A stretch of 64,000 bases of DNA from Pseudovirgaria hyperparasitica (taxonomy: Eukaryota): the NCBI GenBank assembly GCA_010093815.1, contig ML996578.1. One strand, given 5' to 3'. Every line of letters begins with the position of its first letter. Position 1 is the stretch's first letter. The translations under genes and the position numbers were made by a program. Under the pieces are notes generated by a model, which was given only the letters and a program-made list of their open reading frames with translations, was not told the DNA's origin and searched no databases. This document shows positions 1 through 64,000 of this stretch, piece by piece.

Positions 1-1
1 A

Positions 2-547
2 TCATTATCGAAAGCGTACTCGCTGGCTGGTATTCGCGTTGGGTGGATTGCGTCCCGAGACGAGGCAATCATCGAGAAATGTGCTGCGATGCGACATTAC
101 ACGACGATATCAGTCAGTAAACTGGATGATCAAGTTGCAGCTTTTGCGCTAGATCGAGATACTGTCCACAGCCTGCTCGGACGAAACATCCAGCTAGCGA
201 AGAAGAATTTGGAAATTTTGGATCGATTCATCCTCAAACATGACGATGAGTGTTCTTGGGTAAAGCCTGTAGCAGGCACCACGGCGTTCGTGAAATTCTG
301 TAGAGACGGTCAACCTGTCGATTCAGCGGAATTGTCCAAACGGCTCATGGAGAAATCAGGAGTCTTGGTATTACCAGGGGACGTATGCTTTGGACCAGAG
401 TTCGCTGGCTATGTCAGAATCGGCTATGTACAGCGCACCGAGGCTCTTCAGGCAGGTCTTGACGCCATGCGAATGTTCATGAAAAGGGAATTTGACGATG
501 TCCCATTGGCAACACGTGCAGAAGATCAAGACATCAAAGATACTTAG
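2..547 (+). CDS. PLP-dependent aminotransferase class I/II, C-terminal part (5' truncated by the window edge)
   Basis: The frame is open from base 2 and reads SLSKAYSLAGIRVGW (PLP-lysine motif). It continues into ORF 89..547 with GVLVLPG..F...GYVRIGY. Confidence 0.85.
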   Translation, partial: SLSKAYSLAGIRVGWIASRDEAIIEKCAAMRHYTTISVSKLDDQVAAFALDRDTVHSLLGRNIQLAKKNLEILDRFILKHDDECSWVKPVAGTTAFVKFCRDGQPVDSAELSKRLMEKSGVLVLPGDVCFGPEFAGYVRIGYVQRTEALQAGLDAMRMFMKREFDDVPLATRAEDQDIKDT

Positions 548-1018
548 ATGATGCATCCAGTCAGGCTCGTACCGACTCCAAAGGCACAAATGTAGTATGC
601 CTCACATAGAGTGACATTTTCCATCTTAGTGAAGAGGCCGTGAATAATTGGTGGGGTTTGCGTGGGGCATCATCCATGCCGTTCGTAACAAGCTAGAGAT
701 GGATCCATCCATGGCTGCCATAAAATGCTATTTGCAAAACTCGACTGAATTTTCATCTCAAGACGGCCACTTAATCTTTTATCAGAAATTGCAATCGATT
801 GCATCTCCGTAAAATCGGGTTTTCGCCTTTCAACTGCGGAGCCGGCGCCATATATCACGAATCACGATAAGTCCACTTTTCTAATTTGTTATTAATCGCA
901 GTATGCCCACCTCCAACAGCGTGGGACTGGACACTCTTCAAATTCGCCATTGCAGCAACATTGTGATTGAACCTCGTCGATTAGGAGCTCGCATGGAACG
1001 ATTAAAACGTGTCAAACA

Positions 1019-3024
1019 ATGCCTCCAAAATCCATCATGTCAGATGGCCACTCTACAGAAACCTCCCCACTCTTGTCCAAGGATTCGTCCCAAACCATCA
1101 ACCCCAATGTTCTCGACTGCAGGGTCGGCATTACCACTGAAACGTCTCAATCTGTAGTACGTAACACAGCTAATGCAGAATCCTACAGCCCTCACACCAG
1201 AGATGTCGAGAACCAGTCGGGTTATGAAGTTCAGAAGTCACAACAGCATCAGGGGCTGCCAGAAGTACGGAAACGTCTGAAGTACATCATTCCAGCTGTT
1301 GCAATCGGGGTATGATTCCTATATAAACATTTCTCTCAGCAAGGCTGAAAACGTGGCGTTGTAGTGGGATGCACATCGGAGCGTTCTGATGACTGTGCTA
1401 GTATCTATAATACCACTTTCCCTGCCTGTTGGGAGCACTCGTGCCGCAAGCTGATCAATATCCCAGGTTTTCCTCGCTGCAGCTGATCAGACAGTAATCG
1501 TCTCTTCCTATGGACTGATTGGCACCGATTTGAAGGCATTGAATAAGACGTCATGGATAGCAACAGCGTAGGTGAATCATGCTCGTCAAGCAGTATTGAG
1601 AACTCACATGGAGTATAGGTACATGCTGACCTTGACCTCGTTTCAGCCCTTGTATGGCAAGCTCTCGGATATCTTCGGACGCAAAGCTTGCCTCATCTTC
1701 GCATACACAGTATTCGGCATTGGTTGCTTGTGTTGTGGTCTTGCTCGGGATATTAACGAATTGATAGCCGCCCGGGCTCTAGCTGGAATCGGTGGAGGAG
1801 GGATGACTGCGCTCGTGTCAATTCTCCTATCCGATATTGTCACCTTACGTGAGAGGGGAAAGTGGCAAGGCTACATCAACATCATATACGCCAGTGGTGC
1901 TGCAACTGGAGCTCCTGTTGGTGGAATTCTGGCTGATTATGTTGGTTGGAGATGGGCATTCAACGTACAGCCCCCGCTCTGTCTCATCAGTATTATTGCT
2001 GTGAGCCTAGCTCTGAAGCTACCAAGGCATAATCGTGGAAGCTGGAAGGCCAAAGTCCTAAGGATTGACTTCTTCGGTGCGATTATCCTCATAACTGCCA
2101 TATCGGCCTTCTTGATAGCCCTGGATCGAGGTAGTAATCAATCATGGAAGGACAAATGGACCATTGTGAGTCTGGCCATTTCACTTCCTCTCTTTGCTCT
2201 CTTTATTCTAGTCGAGAGTAAGGTCGCAGCGGAACCATTTGCACCTGGACATATCATCTTCAGGAGATCCATGTTTGCTGGATATCTGGTAAACTTCTTC
2301 GCTTTCGGAGGCTGGCTTGGAGCCTTGTTCTACATTCCTCTTCATTTTCAGGTTGTCAACGATTTGAGTGCTACGGAAGCAAGCCTGCGGTTGATTCCTT
2401 CCATCGTCTGCGGAGTATCTGGCTCACTTACTGCGGGATTCTATATGCAAAGGACCGGAAAGTACTATTGGCTTACAGTGATGTGCTATACGAACTTGAC
2501 GATAGGGATGTCCGTTGTGCTCCTCTGCTCTGGAATTCTCTTCAATTCTGTACCTGGTATAATGGTGGGCATGTGCATATGTGCATTCTCCAATGGTATC
2601 GGTGTGACTACGTCCTTGATAGCTTTGAGTAAATATCTCGCCCTCATCGTAACTGAAAGGACACAGGCTAACATCGATAGTTGCCAACTGTACTTACGAG
2701 GACCAAGCTGTCGTCACGGCGTGCTCATACCTATTCAGATCTCTCGGTAGCGTCTTCGGCATGTGCATTTCTGCGAGTATCACCAACTCAACACTCCGAA
2801 CAAGTCTCATGCATGCGTTGAGCAATGGCAAGGATGGCGAGAGGATTGCAGAGGGTGTGAGACATAGCTTGGCATATATTAGAACTCTTGAACCCTCACT
2901 TCGCGAATTGGTGAGGAGCTGCTATGGTTTGTCCACACGATCTGCATTTGGGTTCCAGGTTGCACTCGTCATGGGAGCTACAGTAAGCGCAGTATTCATC
3001 AAAGAGAAGGCTCTGGGTACTTGA
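1019..3024 (+). CDS. MFS transporter, DHA2/VBA-like (about 14 TM)
   Basis: Exons about 1019-1309, 1467-1568, 1619-2628 and 2681-3024, joined by GT-AG introns. Motifs: VFLAAADQTVI, SWIATAY, YGKLSDIFGRK (MFS motif A), ERGKWQG, GWRWAF. Confidence 0.9.
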
Positions 3025-3329
3025 AAGAAGAGCGCGGGGACGAGATTAGTGGGCAGCAGAGAATGGCTGTGCCAATGCTCGTCGAAAGCATCAACATTAT
3101 ACATTTTTAGAGGGTGTTAATTGTTCGCATTGGTGGTTTTTATCTGGTATTAGTACGCCTAGATCCAGGTACCTTCTATTGTCGCATCATAGAAAGCAGG
3201 GCGCGTCGAGGAGCTTCGGCATATTGTTGGATTGTCCACTTGTCTCACAATATCTGTCCAGCCACTGTTAGATACAAGCCTCGATACAATAACCGAGTCA
3301 CAATCAAGTCCAATTCTCCTTCCTGGATC

Positions 3330-4000
3330 AATGACACTGGGACGCTGTCTTCAATGTGGAGGGCCCTGCAACCAGACGTGCTCAACATGTGACACCTATA
3401 TACTTGGCACAACAAGGACAATGTTAAGAAAGGGCCTTCCGAACATTCTCTCAAGTGCAATAAAGGTGCCATGGAAGCATCGAAACTTCTTTGACATACA
3501 TTCTAACTACTTCTGTAATGCTTGGAGTCATGATCGCTACGATGTTAAGATATTCAAACTCTTTGTTTGGAGCACACTAGAAACTTCGACTATACCCTGG
3601 GTTTATCGCGAGAGTGCAGTCTGGCTCTCTGATTCGACACCATCCTACATTACCGCTACACTCCTATATGCGGCCGGCGACTTTTCAGGAGGACTCTGGA
3701 CAACATTGACGAACCTCTACGTCCTGTATCCTTGAACATGAGTCGCAACAGATGTCTTAGCCGCATTCCTGGACCTCATGATCTCTGGAGCATACACATG
3801 AGCCCTTAATCGATGAAACTATGCATGCACTGAATTGCGGAATGTGTTGGTATTGGGTCAGTGAAGTTGAGAAATTATATAGGCAACTGCAGGTTTCAGA
3901 ACGCAGCCACACGATTGGTATCTACTAGCAGAGATCGCATATTCTTGATACCGGACAATTCATCTCCGTAGTTGACAGTACGCTGTCGCTCTCGAATGCA
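3330..4000 (+). pseudogene. Possible decayed MYND-type zinc-finger gene
   Basis: ATG then CLQC...CSTC, frame-shifted SLKC...WKH, LLYAAGD and later HILDTGQF fragments. There is no continuous ORF. Recognised by pattern only. Confidence 0.25.
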
Positions 4001-4653
4001 TTGCGAATGCATCTCGCAATGATACCACCTTATTTATAGGGGATTCATGAGAACACGGAAGATATGCCGATATGGAGGACATGCTGGTTATATTAAGGAA
4101 CGAAGAACGCTACCTTCGAAATTTCATCAAGGAAACAGCCGTGGAAAGAGAAGGTCAAGATTCATGGACGATGTTGATTGATGCAAGTCATGATGCGACT
4201 TCTACGTGTCAGCGATCTGCTATAACGCCTCCGGAAAGATGTCCGCTCCCGGCCGAATGCTCGCCCAAATCCGTCACCTACCTAGACCATAATACTCTTG
4301 GCCCTTGGTCCTACTCACCTTTAGTCATATCGTAGAGAGAACACACGTATATACAGGTGCCAAGAGTGGCATGTTCTAGACAAGCATCAAATGTCGGCCT
4401 TCAAGAGCCGCTAGAAGAGCTGCAGAGAAGACTCGCCGAACGTCCTAAACTCCTGGATGCAGTAAAGTCTACCGCCAACTCGGTCTTGGTTGTGGGGTAG
4501 CGTGCGCTCATGCCACACATGGTTCGGCAATGATGCTATTGCCGTCTGTACGTACACGAGTCTATAAAGTTCTCCGTGGGTGCTATGATAAAAGAGTCGA
4601 ATGAATTCGAGAAGCTACCCCCGAGACTCAATTATTCTTCCAACTGCCTCATA

Positions 4654-6415
4654 ATGTTTACAATGGTGTTACCAATCGCTTTGGCTGTAGTAGGAACTGC
4701 TTTCACAGCATTGGCACAGAATGTATCAACATATGTGAATCCGGCTGTACCAACAGGTACCTATCATTGACACTATATACATTGATAAAAGCTGAACGAT
4801 CCAGGGACGCCAGTATCAGGCAATTATACTGGATCTTTACGGCCTCAAATTCATTTCTCGCCGCCGCAGCATTTGTATGTTGTAAATTTCCCCATGATCC
4901 GATCACAGAACATAATATAGTCAGCATGAACGATCCCAATGGCATGTTCAAGGATGCAAACGGCACATGGCATCTATACTACCAATGTCCGTTCATCCCT
5001 GTTTCAACAGAATAGACCCTCACAACATGTTAGATAATCCTACCGCAACGGTCGCAGGGAACCAACACTGGGGGCATGCAACGTCCTCAGATCTCTACCA
5101 CTGGACTAACCAACCCATCGCCCTTTTCCCACCAACATCTGAATCCTTTGTATTTTCCGGTTCAATCGTCGTAGACTCGAACAACACATCCGGCTTCTTC
5201 CCATCGCAGTCCAACGGCGTCGTCGCGATCTACACCGTTGCACAATATCCCTCTGGAGCTCCCGGTCCACAAACACAAAACATCGCGTACTCCACGGATG
5301 GCGGCTACTCCTTCACCGTATACGCCAATAACCCCGTGATAGACAGCGAAAGCAGCCAATTTCGCGATCCCCAGGTCACGTGGTACGAGGACCATTGGGT
5401 CATGGCTATTGCGTACGCGCAAGATTTTACGATCGGGTTCTATACGAGCCCGGATTTGAAGGAGTGGAAGCATGCGAGCAACTTCACTAACTATGGTCTG
5501 CTGGGGCTACAGTACGAGTGTCCGAATCTTGTGCGGATGCCAGTTGTACAGCCTGCACCGACAGACGCAAAAGAGCTTTTCGTTCTGCTTATCAGCATCA
5601 ACCCCGGCGCGCCGCTCGGGGGAAGCATTACCGAGTTCTTCCCTGGAACTTTCAACGGCACACACTTCACTGCCGTTGACAGTGCAGCCCGCATCGCCGA
5701 TTTCGGCAAGGACAACTACGCAACGCAGTTCTTCTCCGGCTTGCAGGACGAAGCGGTAAGCATCGGCTGGGCAAGCAACTGGCAATACACTCAGCAAGTA
5801 CCCACAGGCCCCATGGAAGGCTGGCGCTCCGCCATGTCTCTACCCCGTCGCAATTTCCTGACCGGTGCTGAGAGGATCGGCTGGGTACTGGGCAGCGAGC
5901 CATATGACTTATCACCTGTGCTCGGCGACCAGATCGGCGACGAGAAGTTGGGCAACGGCACAATAACGCTCGACTACGCAGGTGTGCAGAGTAATGCACT
6001 CTACTGGGAAGCAAATATCACCGGAATCCCCTCATCGGGCGTGGCTAGCTACGCCAGCCTCAACATCACATTCTTCTCTTCCACTAGCGGCGAGAGCCTG
6101 GCCATGGGCTTCTATCTCGGTGGCGACGTGCCCTTCTGGCTCGACCGTGGGCGTATTCGTGGATTTGAGAATCCGTTCTTCACGGACAAGGTCAGCACGA
6201 ATACGCTGATTGGGAGTGCAGGCACATGGCGAATTGCAGGTGTGATCGATCGATCGATTGTGGAGGTATTCCTGGAAGGCGGGAGGCATAGTGCCACGCA
6301 GACATTCTATCCAAAGGAGAAGTTGGAGGTTATGAGTGTGCGGGCAGGCGATTTGCCTACGAATGCGAGTGTGAGTGTGGGTGTTTGGGAGGTCGTAAGT
6401 GCGTGGATGGAGTGA
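4654..6415 (+). CDS. Secreted GH32 beta-fructofuranosidase (invertase/inulinase)
   Basis: Signal peptide [21 protein letters not shown] and three short 5' introns. Spliced product has [16 protein letters not shown] (nucleophile), [21 protein letters not shown] and YECP (acid/base). Confidence 0.95.
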
Positions 6416-6784
6416 TTCTCGGGTGTCTAATGGGAGGATATCGAAGTTTTCTCGTTTAGCACGCTCGCGTGATGTATTTCCTGAATGAACACGATCAATA
6501 TTGAATTGAAAATACTATTCACATTACCTAGAAATGATACAGATGCTGTAACGACCTGAACGCCTCTTCGCCGTCTGCTTTTCCCATCCTAGTTCTACAT
6601 TCATGCCAGACTCGCAGTCGTCACCTTGGTGTCGGGGCTGCTTGCTGCATCCGCTGACCAGATAGAAATCCAAGACCTGTGCTTTGGGCATCCAAAATGG
6701 TCGAAAGGAAGTCTAGTAAGTCCTTAACCAGGCCGCTTCGCTCATCAAGCAACCGTATGTGTTGAGTTTGATCTTCTTAATCCC

Positions 6785-7537
6785 TCAAAATCTTTTTCGT
6801 GTCGGCTCTGGACTCGGACTCCTCGTCATACTCCTCTCATCACGACCCCTTAGCTTCAGCCACTTCTTCGTGCTCAATTCCAGGTCGCGATCCAGCTCCG
6901 CACTGGGCTCCTTCCGGTGTATAAAGTTGCAGAACCCAGCGCGCACACAGCCCTCCCCGGAATTCAGTCTACAGCACGCCTCGCGGAAATCTGTTACCGG
7001 AGAAAGCTCGCAGTATATAGGGCGCGCGGCGTACCAGCGGGAGTTCAGAGCGTCGCAAGCCTTTTGAGCACAGTCTTCGTATTTAAAACGTGCATAGACG
7101 TTGCCGATGAGATCTGTTAGAGGCTGTTAGCACTGTTCACTTGCATGATTTTGAAAGGTTCTGGAGCTGGGCGACATACGATCATTATTGTTGTCGCACA
7201 CGACAACCTCCTCGATCTCGCCAAACTTGCACATCTCGCACCAAAAGTCTTCGTAAAATGCATCAAAGTGATTCTGCAGTTGCGACGCGTTCATCTTGTT
7301 CTTAGGGTCGAAGGCTGGGTTTTGATATAGATTGGGCAGAAGGATCGTCTGCGAGTATGAAGGTTTGACATGCTTTCGTGAACATCGGTCGCCGTGACGA
7401 CATGCGCCAATCTTGTAGTAGAAAGAGCAGTTGACCTGATTTCAGTGTTAGTGAAGTTTCCGTAATGCGCAGAGTTTGGATTGAGCACTTGCCTTGTCTT
7501 GCTCAGTACCGAAGATGGAGGCGAGGTAATTCGCCAT
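6785..7537 (-). CDS. U2AF1: Splicing factor U2AF small subunit (U2AF35/U2AF23)
   Basis: Not recovered by the ORF track. Exons 7537-7493 (MANYLASIFGTEQDK), 7435-7180 (VNCSFYYKIGACRHGDRCSRKH...VCDNNND) and 7113-6785 (LIGNVYARF...ELSPVTDFREACCR...GFCNFIH...RSPSPEPTRKRF*). Intron 1 is GC-AG. Confidence 0.97.
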
Positions 7538-8173
7538 GATCACCAGTGGATTTTGAAGTCAGATAGGAACAGGCTTCAATCAGGCAGGATTGAGATATGC
7601 AGTGATGTTGTCCTGAAAAATGAAAATGTCGCGACTATGATGGTGACAACCTTGGTCCGACGCGAATGTGAATATCTTGGGCTGACAAATGGATGCTTGG
7701 CGTCGCCTTTGGAATGTTCGCGCGCGAAGAGGCTTCAAGGTTGATCCAGATTCTTCCGTGATGACAGTTTGGCATTCCACACTGATAACACCAAACTATT
7801 ATGATCTAGTATCTATGACCTCATGGTTTTTGTCGGATCATATTGCGCCATGCTGGGCTGTTACTTCAAGCCTCTAGCAAAGTAGCTGCTACAAAACATA
7901 TTTGTACCTAATACATACATAAAATTTATCGTTATGTGTGGATTATTTCCATCTTGGTATAATCTTGGAAGTGCATAGAAGACTGAAACGCTACCAATAT
8001 GTCTACAGGCGGGATGCCAGAACCCCTTAACAAATCTCTTTACTACAGAACATACGACGAACTCCGGAGCATATACTGTTGTAAGGTGCTTGGTCATATC
8101 ACTTGAACTGCTTGAAGAGCCTGAGAAAAGTATGTCAGTGACCTGGTCAACCACCGTAGGTATTCTGGGGAAC

Positions 8174-9083
8174 TCACGGTTTCTGTGTCTGTTTGACCCA
8201 TTCATATGTCTTTCTGTCAAAGTCATGTTTGCTGTGACTAAGTTTTGTCAAAGCCTTAGGGCTGTACTCTTGCTCCAGCAACCTTGTATACGCATATGGG
8301 ATCTTTACTGGTTTTCCTTCGAATTCGCTTTGTCGCAGAGGGTAAATGTCATCTGCGTCGAATCTCTGTCTGTCTTTTGAATACAGCTTCCCGGTCTCGC
8401 CCTTCTTCTCGGCATCACGGTCTCGTCTCAAGGTTGTAATATCAATGAACAAACCAGTCTCGGTGTCGATCCATCTTGCGTCGATGGCGTTCATTCTATC
8501 CAAGGTTGAGCCGTTACTGTAGTGCTCATTGACCTCCATGAGGTATTTCTTTGCTCTAGGCCAGTCTTCGCCCTTGTATTTATGCACCGTCATGTTGTAG
8601 TAGTTGGCTAGAAGCTTGATACTTCTTTCAGAAACTTGAACATCCACATCGGAATCCCACGGCATTATTTTTCGATTCCACCACCACCCCAATAAAGACC
8701 CATGCATGATCCATGTTTCTGCACCAATCGCGCTCATAGTCGCTAGGTATGACTGCATCATGGTACTGAGATTACCATGCTGGTATTCTTCCGGTAATGT
8801 CTTCATTGCGAAGCGTCCGTCGTAATGGGGATGGAACTGAGACCACGATTAGGACGACATTCTGAGCGATTGCCAGGAGACTTACGATAGACTCATGGAA
8901 GTACTTAGATTTGGGATCCCCCGCTCTTCCGCTCATATCTTTATGATTTTTCGATAGTCCTCGTAGGCTTGAGAAGTCTGAGTTGTCCGCTTTTTCGGGT
9001 TCTAAAGATTCTGAGGGAAGGGCGGCGCCAGAGCAGCACACAGCGCAGAGCACCACCAGGGCGGACGGAAGGCTGAATAACAT
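8174..9083 (-). CDS. LicD/fukutin-family phosphotransferase (MNN4-like mannosylphosphorylation protein)
   Basis: Signal peptide, then KYFHESI|FHPHYDGRF across intron 8837-8885. Also TWIMHGSLLGWWW, PWDSDVDV and IDARWID..TGLFIDIT. Confidence 0.9.
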
Positions 9084-9839
9084 AATTGGTATTCCGACGA
9101 GCTGAATCGGTTGGGAACGCGGGTCGTCGACTGAAAGACGATGGTATGCGTGAGGTGCGTTCGCGGGGTGTTGTAGTGAGAAAGGGTTGGTGTCGCGTGC
9201 TCATGTACGAAGACACCTGTACCGTGCCGGTATATCAGAATACTCTAGATAACCTTGGGTGTAGAGGACAAGCGAATGATCGCAATAACATATGAGTAGG
9301 CAATGGCTTGGACTGATCCCGCGCCGCATGCCATTGCAAACTACCTATAATGGAGACTATCAGCACGCATGAACCTGGAAGCTCCACACTGACCAGCTCC
9401 AAGATTGGCTAAGCGCGCACATTTCCGCCTGGACAGGTTTGAGAGCCCCACGATGCGGCGTCATCCCCTGTAGTAAAGCCTTTGGCGCTACGGTTCAGCT
9501 ATCTACCTATGCCAGGGTATCAGAATATTTCTGTTGGTCGGTGCTTTTTACCATGCCCGGGTATCGGTCGTCTCGTCGTGCAATGTTGATGCTATCGTGG
9601 TGGCATATCATCGTATCCTGGAAGTCCCGCAAGCCTCATGCGCCTTCTTGGAGATGACATGATACGATTCGCTTGCTGTAGACGGCCTTATTCTCGCCTG
9701 ACCGATTTGTGCAAGAAGCTGACGCGGACATCCAGGGGCTTACGCTAGAAAGCTTGTCTCGACTCTGCAGCATTCCGCGCTAGTAAGGACATGACATGGA
9801 AGTACCAAACGTCCACGATACGAGATATTCGAACATACG

Positions 9840-10270
9840 CGTGCTTAGAGCCTTCTAAATCTCTTACCTCTGCAAAAGAGTCTGTATATTACAATAAGAC
9901 AATTAAGACTATAGAGTTTTTGGGTTTTAATCTCTTGATCTAATCTATAGTAAGAGGGTCAAATTTTCAAGAAAAGGTCGGGTTAAGAAGGTGATTTTCT
10001 CAACTATTGGTGTAATGTCTACACGCTATCTTCTAAGAACTCATAAGAATTTCAAAAGATCCTTCTATATTTCTTTAAGGAGACTTTACCAAGATAAATA
10101 AACTTATGGAAGGATAAAGATATGCCTAATATATGTCTTATACCTACTTTTAATGCTCTTAAATTCTTATCTACAAATATGTGCGTGGAAAGAACTTCAG
10201 ATCAGAAAATAGGGGCGAGTACAAGCGTGTAGGAGTGCTACGAGCATTCTATAGGTTCTAGGTAGGAAAA
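9840..10270. repeat. AT-rich, TpA-enriched island; probable RIP-degraded repeat relic
   Basis: Abrupt rise in AT and TA dinucleotides relative to the flanks, and no ORF in the track. Family not identifiable. Confidence 0.3.
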
Positions 10271-13200
10271 CGACGGATTTGTAATGTAATCGGGTAGATG
10301 GCCGCTGCTCCTTTTGTGCCCCTCGCGCACTGCCTCTTAAGTCAAGAGAGATAATTTTGAACTTAGTATCGCGGGAATGGCGAATATGAATATGTGTATG
10401 TGCGTTTGTGCGAACGGTGGTTCATATATATAGACCGGTGACGATATTTATCCACCACCTATCCTTACCAAAAACGTAGCCTGTATCTAATAATAGTCAG
10501 AACACTTCAGCAGCGGCTGAGTGATTAAGACATTGCCTTCTCCGCCCTTTGTCGAGAAAGAAACTTGGTTTCTGAGGAAAGGGGCAGCACAATTCATCAT
10601 GAGCTCACCATGCATGGTATGTCGTGCTAATCTTTGCTTTACAACAGAATTTTCGAACTCTAGTTAGGAGTCCATTCAGGGGCTTTGTCGTTGCCTATTC
10701 ATGCGGACTAGACGTTGTGGGGTTTGATGTTAGCGGTGTATACATACTGAATAGCGATCTTGGAAGTATTCTATAGTTCAAAAGTTGCAAACACGGATGG
10801 GCATCCACCCCGGCCGTGGTGGAACCTCTTTAGTTTATCTAATTGGCAACCGGTAGGAGTTGTAGGTACTACCGACCACTGATTTCTATCAAATTTCCCT
10901 ATATATCCTCGATTAGTCTCTTTCTAGCATTTTAGTCGCTTCCATGTTAATGCATGTATATCAAGTATGTTTACTCTCGATATAGTACACTAGCAAAGCA
11001 ATAGAATCAGCAATACAAATGTGTTATTGTACTTGAGTTCGGTTGACATAAAGTGCTTGAAGCCAACATGAATTACATCTCAAGTATCGCGTATCGAAAC
11101 TCGATGCTTTAACGGCTCATGTGCCTACAGACCCCTCAGGGTCTAAAGTAGGTCCATCCTCAAGTTCTCGGTTTGCCTCGATGAGAGACTTTTGAGGAAA
11201 TTTCTGTGACTAAATCTCGATGACCATGTCGAACAACATTGCCCGTCTCGCGTTTCACATTATACAGCGTGTGTCTATGACCTCAGCAGAACCACATAGT
11301 ACAAGGCATGTCCTCAGCCCAGGTCGAACAAGAAAGGTCTGCTAGGAGAAGTCAAAGTCCTTAGATCTTAGGCCATAACGAAGCATGAATTATGATCTTT
11401 TCGAGTCCAAGAGTGAAGTTTCATCCATAATACTCGTCTATAGCATCTGTTGTCATGCATACATGTCGTCTTAGGCATGTCTAGCGTGAACTCACACGTG
11501 GAGTTGAGGTATCGCCATGACTTCGCGCTGATCTACCGGGAAGATACGAGAAGGAGATATACGATGATCTGATTTCATACAAAGCGTCAGGGTCCACCTC
11601 ACATGGACCTAATAAGTCTGAGCGAAAGACCGTAGATTCCCACAGATCATGATAGGCGGCCTGGAGGGAGGGACGTCTTTGCTGGTCTTGGGTCAAACGA
11701 CATGTTTCTTGTTGGTTGGGCCTTCCCTAGGTGCGCAGCATTGGCCGTACTAGGTACTCTGTTTAACTAGCTTAAATTTTGTTATTAATCCACTTCCACT
11801 TTTTGGAAGCAATTAAATATCCTATAGGTGTTGTGGGAGAAACACTGCAAGGAGGTTGGCGCGAGATAACGATCACGTAGCCTAATACCTGCGTGGTGAA
11901 ATGATGAGGCTTGGAGGAGTAAACGGCAAGATCTCACGTTTGGGGTATACCTCACATCCTAAGCACCACTCTCCGCTGCATTGTGTAAGAGTGGACCGCC
12001 GCAGGCGATTTGCGTGTCCATGTCTAGAGATGACAGGAGGTCTTCTGATATAAAGACCTTTGACCTGTATTCATCGATTCTTCTCCCAGCTCCTTAGTAT
12101 CCGAATGCCACATCCGATAACGATGCTAAAAATTTTACCGGTCCATGATTTGGAATCGATGACAGGACGTTGTTCAGTGGCTTCTCGAGAAAAAAACCCT
12201 GAGACGATTTCACGGGCTCGTAAAAGTTGTAAGCATACATGCCTCCGTGACATACAACCCTACAATGGTACTAAATGACTAAAGATACTACACCGTCGCG
12301 AGCAATCGTCAGTATGTAAAACCACGACAGCTTTTAAGAGAAATGGTCTGCTCAGGAGAAGGTAGCTATACCGATAGATCTTGCGATAGTAGTACCTGGA
12401 CGAAACGCGCTAAGCCCGTTGATCAAATTACCTGTTCTTACCCCACTAAGAAGTAGTCCAGACCTTTAAAGTGTCTCCACCCTATTGACTGGGTCGTATC
12501 GAAATGTAAGTACGACGACGCCCTGGTGCAGTGCCACAAATCTAGGAACGAATGTGGAAGACAAGCTTTCAATTTCGGCCCTTATCCGCGTGGTCCGGAA
12601 GCGAGAACCGAACATGCGAGCGAATCTTTTGGTTTTGTCTCCGCATTTCAATCTGTTGCAAGAGTGAGTAGCCACGATGGCATCAGGTCTTTTCAAGTCA
12701 AACCAGATGTGACAATGGCTTCTCTTCAAGGCCTTCCATGAATGCGTGAATGCCGGCGCCATGTCTGTGCAGCTTCTGATGAATAATAGTGAACAAGCAC
12801 TTGTATAGATGCCTGTACAGGGCGCAACGATAAGGCCGACCATTGCTAGACCATCTGACGGTTGTTGGCTTACTCTGGTCTTACACTGTGGCTAGACGGT
12901 ACAACAGTCGCCTGTTTTCAGTTGTGGAGTTGCCAGACGGTTAAGAAGATTGGCGGCGGAAGGATGCAATGATGCATGAATCATGAAAGAAGCAGAAGCC
13001 ACCCGCTCGCCCGGCTGTGGGGTTGTTGTGCTGACTACATGCTGCTCCGTGCGGCCTTTCTCCAGTAGCTAGGTTTCTGGAGTTACGAGGACAAGATCGC
13101 GAGCGGAACCGAAGATGACTGTTGGACGACCAAGGGTGGGCCGTGGTGGCTTGCTCGCGTCGCGACCTCCCTTGTTATGTTTCCGCCATTCGTTGACGCT

Positions 13201-14303
13201 TGATGGGAGACGTACCGCAAAATCGTTAAGTCCCATCGGGATCGAGGGTCAGCGTTCTTTCACGAGTCGCGGTATGACGCATGCCAACAAAGCTTCTTTG
13301 AAGCTCACTCGCACCACCTACGCAGCTTGTAACGCCCAGAACGCGCTCGCGTTGATGTTGCTGTCAACAGCAATGCTTCGATAGAACGCACAGATTTTAC
13401 CCATGTCTCTCCTGGGATGTTTCAAGGTTGGTGATAAAATGGCACGCTATCCCTGAGTGGTCATGCAGGACGAATGGACACTAGAAGTCTAGCATTGCGC
13501 TTCCGATCGATTTGACGACGGACGGAGGAATTTTGTGAAGGGTCCGGGACCTTGCAATGGATGGATGGAGTGACTTGACAGATGAGGATATGGCGCCGTC
13601 CTAGACAAAATGAGCTTCTGACCTGCGAAGTTCGAACATGTGCCGACGCTCAGCAGCTAATACCAGGGCAGATGGAGGACATTGATCATCCTTACGTGCT
13701 CGGGAGATGTTACGGATGACGGCAATATGATGGAGCGAATCGCCGGCCTTGCCAGGTACCTATAGTTGTACGTTTAGCAATAGTGTCAGAGTGTCTTTCC
13801 GGCCCTTACGCCTGAGAGAGGATAGGTAAAGTGGAAGAAGAGTAAGCAGTCAGGCGCGCCTCGGCATTTGACTAGTGAAGTGCTCCCAAAGTTGCCATTT
13901 GCTGGATCTACAGAACTGTCCCAAATCGGATGGATGTGCAATCTGCGATGAGTTGATGGGCCGCTCAAGTCGTCAAGCTCTCTGAATGGCTGCTTTGGCT
14001 GCCTTTTCCTTTTCAACCTCCCATCCTCACCCCATACTACCGCATGGGCCCCTTCCCCAGTGCATACTATGTTATGCTAGCTTCTTACAAGCATCGAACG
14101 TAACGATCTTGGGGACTGTGGGGAATCATCAGTCCCAGCCCAGAGGCTCGCATATATAGCATCCACCGCTCCCTCCTCTCGATTCTCATCTATTTCTTTA
14201 ATCCCTCGTCAAACTCATCCGGTCTGCGAGAGAGGCTTGGTTCTTGTAGAGCCATATACGTACTATTTGTATCTTTAGTTCATTCTATCATACTACCACA
14301 ACA

Positions 14304-15290
14304 ATGGCCAGCGCGCAAGAAAACGGCAACACCAGTGCCCATGACCACGCTGCTAATGGCGCACAGGAGCGTAAGCCATACGACTATGGTAAGACTCGTC
14401 ATGTCTACACTCGATGTGGTTGAAAGTGGAACTGAGTGTTGATATGACATTTATAGGCGGCAATCCACTTGCCCACGTGCGCACCGACGGTTCAGTCGCC
14501 CTGCCAGCGTTCGGTGGAGACTTCCAACCTGGTCTCTACAAGCGTAACAGGAAGCTTGCCAACCCAGCTCCTCTGGGTTTGTCCGCCTTCGCCTTGACGA
14601 CCTTTGTTCTGTCGCTTATCAATGTGACCACCCTCAACATCACGGAGCCGAACATTGTGGTCGCCATTGCCTATGGCTATGGCGGCCTTGTTCAACTTCT
14701 CGCTGGTATGTGGGAGGTGGCCTGTGGTAACACCTTCGGTGCTACTGCTTTAGCCTCGTACGGTGGCTTCTGGATTTCGTTCGGCATTATACTCACTCCC
14801 GGCGGCTTTAACATCGTCAACACTCTCGAGGGTGTAACGGAGACAGGCGGAATGGCTATGACTCCCGAGAAATTTACCAACTCGTTCGCGCTCTACCTAT
14901 TCGTAAGTTCCTAACGTTGTTAACAACGAGCGCTCTGTTAACACATCCAAGGGATGGTTCATTTTCACGTTCCTCCTCCTCATCTGCACCCTGAAGTCGA
15001 CCGTGGCCTTCTTCTCGCTCTTCTTCACGCTGGACCTTGCCTTCCTGATGCTTGGTCTCGGATACCTTTACGCTGATGCTGGAACCCCCAAGCAATCACT
15101 CATTACTGCTGGTGGTGCCTTCGGTCTCGCCGCTGCTCTGTTGGCCTGGTACAACGCACTAGCTGGTATTGCAGATAACACCAACAGCTTCTTCGTCATC
15201 CCAGTGGCGCACTTTCCATGGTCCGAAAAGGGCCGTGAGAAGCGCGGCAAGGTCGATAACAGTGCCGAGCGCGCCGCGCAGGACGTATAG
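14304..15290 (+). CDS. GPR1/FUN34/YaaH (AceTr) family acetate transporter, AcpA/Ady2-like
   Basis: Exons about 14304-14388, 14458-14902 and 14952-15290. Signature ANPAPLGLSAF, plus YGGLVQLLAGMWE and NTFGATALASYGGFW. Confidence 0.95.
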
Positions 15291-16089
15291 TCGACTTTGC
15301 GACGTGATGCTTGTTGCCACAATGAAATCGTTGTGCGGACCGGACTACGGAAATGGAAAGAACGCTAATTGTTTAGCGCTTGGCGGGGTACAGCCTAGTG
15401 CTTTCACTATTATTAATTAGTATACATATGCCATTCGCATACTTACCCAAGTTGGCATGGTACCAACTGTCGACGACTGGCAAGCAATGTAGGCGATATT
15501 TGAGTTGAAGTTATGAACATACCCATTAGTTATACGACTGTACGATATCGAGAAGAATACGATCTAATAGTAATGATACACCAGCTTACCAGATATTGTT
15601 TCCATCAATGCTGCGTGCATCTGATTCATTCTCTTCTTACAACTGGGTTTAGTCGGAAGCTCGTAAGTGGAGCATATTGACATACTACGCCGGCGTTCGT
15701 CGGCTAACCCTTTCACCATAATCCAATCAAACGAAAATCAGAACTCTCTTCGAAGCTAATCAATATGCCAATAGAGGATGAGCTTGGTATTTAATTGTCT
15801 TAATTCGAAGCAGAGATTAGGGTTCATACAACCCCATGCATGGTCTAATCAATACATGGCGCACGTACACTATATGACACTCCATAGAATACAAAACGAA
15901 CCCCTGTCGCTATAAGGAGTTCTGTCCCATACCTCCGCACAGGCTCAGCTCCGGGCTTGTTTTAAAACTTGCAGCGAAGAAGTAAGTCTATAGCTAGTGA
16001 TGAATATTGTCACAACGTCAATGAAGCTCTGGACTCCTCTGCACTTTGCCTGACTTGATTAAGTGTAACAGTCAAAACAATCAAGATCA

Positions 16090-16627
16090 CTATTGCTCGC
16101 CGGCATCTTGCACCTTTGTTCGCTCTTCTTCCTCTGGTGTCTTCGTTCGCAGTTGCAACGCGTGTATTCCACCTTCACGCGCCAGTTCGTCTTTGAGCAG
16201 ACTATATATCATGCGGTGTCGAGCGGGTTGCATCTTCGACTTGAAAGCGTCTGATATTATCACCAATCTGTCAGATCGTAAGAGGGAGCTCGAAATAAAT
16301 ATGTTACAATTCACGAGAGAGCTACCGGAAGTGTGTCTATGTGCCGTCAATGCTTGTGTTCCACGGCAAAGGCTGTTCAACAAACCTCTTTTGAGACAAC
16401 CCCTTGCATAGCCTTATGGTGAGAGTGTAGATGCGAGTCGTTATAAATCTCTAGGTTTGTCGGCTTCAACGCTTCTGAGATCTGTCGGTCGTCAGAAAAC
16501 TCTTTACAAACCCATGTACTTATAGACGTGCCTTTGCGCGAATCGCGTCTTCGATTGGAGTTGTAGATGGACCCATATCGGACACAAATCTACGGAAGGC
16601 GCGTCTACTTGCGACTCTGCGAAACAT
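16090..16627 (-). CDS. BolA-family protein (Bol1-like), with predicted mitochondrial presequence
   Basis: Exons 16627-16532 (MFRRVASRRAFRRFVSDMGPSTTPIEDAIRAK), about 16481-16386 (ISEALKPTNLEIYNDSHLHSHH...KE), 16336-16326 (11-nt micro-exon, THFR) and 16267-16090 (LVIISDAF...RHRMIYSLLKDEL...GIHALQLRTKTPEE). Confidence 0.9.
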
Positions 16628-16945
16628 TCAATTGAGTTGTGGACGTTATGTGACGTCCAAGCCGGCTTTGTCTAGCACATGTAATCATCCTGGCTCTGAA
16701 GGTTCCGGAGCGTCATTACGCCAAGGCCGACATTTTGCTTTGCCGAGCATTACAGAAACCTAACAGGGACCAGGACACTCCTGCGTCAATCGAGCTTCAT
16801 TCGCAGCGTCGCTCGTGTGAACACTCAACCGACTTCCAAATTCTCCCCCCATGAGAGACTCTTCCGACTTCGGCAAACCATCGTGGGGCAGGGATCTTAG
16901 GCGCGTCGATTGCCGAAATCTTGGCCCGCATTTGCTTGAGTGGAC

Positions 16946-18947
16946 ATGTTCGTGAGATCCCTTCTTCGCACGTACGCCGCAAGACGTCCTGTGTCCTTGT
17001 CTATACTACATCTCTATCCTCCAGTCATTTCCCGTATGCTGTCCACTTTACCACGAATGCCTATCTTTGAGGCTTTGGCAAAGCACGACCCTACGCACAC
17101 AGCCGTGGTACATTCTATATCACAGCGAAAGTATACATATGGGCAGTTACTCCAAGATGTCTGTAACACTAGACAAAAGCTGGCGGAGAGTCTCAATAGC
17201 GCGGCTTTGGAAGGAGAGAGAGTAGCTTTCTTGATCGAAAATAATTACGATTATGTAGGTGCGCATAATTCTCTACAACCTTCATATGTCCAAGAAGCTA
17301 ATGAAGTAATAGTGAACCTCTTAGCAATATTCAGTAGCAATGCCGTAGCTGTTCCTCTTGCTCCTTCTTTCCCTTCAAGCGAATTGCGATATATTATAGA
17401 TCATTGCGAGGCGCATCTGCTGCTGGCTTCGAGCAAATATCACGAGAAGGCAACAGACGTTGTAAAAGAAGGCCTACAGACTGCGACGCATATCTCTATA
17501 GTCGACAAACTTGTTCCCAATGATAGTCAAGACTATGATGTTAGAATAGAGGACCCCGTTGAGTGTAAAAGTGGAATGATGCTATATACTTCAGGTACAA
17601 CGAATCGCCCGGTATGTTTGACTACAACACAATATGGCAATGACTAACGGCGCTCAAGAAAGGAGTCCTGCTATCCCAGTCCACACTATCAGCCCAGTCT
17701 CTATCGCTTCTCGAAGCTTGGAAATATTCTCCGTCTGATTACCTCCTACACGTCCTTCCATTGCACCATATACATGGAACAGTCAACGCAATCCTAGCCC
17801 CTTTAATGGCAGGTTCGACAATCGAATTCATGTTCCCATTCAATGTAGATGCTGTATGGAAACGTCTTGCAGCGCCATTTCTGGCAAACAAGCAACAAAC
17901 ATGCGACAAGATTACATTTTTCACGGCAGTTCCTACGATTTATGGGCGTCTACTTCAGTCACATCCAAATCTTTCTTCAGAGCTTCAGGAAGCGACTAGA
18001 ATGGCAGTGTCTCCCCAAAATCTCCGACTCAACATCTCCGGATCAGCTGCATTGCCTACACCTATAAAGTCGGCATGGGCTCTCCTAAGCCACGGCAATG
18101 TGCTACTTGAAAGATTTGGAATGACCGAAGTAGGTATGGCGCTGAGCTGCGGACTAGACTTCAAGGATCGTGTAGACGGTAGCGTTGGGTGGCCACTGCC
18201 CTTTGTTGAAGCTCGACTCGTCGATACAGACAACCATCACGTTATCCCGATCGGACAAGAACTTGACGAAGACGGTGCAGAGCGCCATGGAGAAATTCAG
18301 CTCAGAGGCCCGACGGTGTTTCAAGGCTATTGGCAGAATCCCGAAGCTACGGCCAGCGAGTTCGTCAAAGGTGAGGATGGGAAGGGTGCCTGGTTCAAGA
18401 CAGGAGATATAGCTGTGCGACGCCATGTCCACAGTGCAGGACATAGTGAGGCTGTATGGGCAAGGGGGCCCCTGTACTTCATTCAAGGCAGAAAGAGTGC
18501 GGATATCATAAAGAGCGGTGGGGAGAAAGTCAGCGCTCTTGAAGTAGAGCGAGAGATGCTCTCATTGTACGCCTTTGCGGGTCCATATCCAAGATCCTAC
18601 TGACTTGTTTTAGACCTGAAATATCCGAATGCGCCGTTGTGGGAGTACCGTCGAATTCATGGGGCCAAAAAGTAGCTTCAGTTGTAGTCCTCTCAGAGAA
18701 AGGTCTCACGGGAGGCCGCAATGGCAAACCCTGGGGTCCGATGGATCTGAGACGTGCGTTGAGAGAAAGGCTTGCGAACTACAAGATCCCGCAGGAGATG
18801 AAGGTACTCAAGACCATTCCAAGGAACGCCATGGGCAAGAGTAAGTCAATGAGAATGCTTCTAGAATCATTTGCTTACCTACCCCCAGTCAATAAGAAAC
18901 AGCTCGTGCTCGATATTTTTGAAGGTGGCTCTCCTCCTCCTGAGTAG
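16946..18947 (+). CDS. AMP-forming acyl-CoA synthetase, ACSF3/malonyl-CoA synthetase-like
   Basis: Arg-rich N-terminus, YTSGTT..PKG, HVLPLHHIHG, SGSAAL, LERFGMTE, WFKTGD, IIKSGGEKVSALEVE and PRNAMGK. Four introns. Confidence 0.9.
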
Positions 18948-19321
18948 ACACATGATATTCTATCATTTTTATAATAGACGCATTAACTAGACTAGAATGT
19001 ATATCACTCGGTGTCCAAGTTTGTGTGCTTACATCTAAGTGGGGCGCCGCCCGAGTCGTGCCGCTCTCCACGTGGCTGCCCGCCCTGTGGGGCTACCTAA
19101 GCTTGTTCAATTCACGGAATGTGATCGTGTTGATTCCACAAACTCCTTGGAGCGAGGTACAGCTCTCTTGTGCTACCATAGGCTTCCCTCTGCTACCCTG
19201 GACCCGTTCACAACAAAACGGATGCGTCTTGGTACATCGTATAAAGCACACTCCCGCCTCGAATCGATAGCTACCCCTTCTGCAACCCCACCTCCTCATG
19301 TGAGCAAGAATATCAGCAAAC

Positions 19322-20956
19322 ATGGCGAGTAAAACCGTAGGACACATGGACAACAAGCCAGTGATTACCTCTCTCTTGGATACGTCAGTATGAGTTACTC
19401 CTCAACTCAAGCTGCGCTCTAATGTAGCTTCAGGGACCTTTACAAGCTGACTATGCAATGTTGTGTCTTGAAGTACTACAAAGATGTTCGTGAGTACGTC
19501 CGTATCGGCAGAAAGGCACTTCTGACTCAAGTAGACGTCACATATAGTTTCACCAATCGAACACCACATATGAAGCTCAGTCGCGCCGCCTTTGAGTGGC
19601 TACGGAATCAGATCAACCGTATGCACTATTCAATCCGTCACTTCCACACGTGTGTGCTTTTGCTAATGATGTAGAACTTTCCAATCTTGCTATCACGGAC
19701 AAAGAGCTCAGCTTCCTACGCCAGAAATGTGGATTCTTCATGAAGCCCAGTACCGGAAATTACCTCGAGTACTTGAAAAAATTTCGCTTGCGACCTTCTG
19801 AGCAGATCAAAACTTCATTCAACCCCACAGTTACTTCACATAGTACCGATGAGCAAATTGGAGATGTATACATCCATATCGCTGGCTCATGGTGCGATAC
19901 AATACTATACGAGATTCCGCTCCTCGCTTTGATCAGCGAAGCATATTTCAAGTTTTGTGATACAGAATGGAGTCACGATGGTCAGGTCGAGAAAGCAACA
20001 GGTAAGGGCAAGCAACTTCTGGAAGCAGGATGCGTTTTCTCAGAGTTTGGTACGAGAAGACGGAGAGACTACCATACACAAAAACTTGTTATTGAGGGCT
20101 TGTTGGAAGCACAGAAGATTGCATCCGCAAAGGGCTGGAAGGGCGTATTGTCAGGTACCAGCAACGTACATTTTGCTGAGCAGTTTGACTTGAACCCTAT
20201 CGGAACAGTCGCCCATGAATGGTTCATGGGAGTGGCCGCCTTCCATAACGATTATGAGAACGCAACCGAGATGGCTCTGCAACGATGGGTAGGGACATTT
20301 GGTGAGGGCGTACTTGCAGTCGCACTCACGGACACATTTGGAACGCCAGCCTTCTTGAGAGCCTTCACGAAATCAATACAGCCTGTGAATGTCGACCAAA
20401 GCCAGTTTACAAGCACACACAAGGAGCAGCCTGTTGTGACAGAGGATCCAACATCTTCGACTTATGCACAAGTCTTCACTGGCGTTCGTCAAGATTCTGG
20501 CGATCCCCTCGACTTTGTCAAGATGATGCGCATATTCTACGATGAGATAGATATCAAAGACAAGAAGACCATCGTGTTCTCAGACTCATTAAACATAGAG
20601 CTCTGCCTCAAGTACAAAAAGGCAGCCGAAGCGTCTGGGTTCCAGCCTACGTTTGGGGTTGGCACATTCTTAACCAGTAAGATCTTTAATATAAGGGTTT
20701 ACCGTATACTGACTGATGCGGAATAGATGACTTCGAAAACAAAACAGACAAGAACAAGAAATCTGTGCCGCTCAACATTGTCATCAAGATCGCATCAGTG
20801 GAGGGAAGGAATGCTGTGAAGATTAGTGACAACATCGGCAAGAACACAGGTAACCAGGCAGAGGTCGATAGAGTCAAAAGGGTGCTTGGATATGAGGAGA
20901 AAGATTGGTCAGGTGGTGACGAGTCGAAGCGCTGGGGCTCGGAGAGGAAGTCATGA
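19322..20956 (+). CDS. NPT1: Nicotinate phosphoribosyltransferase
   Basis: ITSLLDT|DLYKLTMQ, FSEFGTRRRR, GTSNV, PIGTVAHEW, ALTDTFGT, GVRQDSGDP, FGVGT, PLNIVIK and KISDNIGK. Four introns. Confidence 0.96.
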
Positions 20957-21771
20957 TCGAGATCCGGACCGAGTGCTCCTGCCTTGGACGAACAGTGCAA
21001 TAATGCTGCGTTGGAGCGACAGTGGACTGGAGGAGGTTCGATTGGCTTTGTGCAGGAAGGTACGCGTGGCCACGAGACTACCAACTTGTACCAACTGCCC
21101 TGGGTGGCAGAGATACTCAGCCCGAATGAAGGGTCCATTTGCTCTGATTAATTATTGCGTGTGTGAAGATCGAGCATTGAAATAGACTTTGAGTGCATGA
21201 GCATTCAACGACTCTAGAGAGATTCAGATGCAATATGCGGCGTGCAGAACCCAACCTGTGTTGTCCACCACCTGAGCAATGAGCGATGATGGTACCCAAC
21301 CTGAAGAGTTTCAGGATTATTCATTTTGGGGCCGCAAAGTGCTAAATATGTCTCTTGCTACTGATTAATTAGTGGCGTGCTGCGGAACTCTGACGCCCCC
21401 AAGCTGCCAGCAAGAGCCCCTCTTCCAAGAGACTTGAAGAGGCGAAGCGGCCGATCTCGACACTAAAATTGGATTAGCCCAGGCCCCAGGCGTGCTCAGC
21501 CGCCTGAGTCGGGACGGTACCCTTAAAGCCCCAGCAAGTTGTGCTCAGGATTGCCGCTGGCCTTGGGTTTGCTGACCACACGCTTCAGCTCACAACGCCC
21601 TTTTATCTACCATCACGTCTCGCCTCACAGTTGTCGCTCTACTCTGTTCCCGCTTTGTTATCGTTGTATAGCTCGCTTCATAATCGCAGTCCAAGACTCG
21701 CCCTTGGTCGCAATTTGTGAGTCGTACACCTTTGTTTCACACACAGAGTACAATACACTGCTCGTTTCAAG

Positions 21772-22918
21772 ATGAGTGTAAGCTAGTCCCCAGCCTTGTT
21801 CACCCAACATCTTGACATCGACATACTTCCTCTTCTTGTCAGACACTCGACTAATTCTCAGTTTCGCAGCAATACAACAGAGGATATAATCAAATGGGTG
21901 GTGGTGCCTACAATAACGGAGCAAATCCGTATGCCCAGCAAGACGATTACGATCCGAATGGATACAACGGTGGAGGTTACGGCCGACGTGAGGGTAGCTG
22001 AGACTTGTTCCTTGGGCGACAAGACTAATTCTTATCCGCAGAAGGAGACGTCGAAATGCAACCGTTCAACCAGGGCTATGCCGGCGGCGGCGGCGGCGGT
22101 AGCGATGCCATTTTGAACTCTTGCCGCGACATCGACCGGGAGCTTCAGCAACTGAATGAGCAGCTGGATCAGCTGGATCGCCTGTACAAGCGCGCAGCCA
22201 ATGCTCCTGATCAGTTCGGCCGCGAAATCGACCAGATGAGCTCGACCATTATGAGTGGATACAGAGCTTTGGTGGATCGTGTCAAGAAGATCAAGTCTCA
22301 ACCTGAATCTCAAACTGCAAGGAATTCCGGTCAGGTTGGACGTATAGACCGCAGCCTCAAGCAAACGATCCAAAGGTATCAGAGCATGGAGAGAGAGTAC
22401 AGAAGGGATATGCAGCAACAGGCAGAGCGACAGTATCGCATCGTAAAGCCTGATGCTTCTCCGGAGGAAATCCGAGAAGCGACTGAGAATCCAGAGGCAC
22501 CAATCTTCCAACAAGCAGTATGTTATTCCGGCCTTCGTCAATGCCTGTAACCCTCTATTGACATTTCACCTAGCTTATGCAGTCTGACCGCCGCGGCCAA
22601 GCCACATCAGTCTTAAATAACGTCCGAGCCCGACATGAGGAGATCCAGAAGATCGAGCGACAGATGACAGAACTCGCAGAACTGTTTCAGGATCTTGACC
22701 GAATTGTTATGGAGCAAGATGAAGTGATCCATAATATCGAAACGAAAGCTGAAGAGACTGGCACCAACGTTGTTGCAGCCAATGAGCAAATCGATACGGC
22801 GATCGATCTCGCGAAAGCTCGGCAACGGAAGAAGTGGTGGTGTGTGCTTATCGTAGTTCTCATCATTATCGCCATTGCCATCATCATTGGTGTCGTCGTT
22901 GCCGTTCTCAAGAAGTAA
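21772..22918 (+). CDS. SSO1: Plasma-membrane syntaxin (t-SNARE), Sso1/2-like
   Basis: Short first exon (ATG AGT), G/Y/N-rich N-terminus and Habc region (RQYRIVKPDAS). SNARE motif RHEEIQKIERQMTELAELFQD, then a C-terminal TM after ARQRKKWW. Confidence 0.93.
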
Positions 22919-23384
22919 TTATACCGACACATCCCGTATACGTCGACTTGTAGAAACCTCTACAGCGTCAGTTTCACCAATAACTTGCTCGTTGAAGCAT
23001 GTCGGATCTACTACTCCCACTCTCTCGGTAAAAGCTCAAGCATTTGTGGCGTCTTCTCTTCTCTTCCAGTAGCAATGGATTACTCCTTTTCATTAGTACC
23101 GCTTATTTCATATGTTCTGATGTCGAAGGATACGATATTCGTAATACGCGTCTAAACGCTTGACCCCGGCTTGGCATATCACCAGCTTGGTATCTCCCAT
23201 GGGTTCTGGAGAGATCAATGAGAATGTATCTATCCAAATTGTGGAGACATGATTATTTTGAAGACTTTTGCGCCTGGATTCACTCAGTCATGTGACTGTA
23301 TCCCCGTAAGAGAATATCGTTTTAATAGCCTTTGATGCACCTACCAACGGAGTCGGCATCTCTTTAGGTAGGTTTATTCTCCGG

Positions 23385-23501
23385 CCGAGGAATAAAACCT
23401 GCGACACGGTACACGCATAAGCACCATGGTTGCCATGTTGCCAGTCCATTTGCCGAGTGGTGTGTTCAGAGGTCGAAGCCGCCAAGAGAGTTGAACCGAG
23501 G
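23385..23501. promoter_or_regulatory. Two CCGAGG (CCTCGG) candidate FarA/Ctf1-type fatty-acid response elements
   Basis: CCGAGG at 23385-23390 and 23496-23501, about 500 and 390 nt upstream of the acyl-CoA dehydrogenase ATG. Confidence 0.45.
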
Positions 23502-23883
23502 CAAGTCTTTCAGCAGTCATGACGTTTGCGGACAAGCATTGTGGAACCCACGGAGGCGCTGTAGCATCACGTTCACTTTCCCCAGACTGCGGTCCTTGAC
23601 AAGCTGGACGTGACGCAGCCAATCGCACATGCCGTAATGTTGAACTTCGGTCTGCACCATTATTAACTCGTCAGCCATAGCTGTCGCTGTCTTGCGCGCA
23701 GTGGCTGTCCAGCCTAGACCGTGGGTTCCCGCATACAACGAAGCCTTCAGGGCTGGCATGTGAAAGTCTGAATAGGCTCGTGAGATCTCTTAAAGCCCCC
23801 CGACGCCTGCACTTCGCGGTCATATACACTCTGTCGCCTCATAGTCTCCCACTCCGTCGTCCATACTCCTCTTTTCCTCCAAA

Positions 23884-25643
23884 ATGTCACAGAGATACTC
23901 AGTCGACGATGTGGCAGGTCACAAGTCTACAGACAGCCTATGGATTATAGTGGATGAAGATGTCTACGATCTCACAAAGTTTCAGGATGAGCATCCTGGA
24001 GGAAAGAAGAGTGAGTTGCAGGCTAGACCGAGAGAAAGGCTCCTTTTCTGATATGCTTCAGTCCTCCAACGAGTTGCTGGCAAGGACGCCTCAAAGCAGT
24101 TCTGGAAATACCATAACGAGGGCATCCTGAAGAAATACCAGAAGACGCTACAAATAGGTTCTTTGAACACCAAGGCTACAGCAGCCCCAGAAAAGCAGGA
24201 AGAGTCCAAGGAGATCGCGCAACCCGTTGCCGAATCCGGCACCGTCAGCGCCGAACCTACAGAGGATGCCGAAGAATCTTTTGAGACACTAGATACGTAC
24301 GGCGACCTAATCCCGTATGCCGATCCCAGCTGGTATCAATCAGTAAGTCGGAATCATCCATATTGGACGTGGTCAGGATCACATAGTAGCTAACCCCAAA
24401 CCTCCAGTATCATTCCGCCTACTACAATCAAACTCACGCCGACCTTCGCGACGAGGTCCGCGCCTGGGTAGAGGAAAAAATCATGCCTAACGTAAACGAA
24501 TGGGAAGAGGCCAAGAAGATACCGGATGAAATCTACAAGCAGATGGGAGACCGAGGCTATCTTGCTGGACTTCTTGGAGGACATTATCGTAGCGACATCA
24601 CGGGAAGATCCGTCAAGTGCGTCCCGCCGAACAAGTGGGATTTCTTCCACGAAGTTGTCATTACAGATGAGATTTCACGTTGCGGTAGTGGTGGTCTAGT
24701 CTGGAATCTCATCGGAGGTTTTGGTATCGGTGGACCGCCGCTTTTTGCCCACGGCAAGCCCGAGCTCATCAAGCGTATTGGTCCTGGTCTTCTCGCCGGT
24801 GACAAGCGCATCTGCTTAGCCATCACAGAACCAGACGCTGGCTCGGATGTCGCTAATCTTGGCTGCGAGGCCAAATTGACGGAAGATGGCAAGCACTTTA
24901 TTGTCAACGGCGAGAAGAAGTGGATCACCAACGGCGTGTACGCCGACTACTTCACAACGGCTGTTCGCACAAGTGAGGGTGGCATGAACGGTTTGTCCAT
25001 GCTTCTAATCGAGCGCGAGCACGGCGGTGTCTCTACGCGCAAGATGGACTGCCAGGGTGTGTGGTCATCCGGCACAACCTACGTGACCTTTGAGGACGTC
25101 AAGGTTCCAGTTGAGAATCTGATTGGCAAAAAAGACCAGGGCTTTAAGGTCATCATGACCAATTTCAACCACGAGCGCATGGGCATAATTATCCAGTGTG
25201 TCCGTTTTTCGCGTGTCTGCTACGAGGAGTCGGTCAAATATGCACATAAACGTGTTACATTTGGCAAGAAGCTCATTGAGCACCCGGTCATCCGCCTCAA
25301 GCTCGCACACATGGCTCGCCAGATTGAAGCGTCTGCCGCGTGGCTTGACAACCTAGTCTTCCAGTGCATGCGAATGGGCGAGATGGAGGCCATGTTAAAA
25401 CTTGGTGGTGCGATTGCTGGCGCCAAAGCTCAGTCTACCACCACGATGGAGTTCTGCGCGCGTGAGGCATCGCAGATTTTCGGAGGTCTAAGTTACTCGC
25501 GCGGCGGTCAAGGTGCCAAGGTAGAGCGTCTGTACAGAGACGTAAGGGCATATGCTATTCCCGGTGGTTCGGAGGAGATCATGCTTGATCTCAGTATAAG
25601 ACAGGCATTACGGGTACACCAGGCTTTGGGTATGAAGCTATAG
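23884..25643 (+). CDS. Acyl-CoA dehydrogenase with N-terminal cytochrome b5-like heme domain
   Basis: N-terminal WIIVDEDVYDLTKFQDEHPGG...GKDASKQFWKYH (b5). ACAD motifs CLAITEPDAGSDVA, VNGEKKWITNG, FNHER and YRDVRAYAIPGGSEEIM. Two introns. Confidence 0.95.
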
Positions 25644-26575
25644 ATGTAACGATGGAGAAGCGCTGATATTCTTCTATCACTGCGATTGCATGGGACGGAC
25701 ACCCTTAGACCAATGTTTTGTATATTTTCGCCATCTAGGCAGAGTCACTAGACTGTTTGGACTTTCTTCAATGCATACTATACATCTCAATATTCTCGTG
25801 AGAGGGTGGGTGATAACTTCCTACCGAATCAATCCTAGCCAAGTATGTAGCTTCAATTCATCTTCTCTATCACCTTCCTCTATCATCCATAGAACTTCTT
25901 GTAGATTAATGCTGCAGAATTATACATGCTGCTCAATCCCAGCAGCATGGCTTTTCACCTTCATCATGCGGAGCTCGGCTATCAAAGATCCTAGTCGCTC
26001 TTGTGAGTCAGTTTTGTCTTTCCAAAATCGCAATACGTTACACGTTACACGCTCTACCTCCACTCAGAGCTCATGCATCCAACACGCACCAGCCGTCCCA
26101 AGATCTACTCGCTCGCTCTGCGACCAAGATCAACACCATACTCCCGACTCAGCTCATTCGTCATGAAAAGATAACCAGTCTTGATCATCCGCGAACCGTT
26201 CACTTAAGCTTCAAGGCGGGGGTGCTTAAATCCAGACTACCGATCAACGGTACACTAAAGTCTTCCTTTTGAACGCACCCAGGGAGAAGCCTCATGCAAG
26301 ATACCGGCGCGCTGATTCGCCCGCTTACCATGTTTTTAAGACACTTCTCAGTCGTAGGACACAGTTGGGATCTCGTCACCCGACTCGTTGCCCATGTCGT
26401 GCATTGGTATATAGTCGTGCGCGACGCCATTGCTGCGATATTGCAGCAGGCGTTCGCCAGCGAGTATCTACCTTTGTCCAGATGTCTGTCACGTAGCCAG
26501 CTCCTCGGGGTGTTCTATCAATTTTCAAACGAAGAGTTTGATTTCACTATTGATAGTTTTCAAGAACAAGTACCA

Positions 26576-29057
26576 ATGGGCATTCGAAAGTTTATACCAT
26601 GGCCAGCCATAGCCCTTACGGCAGCGCAGGTCATGACCACCTATGATCATGAAGCGATTGATTATTCGACCTATGTCTCTCCTTTGTGCGTATAACAAGA
26701 GAAAAAAGACAGTCCTGTTGTAAGTACAGTCTAGCTAACTATGTCCTAGTGTTGGCACGACTGGGGGTGGAAACATGTTTCCAGGTGTTTCTTCAGGTAT
26801 AGAGACTCTCTGACTCGATGTATGTTTCCTGACCATCCTACAGGTCCATTCGCTGTAGTTAAACTGGGACCAGATGTCTCATCTGGCACAACGGACGCAT
26901 ACTCTGGTTACTTGCCTAGTGGTAATATCACAGGTTTTAGCATGCTCCATGAGTCGGGCACAGGGGGTGCTCCCAAGTATGGAGTGGTATCGCAAATGCC
27001 AGTCGCTGGTCGGATTATGGATCCCTTGGCCGACTTCTCAATGGGCCGTAGAAGCGAGGACCTTGCTGAAGTAGGGTACTACAAATCTTCTCTCGCAAAT
27101 GGTGTTACTGTTGAGCTTGCGGCTACAAATCATGCTGGGGTGTATCAGTATACCTTCCCGTCCGAGCAGACAAACTCGATTTACGTAGACATCACACATG
27201 TACTGCCATCGTTCAGGGGCTTCGGGTGGGGCCAGGAATACAGAGGTAGGAACATTGCAGTTACGACCGATGGACGGTACACAGGCGAGGGCTCGTACAA
27301 CAAGGGCTGGAATTTGTGTATGTGCTCATGTACCTCGCTGACAGCAATCGCTAATTCAGTCAGCTCCTGACTGGACGATCTACTTTTGTGGAAAATTTAG
27401 TGAAAAGCCACAGAGTGCTCGCGTGTTCAAAGGGTCCAACATTACCGAGGCACGCATGGCAGATACAAGCAGTGTGAATACTCGCGTTGCAGAAAAAATT
27501 GGAGGAATTTTCGAATTTGACAGCTCGACAGTGACCTCGTATGTGGGTGTCTCATGGATTTCGACCGACAGAGCGTGCGAGTATATGGAGCAGGAGCTCT
27601 CAGGACCACCAAAGTTTGAAGACGTTGTGCAGACTGCCAAAGACCGCTGGAACAATGAGGTCTTCTCCAAGATCACCACCAGCAGTACCAACGACAACGA
27701 CCTGAAGCTTTTGTATACAGCACTGTATGGAATGCACCTCATACCCTCTAATCGGACAGGAGAGAACCCACTTTGGACATCTAATGAGCCCTACTATGAT
27801 GATATCTTTACCTTCTGGGATCTCTTCCGTTGCTCCACAGCCTTGACACACGTCCTGCAGCCTGAAGCTTACGAAGAGCAGATTCGCTCCATCATCGATA
27901 TATGGCGACATGACGGCTTCATGCCGGACGGGAGGTCTTCAAACTTCAACGGACGTACGCAAGGTGGATCCAACGCAGACAATGTATTGGCTGATGCATA
28001 CGTCAAGGGTGTCCAAGGCAGCATCAATTGGGAGGACGGGTATTCGGCCATAAAGGAAGACGCAGAGACTCAGCCTCCAAACAATAACGACCCTATCGCC
28101 CCTGAGGCTTCTACAAAAGAGGGAAGAGGTGCTTTACCGGACTGGCTCAAGTACGGCTACATTACCCCTAGTTTCACCAGAGCTGTGTCTCGATCAGTCG
28201 AATACTCTGTGAACGACTTCAGTCTCTATCAAGTCGCGACTGGTCTAGGCAAGACTGCCGACGCGCAAAAATATCTGGACAGGTCGCGCAATTGGCGCAA
28301 CCACTGGAATCCTGATGCATCGAGCAATGGACACAGCGGCTTCATGGTCCCTCGCAAAGCAGACGGCTCCTTTGTCGATCAAGACCCCCTTTCCTGCGGA
28401 GGCTGCTACTGGGGCGACGCCTACTACCAAGGCTTGCCGTGGGAATACTCCATGAACGCACACCACGACTTCGCACACACCACCGAGCTCGTCGGCGGCA
28501 CACTCCGCATGGTCGATCGGCTCGAGAAGATGTTCGAAGAAGGCTTGTCCTCGAGAGCCGGGAAGCTGTCCGGAACAATCTTCAACCCGGCGAACGAGCC
28601 GTCATTCACGACGCCGTACCTGTACAACTTTGTCGGTAGACAGGATTTGGCGGTCCAACGATCGCGCTACGTCGCGAAGACGTTCTACACCACAGCCACG
28701 AACGGCATTCCCGGGAACAGCGACGCCGGCGCCATGCAGACCTGGCTGTTGTGGAATATGATTGGCCTATATCCACTCACCGGCCAAACGACGTTCCTGA
28801 TCGGAAGTCCCTGGTTCGAGAGTATGAGCATTAATCTTGGCAACGGAAGGGCGCTGAAGATCACCTCGAGTGGAGGGAATAGTGATACGGCCTACTATGT
28901 CCAGAGCCTGCGCGTGAACGGGGAGAACTGGACCAAGAATTGGCTTACGTGGAGCGATGTATTTGAGAATGGCGGCACGATGGAGTTTGTGCTGGGAACG
29001 CAGGCAAAGAAATGGGATACGGGCGATCCGCCGCCAAGTCCAGCGTCGGACAAGTGA
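26576..29057 (+). CDS. Secreted GH92 alpha-1,2-mannosidase
   Basis: Signal peptide, GTTGGGNMFPG, FSMLHESGTGG, FWDLFR, GRTQGGSNAD, SRSVEYS, NEPSF and PGNSDAGAMQTW. Three introns in the 5' part. Confidence 0.95.
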
Positions 29058-29725
29058 GGCCGACGATGACGAGAGAAGTGGATTATGATGAGCGATGTCG
29101 GTCTGGGAGAAAGCACGATTTGCTAAAGACCGAGGTTCTGGATTTCTTACGCGCAATTGACTCAGTCCTGTTCAGCAGTGATTAAGATGGAAGAATAAAG
29201 AAGAGTTTCTCTATTTGGGACGGATGGTGCTGGTACCCGTAGTCATCGTACTAAATATACTAGGTTAATTGGATAGAGCATGCGATCGGCAGGGAGGTAT
29301 CATGCCGGCAACTCGAGCAATACTTTATGTCAGGGATGAATCGATGTATTGAATATACCACAGAGAATGGTACAAATTTAGGAGAGTTTAGACATAGATA
29401 CGCCCACATAGACCACAGTATGTGCCAGACATCTTGGATATGATGCCTAAATGGCTTGAGCGGTCCTGCCACCTCCCACGTGATTTCACAGCGAAAGATC
29501 TGGGGCTGAGCTGGGATTTTGAGCTCATGGTGGATTGTGGTAGGGAGGGGTTGGGCAATTGTGGCCATGGCTATGGCTATGGATATGCGCTGAAAGGAAG
29601 GGTATTCGCTGGTGGCAGGGTACAGTATCAGCACTCCATACCATATTAGCTTAATGGTCAGATTCTCTGCGAGGTGTAAAAGTATGTTCTGGGTAGCAGC
29701 TTCGGAAAAGTCATTTTGACTAGTG

Positions 29726-30843
29726 TCACCCTTGCATCTCTGCGGGTGTATGTGATGAACCTGTTGGCAGTCCTGGCCTGGATTCCTGTGGCATTAGAGA
29801 GGGGTTGTTTGTCGATATGTTTCCTGCATAGCTTGGTGGAAGTTGCTGCTGGGTCTGGTTGTACTGAGGCTGATGTGTAGATAATTGGGGTTCACTATAT
29901 TGACGACTTTGCGGTCCGTGGTTCTGTGATGGCTGATGATAAGAAGATGGGTGTGGTCCTTGTGGATACGGATACTTTGAGTCCTGTGCAGGCGGTGTTT
30001 GGGTCGAACCAGAGGCATATTGAGATTGTGTGACATGAGGCTGTGAATGTGATGATTGGATGGAATGCTGCGATGTGGATGACCGGCCGTATTGGTCGTT
30101 TTGTGACGCCTGCAAAGGATGCTGCTGAGGTCGCTTTGTATCTGGTGCATAGTATCCCGATTGTGTCTGGGAGCTCGACGGCTTTTGGTCCATGGAGGTC
30201 TGATCGTGGTACGCCGGAGGCAGAGGCGCATCCGGTTTGCTAGGCCGCGGGGGTCGTCCGCTTACCCTCTCCTTTTCAATGAGTCTGTTGATTAACCTCT
30301 GCACTAACTCTTCATGCGACTTCTTCAGGTTTTTCTTTACGAACGCCATCACGAGCATGTTGCACCGTAGATCCACGTCTTCGCGGATATATAGGCCTTC
30401 CTTGGGCGCTCCAATGCCCAGCTCTGACGTCTCTCTGGGTTCGCCAGGGAGTGATCCACCGACCGACCATTTCCCCTTTATATTGACGCCCATGGGCGCG
30501 AATACGTGTGTTTGTAGACCGTCGTGTAGATCGTGGAACGATGCGTTGAACGAGACGTTGCCTTCCGCAAGACCACCTGGTAGATATGATACCCTGTCTG
30601 GCAGGTTTTAGTTATGTCGCGTCTTCTAAGGTTGCCTGTGCTATGCGTACCTGTGATTGTATACCATTGACACTTGCGCTCTTCCTCCGATGCGTGATCG
30701 GGAGGCTCGCATTTGGTGCGACTTACGACCAATGGACCGAGGTCTATCATATCAAAATGATTATGGAATGTCTCCATCACAGTCTCTTTGGAAATGCTCG
30801 GAGGCAGTGGTGTGACGGTCGTGAAATATGTACGTTTCGACAT
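29726..30843 (-). CDS. Conserved fungal hypothetical protein (DUF7053-like N-terminal domain, Q/P/S-rich disordered tail)
   Basis: MSKRTYFTTVTPLP...HNHFDMIDLGPLV, then one intron near 30600-30650. Continues DRVSYLPGG...GLQTHVFAPMGV...LYIREDVDLRCN. Family assignment is from memory. Confidence 0.75.
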
Positions 30844-32150
30844 TTCGGTATGATGCAAAACGACCTAACGACGCAGTAGTAAAGTCGATTCTTTTATGGG
30901 CGGAACTGAGAGAGGCCAGTGGAGAGGGGCAGTAGATCTTCCAGGTTCTGCGAGGTTGACTCTGGACTGTAGTGCGAATGCGAGGCTAGGGTATGTGGTC
31001 AGCGTGTTCCATTTTTAGATCAAGGTGGAGCTGAGAAGCCTGCGGCGTAAATTCCAAGCGCTACTGCGCTCCTGCGCTGCTGCGGTAGCCGTGCGCAACC
31101 GTTTAAAGCGGTAGATTTCCGTGTCCACTGTTTGTTAATGAATGTCCCTGGTGTTTATATCTGTGTACGTACCCGTACTGGTGTTGGGAGACATGGCATG
31201 TGCATTACCACTTCAGACATCAGGTTACAAAATACGCAACCAAGGAGAACTCGTCCGAGAGCTGTATCTACACCGAGCATATTTGAAAGAGAAATCTTTA
31301 CCAGTAGCCGTAAGACGACTTGCTAGAATTAGTCACCGGTATGCACGAAGGACTTGTTTGGAGCCTCAGGCAGCAGTGTTATCGTTGAATGACACTGACT
31401 CAGTCTGAAGAATATGGAGTGACCCGGTATCCATGATTGACATGATGATCCTGGGAATCATGGTACGTGCACCCGTTTGTGGTCGATCATGGATGCGAAC
31501 AGTTCGCTGTTTCGACTTGTCCTATAATGAACACTCACAAAATAGCGGCTACTACTCGACGCTTGACACATGACTACTCTTACCTCCTTCAAGGTCTACC
31601 CCCGTACGTCCAAGATACCTGCTATTCACAATTATATCTTCTATGGGTTGATGGAGACCCATGGAAACATGAGCTACACCTATGCGTGTAACAGCTGCTG
31701 TAGCGACTGTGGATAGAGTGATAGAGTGCGAGTGGTCATGCGCGTCCAATGGAAAAAGCCATGAAACGATCAAGAAGTCGGGCACAGCCACTCACGCATC
31801 GACACAAACCTGCAGGCCTACGCGCGTTTACATCCCAGTCCGCCTGAAGACTCACTCGTCGATCAAGCATCTTTCATAAAGACAATGACCCCGCAGGTTC
31901 GGTTTTACTTCATACACAAAACCACTTTGGCCATCTTCGAATTTTGGGAAAGGCACACAGCGATCAGAAATCGAGAATAACTACCTAGCCTCTCATTCAT
32001 TAGCTACGTAGTTCCTTACCCAAGGTAGCTCTAGCCGCCTCCCACTACGCCACCTAGTAGTCACCAACAAAGCTCGACAGCTCGAAAGACGCGTCCTTCA
32101 ACCCAAAGCTCAACCTCAGACTCTACATCGACTGCACCTCGCAATTGACA

Positions 32151-32761
32151 ATGACTTTCAACTTCACGCTGCCGCTTCGTGCGGCCCAAGGCCTTTTCGT
32201 ATTCATCGATCTCGTCCTGATGTCTTATGGTACGTCATATCCTTCCCAGCCAACCTGTGACATAGTGGCTTGGCGTATGTATTTGCTCATAATGCAAGAT
32301 CCTGACTTCAAATAGTTGCGCACTGGTGGAGTGGCGCCTGGCATGTGTATTCCCCCCCCGAGATCAACTTCTTGATCTTCTGCTGCGCATGGACCATTCT
32401 TGCCCTCGCATACCTCATCGTTGCGCCGGCACGATTCCCCAAGGCTGCACACAAATTCGGCATCCTAGGCGCCGAGTTCTTGACCATGATCTTTTGGTTT
32501 GCTGGTTTCATCGCACTCGCTGCCTATCTTGGGGATCGTTGGTGCATCGGGACTGTATGCAATTGTGCCAAGGCTGGCGTTGCATTCGCTGCCTTCCTGT
32601 GGTAAGTCGGTCTGGAAACCTTACAAGAGGGTATACTTATTATGTATGACAGGGTTCTCTTTGCTGCGACGTTCGCTATGGCTCTCCTCCACGTATGGAA
32701 GACTCGTAATACGAATGATTCTCGGCCAGATCCAAAAATCGAGATGCATCAAGGCGCCTAA
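32151..32761 (+). CDS. MARVEL-domain membrane protein
   Basis: Three exons. LRAAQGLF...SPPEINFLIFCCAWT...EFLTMIFWFAGFIALA...C.GTVC..AKAGVAFAAFLW, four hydrophobic segments. Confidence 0.88.
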
Positions 32762-33642
32762 AGGAGCGCAGAAATGAGCTGGCCCATCGTCTCGAATCAC
32801 GCCCTAGCGTGAATGGACTTGAATTCGAAGTTTTCCTTAAAATGTCTGATATTGTTGTCTGATACCCATTCGCTTTTTCTTTCAACCATTCCACAAATGT
32901 CGTATTGAGCGCGTACAGATGTACGCCTCGCGGAGGCAATGCAACATCTATCGTAATCACCCTATGCTGTATCCGTCTATATCTGATTCATCTATCCCTT
33001 CCTAACTTTTCGCCGAAATGTCTTGAATATCGCTACCCACGCATCCCATATTTCAGGCCAGTAACTCGTTGTAATGCAGATACGTGATGAGAAGTTCTAA
33101 AAAACCAATCCTCTTTCGAAGTGAATGCAGATAGTGGCGGTATATGGCCCGTAGTTCATACTCGCGGTGACTATGCTCCACAGACCCACGAAACAGGCTT
33201 GGTTATTTCCTCTCTATTACCCCTACTTCCTAGTTATCTCAGGCAAAGACATGCATTGCAATTTGCTACCGTGTGGAGCAATAAATCAAGTCGCCGCGAA
33301 GCCTCAGGACAGCATATTACAAGAGTAAGATCAGTTGCTACACGTTCTAGTGGCGATATCAAAAGTATAAAGTTAGTGGTCCATGGAATTGAAGTAGTAA
33401 TATACTTTATATATAGGAAAATAAAATATACTCATGGATCTTCAATTCCCATTACTATAGAGTATAATATTCTCCAGAAGTCTTCGGGATAATAAAAGGC
33501 ACGAGCTAGCATATCGTGGGGCGAGTAGCAGGCTGGCCCCACCCTAGATATCCTCCGCGTCGCGACAGTACAGACGCGTCATTCGATCAATCCATACACG
33601 AAGCGCAGCGATGAGGTTCTTTCTAACCTAATCACATTAAAC

Positions 33643-34918
33643 ATGCGGTTCAAGGCCTCTATACAGAATATCACAACATTCACGAGTATGCAAGCTGAAT
33701 CGTACTTTTGCTGGCTACTTTCTTACCTCTTCTAGAACTGACCGCGTCACTTGCATCGCTTGGACCTATTGCATGGGTACGGCTCAATGAGACTGAAGTC
33801 CGCTTCACGGTTATACCAGAGCAAGGGACGCAAGTGTGGGCGTCTGTGTCCCAGATTTGCTCCTGAAGTCATTTTCTAACATCGTTTCAGCGTATTGTCG
33901 ATCGTACGTATCTACCCTCCTGAACGAATGCACCCACTAAGCCGTACCGCATCAGAACGCCATATTCGACGACCAGTACAGCATTCAGTCAGCGGCTGAC
34001 AATGTCATCAACCTCGAGGTTCCCCTTAATTCGCTCCAGCGCGCACTGAAGTCAGCTTCACAAGCTACTGCTGCACACATCCGCTTGACCAAGAAAGATG
34101 GCCTTCCACTCCTGGCTTTGACAATCACCACAAGTACACTCAGCAGCACACCTCATCCGACGTGGGGCACAGCTCGTCAACAGACTGGTTTTGATGAGAG
34201 TGAAAGCACAATAGGGGAGTTCGGCGGTGGAAGAGAACGTGAAACGGTCGTCACGCAAGAGATTCCGGTGCGTGTGCTCAGCCCACACCAGGTCGATGGC
34301 CTACACGAACCGCGGTGTCGAGAACCTGATGTGCACATTATGCTGCCATCTCTTCTACAGCTCAAGGGCATATCGGACAGATTCACGAGGCTAGCTTCAG
34401 GGGCGAAGGCAGTGGCAGCACCCAAGTTGGAAATGGCCGCGAATATGCACGGGTGTTTACGTCTCAGAATAAATACAGATGCGATGAACATTTCGAGCGT
34501 TTGGACAGGTCTATCAAATCCTGAGCTTGATCCTAGTCAAGTTGAGGGTGGCGAGGAAGGTGTACTTGAGCATCCGAGTACCAAGATGAAGAGGTTGGGA
34601 TCTGCAGATGGCAAGACCGAAGAAGGCTGGGCCAAAGTACGAATAGACGGCAAAGATTGGGGTAAAGTTATGTCGGTGGGACGTCTCGGGGGAAGAGTAA
34701 TAGCTTGTGAGAATTTTCATATGTATATATTGAGTTCGTTCACTAATAACTGCGACAGGCTTTTGCGACGACCATGCGCTAATCCTATACGTGTATCTCT
34801 CTGCAGAAGAGGAAGAAGGACGAGATGAGTCGGTTTTGACGGTATCTTCTCCATTCAATCTTCGAGGAGTTGCTTGCTAATGAGTCCCCAGTACTACATA
34901 AGCTCATATAGCGTGTGA
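33643..34918 (+). CDS. HUS1: 9-1-1 checkpoint clamp subunit Hus1
   Basis: MRFKASI..., IPEQGTQVW, 13-nt micro-exon 33891-33903 and YSIQSAADNVINLEV. Also IRLTKKDGLPLL, VTQEIPVRVL, EPRCREPDVHIMLP and terminal LT|YYISSYSV*. Confidence 0.92.
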
Positions 34919-37900
34919 TCTCTTTTATCTTGCTCCAGACTTAAAGAAACACTATGTGACTGCGTCCCAGTCTAGGGTGATTAGGAGTATATATAAAAAT
35001 GCTCCGCAACGCTTCTGGCTGCTTTGGCACTCTAAACAGCATATCACGTTGACATGCGTATACATATTCCTGTCAGCAGGGTCGACTCACCTAATTTCAC
35101 CAGTCTGCATGCAACCTTCTTCAATGGAACCTGCCTTTCCATTTCTGAGCAATCTCGGCTTGCGGCCCAACACCATGTTTCCACCCCCTTTCCTAATACG
35201 TGGCTTCAAGCATCGCATCAAGCGGTCATCTCCACTCGACATCAGACTTGCGATTTCTCATGCCACGTCTTTCTTATCGTCAGGAATTCAAGGAGGGAAC
35301 GAGACTCCCTAGGTACGCCACAGTTGGGTGCCTCGAGGATTCCATGATTAGAGATGTCGATTTGGAATCTAGAACTCACTTCGGGTTGCCATGGTGGCCA
35401 TGGTTGCATGCTGGGCCGTCCGAACGGATCGAATGATCGAACCATGTATGCATGATCGAGAACTATCTATGACGGGACCATTGTCGTGCTTGAGACACTT
35501 TGTATGCCTAGCTCGGTACGGATTGGTACAACGAGACATGGACGACGAGACAATAATACTACGCAATACAATCACAGGAACCCGTGAAAACCACGCAAAC
35601 GTCAGCATCGAAGCAGAATCCACGTCTGTGCCTACGCCATGTGTAACCAGCCTTGACTTTAAAGCATTGTATACCTCTTGGCCAGCCGTTACTATTAGAA
35701 GGAATTAGAGTAAGTACTAAGGACCTTAATTGTTAGCAGATAAATACGAATCGACTGAGCTCGCATGTTCTCCCGGGCATATACGACCTCAATGACATGT
35801 GCTTTATATAAATTATATTGGCTTTGTGACGTATCGACTATGAGTGTTCCTGTGTAACGATCTGCTGCACATGCAGCGCTGTGTAGTTCGTGTTCGATAC
35901 AGCTTGTTCCCATTTCTTTCAAATTTCCAGAGTACCAGTGGTAATTTATTCCGTACTCTGTGTTCCGATACAGTGTAACACAAATCCGACTACCACCAAA
36001 GGCGGCCGCTCCGCATTTAGCTTCGATACTATCGCAGTCTGCAGTAGACACGAACGCCTGCTCAGGCGGTCTTACATAGCCCGTCACATGTGAAAGACGT
36101 ATTTGCCCTCAATTTGGAGTGTTGGTTGTGTTGGCGTAGAAATCCGCCTTACCAGTAGAGAGGCGTGCGAATGACACCCAAGCGATGCAGAGATAATAGG
36201 TGGACCATGCCGGACACAAGCATTTTGGAAACATGGTTCAAGGAAAGAGCCTTGCATTCGCCCCCGCAAATGACCGGTCGACCGGTGTTGGGTTGGAGAT
36301 CCAGGCGACGATGCATCAAATATGGGAATGCTATCCCCTGTCCCACAGCCTACCCAAGACAAAACATTGTCGGAAGCCCCCCAAAAGGCCCATGCAGATA
36401 GCCAAGGCAGTGCCAGTCGTGTCATAAGGGTAGCCTCCTTCAATAATCTAAACTTGGACCCGGCATGTCCACAAATCGTGACGCCTGCCCAGGATCCATT
36501 GAAGTCGCGACCGCATGCCTCAGGAGCCAATGTCTCACTCGCTCCGGGGGAGAGGCCACCGGGCACAACCACGCTTCCACTCCGACGAACTCATGTTCGC
36601 CGCCCAACCACGTTGTGGCAAGGATCAACGTTGGTCCCGTATAAGGTGAGTTCTGACGACTCGGCCAATAGCTTGGCTCAGCACAGTTACGGACCGCGAA
36701 TACGGCCACCCATAGCGGATCCTTCATATGATCTGGATTTGTGTATTGGCATGTATCAGGAGCTAATTTAGGCTCGTGTCGAAGCTGCTGGAGCCTATGT
36801 TGCTGCGTGCCTACAATTGGATTGACCTGGTCACCGGTGAATGAAATGTTTGATCAGCGAGTGATAGTTGTCCTTTGCAGTGCAGTTCCAATTGACGCTT
36901 TCGTGAAGCTGCCCCCTGCCTCGACCTATTATTCATCACCCACTCGCTGAGGTGTTCTCCTGATCGGGGGCATGACAAGGCGTATCATGGCATCATGGAT
37001 TCTGGACAACATACGCGGATTACGAGTCTCATGAATGAACCTGGGCGATGGAGGCAGACAGAGAACAACCCCCAAAAAAACCTACACGTCAGCTCGGCTG
37101 TTTCCCTCTCCCCCTGGCTCATCTCTAGATATATCCCACGAACCAGTCGCAGAACCGACTTGTTCTGACATCCAAGGCACCAGCAGGATCATAGCCCGCA
37201 CGTACGGTCGATAGCACGTTTTATGGATCCCGGCTCGGTGCCTGCAGCGTGCATATATGCAGTGGACACATTAGAGCTGGGTGAGCGTGGGGTACCACAA
37301 AGACGGAACCTAAGTGGACCATAACACTCGAACCGGAAATGTAAGCTTCTGGTAAGTCATCCCGACAACACACGTTAGCAAAGTTTGGTCCGTAAATGCA
37401 GGCCACAGGCCCGCAGCAAGGCTGTGTAGATGTGGATTATAACGTCTTGTGCTGAGAAACATGCGGGTGGGGCGTAATGTAGGGGTTGGAGTGTGAGGCT
37501 AGTGTCAGCCCACGTTGTACCCTTGTCAGAGTCGCGGGTATGAAAGCCAATCACAGAGAATAATGCGCTTATAATCCAAAGAAAAATTTTGCGGGCTCTA
37601 TTTTAAGATCGTGACTCTATCAAACGGTGATTGGTTGGTGGCTCGAGGGCCGAGGGGAGTCTGCTTTTACAATTGCTGCGTTGGGGATTACGAAGATAAG
37701 ATTATCGGATCATAAGGAGTTGGTAATGTGGTATCCTATCCCGCGCAACTGACTTGCCAGCTTCATTATACATACTGAGAGAGAGAAGGATACGCGGTCA
37801 CGCTGTTTCTGCGCAGCCTCACCTCGAAGTCTCGACTTTGCGCCTCGCAGCCTCAAGGTCACGCCACTATCACAGGAATGCTGCACGCTCCACAAGATGA

Positions 37901-39570
37901 GGCTGGATAGTGAGCAGGAATTGAATGCGATATGACAACAACCACGCAGCTGGAGCCTTGATGTAAGCGGGGCTCTATCAGGGTGGGCATCTCCCACATA
38001 GATCGTCATGGAGCATGGTACATATCTGCAGGTACCAGATGTGACCGTTACATGCACCTGAAAAATAGCTTTTGCCGGATGCGGTGTGCTGAAATTAGGA
38101 GACTCTATCTGTTGCACTGGTGTGAATTTAGGTGCGCAGGTAGAGCTTTGTTGCATAGCTGAGAAGCAAGATTCGTGAGAATGCTTATTGGAAAAGTGGG
38201 AGGTGTGTAATAGGAGTAATGGAGTTGTGGTGTGTGATGCCATGCACAGTGGGATGTGACGTCGTGCGCAGACTGATCAACTGTTTGAGGCTTGGAGAGC
38301 ACGAGAAAAGTGTCGGAGTCACGCAATAATGACTGACCATCGTCAAGGCCGAATGTGATGCTGAGTGAGTGGGAGAGTGAGGGAAGAGATACAGTAAGCT
38401 TCTAGAAGGAGTGCATTGTCGGCGCTGGAGGCACTGAGGACGTTACGCAAGCCTGACCACAGCGCTGCAGCTGCAAATACTTTGTTTGGAAAAACTCGGG
38501 TGGGACGGCAGTCTGGTCTGGTATAGTTGTACTAATCAACAGACAAACTATCGGGCGATGGAGAGGGATCCTACTAAGCAGAGACGTCGAAGAAAATACA
38601 TCGAATCACGAGGTGACCATGATGGTGGACTGGACAAGGAAGGACATGAGATGGATGACTCGAGCACCGATGACTGTGAAAAAGAGTGCGTTCCAACGTC
38701 TGACCGACCCTATGTGATTAAGTCGCCGAGATGCAACTGCGCAGTCTGTCTGTTATGATGTTCGGGAGGCTTGCATTCGGGCGAAACACAATGGATGACT
38801 ATTATTGCGATGGTGCTGGGAGCACACACTCAAAGCATCATTATGAAGGTCCAACTCATCGTATCATCCCTGACTGTGAAAGGTGCATAGATAGACATAA
38901 GAGTGATTGGAATAGACCCTTGTCCGCCTTGTCGCCTGAACCATGGGATACATTCCTCGTGTGCTTTCATTGTTGATCGTTAGTCTTCATGTGGTGCGCG
39001 ATTCCACGAATAATAACGTTCTAGCCCAGCACCGTGGATTGGGGGCCCGCGTTGCGCTATACGAGTATCTCCCGCCCGCAAACGCGATCAATGGGACGCA
39101 GCATTATTGGGTCGTTGCAGCACTTCCTCGTCCTATCCATGCTGCTGTGGATCTTGAATCATTATGTGCTCACCACTTGCTGCCCGCTTCGTGTAATATG
39201 TCATTATAAGTCTATTCTTCGAATGTCTTTCTCGCCGAGGCCACTCTTTAGCTCTGGCGGCCTCCAAGGGTGAAGCAGCCACACTGCCCATTCAGGCATT
39301 ATAGGGAACTGCGGTACTACACTGTCTACCCTGTCTTTCAAGGCACTTGGTCACTGCACACGGTCTAACAAACGGACCAAAAGACAGCCCCCCTAGGAGC
39401 AGGAAAACAGGTTGGACAAGAACATGCTTGCTGAGCGATCACGAATGATGCCGCGGGCTTTGATAATCGGCTGGACCAAGATAGAAACAAATGCTGGGAC
39501 AGCCGTTGCGAGTTGTGGGTGACAGAGGACAGATAAGATGCTCTCATGTAAGCAGGCAGGTACTGTGATA

Positions 39571-40881
39571 CTTGGCGGCTGTTTCGTGCGGGTGTGGACC
39601 GTTTATGTCGTTAGTTAATGTTGTGTGGCTGGGGAGAGAGCGAACATGAGGCGTCACACCATCTTCCTATGGATGGATCATCTTGTCTGCCGACAAACCA
39701 CCTAGGTTGAAATCTGCCAAGGCCAAACACTCGATATAATCTATACTTTCGTGTTTGGTGTATCAAGCGTGCAAAGTTTAGACAATGCGCGCGAAAGTGT
39801 ATGCTCTGCGCAGTCTGCGTGCTTCATTGAATTCTCAGCCGTGTGCTCGCAGGAACTCACGCTACAAAGGCAAGCCGCCCTGGTATTCGCAGCGCAAGGC
39901 TTCAGACGGTGTGAGTTTCCATGCAGGGCAGAGGTGGGATGAGTAAGTAGTCAGGGCCCACTGCCAGCTGCCTTCGCCCACGGGCGCTGGCAGTGCGATC
40001 TCGACCGTTGACGATGATGGCATGGCGTTTGTGCGGGGGTTTCGCAGTGCAGACAAAGCTGAAATGGCCCACCTACAAGGGAGAAGAAGCCGCCAGAGAG
40101 TGATGTTGCGCTGCTGCATGCGTAGAGAACCGTTGCCAAGGGCCTCTGATCAAGTCTGACTGTGCAAAGATCCGGGCGTATCTCTTTACCTTTACTTATG
40201 CCCCGTTTCGTATGCGCCGGGGGGCAGTGACTCGGTGATGGACCTGCTCTTCGGCAATGAAGGGTCGCAAGAGATGAGTCAAGTGCGATACTGCACGATG
40301 AATGGACGACTGTCAAAGAAACATTACGAGTGTTTCTGACGTTGGGAACGGTCGTGCGCAACGCTGTAAACGCAAGGTGGGATGGACCGGACTTGGTAAT
40401 CTGGAATGGGGGAGGGGGGGAGGGGGGTGGCAGACTTTGGGGTGGGTGAACGCTCGTGGTAGATGCCAGGATAGATGCAGAGCCAAACCAGGGTAAGGTT
40501 GGTCCGTGAGGCCTGCGCAGCACAGCTTTCTTCAGCATCGCTCTCACTCACATAGCAATCATTTTGCCTATCATGTTAGTATAAAGGAGCCAGGCGGACC
40601 GTCCCTAGGGTTTCCTTTTGACCCAGTATCTACCACCCGCGTCATCTTTCCAGTGTTCCATTTCATCTCATTTGTCTGTTCGGAATTTTCTCCTTACAAA
40701 CATTCGATAGACGACCATATCGACCAGTACAAATCGAATTCTTTCGCGCATCTTCCATACTGCATTTCTCAGCAAAGAGTTACCCTGCTTTGACATCTCG
40801 TATAAGCTTCTGCTCTGCGTCCTATTAAATCGATAACGCGTCAACCTTTCTGCTCCACATCGCAACCTAGAGGCCGCCAGG
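39571..40881 (+). promoter_or_regulatory. Putative promoter of the micro-ORF locus: TATAAA 40580-40585, G-tracts/STRE 40408-40446, six GCCARG sites
   Basis: TATAAA is followed by a pyrimidine-rich, ATG-free leader. AGGGG occurs at 40413 and 40421. GCCARG occurs at 39571 (minus), 39716, 40135, 40465, 40589 and 40876. Confidence 0.5.
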
Positions 40882-41003
40882 CAGCAAGTCATACTCAACC
40901 AGTCATCGCTCTATCTTATTTCTTCCACCGAGTTCAAGCCATCTATTTTTCCAAGAATCTGTTCACTCACACTTATTTCACCGAAACATCTCAATCCGCT
41001 ACT

Positions 41004-41027
41004 ATGGGTCGCGACGGTTACAACTAA
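41004..41027 (+). CDS. Micro-ORF 1, MGRDGYN* (7 aa)
   Basis: ATG GGT CGC GAC GGT TAC AAC TAA. First ATG after the TATA box, in good context (A at -3, G at +4). The peptide motif recurs twice downstream. Confidence 0.65.
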   Translation: MGRDGYN

Positions 41028-41128
41028 AGCAAACCTCTTCAGATCGTATCAGTCAATCTCCTGACCCAACTGTCTCCTCTTTGTCCCGGATCTTTCCAAG
41101 TCTGAAACCAAGTCTTTTTATCTTCCTT

Positions 41129-41272
41129 ATGGGTCGTGGCGGTTACAACAAGCTCGGATCCGAAATCACGTCTCTACGATACGCAAAACCTGTTCTGAAA
41201 TCAGAGCCTCTTTTCTGCACATCATCTCAAGTACCGCAAGTAGCACTCATGGGTCGCGACGGATACAATTAG
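41129..41272 (+). CDS. Micro-ORF 2, MGRGGYN followed by a read-through extension (47 aa, ending in the third repeat)
   Basis: ATG GGT CGT GGC GGT TAC AAC AAG..., in frame with repeat 3. Confidence 0.5.
   Translation: MGRGGYNKLGSEITSLRYAKPVLKSEPLFCTSSQVPQVALMGRDGYN
41249..41272 (+). CDS. Micro-ORF 3, MGRDGYN* (7 aa)
   Basis: ATG GGT CGC GAC GGA TAC AAT TAG. Same peptide as ORF 1, with differences only at synonymous positions. Confidence 0.6.
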   Translation: MGRDGYN

Positions 41273-41744
41273 GGCGCCGGTCGCTCAGATGAATCATGTC
41301 AATATTTTTATCGGCACATGATTACCGAGCTGCTCGACGGAAATGGGTAGCGGAACGGGACGGCCCCTGGTGGACCGTGGGAAGGGTGGGGACACCTGCG
41401 ATTGTCGGTGGCGATGATATTACGAGAGCTTATCCTTTCTGAGCGTTCAAGTTCCTTCATTCTTTTCCATGGCATAGCGAACACAACGGGCATAGCGCGG
41501 CGTTTTACTTTCCTTTTAGCATCAGTGGCGTTGGTCTGTTTTTGCTTTCGTCTCCTCTCTTTCCGCGCAAAAGTTTACTTGTTGTGATATTATAGAATCT
41601 CTTATTCAAAACGACTCCTTATTAATACGTTCCGTGCTGCTCCTCTTTCATCTCACGCTTTCATCGTTGTTTTTGCGCCTAGTTACCTTGGCAGCGTCCT
41701 TATTTTCATCGGTAGTGTCATCTTCGTAGTGAAACAAGTTGTAA

Positions 41745-43663
41745 TCATTTCCCGACGCAAAACCTAACAGAGAGATTCAGTGCTACCCTCTCAGACATGC
41801 ACTAACAACTCACCTCTCAAACACTACGCCAAGGACATCTTCGACGTCTCCACTATCGCCTCTGCCATTAATCCGGGCTAAACAACCAGCAGCAGCACGC
41901 AAACTCTCGGCTGCGACAACAATGTCTACTTCGTCCGAGTGGTGATGTGTTATCCCTCGTGATTCGGTAGGTAATGCCAAGATCATGAAATCATCTAGGT
42001 GTGTTAGACATTCCTCCAGCAGGAGTCTATGGCGTTCAGTAGCTCCCAAAGATTCGTTCCACATCGACTCATCATCAGCCTCTGCATCAGCGTCTGTCAG
42101 TGCGCTTGTCATGTCCCGTAAAACTGCTATGAGGCCCTTGAGAAACGCACTGATGGCGCCGGGATCATTTTCAGATACCTGTGGCTTTGTAGCTTCAGTG
42201 CAAGAGATGAAATGAATTCTTTCATCTGGAATCGGTAACGCATCTTGGACAACCCTTCGAAGATTGCTTTGTTCCGCCATTGGAAATGAAGAGGACAGGC
42301 GATCAGCTTTGTTTATTACTGCCAAAACCTGTGAGCCATTATTGATGCACTCGCGAGCTGTCTCCTGGACTTCGCCGTCTATGATGAGCTGAGGCGCTCC
42401 TAGTGCTCCTATCTCGATGGCGCAGACTACCAAGACAACATCTGACTCTAGCGCACGTTGCTTCGCGCGCTTGATACCTTCTCTTTCAACAGCGCCTACG
42501 ACGTCCGTATGCTGGGCTATTGATGGTGTTTCCTGGGTAGATCCCGCTCCATGATGCAAATTCTGTGGTGTTCGTAGCCCGGCCATGTCTCCGATCTTAC
42601 AAAACCAACCACCCAGATCGAGGCCAACTTCGACTACATCCCTGGTTGTGCCTGCTTCAGAACTTACGATTGCAGCATCTCGGCCAACGATACAATTCAG
42701 TAGCGAGCTCTTTCCTACATTGGGAGCACCCAGGAGAGCTAAGCTAATTCCGTTCCGAAGTAATTCTCCACGAACTGCATTCGCTCTGTGAAGGTCAATC
42801 TGCTGTCTAAGAACCCATATTTTTTGAGCGACGGATACAGCAAGATCATTCGGCGATTCGTCAAAATGTTGATCCTCTGAGAAATCGATAAGTGCTTCTA
42901 GCTCTCCACGGGCATACAATAGTAGATGTCGCCAGCTCTCGTATCGCTTAGCCAAACTGCTTGTCGTGCCGCGTAGGGCAATTCGGGCTTGCTGTTCAGT
43001 CGTTGCAGTAAGGACATCTCCAAGAGCCTCGACTTGGATAAGATCAAGTCGGTTGTTGAGAAAGGCTCGTCGTGTGAACTCCCCTGGCTCTGCATATCGC
43101 ACACAGCGACTTGATTTGGAGATAGCCGCAAGTACTGACTTTACAATTGCTGGTCCGCCATGAGTATGGAGCTCTAATACGTCCTCTCCGGTCACAGTTC
43201 TAGGACCTGGAAAAAATAGAACCAATGCTCCTGAGTCGAGGACAGTCTCGGGAGATGCTGAAAGATTGGGGGTATAGAGTGCTCTGAGAGTAGCTATCCG
43301 AGGTTTTGGTGTAGACTTTCCAGGACAAAGCGACCTGTATATCTAGAGCATCCTTTGTCAGAAATATGGCCTTTTAGCTTTGAGATGCGCAGCGCCTACC
43401 TCGACACAGGCAGGCCCAGATATACGAATAACAGCTATCGCAGCTTTCCCAGAAGCCGTAGAGAGAGCATATATTGTTGGTGGGTAAACCGGCGGTGTCG
43501 TGGCTGAGGCTGCGAAAACATGATCTCTCAATGGTACTGCACTAGCATGGAGACGCTGCAAGCGCCCATGGTTGGGTGCTGACTTCGACCAGCAGGGCAG
43601 TTTCTTTGGTGTACGAGGGCAAGCTGTGGCAAATGATAAACAGATTGAGAACAATACTTTCAT
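41745..43663 (-). CDS. MSS1: Mitochondrial tRNA modification GTPase MnmE/TrmE (GTPBP3)
   Basis: TIYALSTASGKAAIAVIRISG, FPGPRTVTGEDVLELHTHGG, AEPGEFTRRAF, G1 GAPNVGKSS, GTTRD, DMAG and NKAD. Terminal FCVGK* follows the last intron. Confidence 0.95.
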
Positions 43664-43898
43664 GCCTTGCAGATAGGAATGGACAGAAGCCAAGCTATGT
43701 CAGTCTCCCGATGTCTTCTCCGCACTCCAAGCTTGCTATGTGCTTCCGGTGAAGCGCCGGCCACTGGGGCTAGCGCTACAATTGCCAAGATTTCGAACTT
43801 TCAAGTAAAGTGGAGAAGGATTTATCTTCCCGTGCATATCTTCTTTTTCAAACGATACCGTCTACTTCTTTGCTTTGCGCGAAGACAAGCATTGCACA

Positions 43899-44954
43899 AT
43901 GGCTACAGATGACCTGGTGTGGGAGATTATCAACAACCAGTTTTGTAGCTACAAGCTCAAGTACCAGGCACTCATATGTATTAATTTCCCTTACTGACTC
44001 GTCTACAGGACTACAAAAGAACAAAACTTCTGCAGGAACGAGTACAACGTTACTGGACTGTGTAACAAGCAATCATGCCCTCTTGCAAACTCGCGCTATG
44101 CGACCATCCGAGCAAATGCTCAGACTGGCGAACTTTACCTATATATGAAAACTATCGAGAGATCACATATGCCAAATCGCTGGTGGGAAAAGGTCAAACT
44201 CTCAAAAAACTACACAAAAGCTCTTGAACAGATAGATTCGCACCTCATCTACTGGCCAAAGTTCCTTTTACACAAGAACAAGCAGCGTCTCACACGGCTC
44301 ACGCAAGTGCGCATTAGAATGAAAAAACTTATGAAGGAAGAGGAACGCTTGGGAGAGCAACTGGTACCTAAGCTGGCGCCCAAAGTCAAGAGAAGAGAAG
44401 AAGGCAGGGAGCGGAAAGCACTGAGTGCCGCCAAGCTGGAGAAGGCTATCGAGCGTGAGCTCATCAATCGATTGACTAGTGGCGCGTATGGCGAGCAACC
44501 TCTTAACATCGATCCAAATATGTGGTCCAAAGTCTTGAAGGGTCTGGAGCGAAAAGGTGAAGTTGAGCGCGACGAAGATTTGGACGAAGGACTGGAAGAC
44601 GAAGAGGAATATGAGCAAGAGTTTGAGAATGGTGAAAACCAAATCGAGTATGTCAGCGATATCGAGGGTGACTCGGACCTGGACGATCTTGAGGACTGGG
44701 TTGACCATGATGAGGACGACAATGACAGTGGTAGGTCAAGCGGCGAAGACGATGATGACGATGATGATGATGAGGACGATGACGAAGATGAGGCAAAGAG
44801 CGCCAAGCTCAAGAAAACACTCGAGAGTCTCAAGCGAAAACGACCAGCTGCTCCTCCAGCAAAGCCAAAGAAGAAGCCATCGAAGGGTCCCAAGCGCGAG
44901 ATACAATACGAAATCGAGAGCGAGCTTCCCGCGAGGGAAGTTGCTTATGCTTGA
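43899..44954 (+). CDS. MAK16: 60S ribosome biogenesis factor Mak16
   Basis: [75 protein letters not shown], acidic tail and EIQYE. Confidence 0.97.
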
Positions 44955-45921
44955 GAAGACGGAACATTGTTGTCGCAAACAATTTTTTCTGTATATTCCG
45001 ACTATACAAGGCGTTCGAATGATTAAGGATAAAAAGATGTTGATGTGGAGTTTAAATGGGTATTCTCATGCTTTCACTGTTAGGAAAAGACCATATGCAC
45101 CTCCAGAAGGATCAATTGCACCTCATGAACCTCTAAAGCTCTGACACTACATCTTCACTGGCACAATATTGTTTCATCATGCTGAGACACAAAGGTTCAC
45201 TGATCTGCCTTCCCGGTATCTGACTTTTGACAGATCAGCCCTGCCAAGAATAGCGCATTAGTGCGAACAGGTAGTGCGGAATGCTGACCTCCGGGACGGA
45301 CGTGGTTTGCCACGTTACACAAAGCCGTATAAATGTCAAGGCTGTATAACATTCTAAAGAACGAGGACAACAATAATGAAAATATGATACGGTTCATTTC
45401 CGAGTCCTTATTCTGTGACTGCCTTTCTACCTCTTGTCCATTCCCCAAGAACTCCGCCCAATCCTAGCCCTTCTCAGCCTCCTTAGCACCCTCGACGATG
45501 CCAAGACCCAGCAGTCCTGCATATTTGACAAAGCAGAACGACTCCGCAACAACAGGCAAATTTATTGGCCGCAGCAGTACCTTGCGTCGAGACAGGAAGG
45601 TAATTCTGCATCTTCATCGAACTTCTCTTCGCTCCCGGGGTCTTCCTTGACGGAAACAGTGGGGTGTATGGATAACACTGTAGATGAGCGAGTCATGTGG
45701 CTCGTGTGAGCACGACGTATTCTTACATTCAGGCTTCATATGTGTATCAACGGTCTAGAGACAGGTGTGAACGTATCCGAGTGCCCGTGAAATCCGAATG
45801 TTATTGCTCTAGTTATGTCTCAATAGATACTTGAATCAGATCGATGCGTTTTGTTCACCATTCTTCCTAGCCGAACCACGATACCTGCATGTTCCTCCCT
45901 GGAACTCCTCTTTTTCCCCTA

Positions 45922-46383
45922 TCAAGCACAGGTCGTAAGCGCGACATCGCTGTTCGCCTGACACACCTTCGTCTGGCTCCCACCCGGGCTCACACCTTGC
46001 GCCCAAGTGATTTTCGGACATGCAGCATCACTCGCCACGACCTCCAACTTGCTACCTGAGAACGCATCTCCAAAGGCATCAGATAAATCATACCAGATGT
46101 TGTTGCCATCGAGTGAATAGGAGAGCGTTGTCTGGGGCCTGCCGTTGAAAAGGCCATCGGTGAAGCGCGTGATCCTGAGCGCGATCCCACCGGTCTTGTT
46201 GTCGGTGTGGAAGGGTTCGCTGTAACTGGCGCCTTTGGAGATGGTTTGCATGGCCCCTTGCGTGCTGCTGACAGACCAGAGATAGATATTGTCGGCGCAA
46301 TTGTTGATGACCTTAGCATTGCCGATGGCGAGGGTGGAGGTGGCTATGGAGGTAGCGAGGATGGCGGTGGTGAGTATTTGCAT
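45922..46383 (-). CDS. Secreted Bys1-family protein
   Basis: Single exon with signal peptide. GNAKVINNC..NIYLWSV, GGIALRIT, IWYDLSDAFG and terminal KVCQ...VALTTC. Confidence 0.88.
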   Translation of the reverse strand: MQILTTAILATSIATSTLAIGNAKVINNCADNIYLWSVSSTQGAMQTISKGASYSEPFHTDNKTGGIALRITRFTDGLFNGRPQTTLSYSLDGNNIWYDLSDAFGDAFSGSKLEVVASDAACPKITWAQGVSPGGSQTKVCQANSDVALTTCA

Positions 46384-47373
46384 GGTGGATGCTTGAGTGT
46401 TGGACTGAACGCGAGTATTCGTGCTTCGATAGAGCGGTTGCGGTCGTTGCTAGCTGGAATATGCTAAGGCTTTTGATAATTCAATTCACTCGTGGTGAAT
46501 ACTTGCGCTTTATACGGTTGTTAAACTATTTAACGTAAGCAATTTGTCGTACACTGGTCCCACAGTGATCATTTTTCGTCGAGTAAAATTTACTCTAACC
46601 AGTCCCAACGTGGTGCTGAGATGTCATGCGAACATTAAAGGACACCTGTAATGCACGCTTATCTGAGATACTTGGAGCACCATTTCTTCTTCACAAGAAA
46701 ATGTGACTTTGTGTCAGGTTTCTTGGGTTGGTGACCTCTCACCCAAATGATAGTGTGTGTACACAGGTCTACGTGGCGATGGACATGATCAGTCCTCGTC
46801 AGTCGCCGGTCTAAATGAGCCACAGGATATCTTACTTCAGGTTACGTTGGAAAGTATACTTCTCTCCTGTGATCCCTGAGATTCAATAGTCGCTCCTTTG
46901 GTCTATCAAGGCTAAGCCCCGGATAGGGTCAACCGTTTCATTACGATAGCAGGATCTGTCATTGGAGAGGTAGGAGTCTTAGAATTGAGGAGTAGACTCG
47001 ATTTAGGGCGGTCGAATACCATTGGTCTTTCTCACGTCAAGTTATGGCGACGCTCGACGCAATGCAGAGACGACATGTGCGCCAAGATTGATACACGTAA
47101 ACCTGATGTTATGCTTCTCGTTGCCATTAAATAAAGCCATTCTGGCTCGACGTCATGGGGATAGAGTAGCCGTAACCATGACCAATCTTTTTCTTTCGAG
47201 TGACATCCTGAAACCGCTAGATACTGTTTTGAATGACACGATTGTAGTACTGTACTACGTGACAATCCCGTGAAAGCCGAATCCCAGGGAACGATGGGTA
47301 CCTGTGGTATGAGAACATGGGAAGACGCTACAGAAATTTGACTTATGGGCACATTAAAACACTAGGAGCTGCT

Positions 47374-48810
47374 TCAGACATGCCATGCAAACTTGGTGAG
47401 AGAGCACCCTGTGGCAGCCCATATCTCGGTATTTCCATTTTCATCGTGCCATCTTACGGCTGGTAGCTGCTTGACCCCCGTGTCAAATACCCGGAGCTTC
47501 TGACCAGTCTTCATGGACCATATTAGGAGCTTTCCGTCGCCATTTCCAGCAGCTACCACATCAAGTTCCTTACGTGTTGCCAAGCCCGTGCAAGGCCACT
47601 GGTTGTTCTCGTAGCCTTCAAATTCTACGGCTGATTTCGTAGCTTCAGGTCGTTTACCTCTGGAGGATTCAGAGCGACATGCGCTACGAACGTCGTATAA
47701 GCATAGTGAACCACCTAGCCCGGCGGCCACCAAGCGATATGGATCGTCGCCGGACTCCATCGCCGCGATGCCTCTGCTAGTCACTATCGACAACGAGGTA
47801 TCTGCGGATGTACGCGTGTCGTAGAGATTGATGACACCATTTCGTGTCGCTAGCGCGAGTATGTTCTGATCACACCACATAAGATTCACAATCTCTTTTG
47901 TATCTGGGTGATTCATGTGTATGTAGTCTTCATTATGCCTTCGCAATATTCGGAGACCGCGCGAGGTTGCAAGAGCCAACATTGGGGCATCGTCTGATGG
48001 GCAGAAAACACCTTTCCAAAGGGTGGTATCTCGGACCTCGTAGTGTATTGCCAAAGTACTTTGTGGGAGGTTTGAGAAGGCACAATTGGCGAACCGGTCA
48101 ATGGTCAGCTGCGCGTGAGTATCATCCTTGTGGCTGACAGCTGACATGAACCCTGAGCCTGCGTGATAATCCAGGTGTGATACATCATATCCGGCAGTGA
48201 GAAAAGTTGATTGCTCAACGCTTTTGCGCTCCCGCTGCACGATCTTTGGTGTTCTGGAGCACCTGCCGTCCTCGTTCATCCACACGATGTCATCAGCTTG
48301 CGAGAAGTGAAGACCTCTACTGTCAAGAGCCTTCACTACTATGCCATGTTCAGTCATATTGAAAAAGTCGCGGATAGTGTGAGCAGCTCCGGTCGTTGTG
48401 AATTTCTCTAATCCTAAGGCGAAGACCGAGCGATACGAGTAAGTTCGGCTGCGTGCATTGGTAAACCCGTAGTTCAGCTGAGATACATGGCCTGAAATGG
48501 TGGAGAGCATAGCCTCTGGTCTCTGAATCCGTTCTTGCTGTAGTCTCGATGCTTTGGTATCCTCGCGCTTTCGCTTCTGCTCGAAGTCAGTCTGGTCGCT
48601 ATGGAACATTGGATGTTGACAGTACCAATCGTAGTCGCTCTCCTGCTAGTACAGAACCTTTCGAATATTTGTCGTATTTCGGGACGAGATGATTCTGCTC
48701 GATCTTGAAGTACTTCTTCTTTTCCTCATCTTGATATTTTAGTGGCGAGTCCAAGTGCGCACCCACGACAACTTACCATAGTAATATCCTGGGAGATCAA
48801 CCGCCGACAT
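47374..48810 (-). CDS. WD40-repeat protein, DCAF4/WDR21-like
   Basis: N-terminal MSAVDLPGYYY|DEEKKKYFKI across an intron. WD-type ends INLYDTR, LCLYDVR and LLIWSMKTG. Confidence 0.75.
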
Positions 48811-49758
48811 CGCAGTCAGAATGAGCCAATAGCTTAGAAGAACTGTCCATACGCCCGTGGTTTATGACCTTTATGACTTTGCCGTAGCAAAGAAATTGCT
48901 GTTACTGGTCCAGCGTCGATGAAACGGTTGAGTGATCTGGACTTTTCTCGGCCAAGGAGAGCCTCACATCCGCGGATCACCTAAAATCTTCTCGAAACAC
49001 TGTTGTAAGCTATCGCCATTTGGTCTATCTGACGTGGGCTGGATACAAAGTCTGAACTACGAATGCCTATTCACGTGAGGTCGCGTTTAAGATGAAGTTT
49101 TGGTGTGGCGCATGTGTGAGGCTGAGGCTGTTACTTATGTAGAAGCTTGGGCCCTCAGTGGGTTCGGCGGCCCGGAGGATCAGCCCTGAATGACTTCACC
49201 GACGTTTGCTGTTTGACTCAAGGCAATATATGCATTCGATGTGCCCAGCTTTGAATCGACGCACGCAATTGTTGCAGACACCATAAATGAATGCCCACGA
49301 CGCGTCTTTTACTGCGTACTAGGCTGTGTAGACACTGCAAACGGCAGCAACCTATCATTGCAACGTGACATCATGCTGCATGAGATAATCTCGTTCGCGA
49401 CGCGTTCGGACAGCTTCCTTGTTTCACGTCCTTCACTTTGGACACGCTTGACTGGTAGTGGTTGGCCAAGCACCTGTGACGCACTTGCCGCACATACCTC
49501 TACCCGCCACTACTAAGGATATTTTTCCGTTGCTATTGTTCTCTTTCACCGTTAATTGTTTGTGAAATCTCTTGTCCGTATTCCCATCAACTTGCTCCCT
49601 CCTGCTTGCCTTTGATACCTACGTCTCTTCACGATACTCAACGCCTAGTCGTTTAGCTATCATTTTCCATTCTCCCACTATACATTCAAATTTTGATCTG
49701 GATCTCCGCCCGAAACCACGTCAAAGCTGCACAGAGATCGTATTCCGTCCTCACCAGT

Positions 49759-52700
49759 ATGCCTCAGAAGACTGCAAAGGCCTCAAAGGCCTCCAAATCG
49801 GTCGCACAACACTCAAAATCGCACACAAAATCACACAAACGCTCAGCTAGCGTCGCTTCTATCAACGAGCCCAGAGACGACTCTCCTTCCAACGATGTAA
49901 CTCATCTTTCTCCTCAAAAGCGGCGTAGACATTCACAACGTACCTCTACCGTTGGTAATGCGCATTCCTCTGAGAACCCTGCCTCCGATGCCGTTGTCGA
50001 TGACCAGTCTCGATGTGGTCGTATGTCTGAGCCCAGGGTCGTCATTGAGACCACTCCACTATCTTCCATACAAGTCGACCGCCGGCGAACCCTGTCACCT
50101 GGTCTGCTGAGTAGCGTGAAGCAGAACGGTAATGAAATACAGGTTCAATTCTCCCCACTCAAAGGCATGTACGGCCCTGATGCTCGAACCCGCCGTCGTC
50201 TCGCTCGGAATCATATTAGTGAAGAGATGAACGCTATCGAAGAGCATACGAAAGCGGATTCCAAGTTGAAGCAAGATATGCGAGAACTTAGACAACAGCT
50301 CGAGTTACAGGACAAAGAGATTGCACAACTAAAGCTCGATCACGAAGTGGAACGCCTGAGTTCCATTGGTTCTTGCGAGCCTGAGCATGCCGAACCTATG
50401 AGGCAAAAGGCTGACTCTCTGAGACAGCAGCTCGAAGACCTCAAGGAGGCCCATCCCCACATAGACATTGATGCAGAAGATGTGCCCAATGCTGACGACG
50501 TGCGGTCTGAAGTGGATGACATGGACTACGAAAACGATCTAGCCGCTGAAGGCATGGACTTCGATGAAGTCGAGGATTATGAAGTCGAGGATGAGAACAA
50601 CATGGAAACTCTGGTCGGGTCAGACCCTCCACAGATGGAGTCAACCAAAGCCAGGGGAACTCGCACTACCCAGAGTACCACCAAAACCGTCTTGAAAACT
50701 TCGACAGTCAATGCAGACGTCCATGTCCGGAAGAAGCTCTTGGACCCGATGAGAGAAGTTGAACTGAAAGAGTATGAAGACCGCATCACTGAGCTGTATC
50801 AAGCTTCAGCTGAGAAAGAGGCACGCCTGGAAAATCTGATGATACAGTTGAGAGCTCTGGGATTTTCACATGGAGACCCTGAGGAGGTTGAGGTCGCGAT
50901 TCGCTCAGCCTTCCGCGATGCCCGATCCACGTTCAACGACGTCTTCCCAGATGACAATACGATCAATCTTGAGAACGGTGAATTCCTAGCAGCTATTGTA
51001 CAGAGATTGGAAAATTCCGAGGCCCAGAATCACAGATTCACAACACGTGTGAAGCAGACAATGGCAGAGATAGAGGCTCTCACAGCAAGCAACGACAATC
51101 TTGTAGCCAAGTATCAAGACCTAGAAGCTCGGAAGAAAGCTTTGGAGAAGAAGTGGCATGATGCAGATATCGATGCCGAGCAGAAGTCGAAGGAAATTCT
51201 TGAACTCGAAGACTCGAACGAGGCTTTGGAAGAGTTGTTGGCGGATCGGGATGCCGACAGCCAGGCTAAAGATGAAGCAATAGAAAAGCTTAAGAGTGAG
51301 ATAGAAGGACACGAGCAAACCATCGCTAGGCACATAGAGGTTCAGAGTCGACTGTTCGAGGAGCGGAAGAAGCTGGATCAGGACTTCCTACAACTTCAGA
51401 ACATGCTGAATGACATGTGTCAGAAGTTTGAGATTTCAGAGCAACATTTCAAGGTTGAAAAGGAGAAGAGACAAGCCGTTGAATGTGAGGCTGACGAGAA
51501 GCAAACGACTATCACGCATCTAGAGCGCCATCTCGAGCATGCGATGGAAAATCGTGAAAAGCTTCAATCTGAGGTCGCTTCGCTCAGTACACAGAATAGG
51601 AGTACCCGAGATCAGCTCAGTGCGACAAGTGAGGAACTGAATGACCAAAAAAACTTAACAGACACTTTGGAGGAGCGAGTAGCAGACGCCAACGACAAAA
51701 TCCAGGATCTTGAAACCAATCTTCATGAGCTTCGCCAACAGCTATCTACTCAGCAAAAGCAACGCGAAGTCGCCGAAGCAGACGTAGAGTCTCGTGATGA
51801 GACCATCGTCAGTCTCGGTGACAAGCTTTCGGCCGTTGGTAAAGAAGCCCAGGATCTTAGGAATAAGCTATGGGCGAAACAGAACCAGGTCGAAGAGTCC
51901 ATTCGGAACGCTACCGAGCGCGAGGCGCAGTATCAAAATGATATGGAAGTCGAGATTGAGCGTCGTGAAACGGCCGAGGCGCATTCCACAGATCTTGAGA
52001 CCACTATCGAAACTCTGCATCAAAGTATTGTGGATATTACTGTCGCCAAAGGCGCACTAGAATCGGAGATGAATGAGATTATGACTGCTCAGGCATCTCG
52101 CATTGACACATTGGAGACTGATCTAAATGCTTCCCGCGACCAGCATACAATACTCTCGGAGGAGTCCAAAGTACAAATTGCCACTCTTGAAGGCCAGGTT
52201 CAAGCTCTTGATCGTACTATCTCGACGTACGAGGCCAGCATTGATAGTCTCCAGACTAATGTTGAATTGGCAGAAACAGCACACCAACAAGAGATCGACC
52301 AAAAAGATGCTGATATCACCCAGCTTCATACTGTCCTCGATGCTGCAAAAGACGCGAACGCGGCTCTTCGTCGGGAGAACAATGTACTCGCGATGGACCT
52401 CGACAAGTCCGAGAAAGAACTCAACGACTTCCAGGCCTTGCACACGAAGGAGGCCATTCAATGGAGAGAAGATCTTGAGCTTCAGGAGGAGAAGTTCGAA
52501 CAGCTTTCGCGGACCGCGTCCGCCAAGAATGAGCAGATACAAAGTCTAACAAACACAAACACAATATTGCAAGAGAAGAACAGTGCACTCATAGAGAAGC
52601 TCCGGGCCGCCAAAGCTGCTTATCTTGATCAGAGTAATGAAGCGAACAGCACTATCGAAGCCCAAGAACGCGAGATGCGTAACGCTGTGTCCCGATTCGA

Positions 52701-52992
52701 ATCTCGAAAGACGACTTATCAGGAGCAGGCCTCGGCTCAGCGCGCTGTTGATATGAAATTGTTCGACACTGATGATGTCTATGTAACATATCTTGCCACG
52801 CCAAGCAGTACTCAGGACCTGCACATCAAAACATTTTCGGACGAAGAAGTGCCTGCCGTGAAGAGCAAGAACATGAAGAAGTCGAAGAAGATGAAAAGCC
52901 TCAAGTCTCGAAGCGCTTATCGGGATTCTGGATTCGGTGCAGCAAGCAGTGAGATTGATGAAGTCAACGATGTAGGAGTGACAGCTGTTTGA
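49759..52992 (+). CDS. Large coiled-coil protein of unknown function (about 1077 aa)
   Basis: Uninterrupted 3.2 kb ORF. Basic disordered N-terminus, QFSPL...ARTRRRLARNHISEEMN block, long E/K/Q/L heptad region and C-terminal RDSGFG. Confidence 0.85.
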   Translation: MPQKTAKASKASKSVAQHSKSHTKSHKRSASVASINEPRDDSPSNDVTHLSPQKRRRHSQRTSTVGNAHSSENPASDAVVDDQSRCGRMSEPRVVIETTPLSSIQVDRRRTLSPGLLSSVKQNGNEIQVQFSPLKGMYGPDARTRRRLARNHISEEMNAIEEHTKADSKLKQDMRELRQQLELQDKEIAQLKLDHEVERLSSIGSCEPEHAEPMRQKADSLRQQLEDLKEAHPHIDIDAEDVPNADDVRSEVDDMDYENDLAAEGMDFDEVEDYEVEDENNMETLVGSDPPQMESTKARGTRTTQSTTKTVLKTSTVNADVHVRKKLLDPMREVELKEYEDRITELYQASAEKEARLENLMIQLRALGFSHGDPEEVEVAIRSAFRDARSTFNDVFPDDNTINLENGEFLAAIVQRLENSEAQNHRFTTRVKQTMAEIEALTASNDNLVAKYQDLEARKKALEKKWHDADIDAEQKSKEILELEDSNEALEELLADRDADSQAKDEAIEKLKSEIEGHEQTIARHIEVQSRLFEERKKLDQDFLQLQNMLNDMCQKFEISEQHFKVEKEKRQAVECEADEKQTTITHLERHLEHAMENREKLQSEVASLSTQNRSTRDQLSATSEELNDQKNLTDTLEERVADANDKIQDLETNLHELRQQLSTQQKQREVAEADVESRDETIVSLGDKLSAVGKEAQDLRNKLWAKQNQVEESIRNATEREAQYQNDMEVEIERRETAEAHSTDLETTIETLHQSIVDITVAKGALESEMNEIMTAQASRIDTLETDLNASRDQHTILSEESKVQIATLEGQVQALDRTISTYEASIDSLQTNVELAETAHQQEIDQKDADITQLHTVLDAAKDANAALRRENNVLAMDLDKSEKELNDFQALHTKEAIQWREDLELQEEKFEQLSRTASAKNEQIQSLTNTNTILQEKNSALIEKLRAAKAAYLDQSNEANSTIEAQEREMRNAVSRFESRKTTYQEQASAQRAVDMKLFDTDDVYVTYLATPSSTQDLHIKTFSDEEVPAVKSKNMKKSKKMKSLKSRSAYRDSGFGAASSEIDEVNDVGVTAV

Positions 52993-53322
52993 GCTGTACT
53001 AGGTACTTGAGAACATTGTTTCGAGAAGTGCATCGGATGCTGATCTTTTTGTCTATCCATATCTCCTTTGTTGGGAGCAAGGCCTTGCGAGCCTGCTTTA
53101 TTGTGGTGAAGGATCACGACTTCCATTTCGGACAGCCAGTCGTAAGACATATCAATTCTAGCGTTGATTTCATGCATCGTTATACGCATCGAGCGTGGTA
53201 CTGGGTGATATGGCATAGCTACGAATATATCTGAATACACTTCCAACTCTCCTAAATTTCTGTTTCCCTTGATGCATATACAGCTTCGACCTACCCGAAC
53301 ACTCCGCTGGTGATCATGCTAG

Positions 53323-53721
53323 CTACAATTCATCCTTTTTGGGGGTCACGTCCATTAATTCAGTCTCAAAGATCAACACACTGTTTGCTGGAATAGGACC
53401 CACACCTCTCTCACCATACGCCCACTCGGGCTGTATCGTCAATTTGCGCTTCTCGCCCACACACATGTCAAGCAGACCCTGGTCCCATCCCTTGATAACC
53501 TGGCCACTGCCGACGTTGAATGAGAGAGGGGTTCCGCGATTGTAGCTTGCGTCGAACTCGCTGCCGTCGGCTTCAAGAGTCCCACGGTAGTGCACAGAGA
53601 CTTTGTCGCCAGTTTGAGTCTTGCGTTCGCAGGTGGCCGGTGAAGTGACCTCAATATTGAGGGGCTTATCGAGGGCTAGGGCGAGAATTGGAAGGGCAAG
53701 TATTGAGACGAGGGAGCGCAT
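53323..53721 (-). CDS. FPR2: ER-luminal FKBP-type peptidyl-prolyl isomerase (FKBP13/Fpr2)
   Basis: Signal peptide MRSLVSILALPILALA, VHYRGTL, FDASY, GQVIKGWDQGL, GEKRKLTI and C-terminal KDEL. Confidence 0.95.
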   Translation of the reverse strand: MRSLVSILALPILALALDKPLNIEVTSPATCERKTQTGDKVSVHYRGTLEADGSEFDASYNRGTPLSFNVGSGQVIKGWDQGLLDMCVGEKRKLTIQPEWAYGERGVGPIPANSVLIFETELMDVTPKKDEL

Positions 53722-54548
53722 GTTTGGATTATTTGTTGCGAGACTCGGGACTGGGTAGTGTTCGTTATTTTGCTGCGAGAGGCGGTTGCTATATTTTAAT
53801 GAGTCAGAATGATTGCTTTTCAGAGCATAATTGTTTTGTGGGTTTTTGTAGGACAATTAGAGTACTTACATGCTCAGTTTAGTAGGTAATGCAATGTTAC
53901 TGACGTATGCAAGAGGGAAGTTTGGAGAGGCGACGTTGCTTTTGGTGATGCTTTGACCGTTGGCGCTAGTATTTTCAGAGAACAGCCGAAGAAGCCCAAG
54001 GTTCAGTGAAATCTTGGCGCAATGAAATCCAGCATAACGCACCCTGAGATAGTAGAATCTACACATCAATTATAATTCATTTCTAAGCTTTACATCTATA
54101 TAAATGATATACGTTACTAGCTCAAACTTCAATATTCGTATGTTCCATATAAAAGATTTTATTCTTTTAAGAATCACGTATAATTCCTACGGAATCATAA
54201 AAAGATACAACGTTTTGTCTAGCGCCCGCTAGCGCCCTCACCAAAACCACGACGAAAAAACCACCTTTTGCGATATATTAAATTAACTAGGGCCTAATTC
54301 AAAAATCTGGTCCCCAGTTTTATAGCCCTGCCTGCGACGAGTATTTTCATATACTTTTTACCCTCTGTAGGGCTATACTCACGGACGAGATAGGTTTACA
54401 AGCCTCTGGTGTCGCGTTTGGTGGCAGGTTTAAGAGTTGAAAATTCGTATGTCTTGGCGTGGAGTATTAATCTTCCGGCGTGCCTAAGGCCCTTTTTTTT
54501 TTCTCTCTTCTATCCTCTTCCCCTATTCTCTTCCTCTATATATCTACT

Positions 54549-57500
54549 ATGCCGCCGTAAATAAAGAGAAAGAATATAAATATTTAAAAGTTACAGTAAT
54601 ATGTATTACCATCTCTACCAGCCTCCTTACAAAGTACCAGCTCTACGATAGACTAGGATACTCTACACCAATTTCTACTTATATCCTCCCAAGTCCCTTT
54701 ATTACGGCAGCATTCACGCTAACTTCTTCCCTCTAGTCCTCTATAACATCGAACTATTATCCCCTTTACACCCCGTCCTCCGCGATAGTCGTATCTTAAG
54801 AGCCAGAGCCGCTAACGTCGTCGCCGACTCCATAATGCCTTCTAATTATCACCCTACCACATCGCAAGTAATCCAAATACCCCCTAAACAACCCTATACC
54901 ACGCTAATAGCCTTCTATATATACTACGGCGCACTCTCTTTGGCGTACACCTAGCTAGACCTTAATCTATTTAAAAGCCAATTTAATTCAATCTGCGACA
55001 GTCCCGGATAATAGGTAGTTCTATAGGTAGATTAGTAAGTATTACGATAGATGAATACCCACTAGACGACGTGTTTAGAACTCCTTCTATACCATAGTTA
55101 GGACTAACGCTCGCCCTACGATAGCCACCTTTAGTCGTAGAGGAAGACTCCTCTCTAGACCCCCTATAGTAGACACCACGAAGTCGTTCGCGTAGAGAGA
55201 GTCGAATCGTCGTAATGTAGGAATCGCCGTCTCGACGACGGATACCGCCTATCCCTTACCAGCAGTCGCGTTATGACCAGGACTCTTCCTTAGATGCTCT
55301 CTAGTAAACACTATAAAGTCGTTCCCAGGTAGAGTATATCGTAAGACTAGCGTCGCCGTCTTAGCAACGTGTACTTCGTACCCTACGCCAACGGTTACGT
55401 CGTAATTAGGAGTCTTCCTTAGACTCCCTCTAGCAGATACCGTAACCTCAATCCTAGGTATACCAAATGCCTATGCGTTAGCGTCGCGAAGTGGTGAATA
55501 ATCGAGTACTATACTATACGACAGGTACCTACTACTATAAACCTAGGCCAGCTACCCTATGCGCCCGTATCACCCACCCTATCACAAGTGACTTTCGGTA
55601 TATTCTCTGCCGTCCAAGTACGTCGTGTAGGTTCTGTGATGCCTCCTTCTAGCGTGAAGAGGTTCCAGCGACGAGGGTAAATGGGGAGATTCGGATGCCT
55701 TGCTACGGCAATGGTAAAGTATAGATCCTAGTACTACCTGAATATCCCCCCGTCTTACGCGAGCTTCTCTTATAGACACGATAGACTCGGAATAGTACTA
55801 CTGTTTAGGACTACACGATAGAGAAGTTCCGATAGAGTATACGACACTATAACCAGTTAGTGTCATTTATTTCTACGAAGATCAACATTAAGAATGGCGT
55901 ACTACAGGATGCTCTCCTAAGGAATAGCTATTAAGGCGTGTATACTCTGGTCGCAAAGGGTGAGCTTCTCCATTTTATAAGTAACCTACGACTAGACCAC
56001 GACGACCCGAAGTATGCATAGCTATATATCTACGATAACCAGACTGAGCAGGGTAGGCTACGTCGTGCTGCGTTTTAGAATCTCCACGACGATATTTTAC
56101 GACGTATTAAGGAGGTTCTCTACCGTATAAATCCGTTTATCTAGACATTTCGTATAAATGCGTAAACACTACGCGACCAGCCTGCCCTTAGTCTTAGTAT
56201 TAGTATTATTAAAGACCACGACCACGACCTAAGGAGATGGAATACACTAAACTGCGACGAGATTATAGGACTCCTCCTAGTTGGGCCGTAGGGTGAGCCA
56301 GTTGCGGAGTAGCGTGATGTTATGCTCCGATACATAGATGGTACTCTACGCCAGATAAGTGACCTCCATGCGATATATCTCCTAATACGCTTTCTACTAC
56401 TCTTTCCGCATGGGTCGCTAGGGTAGAACTAGAACTACCCTGCGCACTAGAATCCCTATTATCCTCGAGGCGCAGGCCGCCGTAAGTAGGCTATAGCTAT
56501 TCTAGAGAGAGGTCGTGGTCGAGGTCGTGGTTAAGGTCGTGGTCGTGGTCGTGGTAATCGTAGTCGTGGTCGTGGTAGTCGTGCTATCGAAGATGAGCAG
56601 GCTCTAGTCTAAAATATCGCTACTAGGTGTGGATCTCGGCTTGGCCGTCGTGGGCATGAGTAGGAGCGTGTTAGCCAGTAGATGTGGTGGAACTGCTTTC
56701 TATAGCGCCGACCTAATTCTCTTAACCTAGTACTCTATGCTGGACGCCTATTCCATGAGGTCGTAATAGACGCATGGGCGTTAATCCAGGGAAATCGCCT
56801 TGCCTAGTGGTAGTAAAACCAGAGTAAGGTCCGTCGTGCACACTTTACTGGGCTCCTAGAGGCGCTTGGAAACTCTGATGTAACTGGTCGTGAGCTGGGA
56901 AGTACTATCGTGCTTGGGAAGACTTTCTATGGCGGGCCTCGGTTTATGCGAGAGCTATATTTTAATACAATGGCTATGGCGGCGTATAGTGGGCCGCTAG
57001 AGTTCTTTATTACTATGATATATAACCTAGCCTAGCGTAAGGTAATAGATGAGCTGGCGCTAGGAGAATTAGTAATAGACCGAATTAACCTCTACTATCG
57101 CGTTTTCTATATAAAGCTAGCGCAGCTCCTACACGACCTAACGAAGAGCCATGTCCTTAGGAAGTGTGTCGCGTACTGCTACTCTATTAAGTTTCAGAAG
57201 CGTGGACTACTATATGCCCATATTCTTATTATTACGATACCAGATGATCGCGCCACTTCTATCGAAAAGATTGACGCCGCTATATATGCGGAGCTCCTAG
57301 ACCCAAGCTCTAATCTAGTACTATTTAGAATCGTCTGTCGTACTATGCTATATAGGCCTTGCGGCGACGTAAATCAGTTAAGCCCATGTATAACGATAAG
57401 TAAGAGACATCCTAGTCGCCGTAAGTATCGCCATCGGTTCCCCTTTCCATATACGAATAAGACGTCGCTACCAGTCGGGAAAGAGCCATCCTACCGGCGT

Positions 57501-60190
57501 CGTGCTAGCGCATATACCTACCAGAAGAATGATAATTAGTATATCTACTCAAGTCGGGATGTCGTGCCATATAATCCTTACCTTTTAAAACGGTATAATG
57601 CGCATATTAATATCAAGTCGTGCCATGGTATGGACGTGTTTAAGTACGTATTTAAGTATATATATAAGGGCCTAGATATGGTAAATGTCCTTATATAGCG
57701 CGATAACCTGAATCCTTCTAGGTCGCACCTAGACCTAGGGTAGTAGGTATATATAGGTGGTGTACGGCATCGCGGCCGTGGTAATAGTCGTGCTCGAGCT
57801 AGTCGTTAGTAGTAATAGAGTTATCGTAGTACTGGCGTAGAGTATCCTCCCCAGGATTAGATTCTTAATAAGATAAAGGTCTTTGTTAACGCACGCTATC
57901 TCTCTGGCTGCGAGGCTATCTGCGGCATTATAAGTCTACTATCCCACGGCTAGTTCCCCCCTGTATAGGTACTTGCCGTGCATGAGGAGGATTAGTAAAT
58001 GGTTGTCTTCCAACACAGCGATAATGACTTACTAGGGAATATATCTATCCCGGCGCGGGCTGGGAATATAATACTAACTGAGTTCTTTATCGTAAACCAG
58101 TAGCGTGCTATCGCAGGGCTACCACGACTCTATTATATAGAGATTCCCTAGTATTATACCTGGATCCAGGATAAGGCATGGCGCGAGCGACGCGGTAAGT
58201 TCTCGATTAGTCGTCTACTCTAGGTGCCGTGGACAGCTAGGGAGGTATTCTATCTACGAACTCTGCTTCTCTATATCCCTGGGCAGGTATCATTTGACGA
58301 TATAAGGATATATAATAGTATAGTATATCCTATATACCGCGACGCATGTGCTGCACGAGGACTGCTTCATGATAATGGTAAATACCGGCTGGCACTTATA
58401 GAGATTATAGGTACTTAGCCTGTAGTAGGCCTACGATAGATATTTGCTATCATAGTATAAGCCAACGACTAAGGTAGTAATCGAGATCTCTAGGACTAGT
58501 TTAAGGATGCCCTTAGCGACGACTATATCCACTAGCTCCGTGAGTACTTCTAGGTCCCTAAGCTAATAGTCGCATAGCGATATGAGCTAGCACTCTGCTA
58601 TATTCGCGACTATCTCTAGTATATGGGAACGGATATGAACCGTGTCGCACTCCCTACACCAGCCTTTGATTAGCTCTACACGACTGCACCAGATGGAAAT
58701 CGTATCCTTTATGAGTAGATAAACTAGCGTCGTGATAACCTGGCGCAGTTTATTATATAGTATCTCCCTAGTCTGAACCAGGAGCAGCGACATGTATACG
58801 ACACCCTATTAGGCGCTATAGAGGCTGGTCGTAGGGGGGTCTTCTTCCTTGATGGGCCTAGTGGAATAGGGAAGATACTGGTATAGAATCTGGTACTAGA
58901 TATACTACGACTTTCTGGGAAAGTCGCACTAGTAACTGCCTCCTCTAGTATTACTGCGATTCTTTTACATGGTGGCACGATAGCGCATTCCCGTTTTAAG
59001 ATTCCCCTCTAGGTGGAGCGCGACACCAGCTATAATATTAGCGCTAGTACCCATCTTGGCCGTACACTCTGCGCCGTAGATATGTGTTTCTAGGATAAGT
59101 ATGTGATGTCGCATCGATATTCTATTAAGGCAGTAGATCAAACAATACGCGATATCCGTAATCAGGATACAGAGGCGTTTGGTGGTATGGTAATGTGCTT
59201 CTACGGCGACTTTCGATAGACTCTCCTAATTGTCCTACGTGGTACTCGGTCGTAGATTGTCCAATCATGCCTAAAGAACTTATATCTCTGGCCCCAGGTC
59301 CATATACTGCGCCTTACTATAAATATGCGTCTTTGGGCGCCTAGGATGACAGAGCGTCGTCGTGATAAGGTAGGGCGATTTACGGTAAAGGTTCTTGACG
59401 TTAGGAATCGCTCTGGCCGTAATAGATATACCGCTTGGGGTACCTAGTACTTTATACCTGGTCGCAGCCTAGATGTATTAGTAAGCCGAATCTTTCCTAC
59501 TATACGATAGCCTGGGGGTCTTACCTTAGAGGCCCTCTAATCATCTGCTATTCTTACCGTATATAACTAGAAAGTAGATGTGCTAAATGAATATCTACTA
59601 TCGTAGATACCAGGAGAAGTTATAACCCGATACTCGGTTAACGAACCAAAGGATAATAATAGTGCTAGCTTTACGATACTCGAGCAGATGAACGCATTTA
59701 AGGCACTAGGAATCCCACCACATGAGCTGCGACTTAAGATTGGATGTGTCGTGATATTACTACGAAATATTAATCTAAGTGATTGTCTCTGTAATGGTAC
59801 ACGACTTCGAGTATCTAGTATTAATACTAGAACTATCACGGCGTAGATCCTCGGTACACGACGACATGGAGAGATAGTCCAACTCCTACGGATACCATTC
59901 GTTGTAGAGAAGCTAAAGGATAGGATAGACTTCAAGCGACGCCAATTTCTAGTCAAGCTAGTATTTACTATAATAATTAATAAGTCGCAGGGCCAGAGTC
60001 TTTAGAATATAGGCCTTCTCTTAGACCCAGAGGTATTTGCCTATGGCTAGCTATATATCGCTGTTAGCCGCGTTACCAACCCTGAGGGTATCCATATTAT
60101 CCCACCTGATAATAATAAGTATATGCTAGATAGTATGCTAAGGAACGTCGTATACCCTGAAGTCCTTTCTACCTAGCTACGACGCTAGTC
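54549..60190 (+). pseudogene. Helitron Rep/PIF1-helicase (RepHel) gene, riddled with RIP stop codons
   Basis: Residues in brackets are restored by reversing C>T/G>A changes. FFITM(T)(C)N(P).(W) near 57003, (E)FQKRGL(P)(H)AHIL near 57190, YNPYLLKRYNAHIN and KYVFKYIYKG near 57570-57675. Walker A FLDGP(G)G(T)GK(T) near 58850, AHSRFKIP, GDFR(Q)TLP, PPHELRLKIG...LRN...CNGTRL, TINKSQGQS and (Q)LY(V)AVSRV. Confidence 0.93.
55146..55450 (+). repeat. Three degenerate tandem units of about 130 bp inside the RepHel N-terminal region
   Basis: GACTC(C/T)TC..TAGA..C.CT.TAG.A.A.AC-like blocks near 55146, 55281 and 55410. Confidence 0.6.
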
Positions 60191-60900
60191 TTGCTCAAAC
60201 TACTCTACGATAGTCTTAAGCATTTCCTCCTCTTCTGGTGCTATATTATCCTAGTCGTCCTATCGCTCTTCACGTAGGCATTATAGAAACCATCGCCTAT
60301 ATCCGCGATATGAATTATCTTGATCCCCACTTATATTTGAATTCTATCACGCTTCTAGTATTTTAATTAGACGTTTTCCTAGGTGCCGCACCTTCTATTT
60401 ATATAATATTCTCTTACACCTGTCGCAAAATGTGCTTACTAGTATATTTATGTGTTTACCACGGTAGTCGAGTCGCGTATCGATTAGTAGGGTTATAATA
60501 AGCTTAGGTACTCTATAACGGTTATAGATGCGGCGATATGCGTAGAGCTGCTAAAATCGAGATCGCTGTTGTTTGCGCCAGCGGTAGGGCCAAATAATTA
60601 CTATACCTATGTTATAGGATGTCGTAGATTAAGGAAGTTTCTTTTAATTTTAGGTGTTACACGTCGCCGTATAGTGGTAAGATTAATACCCTAAACTATT
60701 CTCCTTTAGGTTAGCGCTATATCTCCTAGACTTCACGACTATATAGCTAAAAATTTTAAAATCACGATACTTATCATATACATCTAGACAGAATAGATAT
60801 TAGAGAAAGAGCTTAGTATTTATCTATGTAGAAGTATAGTCGCAATATAGAGTAGTACCGCCACCACCCTAACTAACCAGCCATGTGGCGATAGTACTAT

Positions 60901-61858
60901 CTACTCAGAGAAACCCTTAAAGTTAGTATTAGCCTTAGCGTCGTTAGCACGTTCCTCCATCTCCTTTATAAGGTCGCGAAGTTCACGGGCGCGGCGGCGC
61001 ATGGCCTTAGTATCCTTAGAGTCAACAGCCTAGGCGATAGTCTAAAGATTAGACTTCTTTGTAAGACGGCGCGGCGCAACTGGCCTAGAGGTCATCTTTG
61101 CGGTAGACGACTGGCGTGAGTGGGAGGGTCCACCGGCGTGCATAGAAGCAGCAGAAGACTAACGAGAGTGCGAGGCTTTACCGGCGCGGGCAGAGGTCTT
61201 AGCTAGCTTTTCTAATTATTGGTTAGAGATCTTTATCGTAGTATAACCAAAAGAGATATAACTTACTTTTATCAGCTACGAAGGAACAGCGCGACCACTT
61301 GCCACCCATACTATAATTAGTATATCTACCACGACCAAATGATGCCTGGAGGCCGGAGAGGGGAATGCGGCAGGACTTAAAGTGGTGTTTGTTCTTACGA
61401 TAGGTCACACATGCCTTTATAGCAACCTTAGAGCGGATATAGATAAGAGCCGGGTGCCTAAAGTGAGGGCGGCTGAGATCGACCTTATAACGCCTAGTAG
61501 ATGCGACATTAAGCTGCGCCATCATTAGGATGAACTTCTTGATCTTAGCGTCATTCCCGGCGCGGAAACGCTCTAGATTTTCAATAGTAAGGCGCGCCTT
61601 AAAGTTCTTGCGGCCATCAGCTACATAGAGTTAGATAGTCTTCTTACTATAATGGTAGGTTGACTTACGAAGGATCTCTTCATCGTACTTACTATTAATA
61701 CCTTCATAGGAGCTCTCTATCTTAGGTGAGACATAGTAGTCGTCGTCGTGGGATTTTGGTGGCTGCTTTAGAGGGCTACGACCACCACTACCGCCACTTC
61801 CACTACGACTAGGAGTGCCAGTCGCGTGGCTACCAGGTGTATAGTTAACTATTGCTAT
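60901..61858 (-). pseudogene. Helitron cargo gene, Cys-rich (DUF3716-like), two introns, RIP-mutated
   Basis: Minus strand has GTAAGT donors near 61668 and 61265. Middle exon reads KACVT(C)RKNKHHF(E)SCRIP...FGRG(G)(C)(A)N(C)SMGGKWSRCSFV. A helical last exon ends GFSE*. Confidence 0.65.
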
Positions 61859-61970
61859 TGTCGTAGTAGGGATTGCTTAGTATAAGGGCCTATAACTTAA
61901 TATTAGCCGTGTAAGAGTAGAGGAGAAGTTGCTTTAAGGTTGAGAAAATCAGAGGTGAAGATTTTTTACT

Positions 61971-62026
61971 GCGCCGAGCTATAGCTTCGCTGCGCCGAGC
62001 TATAGCTTTACTACGCTAAGCTATAG
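61971..62026 (+). repeat. 21-bp tandem repeat (about 2.7 copies) in the Helitron 3' region
   Basis: GCGCCGAGCTATAGCTTCGCT unit twice, plus a RIP-altered third copy. Confidence 0.7.
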
Positions 62027-62470
62027 TAAGAGAGTAGAGTAGGGTATAGAAGGTATAGGAATGAAGTCGTGATAGAAGGGGTAACTTACTTTATTATTTT
62101 AATGATAAGGGCCTTCCTAGCGTAAAGTAGTGATAGTAGTAGCTAAAGGTAAGGTCGTAGAGAGATACCTTTATACTATGTAATATGAGCCCCGGATTAA
62201 TACCGGCGCCACCTTTAGTCGTAGTGAATAGGATATATTTCTATTATCACTCTATTGTTCTACTAGTAATGATATTATATAGTGTTCTACCGACGGCAGA
62301 GAATTTTCTTATTGGCTACTATTCCCTCCCTACGACGGATAAAGACCATCTATTGGCTATCTACTTATATGTAAGGGATGAGGTTTTAGATATATCGCCA
62401 AGAACTCACGATACTCCAGTTTAGTTATGGCCTAAGGCCGTATATATATCACGTGATATAGTCTCTTTCT

Positions 62471-62522
62471 AAGACTCCACTCCACGATACTATACTCTAT
62501 AAGACTCCACTCCACGATACTA
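62471..62522 (+). repeat. Direct repeat AAGACTCCACTCCACGATACTA (two copies, 30 bp period) near the Helitron 3' end
   Basis: Copies at 62471 and 62501. Confidence 0.75.
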
Positions 62523-63094
62523 ATACCTTTAGAACCCTAGGAAAGTAGCCTTGAATTTAAGGCTGCTTGCAGCCTGCCGGCCGCAGGCCACCCTAGTCTA
62601 GAATAAATATGACGACTTTCGTCGGAGATGGTTCGGCGACTGATATCTTCTTTGAGATCTGCCAATTTCATGGTCCCCCTAATAGTTTGCGCCTTTCACG
62701 GAATTTAGTGCGCGAGCTTCATCCATGGATTTTCAACTGTTTAGTGCTAATCCTGGCGCTCCGAACGGATTTCTGAAATGGCTCACCAATCAAGCACAAG
62801 CTTTTCGAGGAGTATGTTGCGCATGCTGCCGTGTTGCGTCAGTGAATCGACCATAGTAAGTATGGTGCGTACCCTGGTCATAGACCTACGTATTCTTATC
62901 CATGGTTTGATGGCTATGGTGCTTTGATACCTCAGGTGCGCTCTGAAGGTGATGTTACGGTATATATTCTTGCTTTTCTCCTCGGATTCTTTATTCATCA
63001 TAACATAAACATTCTTATTTGCTCGTATCAAGTCAAAAAACTCAAACACACGGTAATCACAAGATCGAATCCAGAATAGGATCCTCCCTTAAAG

Positions 63095-63757
63095 ATGGCC
63101 AGGCCCAGCCCGAAATCTTTACATACCCGATCAGTCAAGTCAACAAACAGTAAATCTAAAGGCACGAAAGGTTCAGCCCCAGACATCCCATCAGATACTT
63201 CAGCAGCTATACCGGCTGTGGGACTACACAGTACAGCTAAGCCGGTCAAACGGCGAGCAATCTCCGTCGCTGAATGGAGCAAATTACGAGCTGCGAAGTT
63301 GGCAGAGCGTAAATCTGAAGGTACGGTGCGTTCAATGTTAGACGTCCCATCTGACAGATCAGCAGTTCTGTCAGCTGTAGAGCCGCAGAATACGCCTCTC
63401 CCACTCACACGACCATCAATCTCTGTTGATAGACGTAACGTTTTACGGCCGGCCGGACGTGCGAATGGTCGTTCTATTGAGCTCGAACGATCACATGTTG
63501 GGTATATAGAAGAGCAGGAAGGAGAGAGGTACGAGACCGACTCTGACGCGTCTGAGGATGAAAGTCGCGTTGAGGATAAGGATATGGACGGCCTCACATT
63601 TAACCAGCGGCAAATCCTCTACTTTCGATGTCTTACATACGAAGAGAAGAGACAACGCCTGATACAGTGGGGAGTCCCTTGGTCAAGCTCTTGGTGGCGC
63701 AGGATATACCAAGTGGACGTGGCATCCCAAGCTCCTAGCGGCATACAGCCTAGCTAA
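63095..63757 (+). CDS. Hypothetical protein (220 aa, basic and disordered, with an acidic patch)
   Basis: ATG-initiated ORF with no RIP signature and no recognisable domain. Confidence 0.35.
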   Translation: MARPSPKSLHTRSVKSTNSKSKGTKGSAPDIPSDTSAAIPAVGLHSTAKPVKRRAISVAEWSKLRAAKLAERKSEGTVRSMLDVPSDRSAVLSAVEPQNTPLPLTRPSISVDRRNVLRPAGRANGRSIELERSHVGYIEEQEGERYETDSDASEDESRVEDKDMDGLTFNQRQILYFRCLTYEEKRQRLIQWGVPWSSSWWRRIYQVDVASQAPSGIQPS

Positions 63758-64000
63758 TTCATATACAGCCTGGTTAGTTCATGTAAACCCTGTTTCATAT
63801 ACAAACTGTGTGTCCAATGGACCGCATCTGTGCTTGTTGCCATGAATTAGGGAGTTGAAGGCATTAAGAATAGCGATCACACGTTTGTTTCGCCTTCTGC
63901 TTAACGTCTGAAGGCTATAATACAAAGGGTGGTGTCATGATTTGTACTTAGAGTCCGGACTTCACGCTACTCGAGGTAGTTGTTTCCGTACCATTAGCAT

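Follow-up and report, generated by a model that had tools for sequence, protein, structure and literature searches.

A candidate polycistronic micropeptide gene convergent with MSS1 in filamentous ascomycetes

An array of MGR(D/G)GYN micro-ORFs next to MSS1

The window analyzed here is a stretch of 64,000 nucleotides of contig ML996578.1 (assembly GCA_010093815.1) from the Dothideomycete Pseudovirgaria hyperparasitica. The 64-kb window contains exactly three matches to ATGGGNMGNGRNGGNTAYAAY, all on the + strand, which start at 41004, 41129 and 41249 with a start-to-start spacing of 125 and 120 nt, whereas the pattern matches in none of 100 dinucleotide-preserving shuffles of the window. Each match follows the codon pattern ATG-GGN-CGN-GRN-GGN-TAY-AAY, and the three units are real. 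Both the pattern scan with its shuffles and a listing of all ATGs agree with the first-pass annotation of this DNA, which had described three ATGs opening MGR(D/G)GYN at these spacings as the only + strand ATGs between 40576 and 41272.

The first unit is a micro-ORF of its own (41004-41027, + strand; MGRDGYN-TAA), with the start context gctactATGG and a purine after the stop codon. It is followed by an unconserved intercistronic spacer of 101 nt without any ATG (41028-41128, + strand). Codon comparison confirmed that units 1 and 3 encode the same peptide, MGRDGYN, and differ only by the synonymous changes GGT/GGA and AAC/AAT and in the stop codon (TAA/TAG), and that unit 2 has a synonymous CGT codon and a single D-to-G change yielding MGRGGYN. 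The claim of three separate 7-aa ORFs, however, does not hold. Unit 2 has no stop codon of its own, AAC being followed by AAG, and its frame stays open for 40 codons and, 120 nt being divisible by three, reaches unit 3 in phase. The resulting ORF 2 (41129-41272, + strand) encodes 47 aa, consisting of unit 2 (MGRGGYN), an unconserved 33-residue linker and unit 3 (MGRDGYN) ahead of TAG; unit 3 is nested within it as a 7-codon frame with its own ATG (41249-41272, + strand; MGRDGYN-TAG). The array in the window thus comprises two stop-delimited ORFs of 7 and 47 aa and one nested 7-aa frame; units 2 and 3 share a frame, and unit 1 is in another. The repeat family is only 23 nt long and the flanks of the units are dissimilar, as had been noted of the spacers.

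Upstream of unit 1 lies a putative 5′ leader (40574-41003, + strand) that is free of ATGs and poor in G (C+T-rich; GC skew of -0.23 to -0.43). It contains a TATAAA at 40580-40585, in line with the TATAAA previously placed upstream of the array. The preceding + strand ATG is at 40573, and those following the array are at 41289, 41296, 41318 and 41343. The ATG-free run before unit 1 measures 431 nt from start to start, and no such run on the + strand of the window is longer. The absence of ATGs reported earlier for the leader therefore stands, but its significance is weaker than it seemed: the same strand has other ATG-free runs of 424 and 409 nt in the window, and when the 426-nt leader is shuffled 2000 times with its dinucleotides preserved, the mean is 2.75 ATGs and 4% of the shuffles have none. 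In the three taxa that bear the array (described below), no other ATG occurs between the units or in the 250 nt before the first unit (zero observed in each, compared to 2.97, 1.91 and 1.63 expected; P = 0.03, 0.10 and 0.16). The depletion of ATGs is only modest after allowing for composition.

The 3′ part of the transcribed stretch (41273-41744, + strand) is unconserved and faces or overlaps the 3′ end of MSS1. It contains a T-rich tract (41440-41740) and a 48-aa ORF (41296-41442) that matches no family. No long + strand ORF was found after the array in the window, and the ORF list together with the mapping of MSS1 corroborates the earlier description of a convergent MSS1 with no long + strand ORF in between. 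MSS1 (41745-43663, - strand) encodes a mitochondrial MnmE/TrmE-type tRNA-modification GTPase with the Pfam domains TrmE_N and MnmE_helical. It has two introns (41764-41813 and 43343-43399), and its last micro-exon (41745-41762) encodes only FCVGK and the stop codon (41745-41747).

RNA-derived contigs of the same species cover the array, in agreement with transcription of the locus, although they are unstranded. Contig X3 covers 40574-41761 and contig X4 covers 40825-41761, both from one sample of one study; the kind of run is unrecorded, and they are called RNA-derived since they skip canonical introns that are kept in the DNA runs X1 and X2. The introns of MSS1 and MAK16 are skipped in X3 and X4, whereas no splice joint occurs in 40574-41761, and no convincing splice donor was seen by eye inside the units. 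Splicing of the array into a longer CDS was rejected on the RNA in hand. One RNA contig (40574-43674) runs from the array through the entire MSS1 mRNA, and because of this merging with a convergent mRNA the contig itself settles neither the strand nor the separateness of the transcript. The contig ends at 40574 (X3) and 40825 (X4) are not to be equated with transcript ends, nor a two-gene contig with one transcript, and the thin RNA cover at 37000-40340 is not readable as silence. A long minus-strand 3′UTR of MSS1 would give the same RNA picture.

Syntenic arrays and peptide-level conservation

Metagenome contigs were scanned with a two-unit pattern that fixes the first and second codon positions, by which diverged arrays would be missed, and four loci were retrieved (L001 to L004). 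Three of them (L001, L003 and L004) have arrays of MGRGGYN-stop ORFs at the same MSS1-adjacent place. They represent two taxa, as L001 and L004 differ at only 3 of 4138 bases, and these two are the only taxa besides that of the window in which the array has been found. The same pattern gave zero matches in a prokaryote genome collection. The fourth locus, L002, was rejected as a relative: it is a 129-nt tandem DNA repeat with identical flanks, 42% GC, no stop after the motif and no MSS1.

Searches with tblastn and tblastx demonstrated that MSS1 is downstream of the array and convergent with it in all three taxa. The FCVGK-stop micro-exon is present in the window, L001 and L003, and the distance to it from the last unit is 472, 826 and 407 nt in the three taxa. 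Compared to that of the window, the C-terminal half of MSS1 shares 49% identity in L001 and 36% in L003; the best named matches of the L003 MSS1 are from Eurotiomycetes (50-56%). The adjacency of MAK16 (protein P0054) and MSS1 is apparently kept in the contig of L001 too, whose length equals that of the longest contig recorded for this protein (34133). Comparison of the three transcribed regions by tblastx and blastn-short, with the flanks of the relatives covered over 2 kb at most, aligned nothing but the units. Other fungi thus have comparable arrays at the syntenic position, in which conservation extends to the peptide but not to the DNA.

Several features of these arrays are not imposed by the search pattern. 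L003 has a third full unit 195 nt upstream, in addition to an ATG-less in-frame unit (KGRGGYN-stop) that closes a two-unit ORF of 19 aa, MGRGGYN-GPRLQK-GRGGYN-stop. Of the six units in L001 and L003, five run directly into a stop codon (TAA or TGA). The base after the stop is a purine in each of the seven distinct ORFs. All seven begin with MGRxGYN and finish with GRxGYN-stop. The gaps from a stop to the next ATG are 101 nt in the window and 97, 98 and 171 nt in the relatives, and the number of units per locus varies from two to four.

Codons were compared over nine units, all of which read (M/K)GR(G/D)GYN. Five of the six third codon positions are variable, compared to two of the 12 first or second positions (Fisher p = 0.013), and the pairwise codon differences comprise 96 synonymous and 14 non-synonymous ones, the latter all being the D/G change; this synonymous-only signal is partly built in by the search pattern, which fixes the first and second codon positions. 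The arginine is spelled CGC, CGT or AGA. An ATG precedes eight of the nine units, and every ORF is closed by a stop codon, with three spellings in use. All remaining frames of the two strands are unconserved, interrupted by stops, or both. Coding on the minus strand was rejected, as the in-register frame is unconserved and a partly conserved frame has stops in three of eight units. Judged from the codons, it is the amino-acid rather than the nucleotide sequence of the short ORF that is conserved, as in conserved-peptide uORFs.

Comparison with known short-ORF and repeat-peptide systems

The layout of the array resembles that of the arthropod gene tarsal-less/polished rice/mille-pattes, as the first-pass annotation had suggested. 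Both the array and tarsal-less, as described in the tarsal-less paper (PMC1852585), correspond to a non-coding-looking RNA without a long ORF, which has several very short ORFs for the same core peptide, each with an ATG and a stop, except that unit 2 in the window lacks a stop. The copy number varies between species, from 2 to 4 in the fungal array and from 2 to 11 in tarsal-less (PMC1852585). The same account puts the inter-ORF range for reinitiation at 40-200 bp when the preceding ORF is far below 35 aa in length, and within this range the fungal gaps of 97-171 nt fall (PMC1852585). In addition, both systems have a longer ORF at the 3′ end of the array (47 or 19 aa in the fungi, compared to the 32-aa ORF “AA” of tarsal-less), and in both the downstream ORF is weakly conserved or unconserved and probably irrelevant (PMC1852585).

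Despite this similar architecture, the two systems differ in several respects. The fungal ORFs have 7 codons and tarsal-less ORFs 11, the hosts being fungi and arthropods, respectively; the 11-aa peptides of tarsal-less were called the shortest functional ORFs of their time by the authors (PMC1852585). Translation and function were demonstrated for tarsal-less (PMC1852585), whereas for the fungal array both are predictions. The conserved convergent MSS1 neighbourhood has no tarsal-less counterpart, and the peptides themselves, MGR[G/D]GYN in fungi and the LDPTGXY core in tarsal-less, are unrelated (PMC1852585). None of the nine (M/K)GR(G/D)GYN units has the LDPTGXY core that defines the tarsal-less family. 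What the array shares with that family is the set of several same-peptide short ORFs 40-200 bp apart without a long ORF, here of 7 instead of 11 codons and placed on one RNA by unstranded contigs.

Very short cis-acting uORFs with conserved peptides exist, including the fungal arginine attenuator peptide (arg-2/CPA1) and the hexapeptide uORF of mammalian S-adenosylmethionine decarboxylase. Like these, the array has very short ORFs in which the peptide and not the DNA is conserved, with the conserved residues just before the stop. However, conserved-peptide uORFs usually occur as one copy before a conserved main ORF, whereas the fungal array has two to four copies and no such ORF downstream by tblastx, blastn-short and Pfam, the downstream ORF of L001 being without relatives. 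The GCN4/cpcA-type leaders are similar in having very short ORFs about 100-200 nt apart in a long leader, an arrangement suited to reinitiation. The uORF peptides of GCN4-type genes are not known to be conserved in sequence, and the leaders precede a large ORF for a conserved transcription factor; neither holds for the fungal array.

KEX2-processed precursors, such as those of alpha-pheromone or dikaritin-type RiPPs, also repeat the same short peptide within one fungal gene. They consist of a single long ORF with a signal peptide and dibasic sites between the repeats, whereas the units described here are separate ORFs with their own starts and stops, in different frames in the case of unit 1 compared to units 2 and 3. 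The ORF translations have neither a signal peptide nor KR sites, as previously stated, and the units do not form one long ORF.

A proposed micropeptide gene and its alternatives

Based on the observed units, the conservation at the peptide level, the MSS1 synteny, the RNA cover and the absence of splicing, we consider the array a candidate for an unannotated, stand-alone + strand polycistronic micropeptide gene conserved across classes of Pezizomycotina, a reading to which we give an even chance; beyond these observations, we infer which strand the RNA comes from, that the units are translated with reinitiation, and that the peptide acts in trans. The initial proposal of an unannotated gene making 7-aa peptides is supported by the syntenic arrays, the RNA cover and the lack of splicing, and qualified by the fusion of unit 2 to unit 3.

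We propose that such a gene would produce an unspliced RNA of ~1.1 kb starting near 40574-40650. The 40S subunits would scan the AUG-less leader of about 400 nt, and the first 7-codon ORF (MGR[G/D]GYN) would be translated first. Because this ORF is so short, the 40S subunits might stay on the mRNA, scan on and reinitiate ~100 nt downstream at the next unit, and weaker start contexts at the later units would also allow leaky scanning. Several copies of the heptapeptide would thus come from each mRNA, and later removal of the initiator Met could shorten them to GR(G/D)GYN. The peptide would be the selected product, acting in trans on some target, and the two-unit ORFs (47 aa in the window and 19 aa in L003) would be tolerated variants with one unit at each terminus.

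In its boldest form, which we put at somewhat less than an even chance, the proposal is that an ancient gene common to at least two classes of filamentous ascomycetes stands alone and makes nothing but several copies of a 7-residue peptide (6 residues without Met), by reinitiation on a polycistronic mRNA, and that this peptide serves as a regulator or signal in trans. If so, no shorter conserved product of a stand-alone coding gene would be known in eukaryotes, and the gene would be the first of the tarsal-less type outside animals. A free peptide of 6-7 residues, smaller than the 11-aa peptides of tarsal-less, should nevertheless be short-lived in the cytosol, and a cis-acting nascent peptide would account just as well for the position of GRxGYN directly before the stop.

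Such a cassette for peptide-dependent translational control in cis is, in our view, unlikely, yet it deserves serious consideration. The nascent GRxGYN at the peptidyl-transferase centre would stall or modulate termination, and thereby determine how stable the RNA is, how many ribosomes it carries or how they reinitiate downstream, with a possible effect on the overlapping 3′ end of MSS1 or on a weak downstream ORF. It would account for GR(G/D)GYN just before the stop, and the purine after it, in seven of seven distinct ORFs, as well as for fused ORFs that keep the frame, such that a unit sits at the stop again, including the ATG-less unit of L003. However, the N-terminal units of both fused ORFs are also intact, which a termination stall does not need, and no conserved main ORF is present to be regulated. 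Moreover, two to four copies per RNA follow the pattern of dosage amplification seen in tarsal-less (PMC1852585). A role at MSS1 would agree with the convergent neighbourhood, which holds at an MSS1 identity of 36-49%, and with RNA contigs that are continuous from the array into MSS1; the apparent MAK16-MSS1 adjacency in L001, by contrast, suggests that the neighbourhood may be plain conserved synteny.

It is improbable that the units are uORFs of a fast-evolving or lineage-specific main ORF, for which the candidates would be those of 48 aa in the window, 38 or 117 aa in L001 and 102 aa in L003. Some ATG-started ORF does follow the array at each locus, and GCN4-type genes have multi-uORF leaders with similar spacing. 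Nevertheless, these downstream ORFs have neither mutual similarity nor a Pfam family. The 117-aa ORF of L001 has no relative among 1.84 billion representatives: of its two matches, one is the gene call of the metagenome itself and the other spans 25 residues (E = 2.6e-4). Neither the 47-aa nor the 48-aa ORF of the window has an identical sequence in a collection of 15 billion proteins. An invariant uORF peptide across classes combined with a wholly unconserved regulated protein would also be odd. The lack of a conserved downstream ORF in the three loci bears out the earlier view that the units are unlikely to be uORFs of a main gene.

Still less probable is an untranslated nucleic-acid element, in which the units would be repeated protein sites in a long minus-strand 3′UTR of MSS1, or a DNA or RNA motif of a non-coding RNA, with an incidental ATG...stop framing. 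The joining of MSS1 and the array in one RNA contig makes a 1.17-kb MSS1 3′UTR possible, and UGUA, the core of PUF-protein sites, occurs on the opposite strand of every unit; mRNAs for mitochondrial proteins, as MSS1 is, are often under PUF control in yeasts. PUF sites were rejected all the same: the PUF consensus continues from UGUA into an A/U-rich 3′ half, whereas in the minus-strand units UUGUA leads into (A/U)CC and G/C-rich bases, and the variation follows the codon phase of the + strand. Variation at third codon positions of this strand argues against an untranslated element in general, as do the switch between CGN and AGA, which changes two bases and keeps the arginine, the ATG before eight of nine units, the stops in three spellings that close every ORF, and the minus-strand frames that are unconserved or interrupted by stops (three of eight units). 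A search of Rfam 15 with window positions 40300-41900 (E <= 1) retrieved nothing but a 21-bit sR11 match inside MSS1, and the Rfam searches of L001 and L003 gave no relevant match. RNA folding z-scores of +1.74 (window), -2.02 (L001) and +1.54 (L003) have no consistent excess and speak neither for nor against structure. Chance or a recent functionless local DNA duplication, suggested by the shortness of the units and by L002, which is just such a tandem-repeat artefact, has a negligible probability in view of the zero matches in 100 shuffles and in the prokaryote collection, the unrelated flanks, and the syntenic recurrence of the units at 36-49% identity of the MSS1 C-terminal half.

If the micropeptide gene is real, fungal genomes would hold a class of genes that is invisible to annotation pipelines, the ORFs being 24 nt in length, and the polycistronic-micropeptide architecture, so far established in arthropods, would extend to fungi. 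The peptide would have stayed letter-perfect over a span in which the housekeeping enzyme encoded next to it fell to 36-49% identity in its C-terminal half, and the lower limit for conserved eukaryotic coding sequences would move from 11 to 7 codons. The array, being tiny, offers a clean and readily tested case for trans-acting micropeptides or for nascent-peptide control coupled to termination, and a simple regular expression could trace it across hundreds of sequenced Pezizomycotina. A full-text literature search found no description of MGRDGYN, GRDGYN or MGRGGYN as ORF products, and a topic search found no fungal polycistronic micropeptide gene. The hexapeptide GRGGYN also occurs within the nuclear-import signal (PY-NLS) of yeast Hrp1, a six-residue match in an RGG-rich segment that could easily arise by chance.

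Seven-codon units of the window and their surroundings

A pattern scan of the whole 64 kb with ATG-GGN-MGN-GRN-GGN-TAY-AAY revealed exactly three matches on the + strand, at 41004 (unit 1), 41129 (unit 2) and 41249 (unit 3), with no further match on either strand in the rest of the window, and none in 100 dinucleotide-preserving shuffles. The repeat spans just 23 nt, and its three copies have unrelated flanks, which bears out the short unit and dissimilar spacers described in the first-pass annotation. Units 1 and 3 both encode MGRDGYN, differ only in the codons GGT/GGA and AAC/AAT, and end in TAA and TAG, respectively. Unit 2 encodes MGRGGYN and has no stop of its own, its AAC being followed by AAG. 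As units 2 and 3 are spaced 120 nt apart, the frame of unit 2 stays open for 40 codons, up to the TAG of unit 3. The unit-bearing ORFs of the window, all on the + strand, are therefore a 7-aa ORF (unit 1, 41004-41027), a 47-aa ORF with one unit at each end (41129-41272) and a nested 7-aa frame (unit 3, starting at 41249). Thus, of the three micro-ORFs first reported, all three units are present but unit 2 is fused in frame to unit 3; with this one correction, the observation is real.

Within 40576-41272, the + strand has no ATG besides those of the three units, and the next one is at 41289. The ATG-free run before unit 1 does exist; at 431 nt it exceeds every other on the + strand of the window, but two others reach 424 and 409 nt, and a leader without ATG arises in 4% of dinucleotide shuffles. 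The stretch is also G-poor, and taken alone it is a modest signal. A tract at 40408-40430, with runs of 5-7 G interrupted by a single A or T, is located ~150 nt upstream of both TATAAA and the point where cover by RNA contigs begins, and could be a G-quadruplex or promoter element.

The host is a Dothideomycete of the order Acrospermales. Downstream of the array, MSS1, a mitochondrial MnmE/TrmE-type tRNA-modification GTPase, converges from the minus strand as previously noted, with the Pfam domains TrmE_N and MnmE_helical, and MAK16 follows on the + strand, its ORF sharing 100% identity with the NCBI MAK16 protein of Pseudovirgaria hyperparasitica. The last micro-exon of MSS1 (41745-41762), 472 nt from the last unit, codes for FCVGK-stop alone after a 50-nt intron (41764-41813, minus strand). 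On the other side, 37000-40340 has only short and thin RNA contigs, and its ORFs (at most 195 aa, minus strand) do not resemble genes.

Syntenic arrays in other fungi

Searching for a full unit, 85-115 nt and a second unit specified through the first two bases of the Tyr codon yielded four loci in the metagenome contig collection and none in the prokaryote genome collection. Two of them, L001 and L004, represent one taxon; they are identical but for 3 of 4138 bases, none within the array, which consists of two MGRGGYN-TAA ORFs 121 nt apart. L003, from another taxon, has MGRGGYN-TGA, then 195 nt on MGRGGYN-TAA, and a further 122 nt on a 19-aa ORF, MGRGGYN-GPRLQK-GRGGYN-TGA; its first Arg codon is AGA. 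The fourth locus, a 2.4-kb contig of 42% GC whose motif reads MGREGYN, was rejected as a relative: it is a tandem DNA repeat of 129 nt in which the flanks of the motif are identical too, it lacks both stops and MSS1, and it looks like a repeat within a longer coding sequence from some unrelated organism.

In L001/L004 and in L003, an MSS1 orthologue lies downstream and convergent, its C-terminal half sharing 49% (L001) and 36% (L003) identity with that of the window. The FCVGK-stop micro-exon is 826 nt (L001) and 407 nt (L003) from the last unit; the implied last introns are far longer than in the window, about 250 and 520 nt, respectively. The upstream neighbour of the window array shows no conservation with either locus. 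The best named matches of L003 MSS1 are Eurotiomycetes (Endocarpon, Aspergillus, Penicillium and Exophiala; 50-56%), and the closest proteins to P0054, a MAK16 protein tentatively linked to L001, are from Pleosporales (84-88%). These matches place arrays in at least two Dothideomycetes orders, given the tentative link, and in a lineage nearest Eurotiomycetes. Comparable arrays, syntenic with MSS1 and keeping the peptide, thus occur in other fungi, as the initial reading had anticipated. Start-to-start spacing is 120-125 nt in four of five intervals across the three very divergent taxa, with unalignable spacers. In all three taxa, the 250 nt ahead of the first unit and the gaps between units are free of further ATGs, against 2.97, 1.91 and 1.63 expected (P = 0.03, 0.10 and 0.16). 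The first units of the window and of L003 carry A at -3, the favoured start context in fungi, and some later units C or T.

Among nine units, third codon positions vary at 5/6 sites vs 2/12 for first and second positions (Fisher one-sided p = 0.013). Pairwise codon differences comprise 96 synonymous and 14 non-synonymous ones, all 14 being D/G at codon 4, a near absence of replacements that is partly built in because the search pattern fixed first and second positions. Arg is encoded by CGC, CGT or AGA. Several features lie outside the pattern requirement: the third full unit and the ATG-less in-frame unit of L003, the final codon and a half of every second unit, the stop immediately after 5/6 metagenome units, the purine after the stop in 7/7 ORFs, and the synteny with MSS1. 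All seven distinct ORFs start with MGRxGYN and end with GRxGYN-stop. No other frame on either strand is both open and conserved: of the minus frames, the in-register one varies and the one sharing third positions has stops in 3/8 units. Moreover, among the transcribed regions of the window, L001 and L003, alignments by tblastx and blastn-short are confined to the units. Together with the third-position variation, this agrees with the original proposal that the peptide, not the DNA, is conserved.

RNA across the array

Four public runs of the species contain the stretch; two (X1 and X2) have the behaviour of genomic DNA, and the other two (X3 and X4, from one sample of one study) that of RNA assemblies. 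The contigs of X3 and X4 skip two MSS1 introns (CT..AC ends) and one MAK16 intron (GT..AG ends) that are not skipped in X1 and X2, and are hence taken as RNA-derived. A single X3 contig covers 40574-41761, 41812-43342 and 43400-43674, and a single X4 contig covers 40825-41761 and continues to 43713, neither with a joint inside the array region. The array is therefore present in RNA, and these assemblies show no splicing that would join it to a longer CDS, in agreement with what had been supposed. The stretch proposed to be transcribed is covered by these contigs, but they are unstranded and join the array to the whole MSS1 mRNA, and they fit overlapping convergent transcripts and a 1.17-kb MSS1 3'UTR equally well. 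The micropeptide-gene reading came through all three tests run against it, on relatives, RNA cover and splicing.

A candidate polycistronic micropeptide gene and its alternatives

With tarsal-less/polished rice, the arthropod polycistronic smORF gene, the array shares several tiny ORFs, one conserved peptide, RNA of non-coding appearance, variable copy number, spacing suited to reinitiation and a longer ORF at the array end. In contrast to that gene, the array lacks the LDPTGXY core, has units of 7 rather than 11 codons and resides in fungi. It is not a tarsal-less family member, so the suggested resemblance holds for the architecture. Nor is it a repeat precursor of the KEX2 type, a distinction already drawn, because the ORFs are separate and have no signal peptide or KR sites. 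Full-text searches of the open literature returned no paper for MGRDGYN, GRDGYN or MGRGGYN; GRGGYN is part of the PY-type nuclear-import signal of yeast Hrp1, at most a lead. Topic searches of the open literature found no fungal polycistronic micropeptide gene, and the main-text passages of a survey of conserved sORFs in fungi, published in 2019, do not use the word polycistronic. The novelty would be a tarsal-less-like architecture with an unrelated, shorter predicted peptide in another kingdom.

We give an even chance to a stand-alone polycistronic micropeptide gene whose peptide acts in trans. Scanning through the AUG-free leader would lead to translation of the first, 7-codon ORF, and renewed scanning to reinitiation at the next unit; leaky scanning may contribute, since some later units have C or T at -3, where A is favoured. 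The stop-to-ATG gaps of 101, 97, 98 and 171 nt fall within the 40-200 bp range stated by Galindo et al. (PMC1852585) for reinitiation after ORFs much shorter than 35 aa. Several copies per RNA would increase the peptide yield, the interpretation that Galindo et al. give of the tarsal-less repeats.

The main rival, possible though rather doubtful, is a cis-acting nascent chain, in which GRxGYN would govern what becomes of the array RNA and perhaps of the MSS1 3' end that overlaps it; in its favour, a conserved GRxGYN immediately precedes every stop.

It is improbable that the units are uORFs of an unconserved main ORF. In every locus, ATGs resume past the array and at least one ORF follows (window, 48 aa; L001, 38 and 117 aa; L003, 102 aa), but these ORFs share no similarity and match no Pfam family. 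Among 1.84 billion representatives, the 117-aa ORF matched nothing but the prokaryote-style gene call of its own contig and a single stretch of 25 residues (E = 2.6e-4). A conserved main ORF is thus absent, and the units are not usual conserved-peptide uORFs, in line with the earlier view. The exact sequences of the 47-aa and 48-aa ORFs of the window are absent from a 15-billion-protein collection; the latter (41296-41442, + strand) directly follows the array and lacks a counterpart in both L001 and L003. In the protein collection, P0243, a 182-aa gene call at L001 2129-2677 whose length would put its start at a GTG inside the second micro-ORF, is a miscall of the prokaryote style and conceals the L001 array.

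An untranslated element, including sites in the MSS1 3'UTR, is very improbable in view of the variation in codon phase and the ATG/stop framing of the units; RNA folding (z = +1.74, -2.02 and +1.54 for the three loci) gives no guidance either way, and no Rfam family matched the array. Chance is practically negligible, given the empty shuffles and prokaryote genomes and the MSS1-syntenic arrays at 36-49% MSS1 C-terminal identity.
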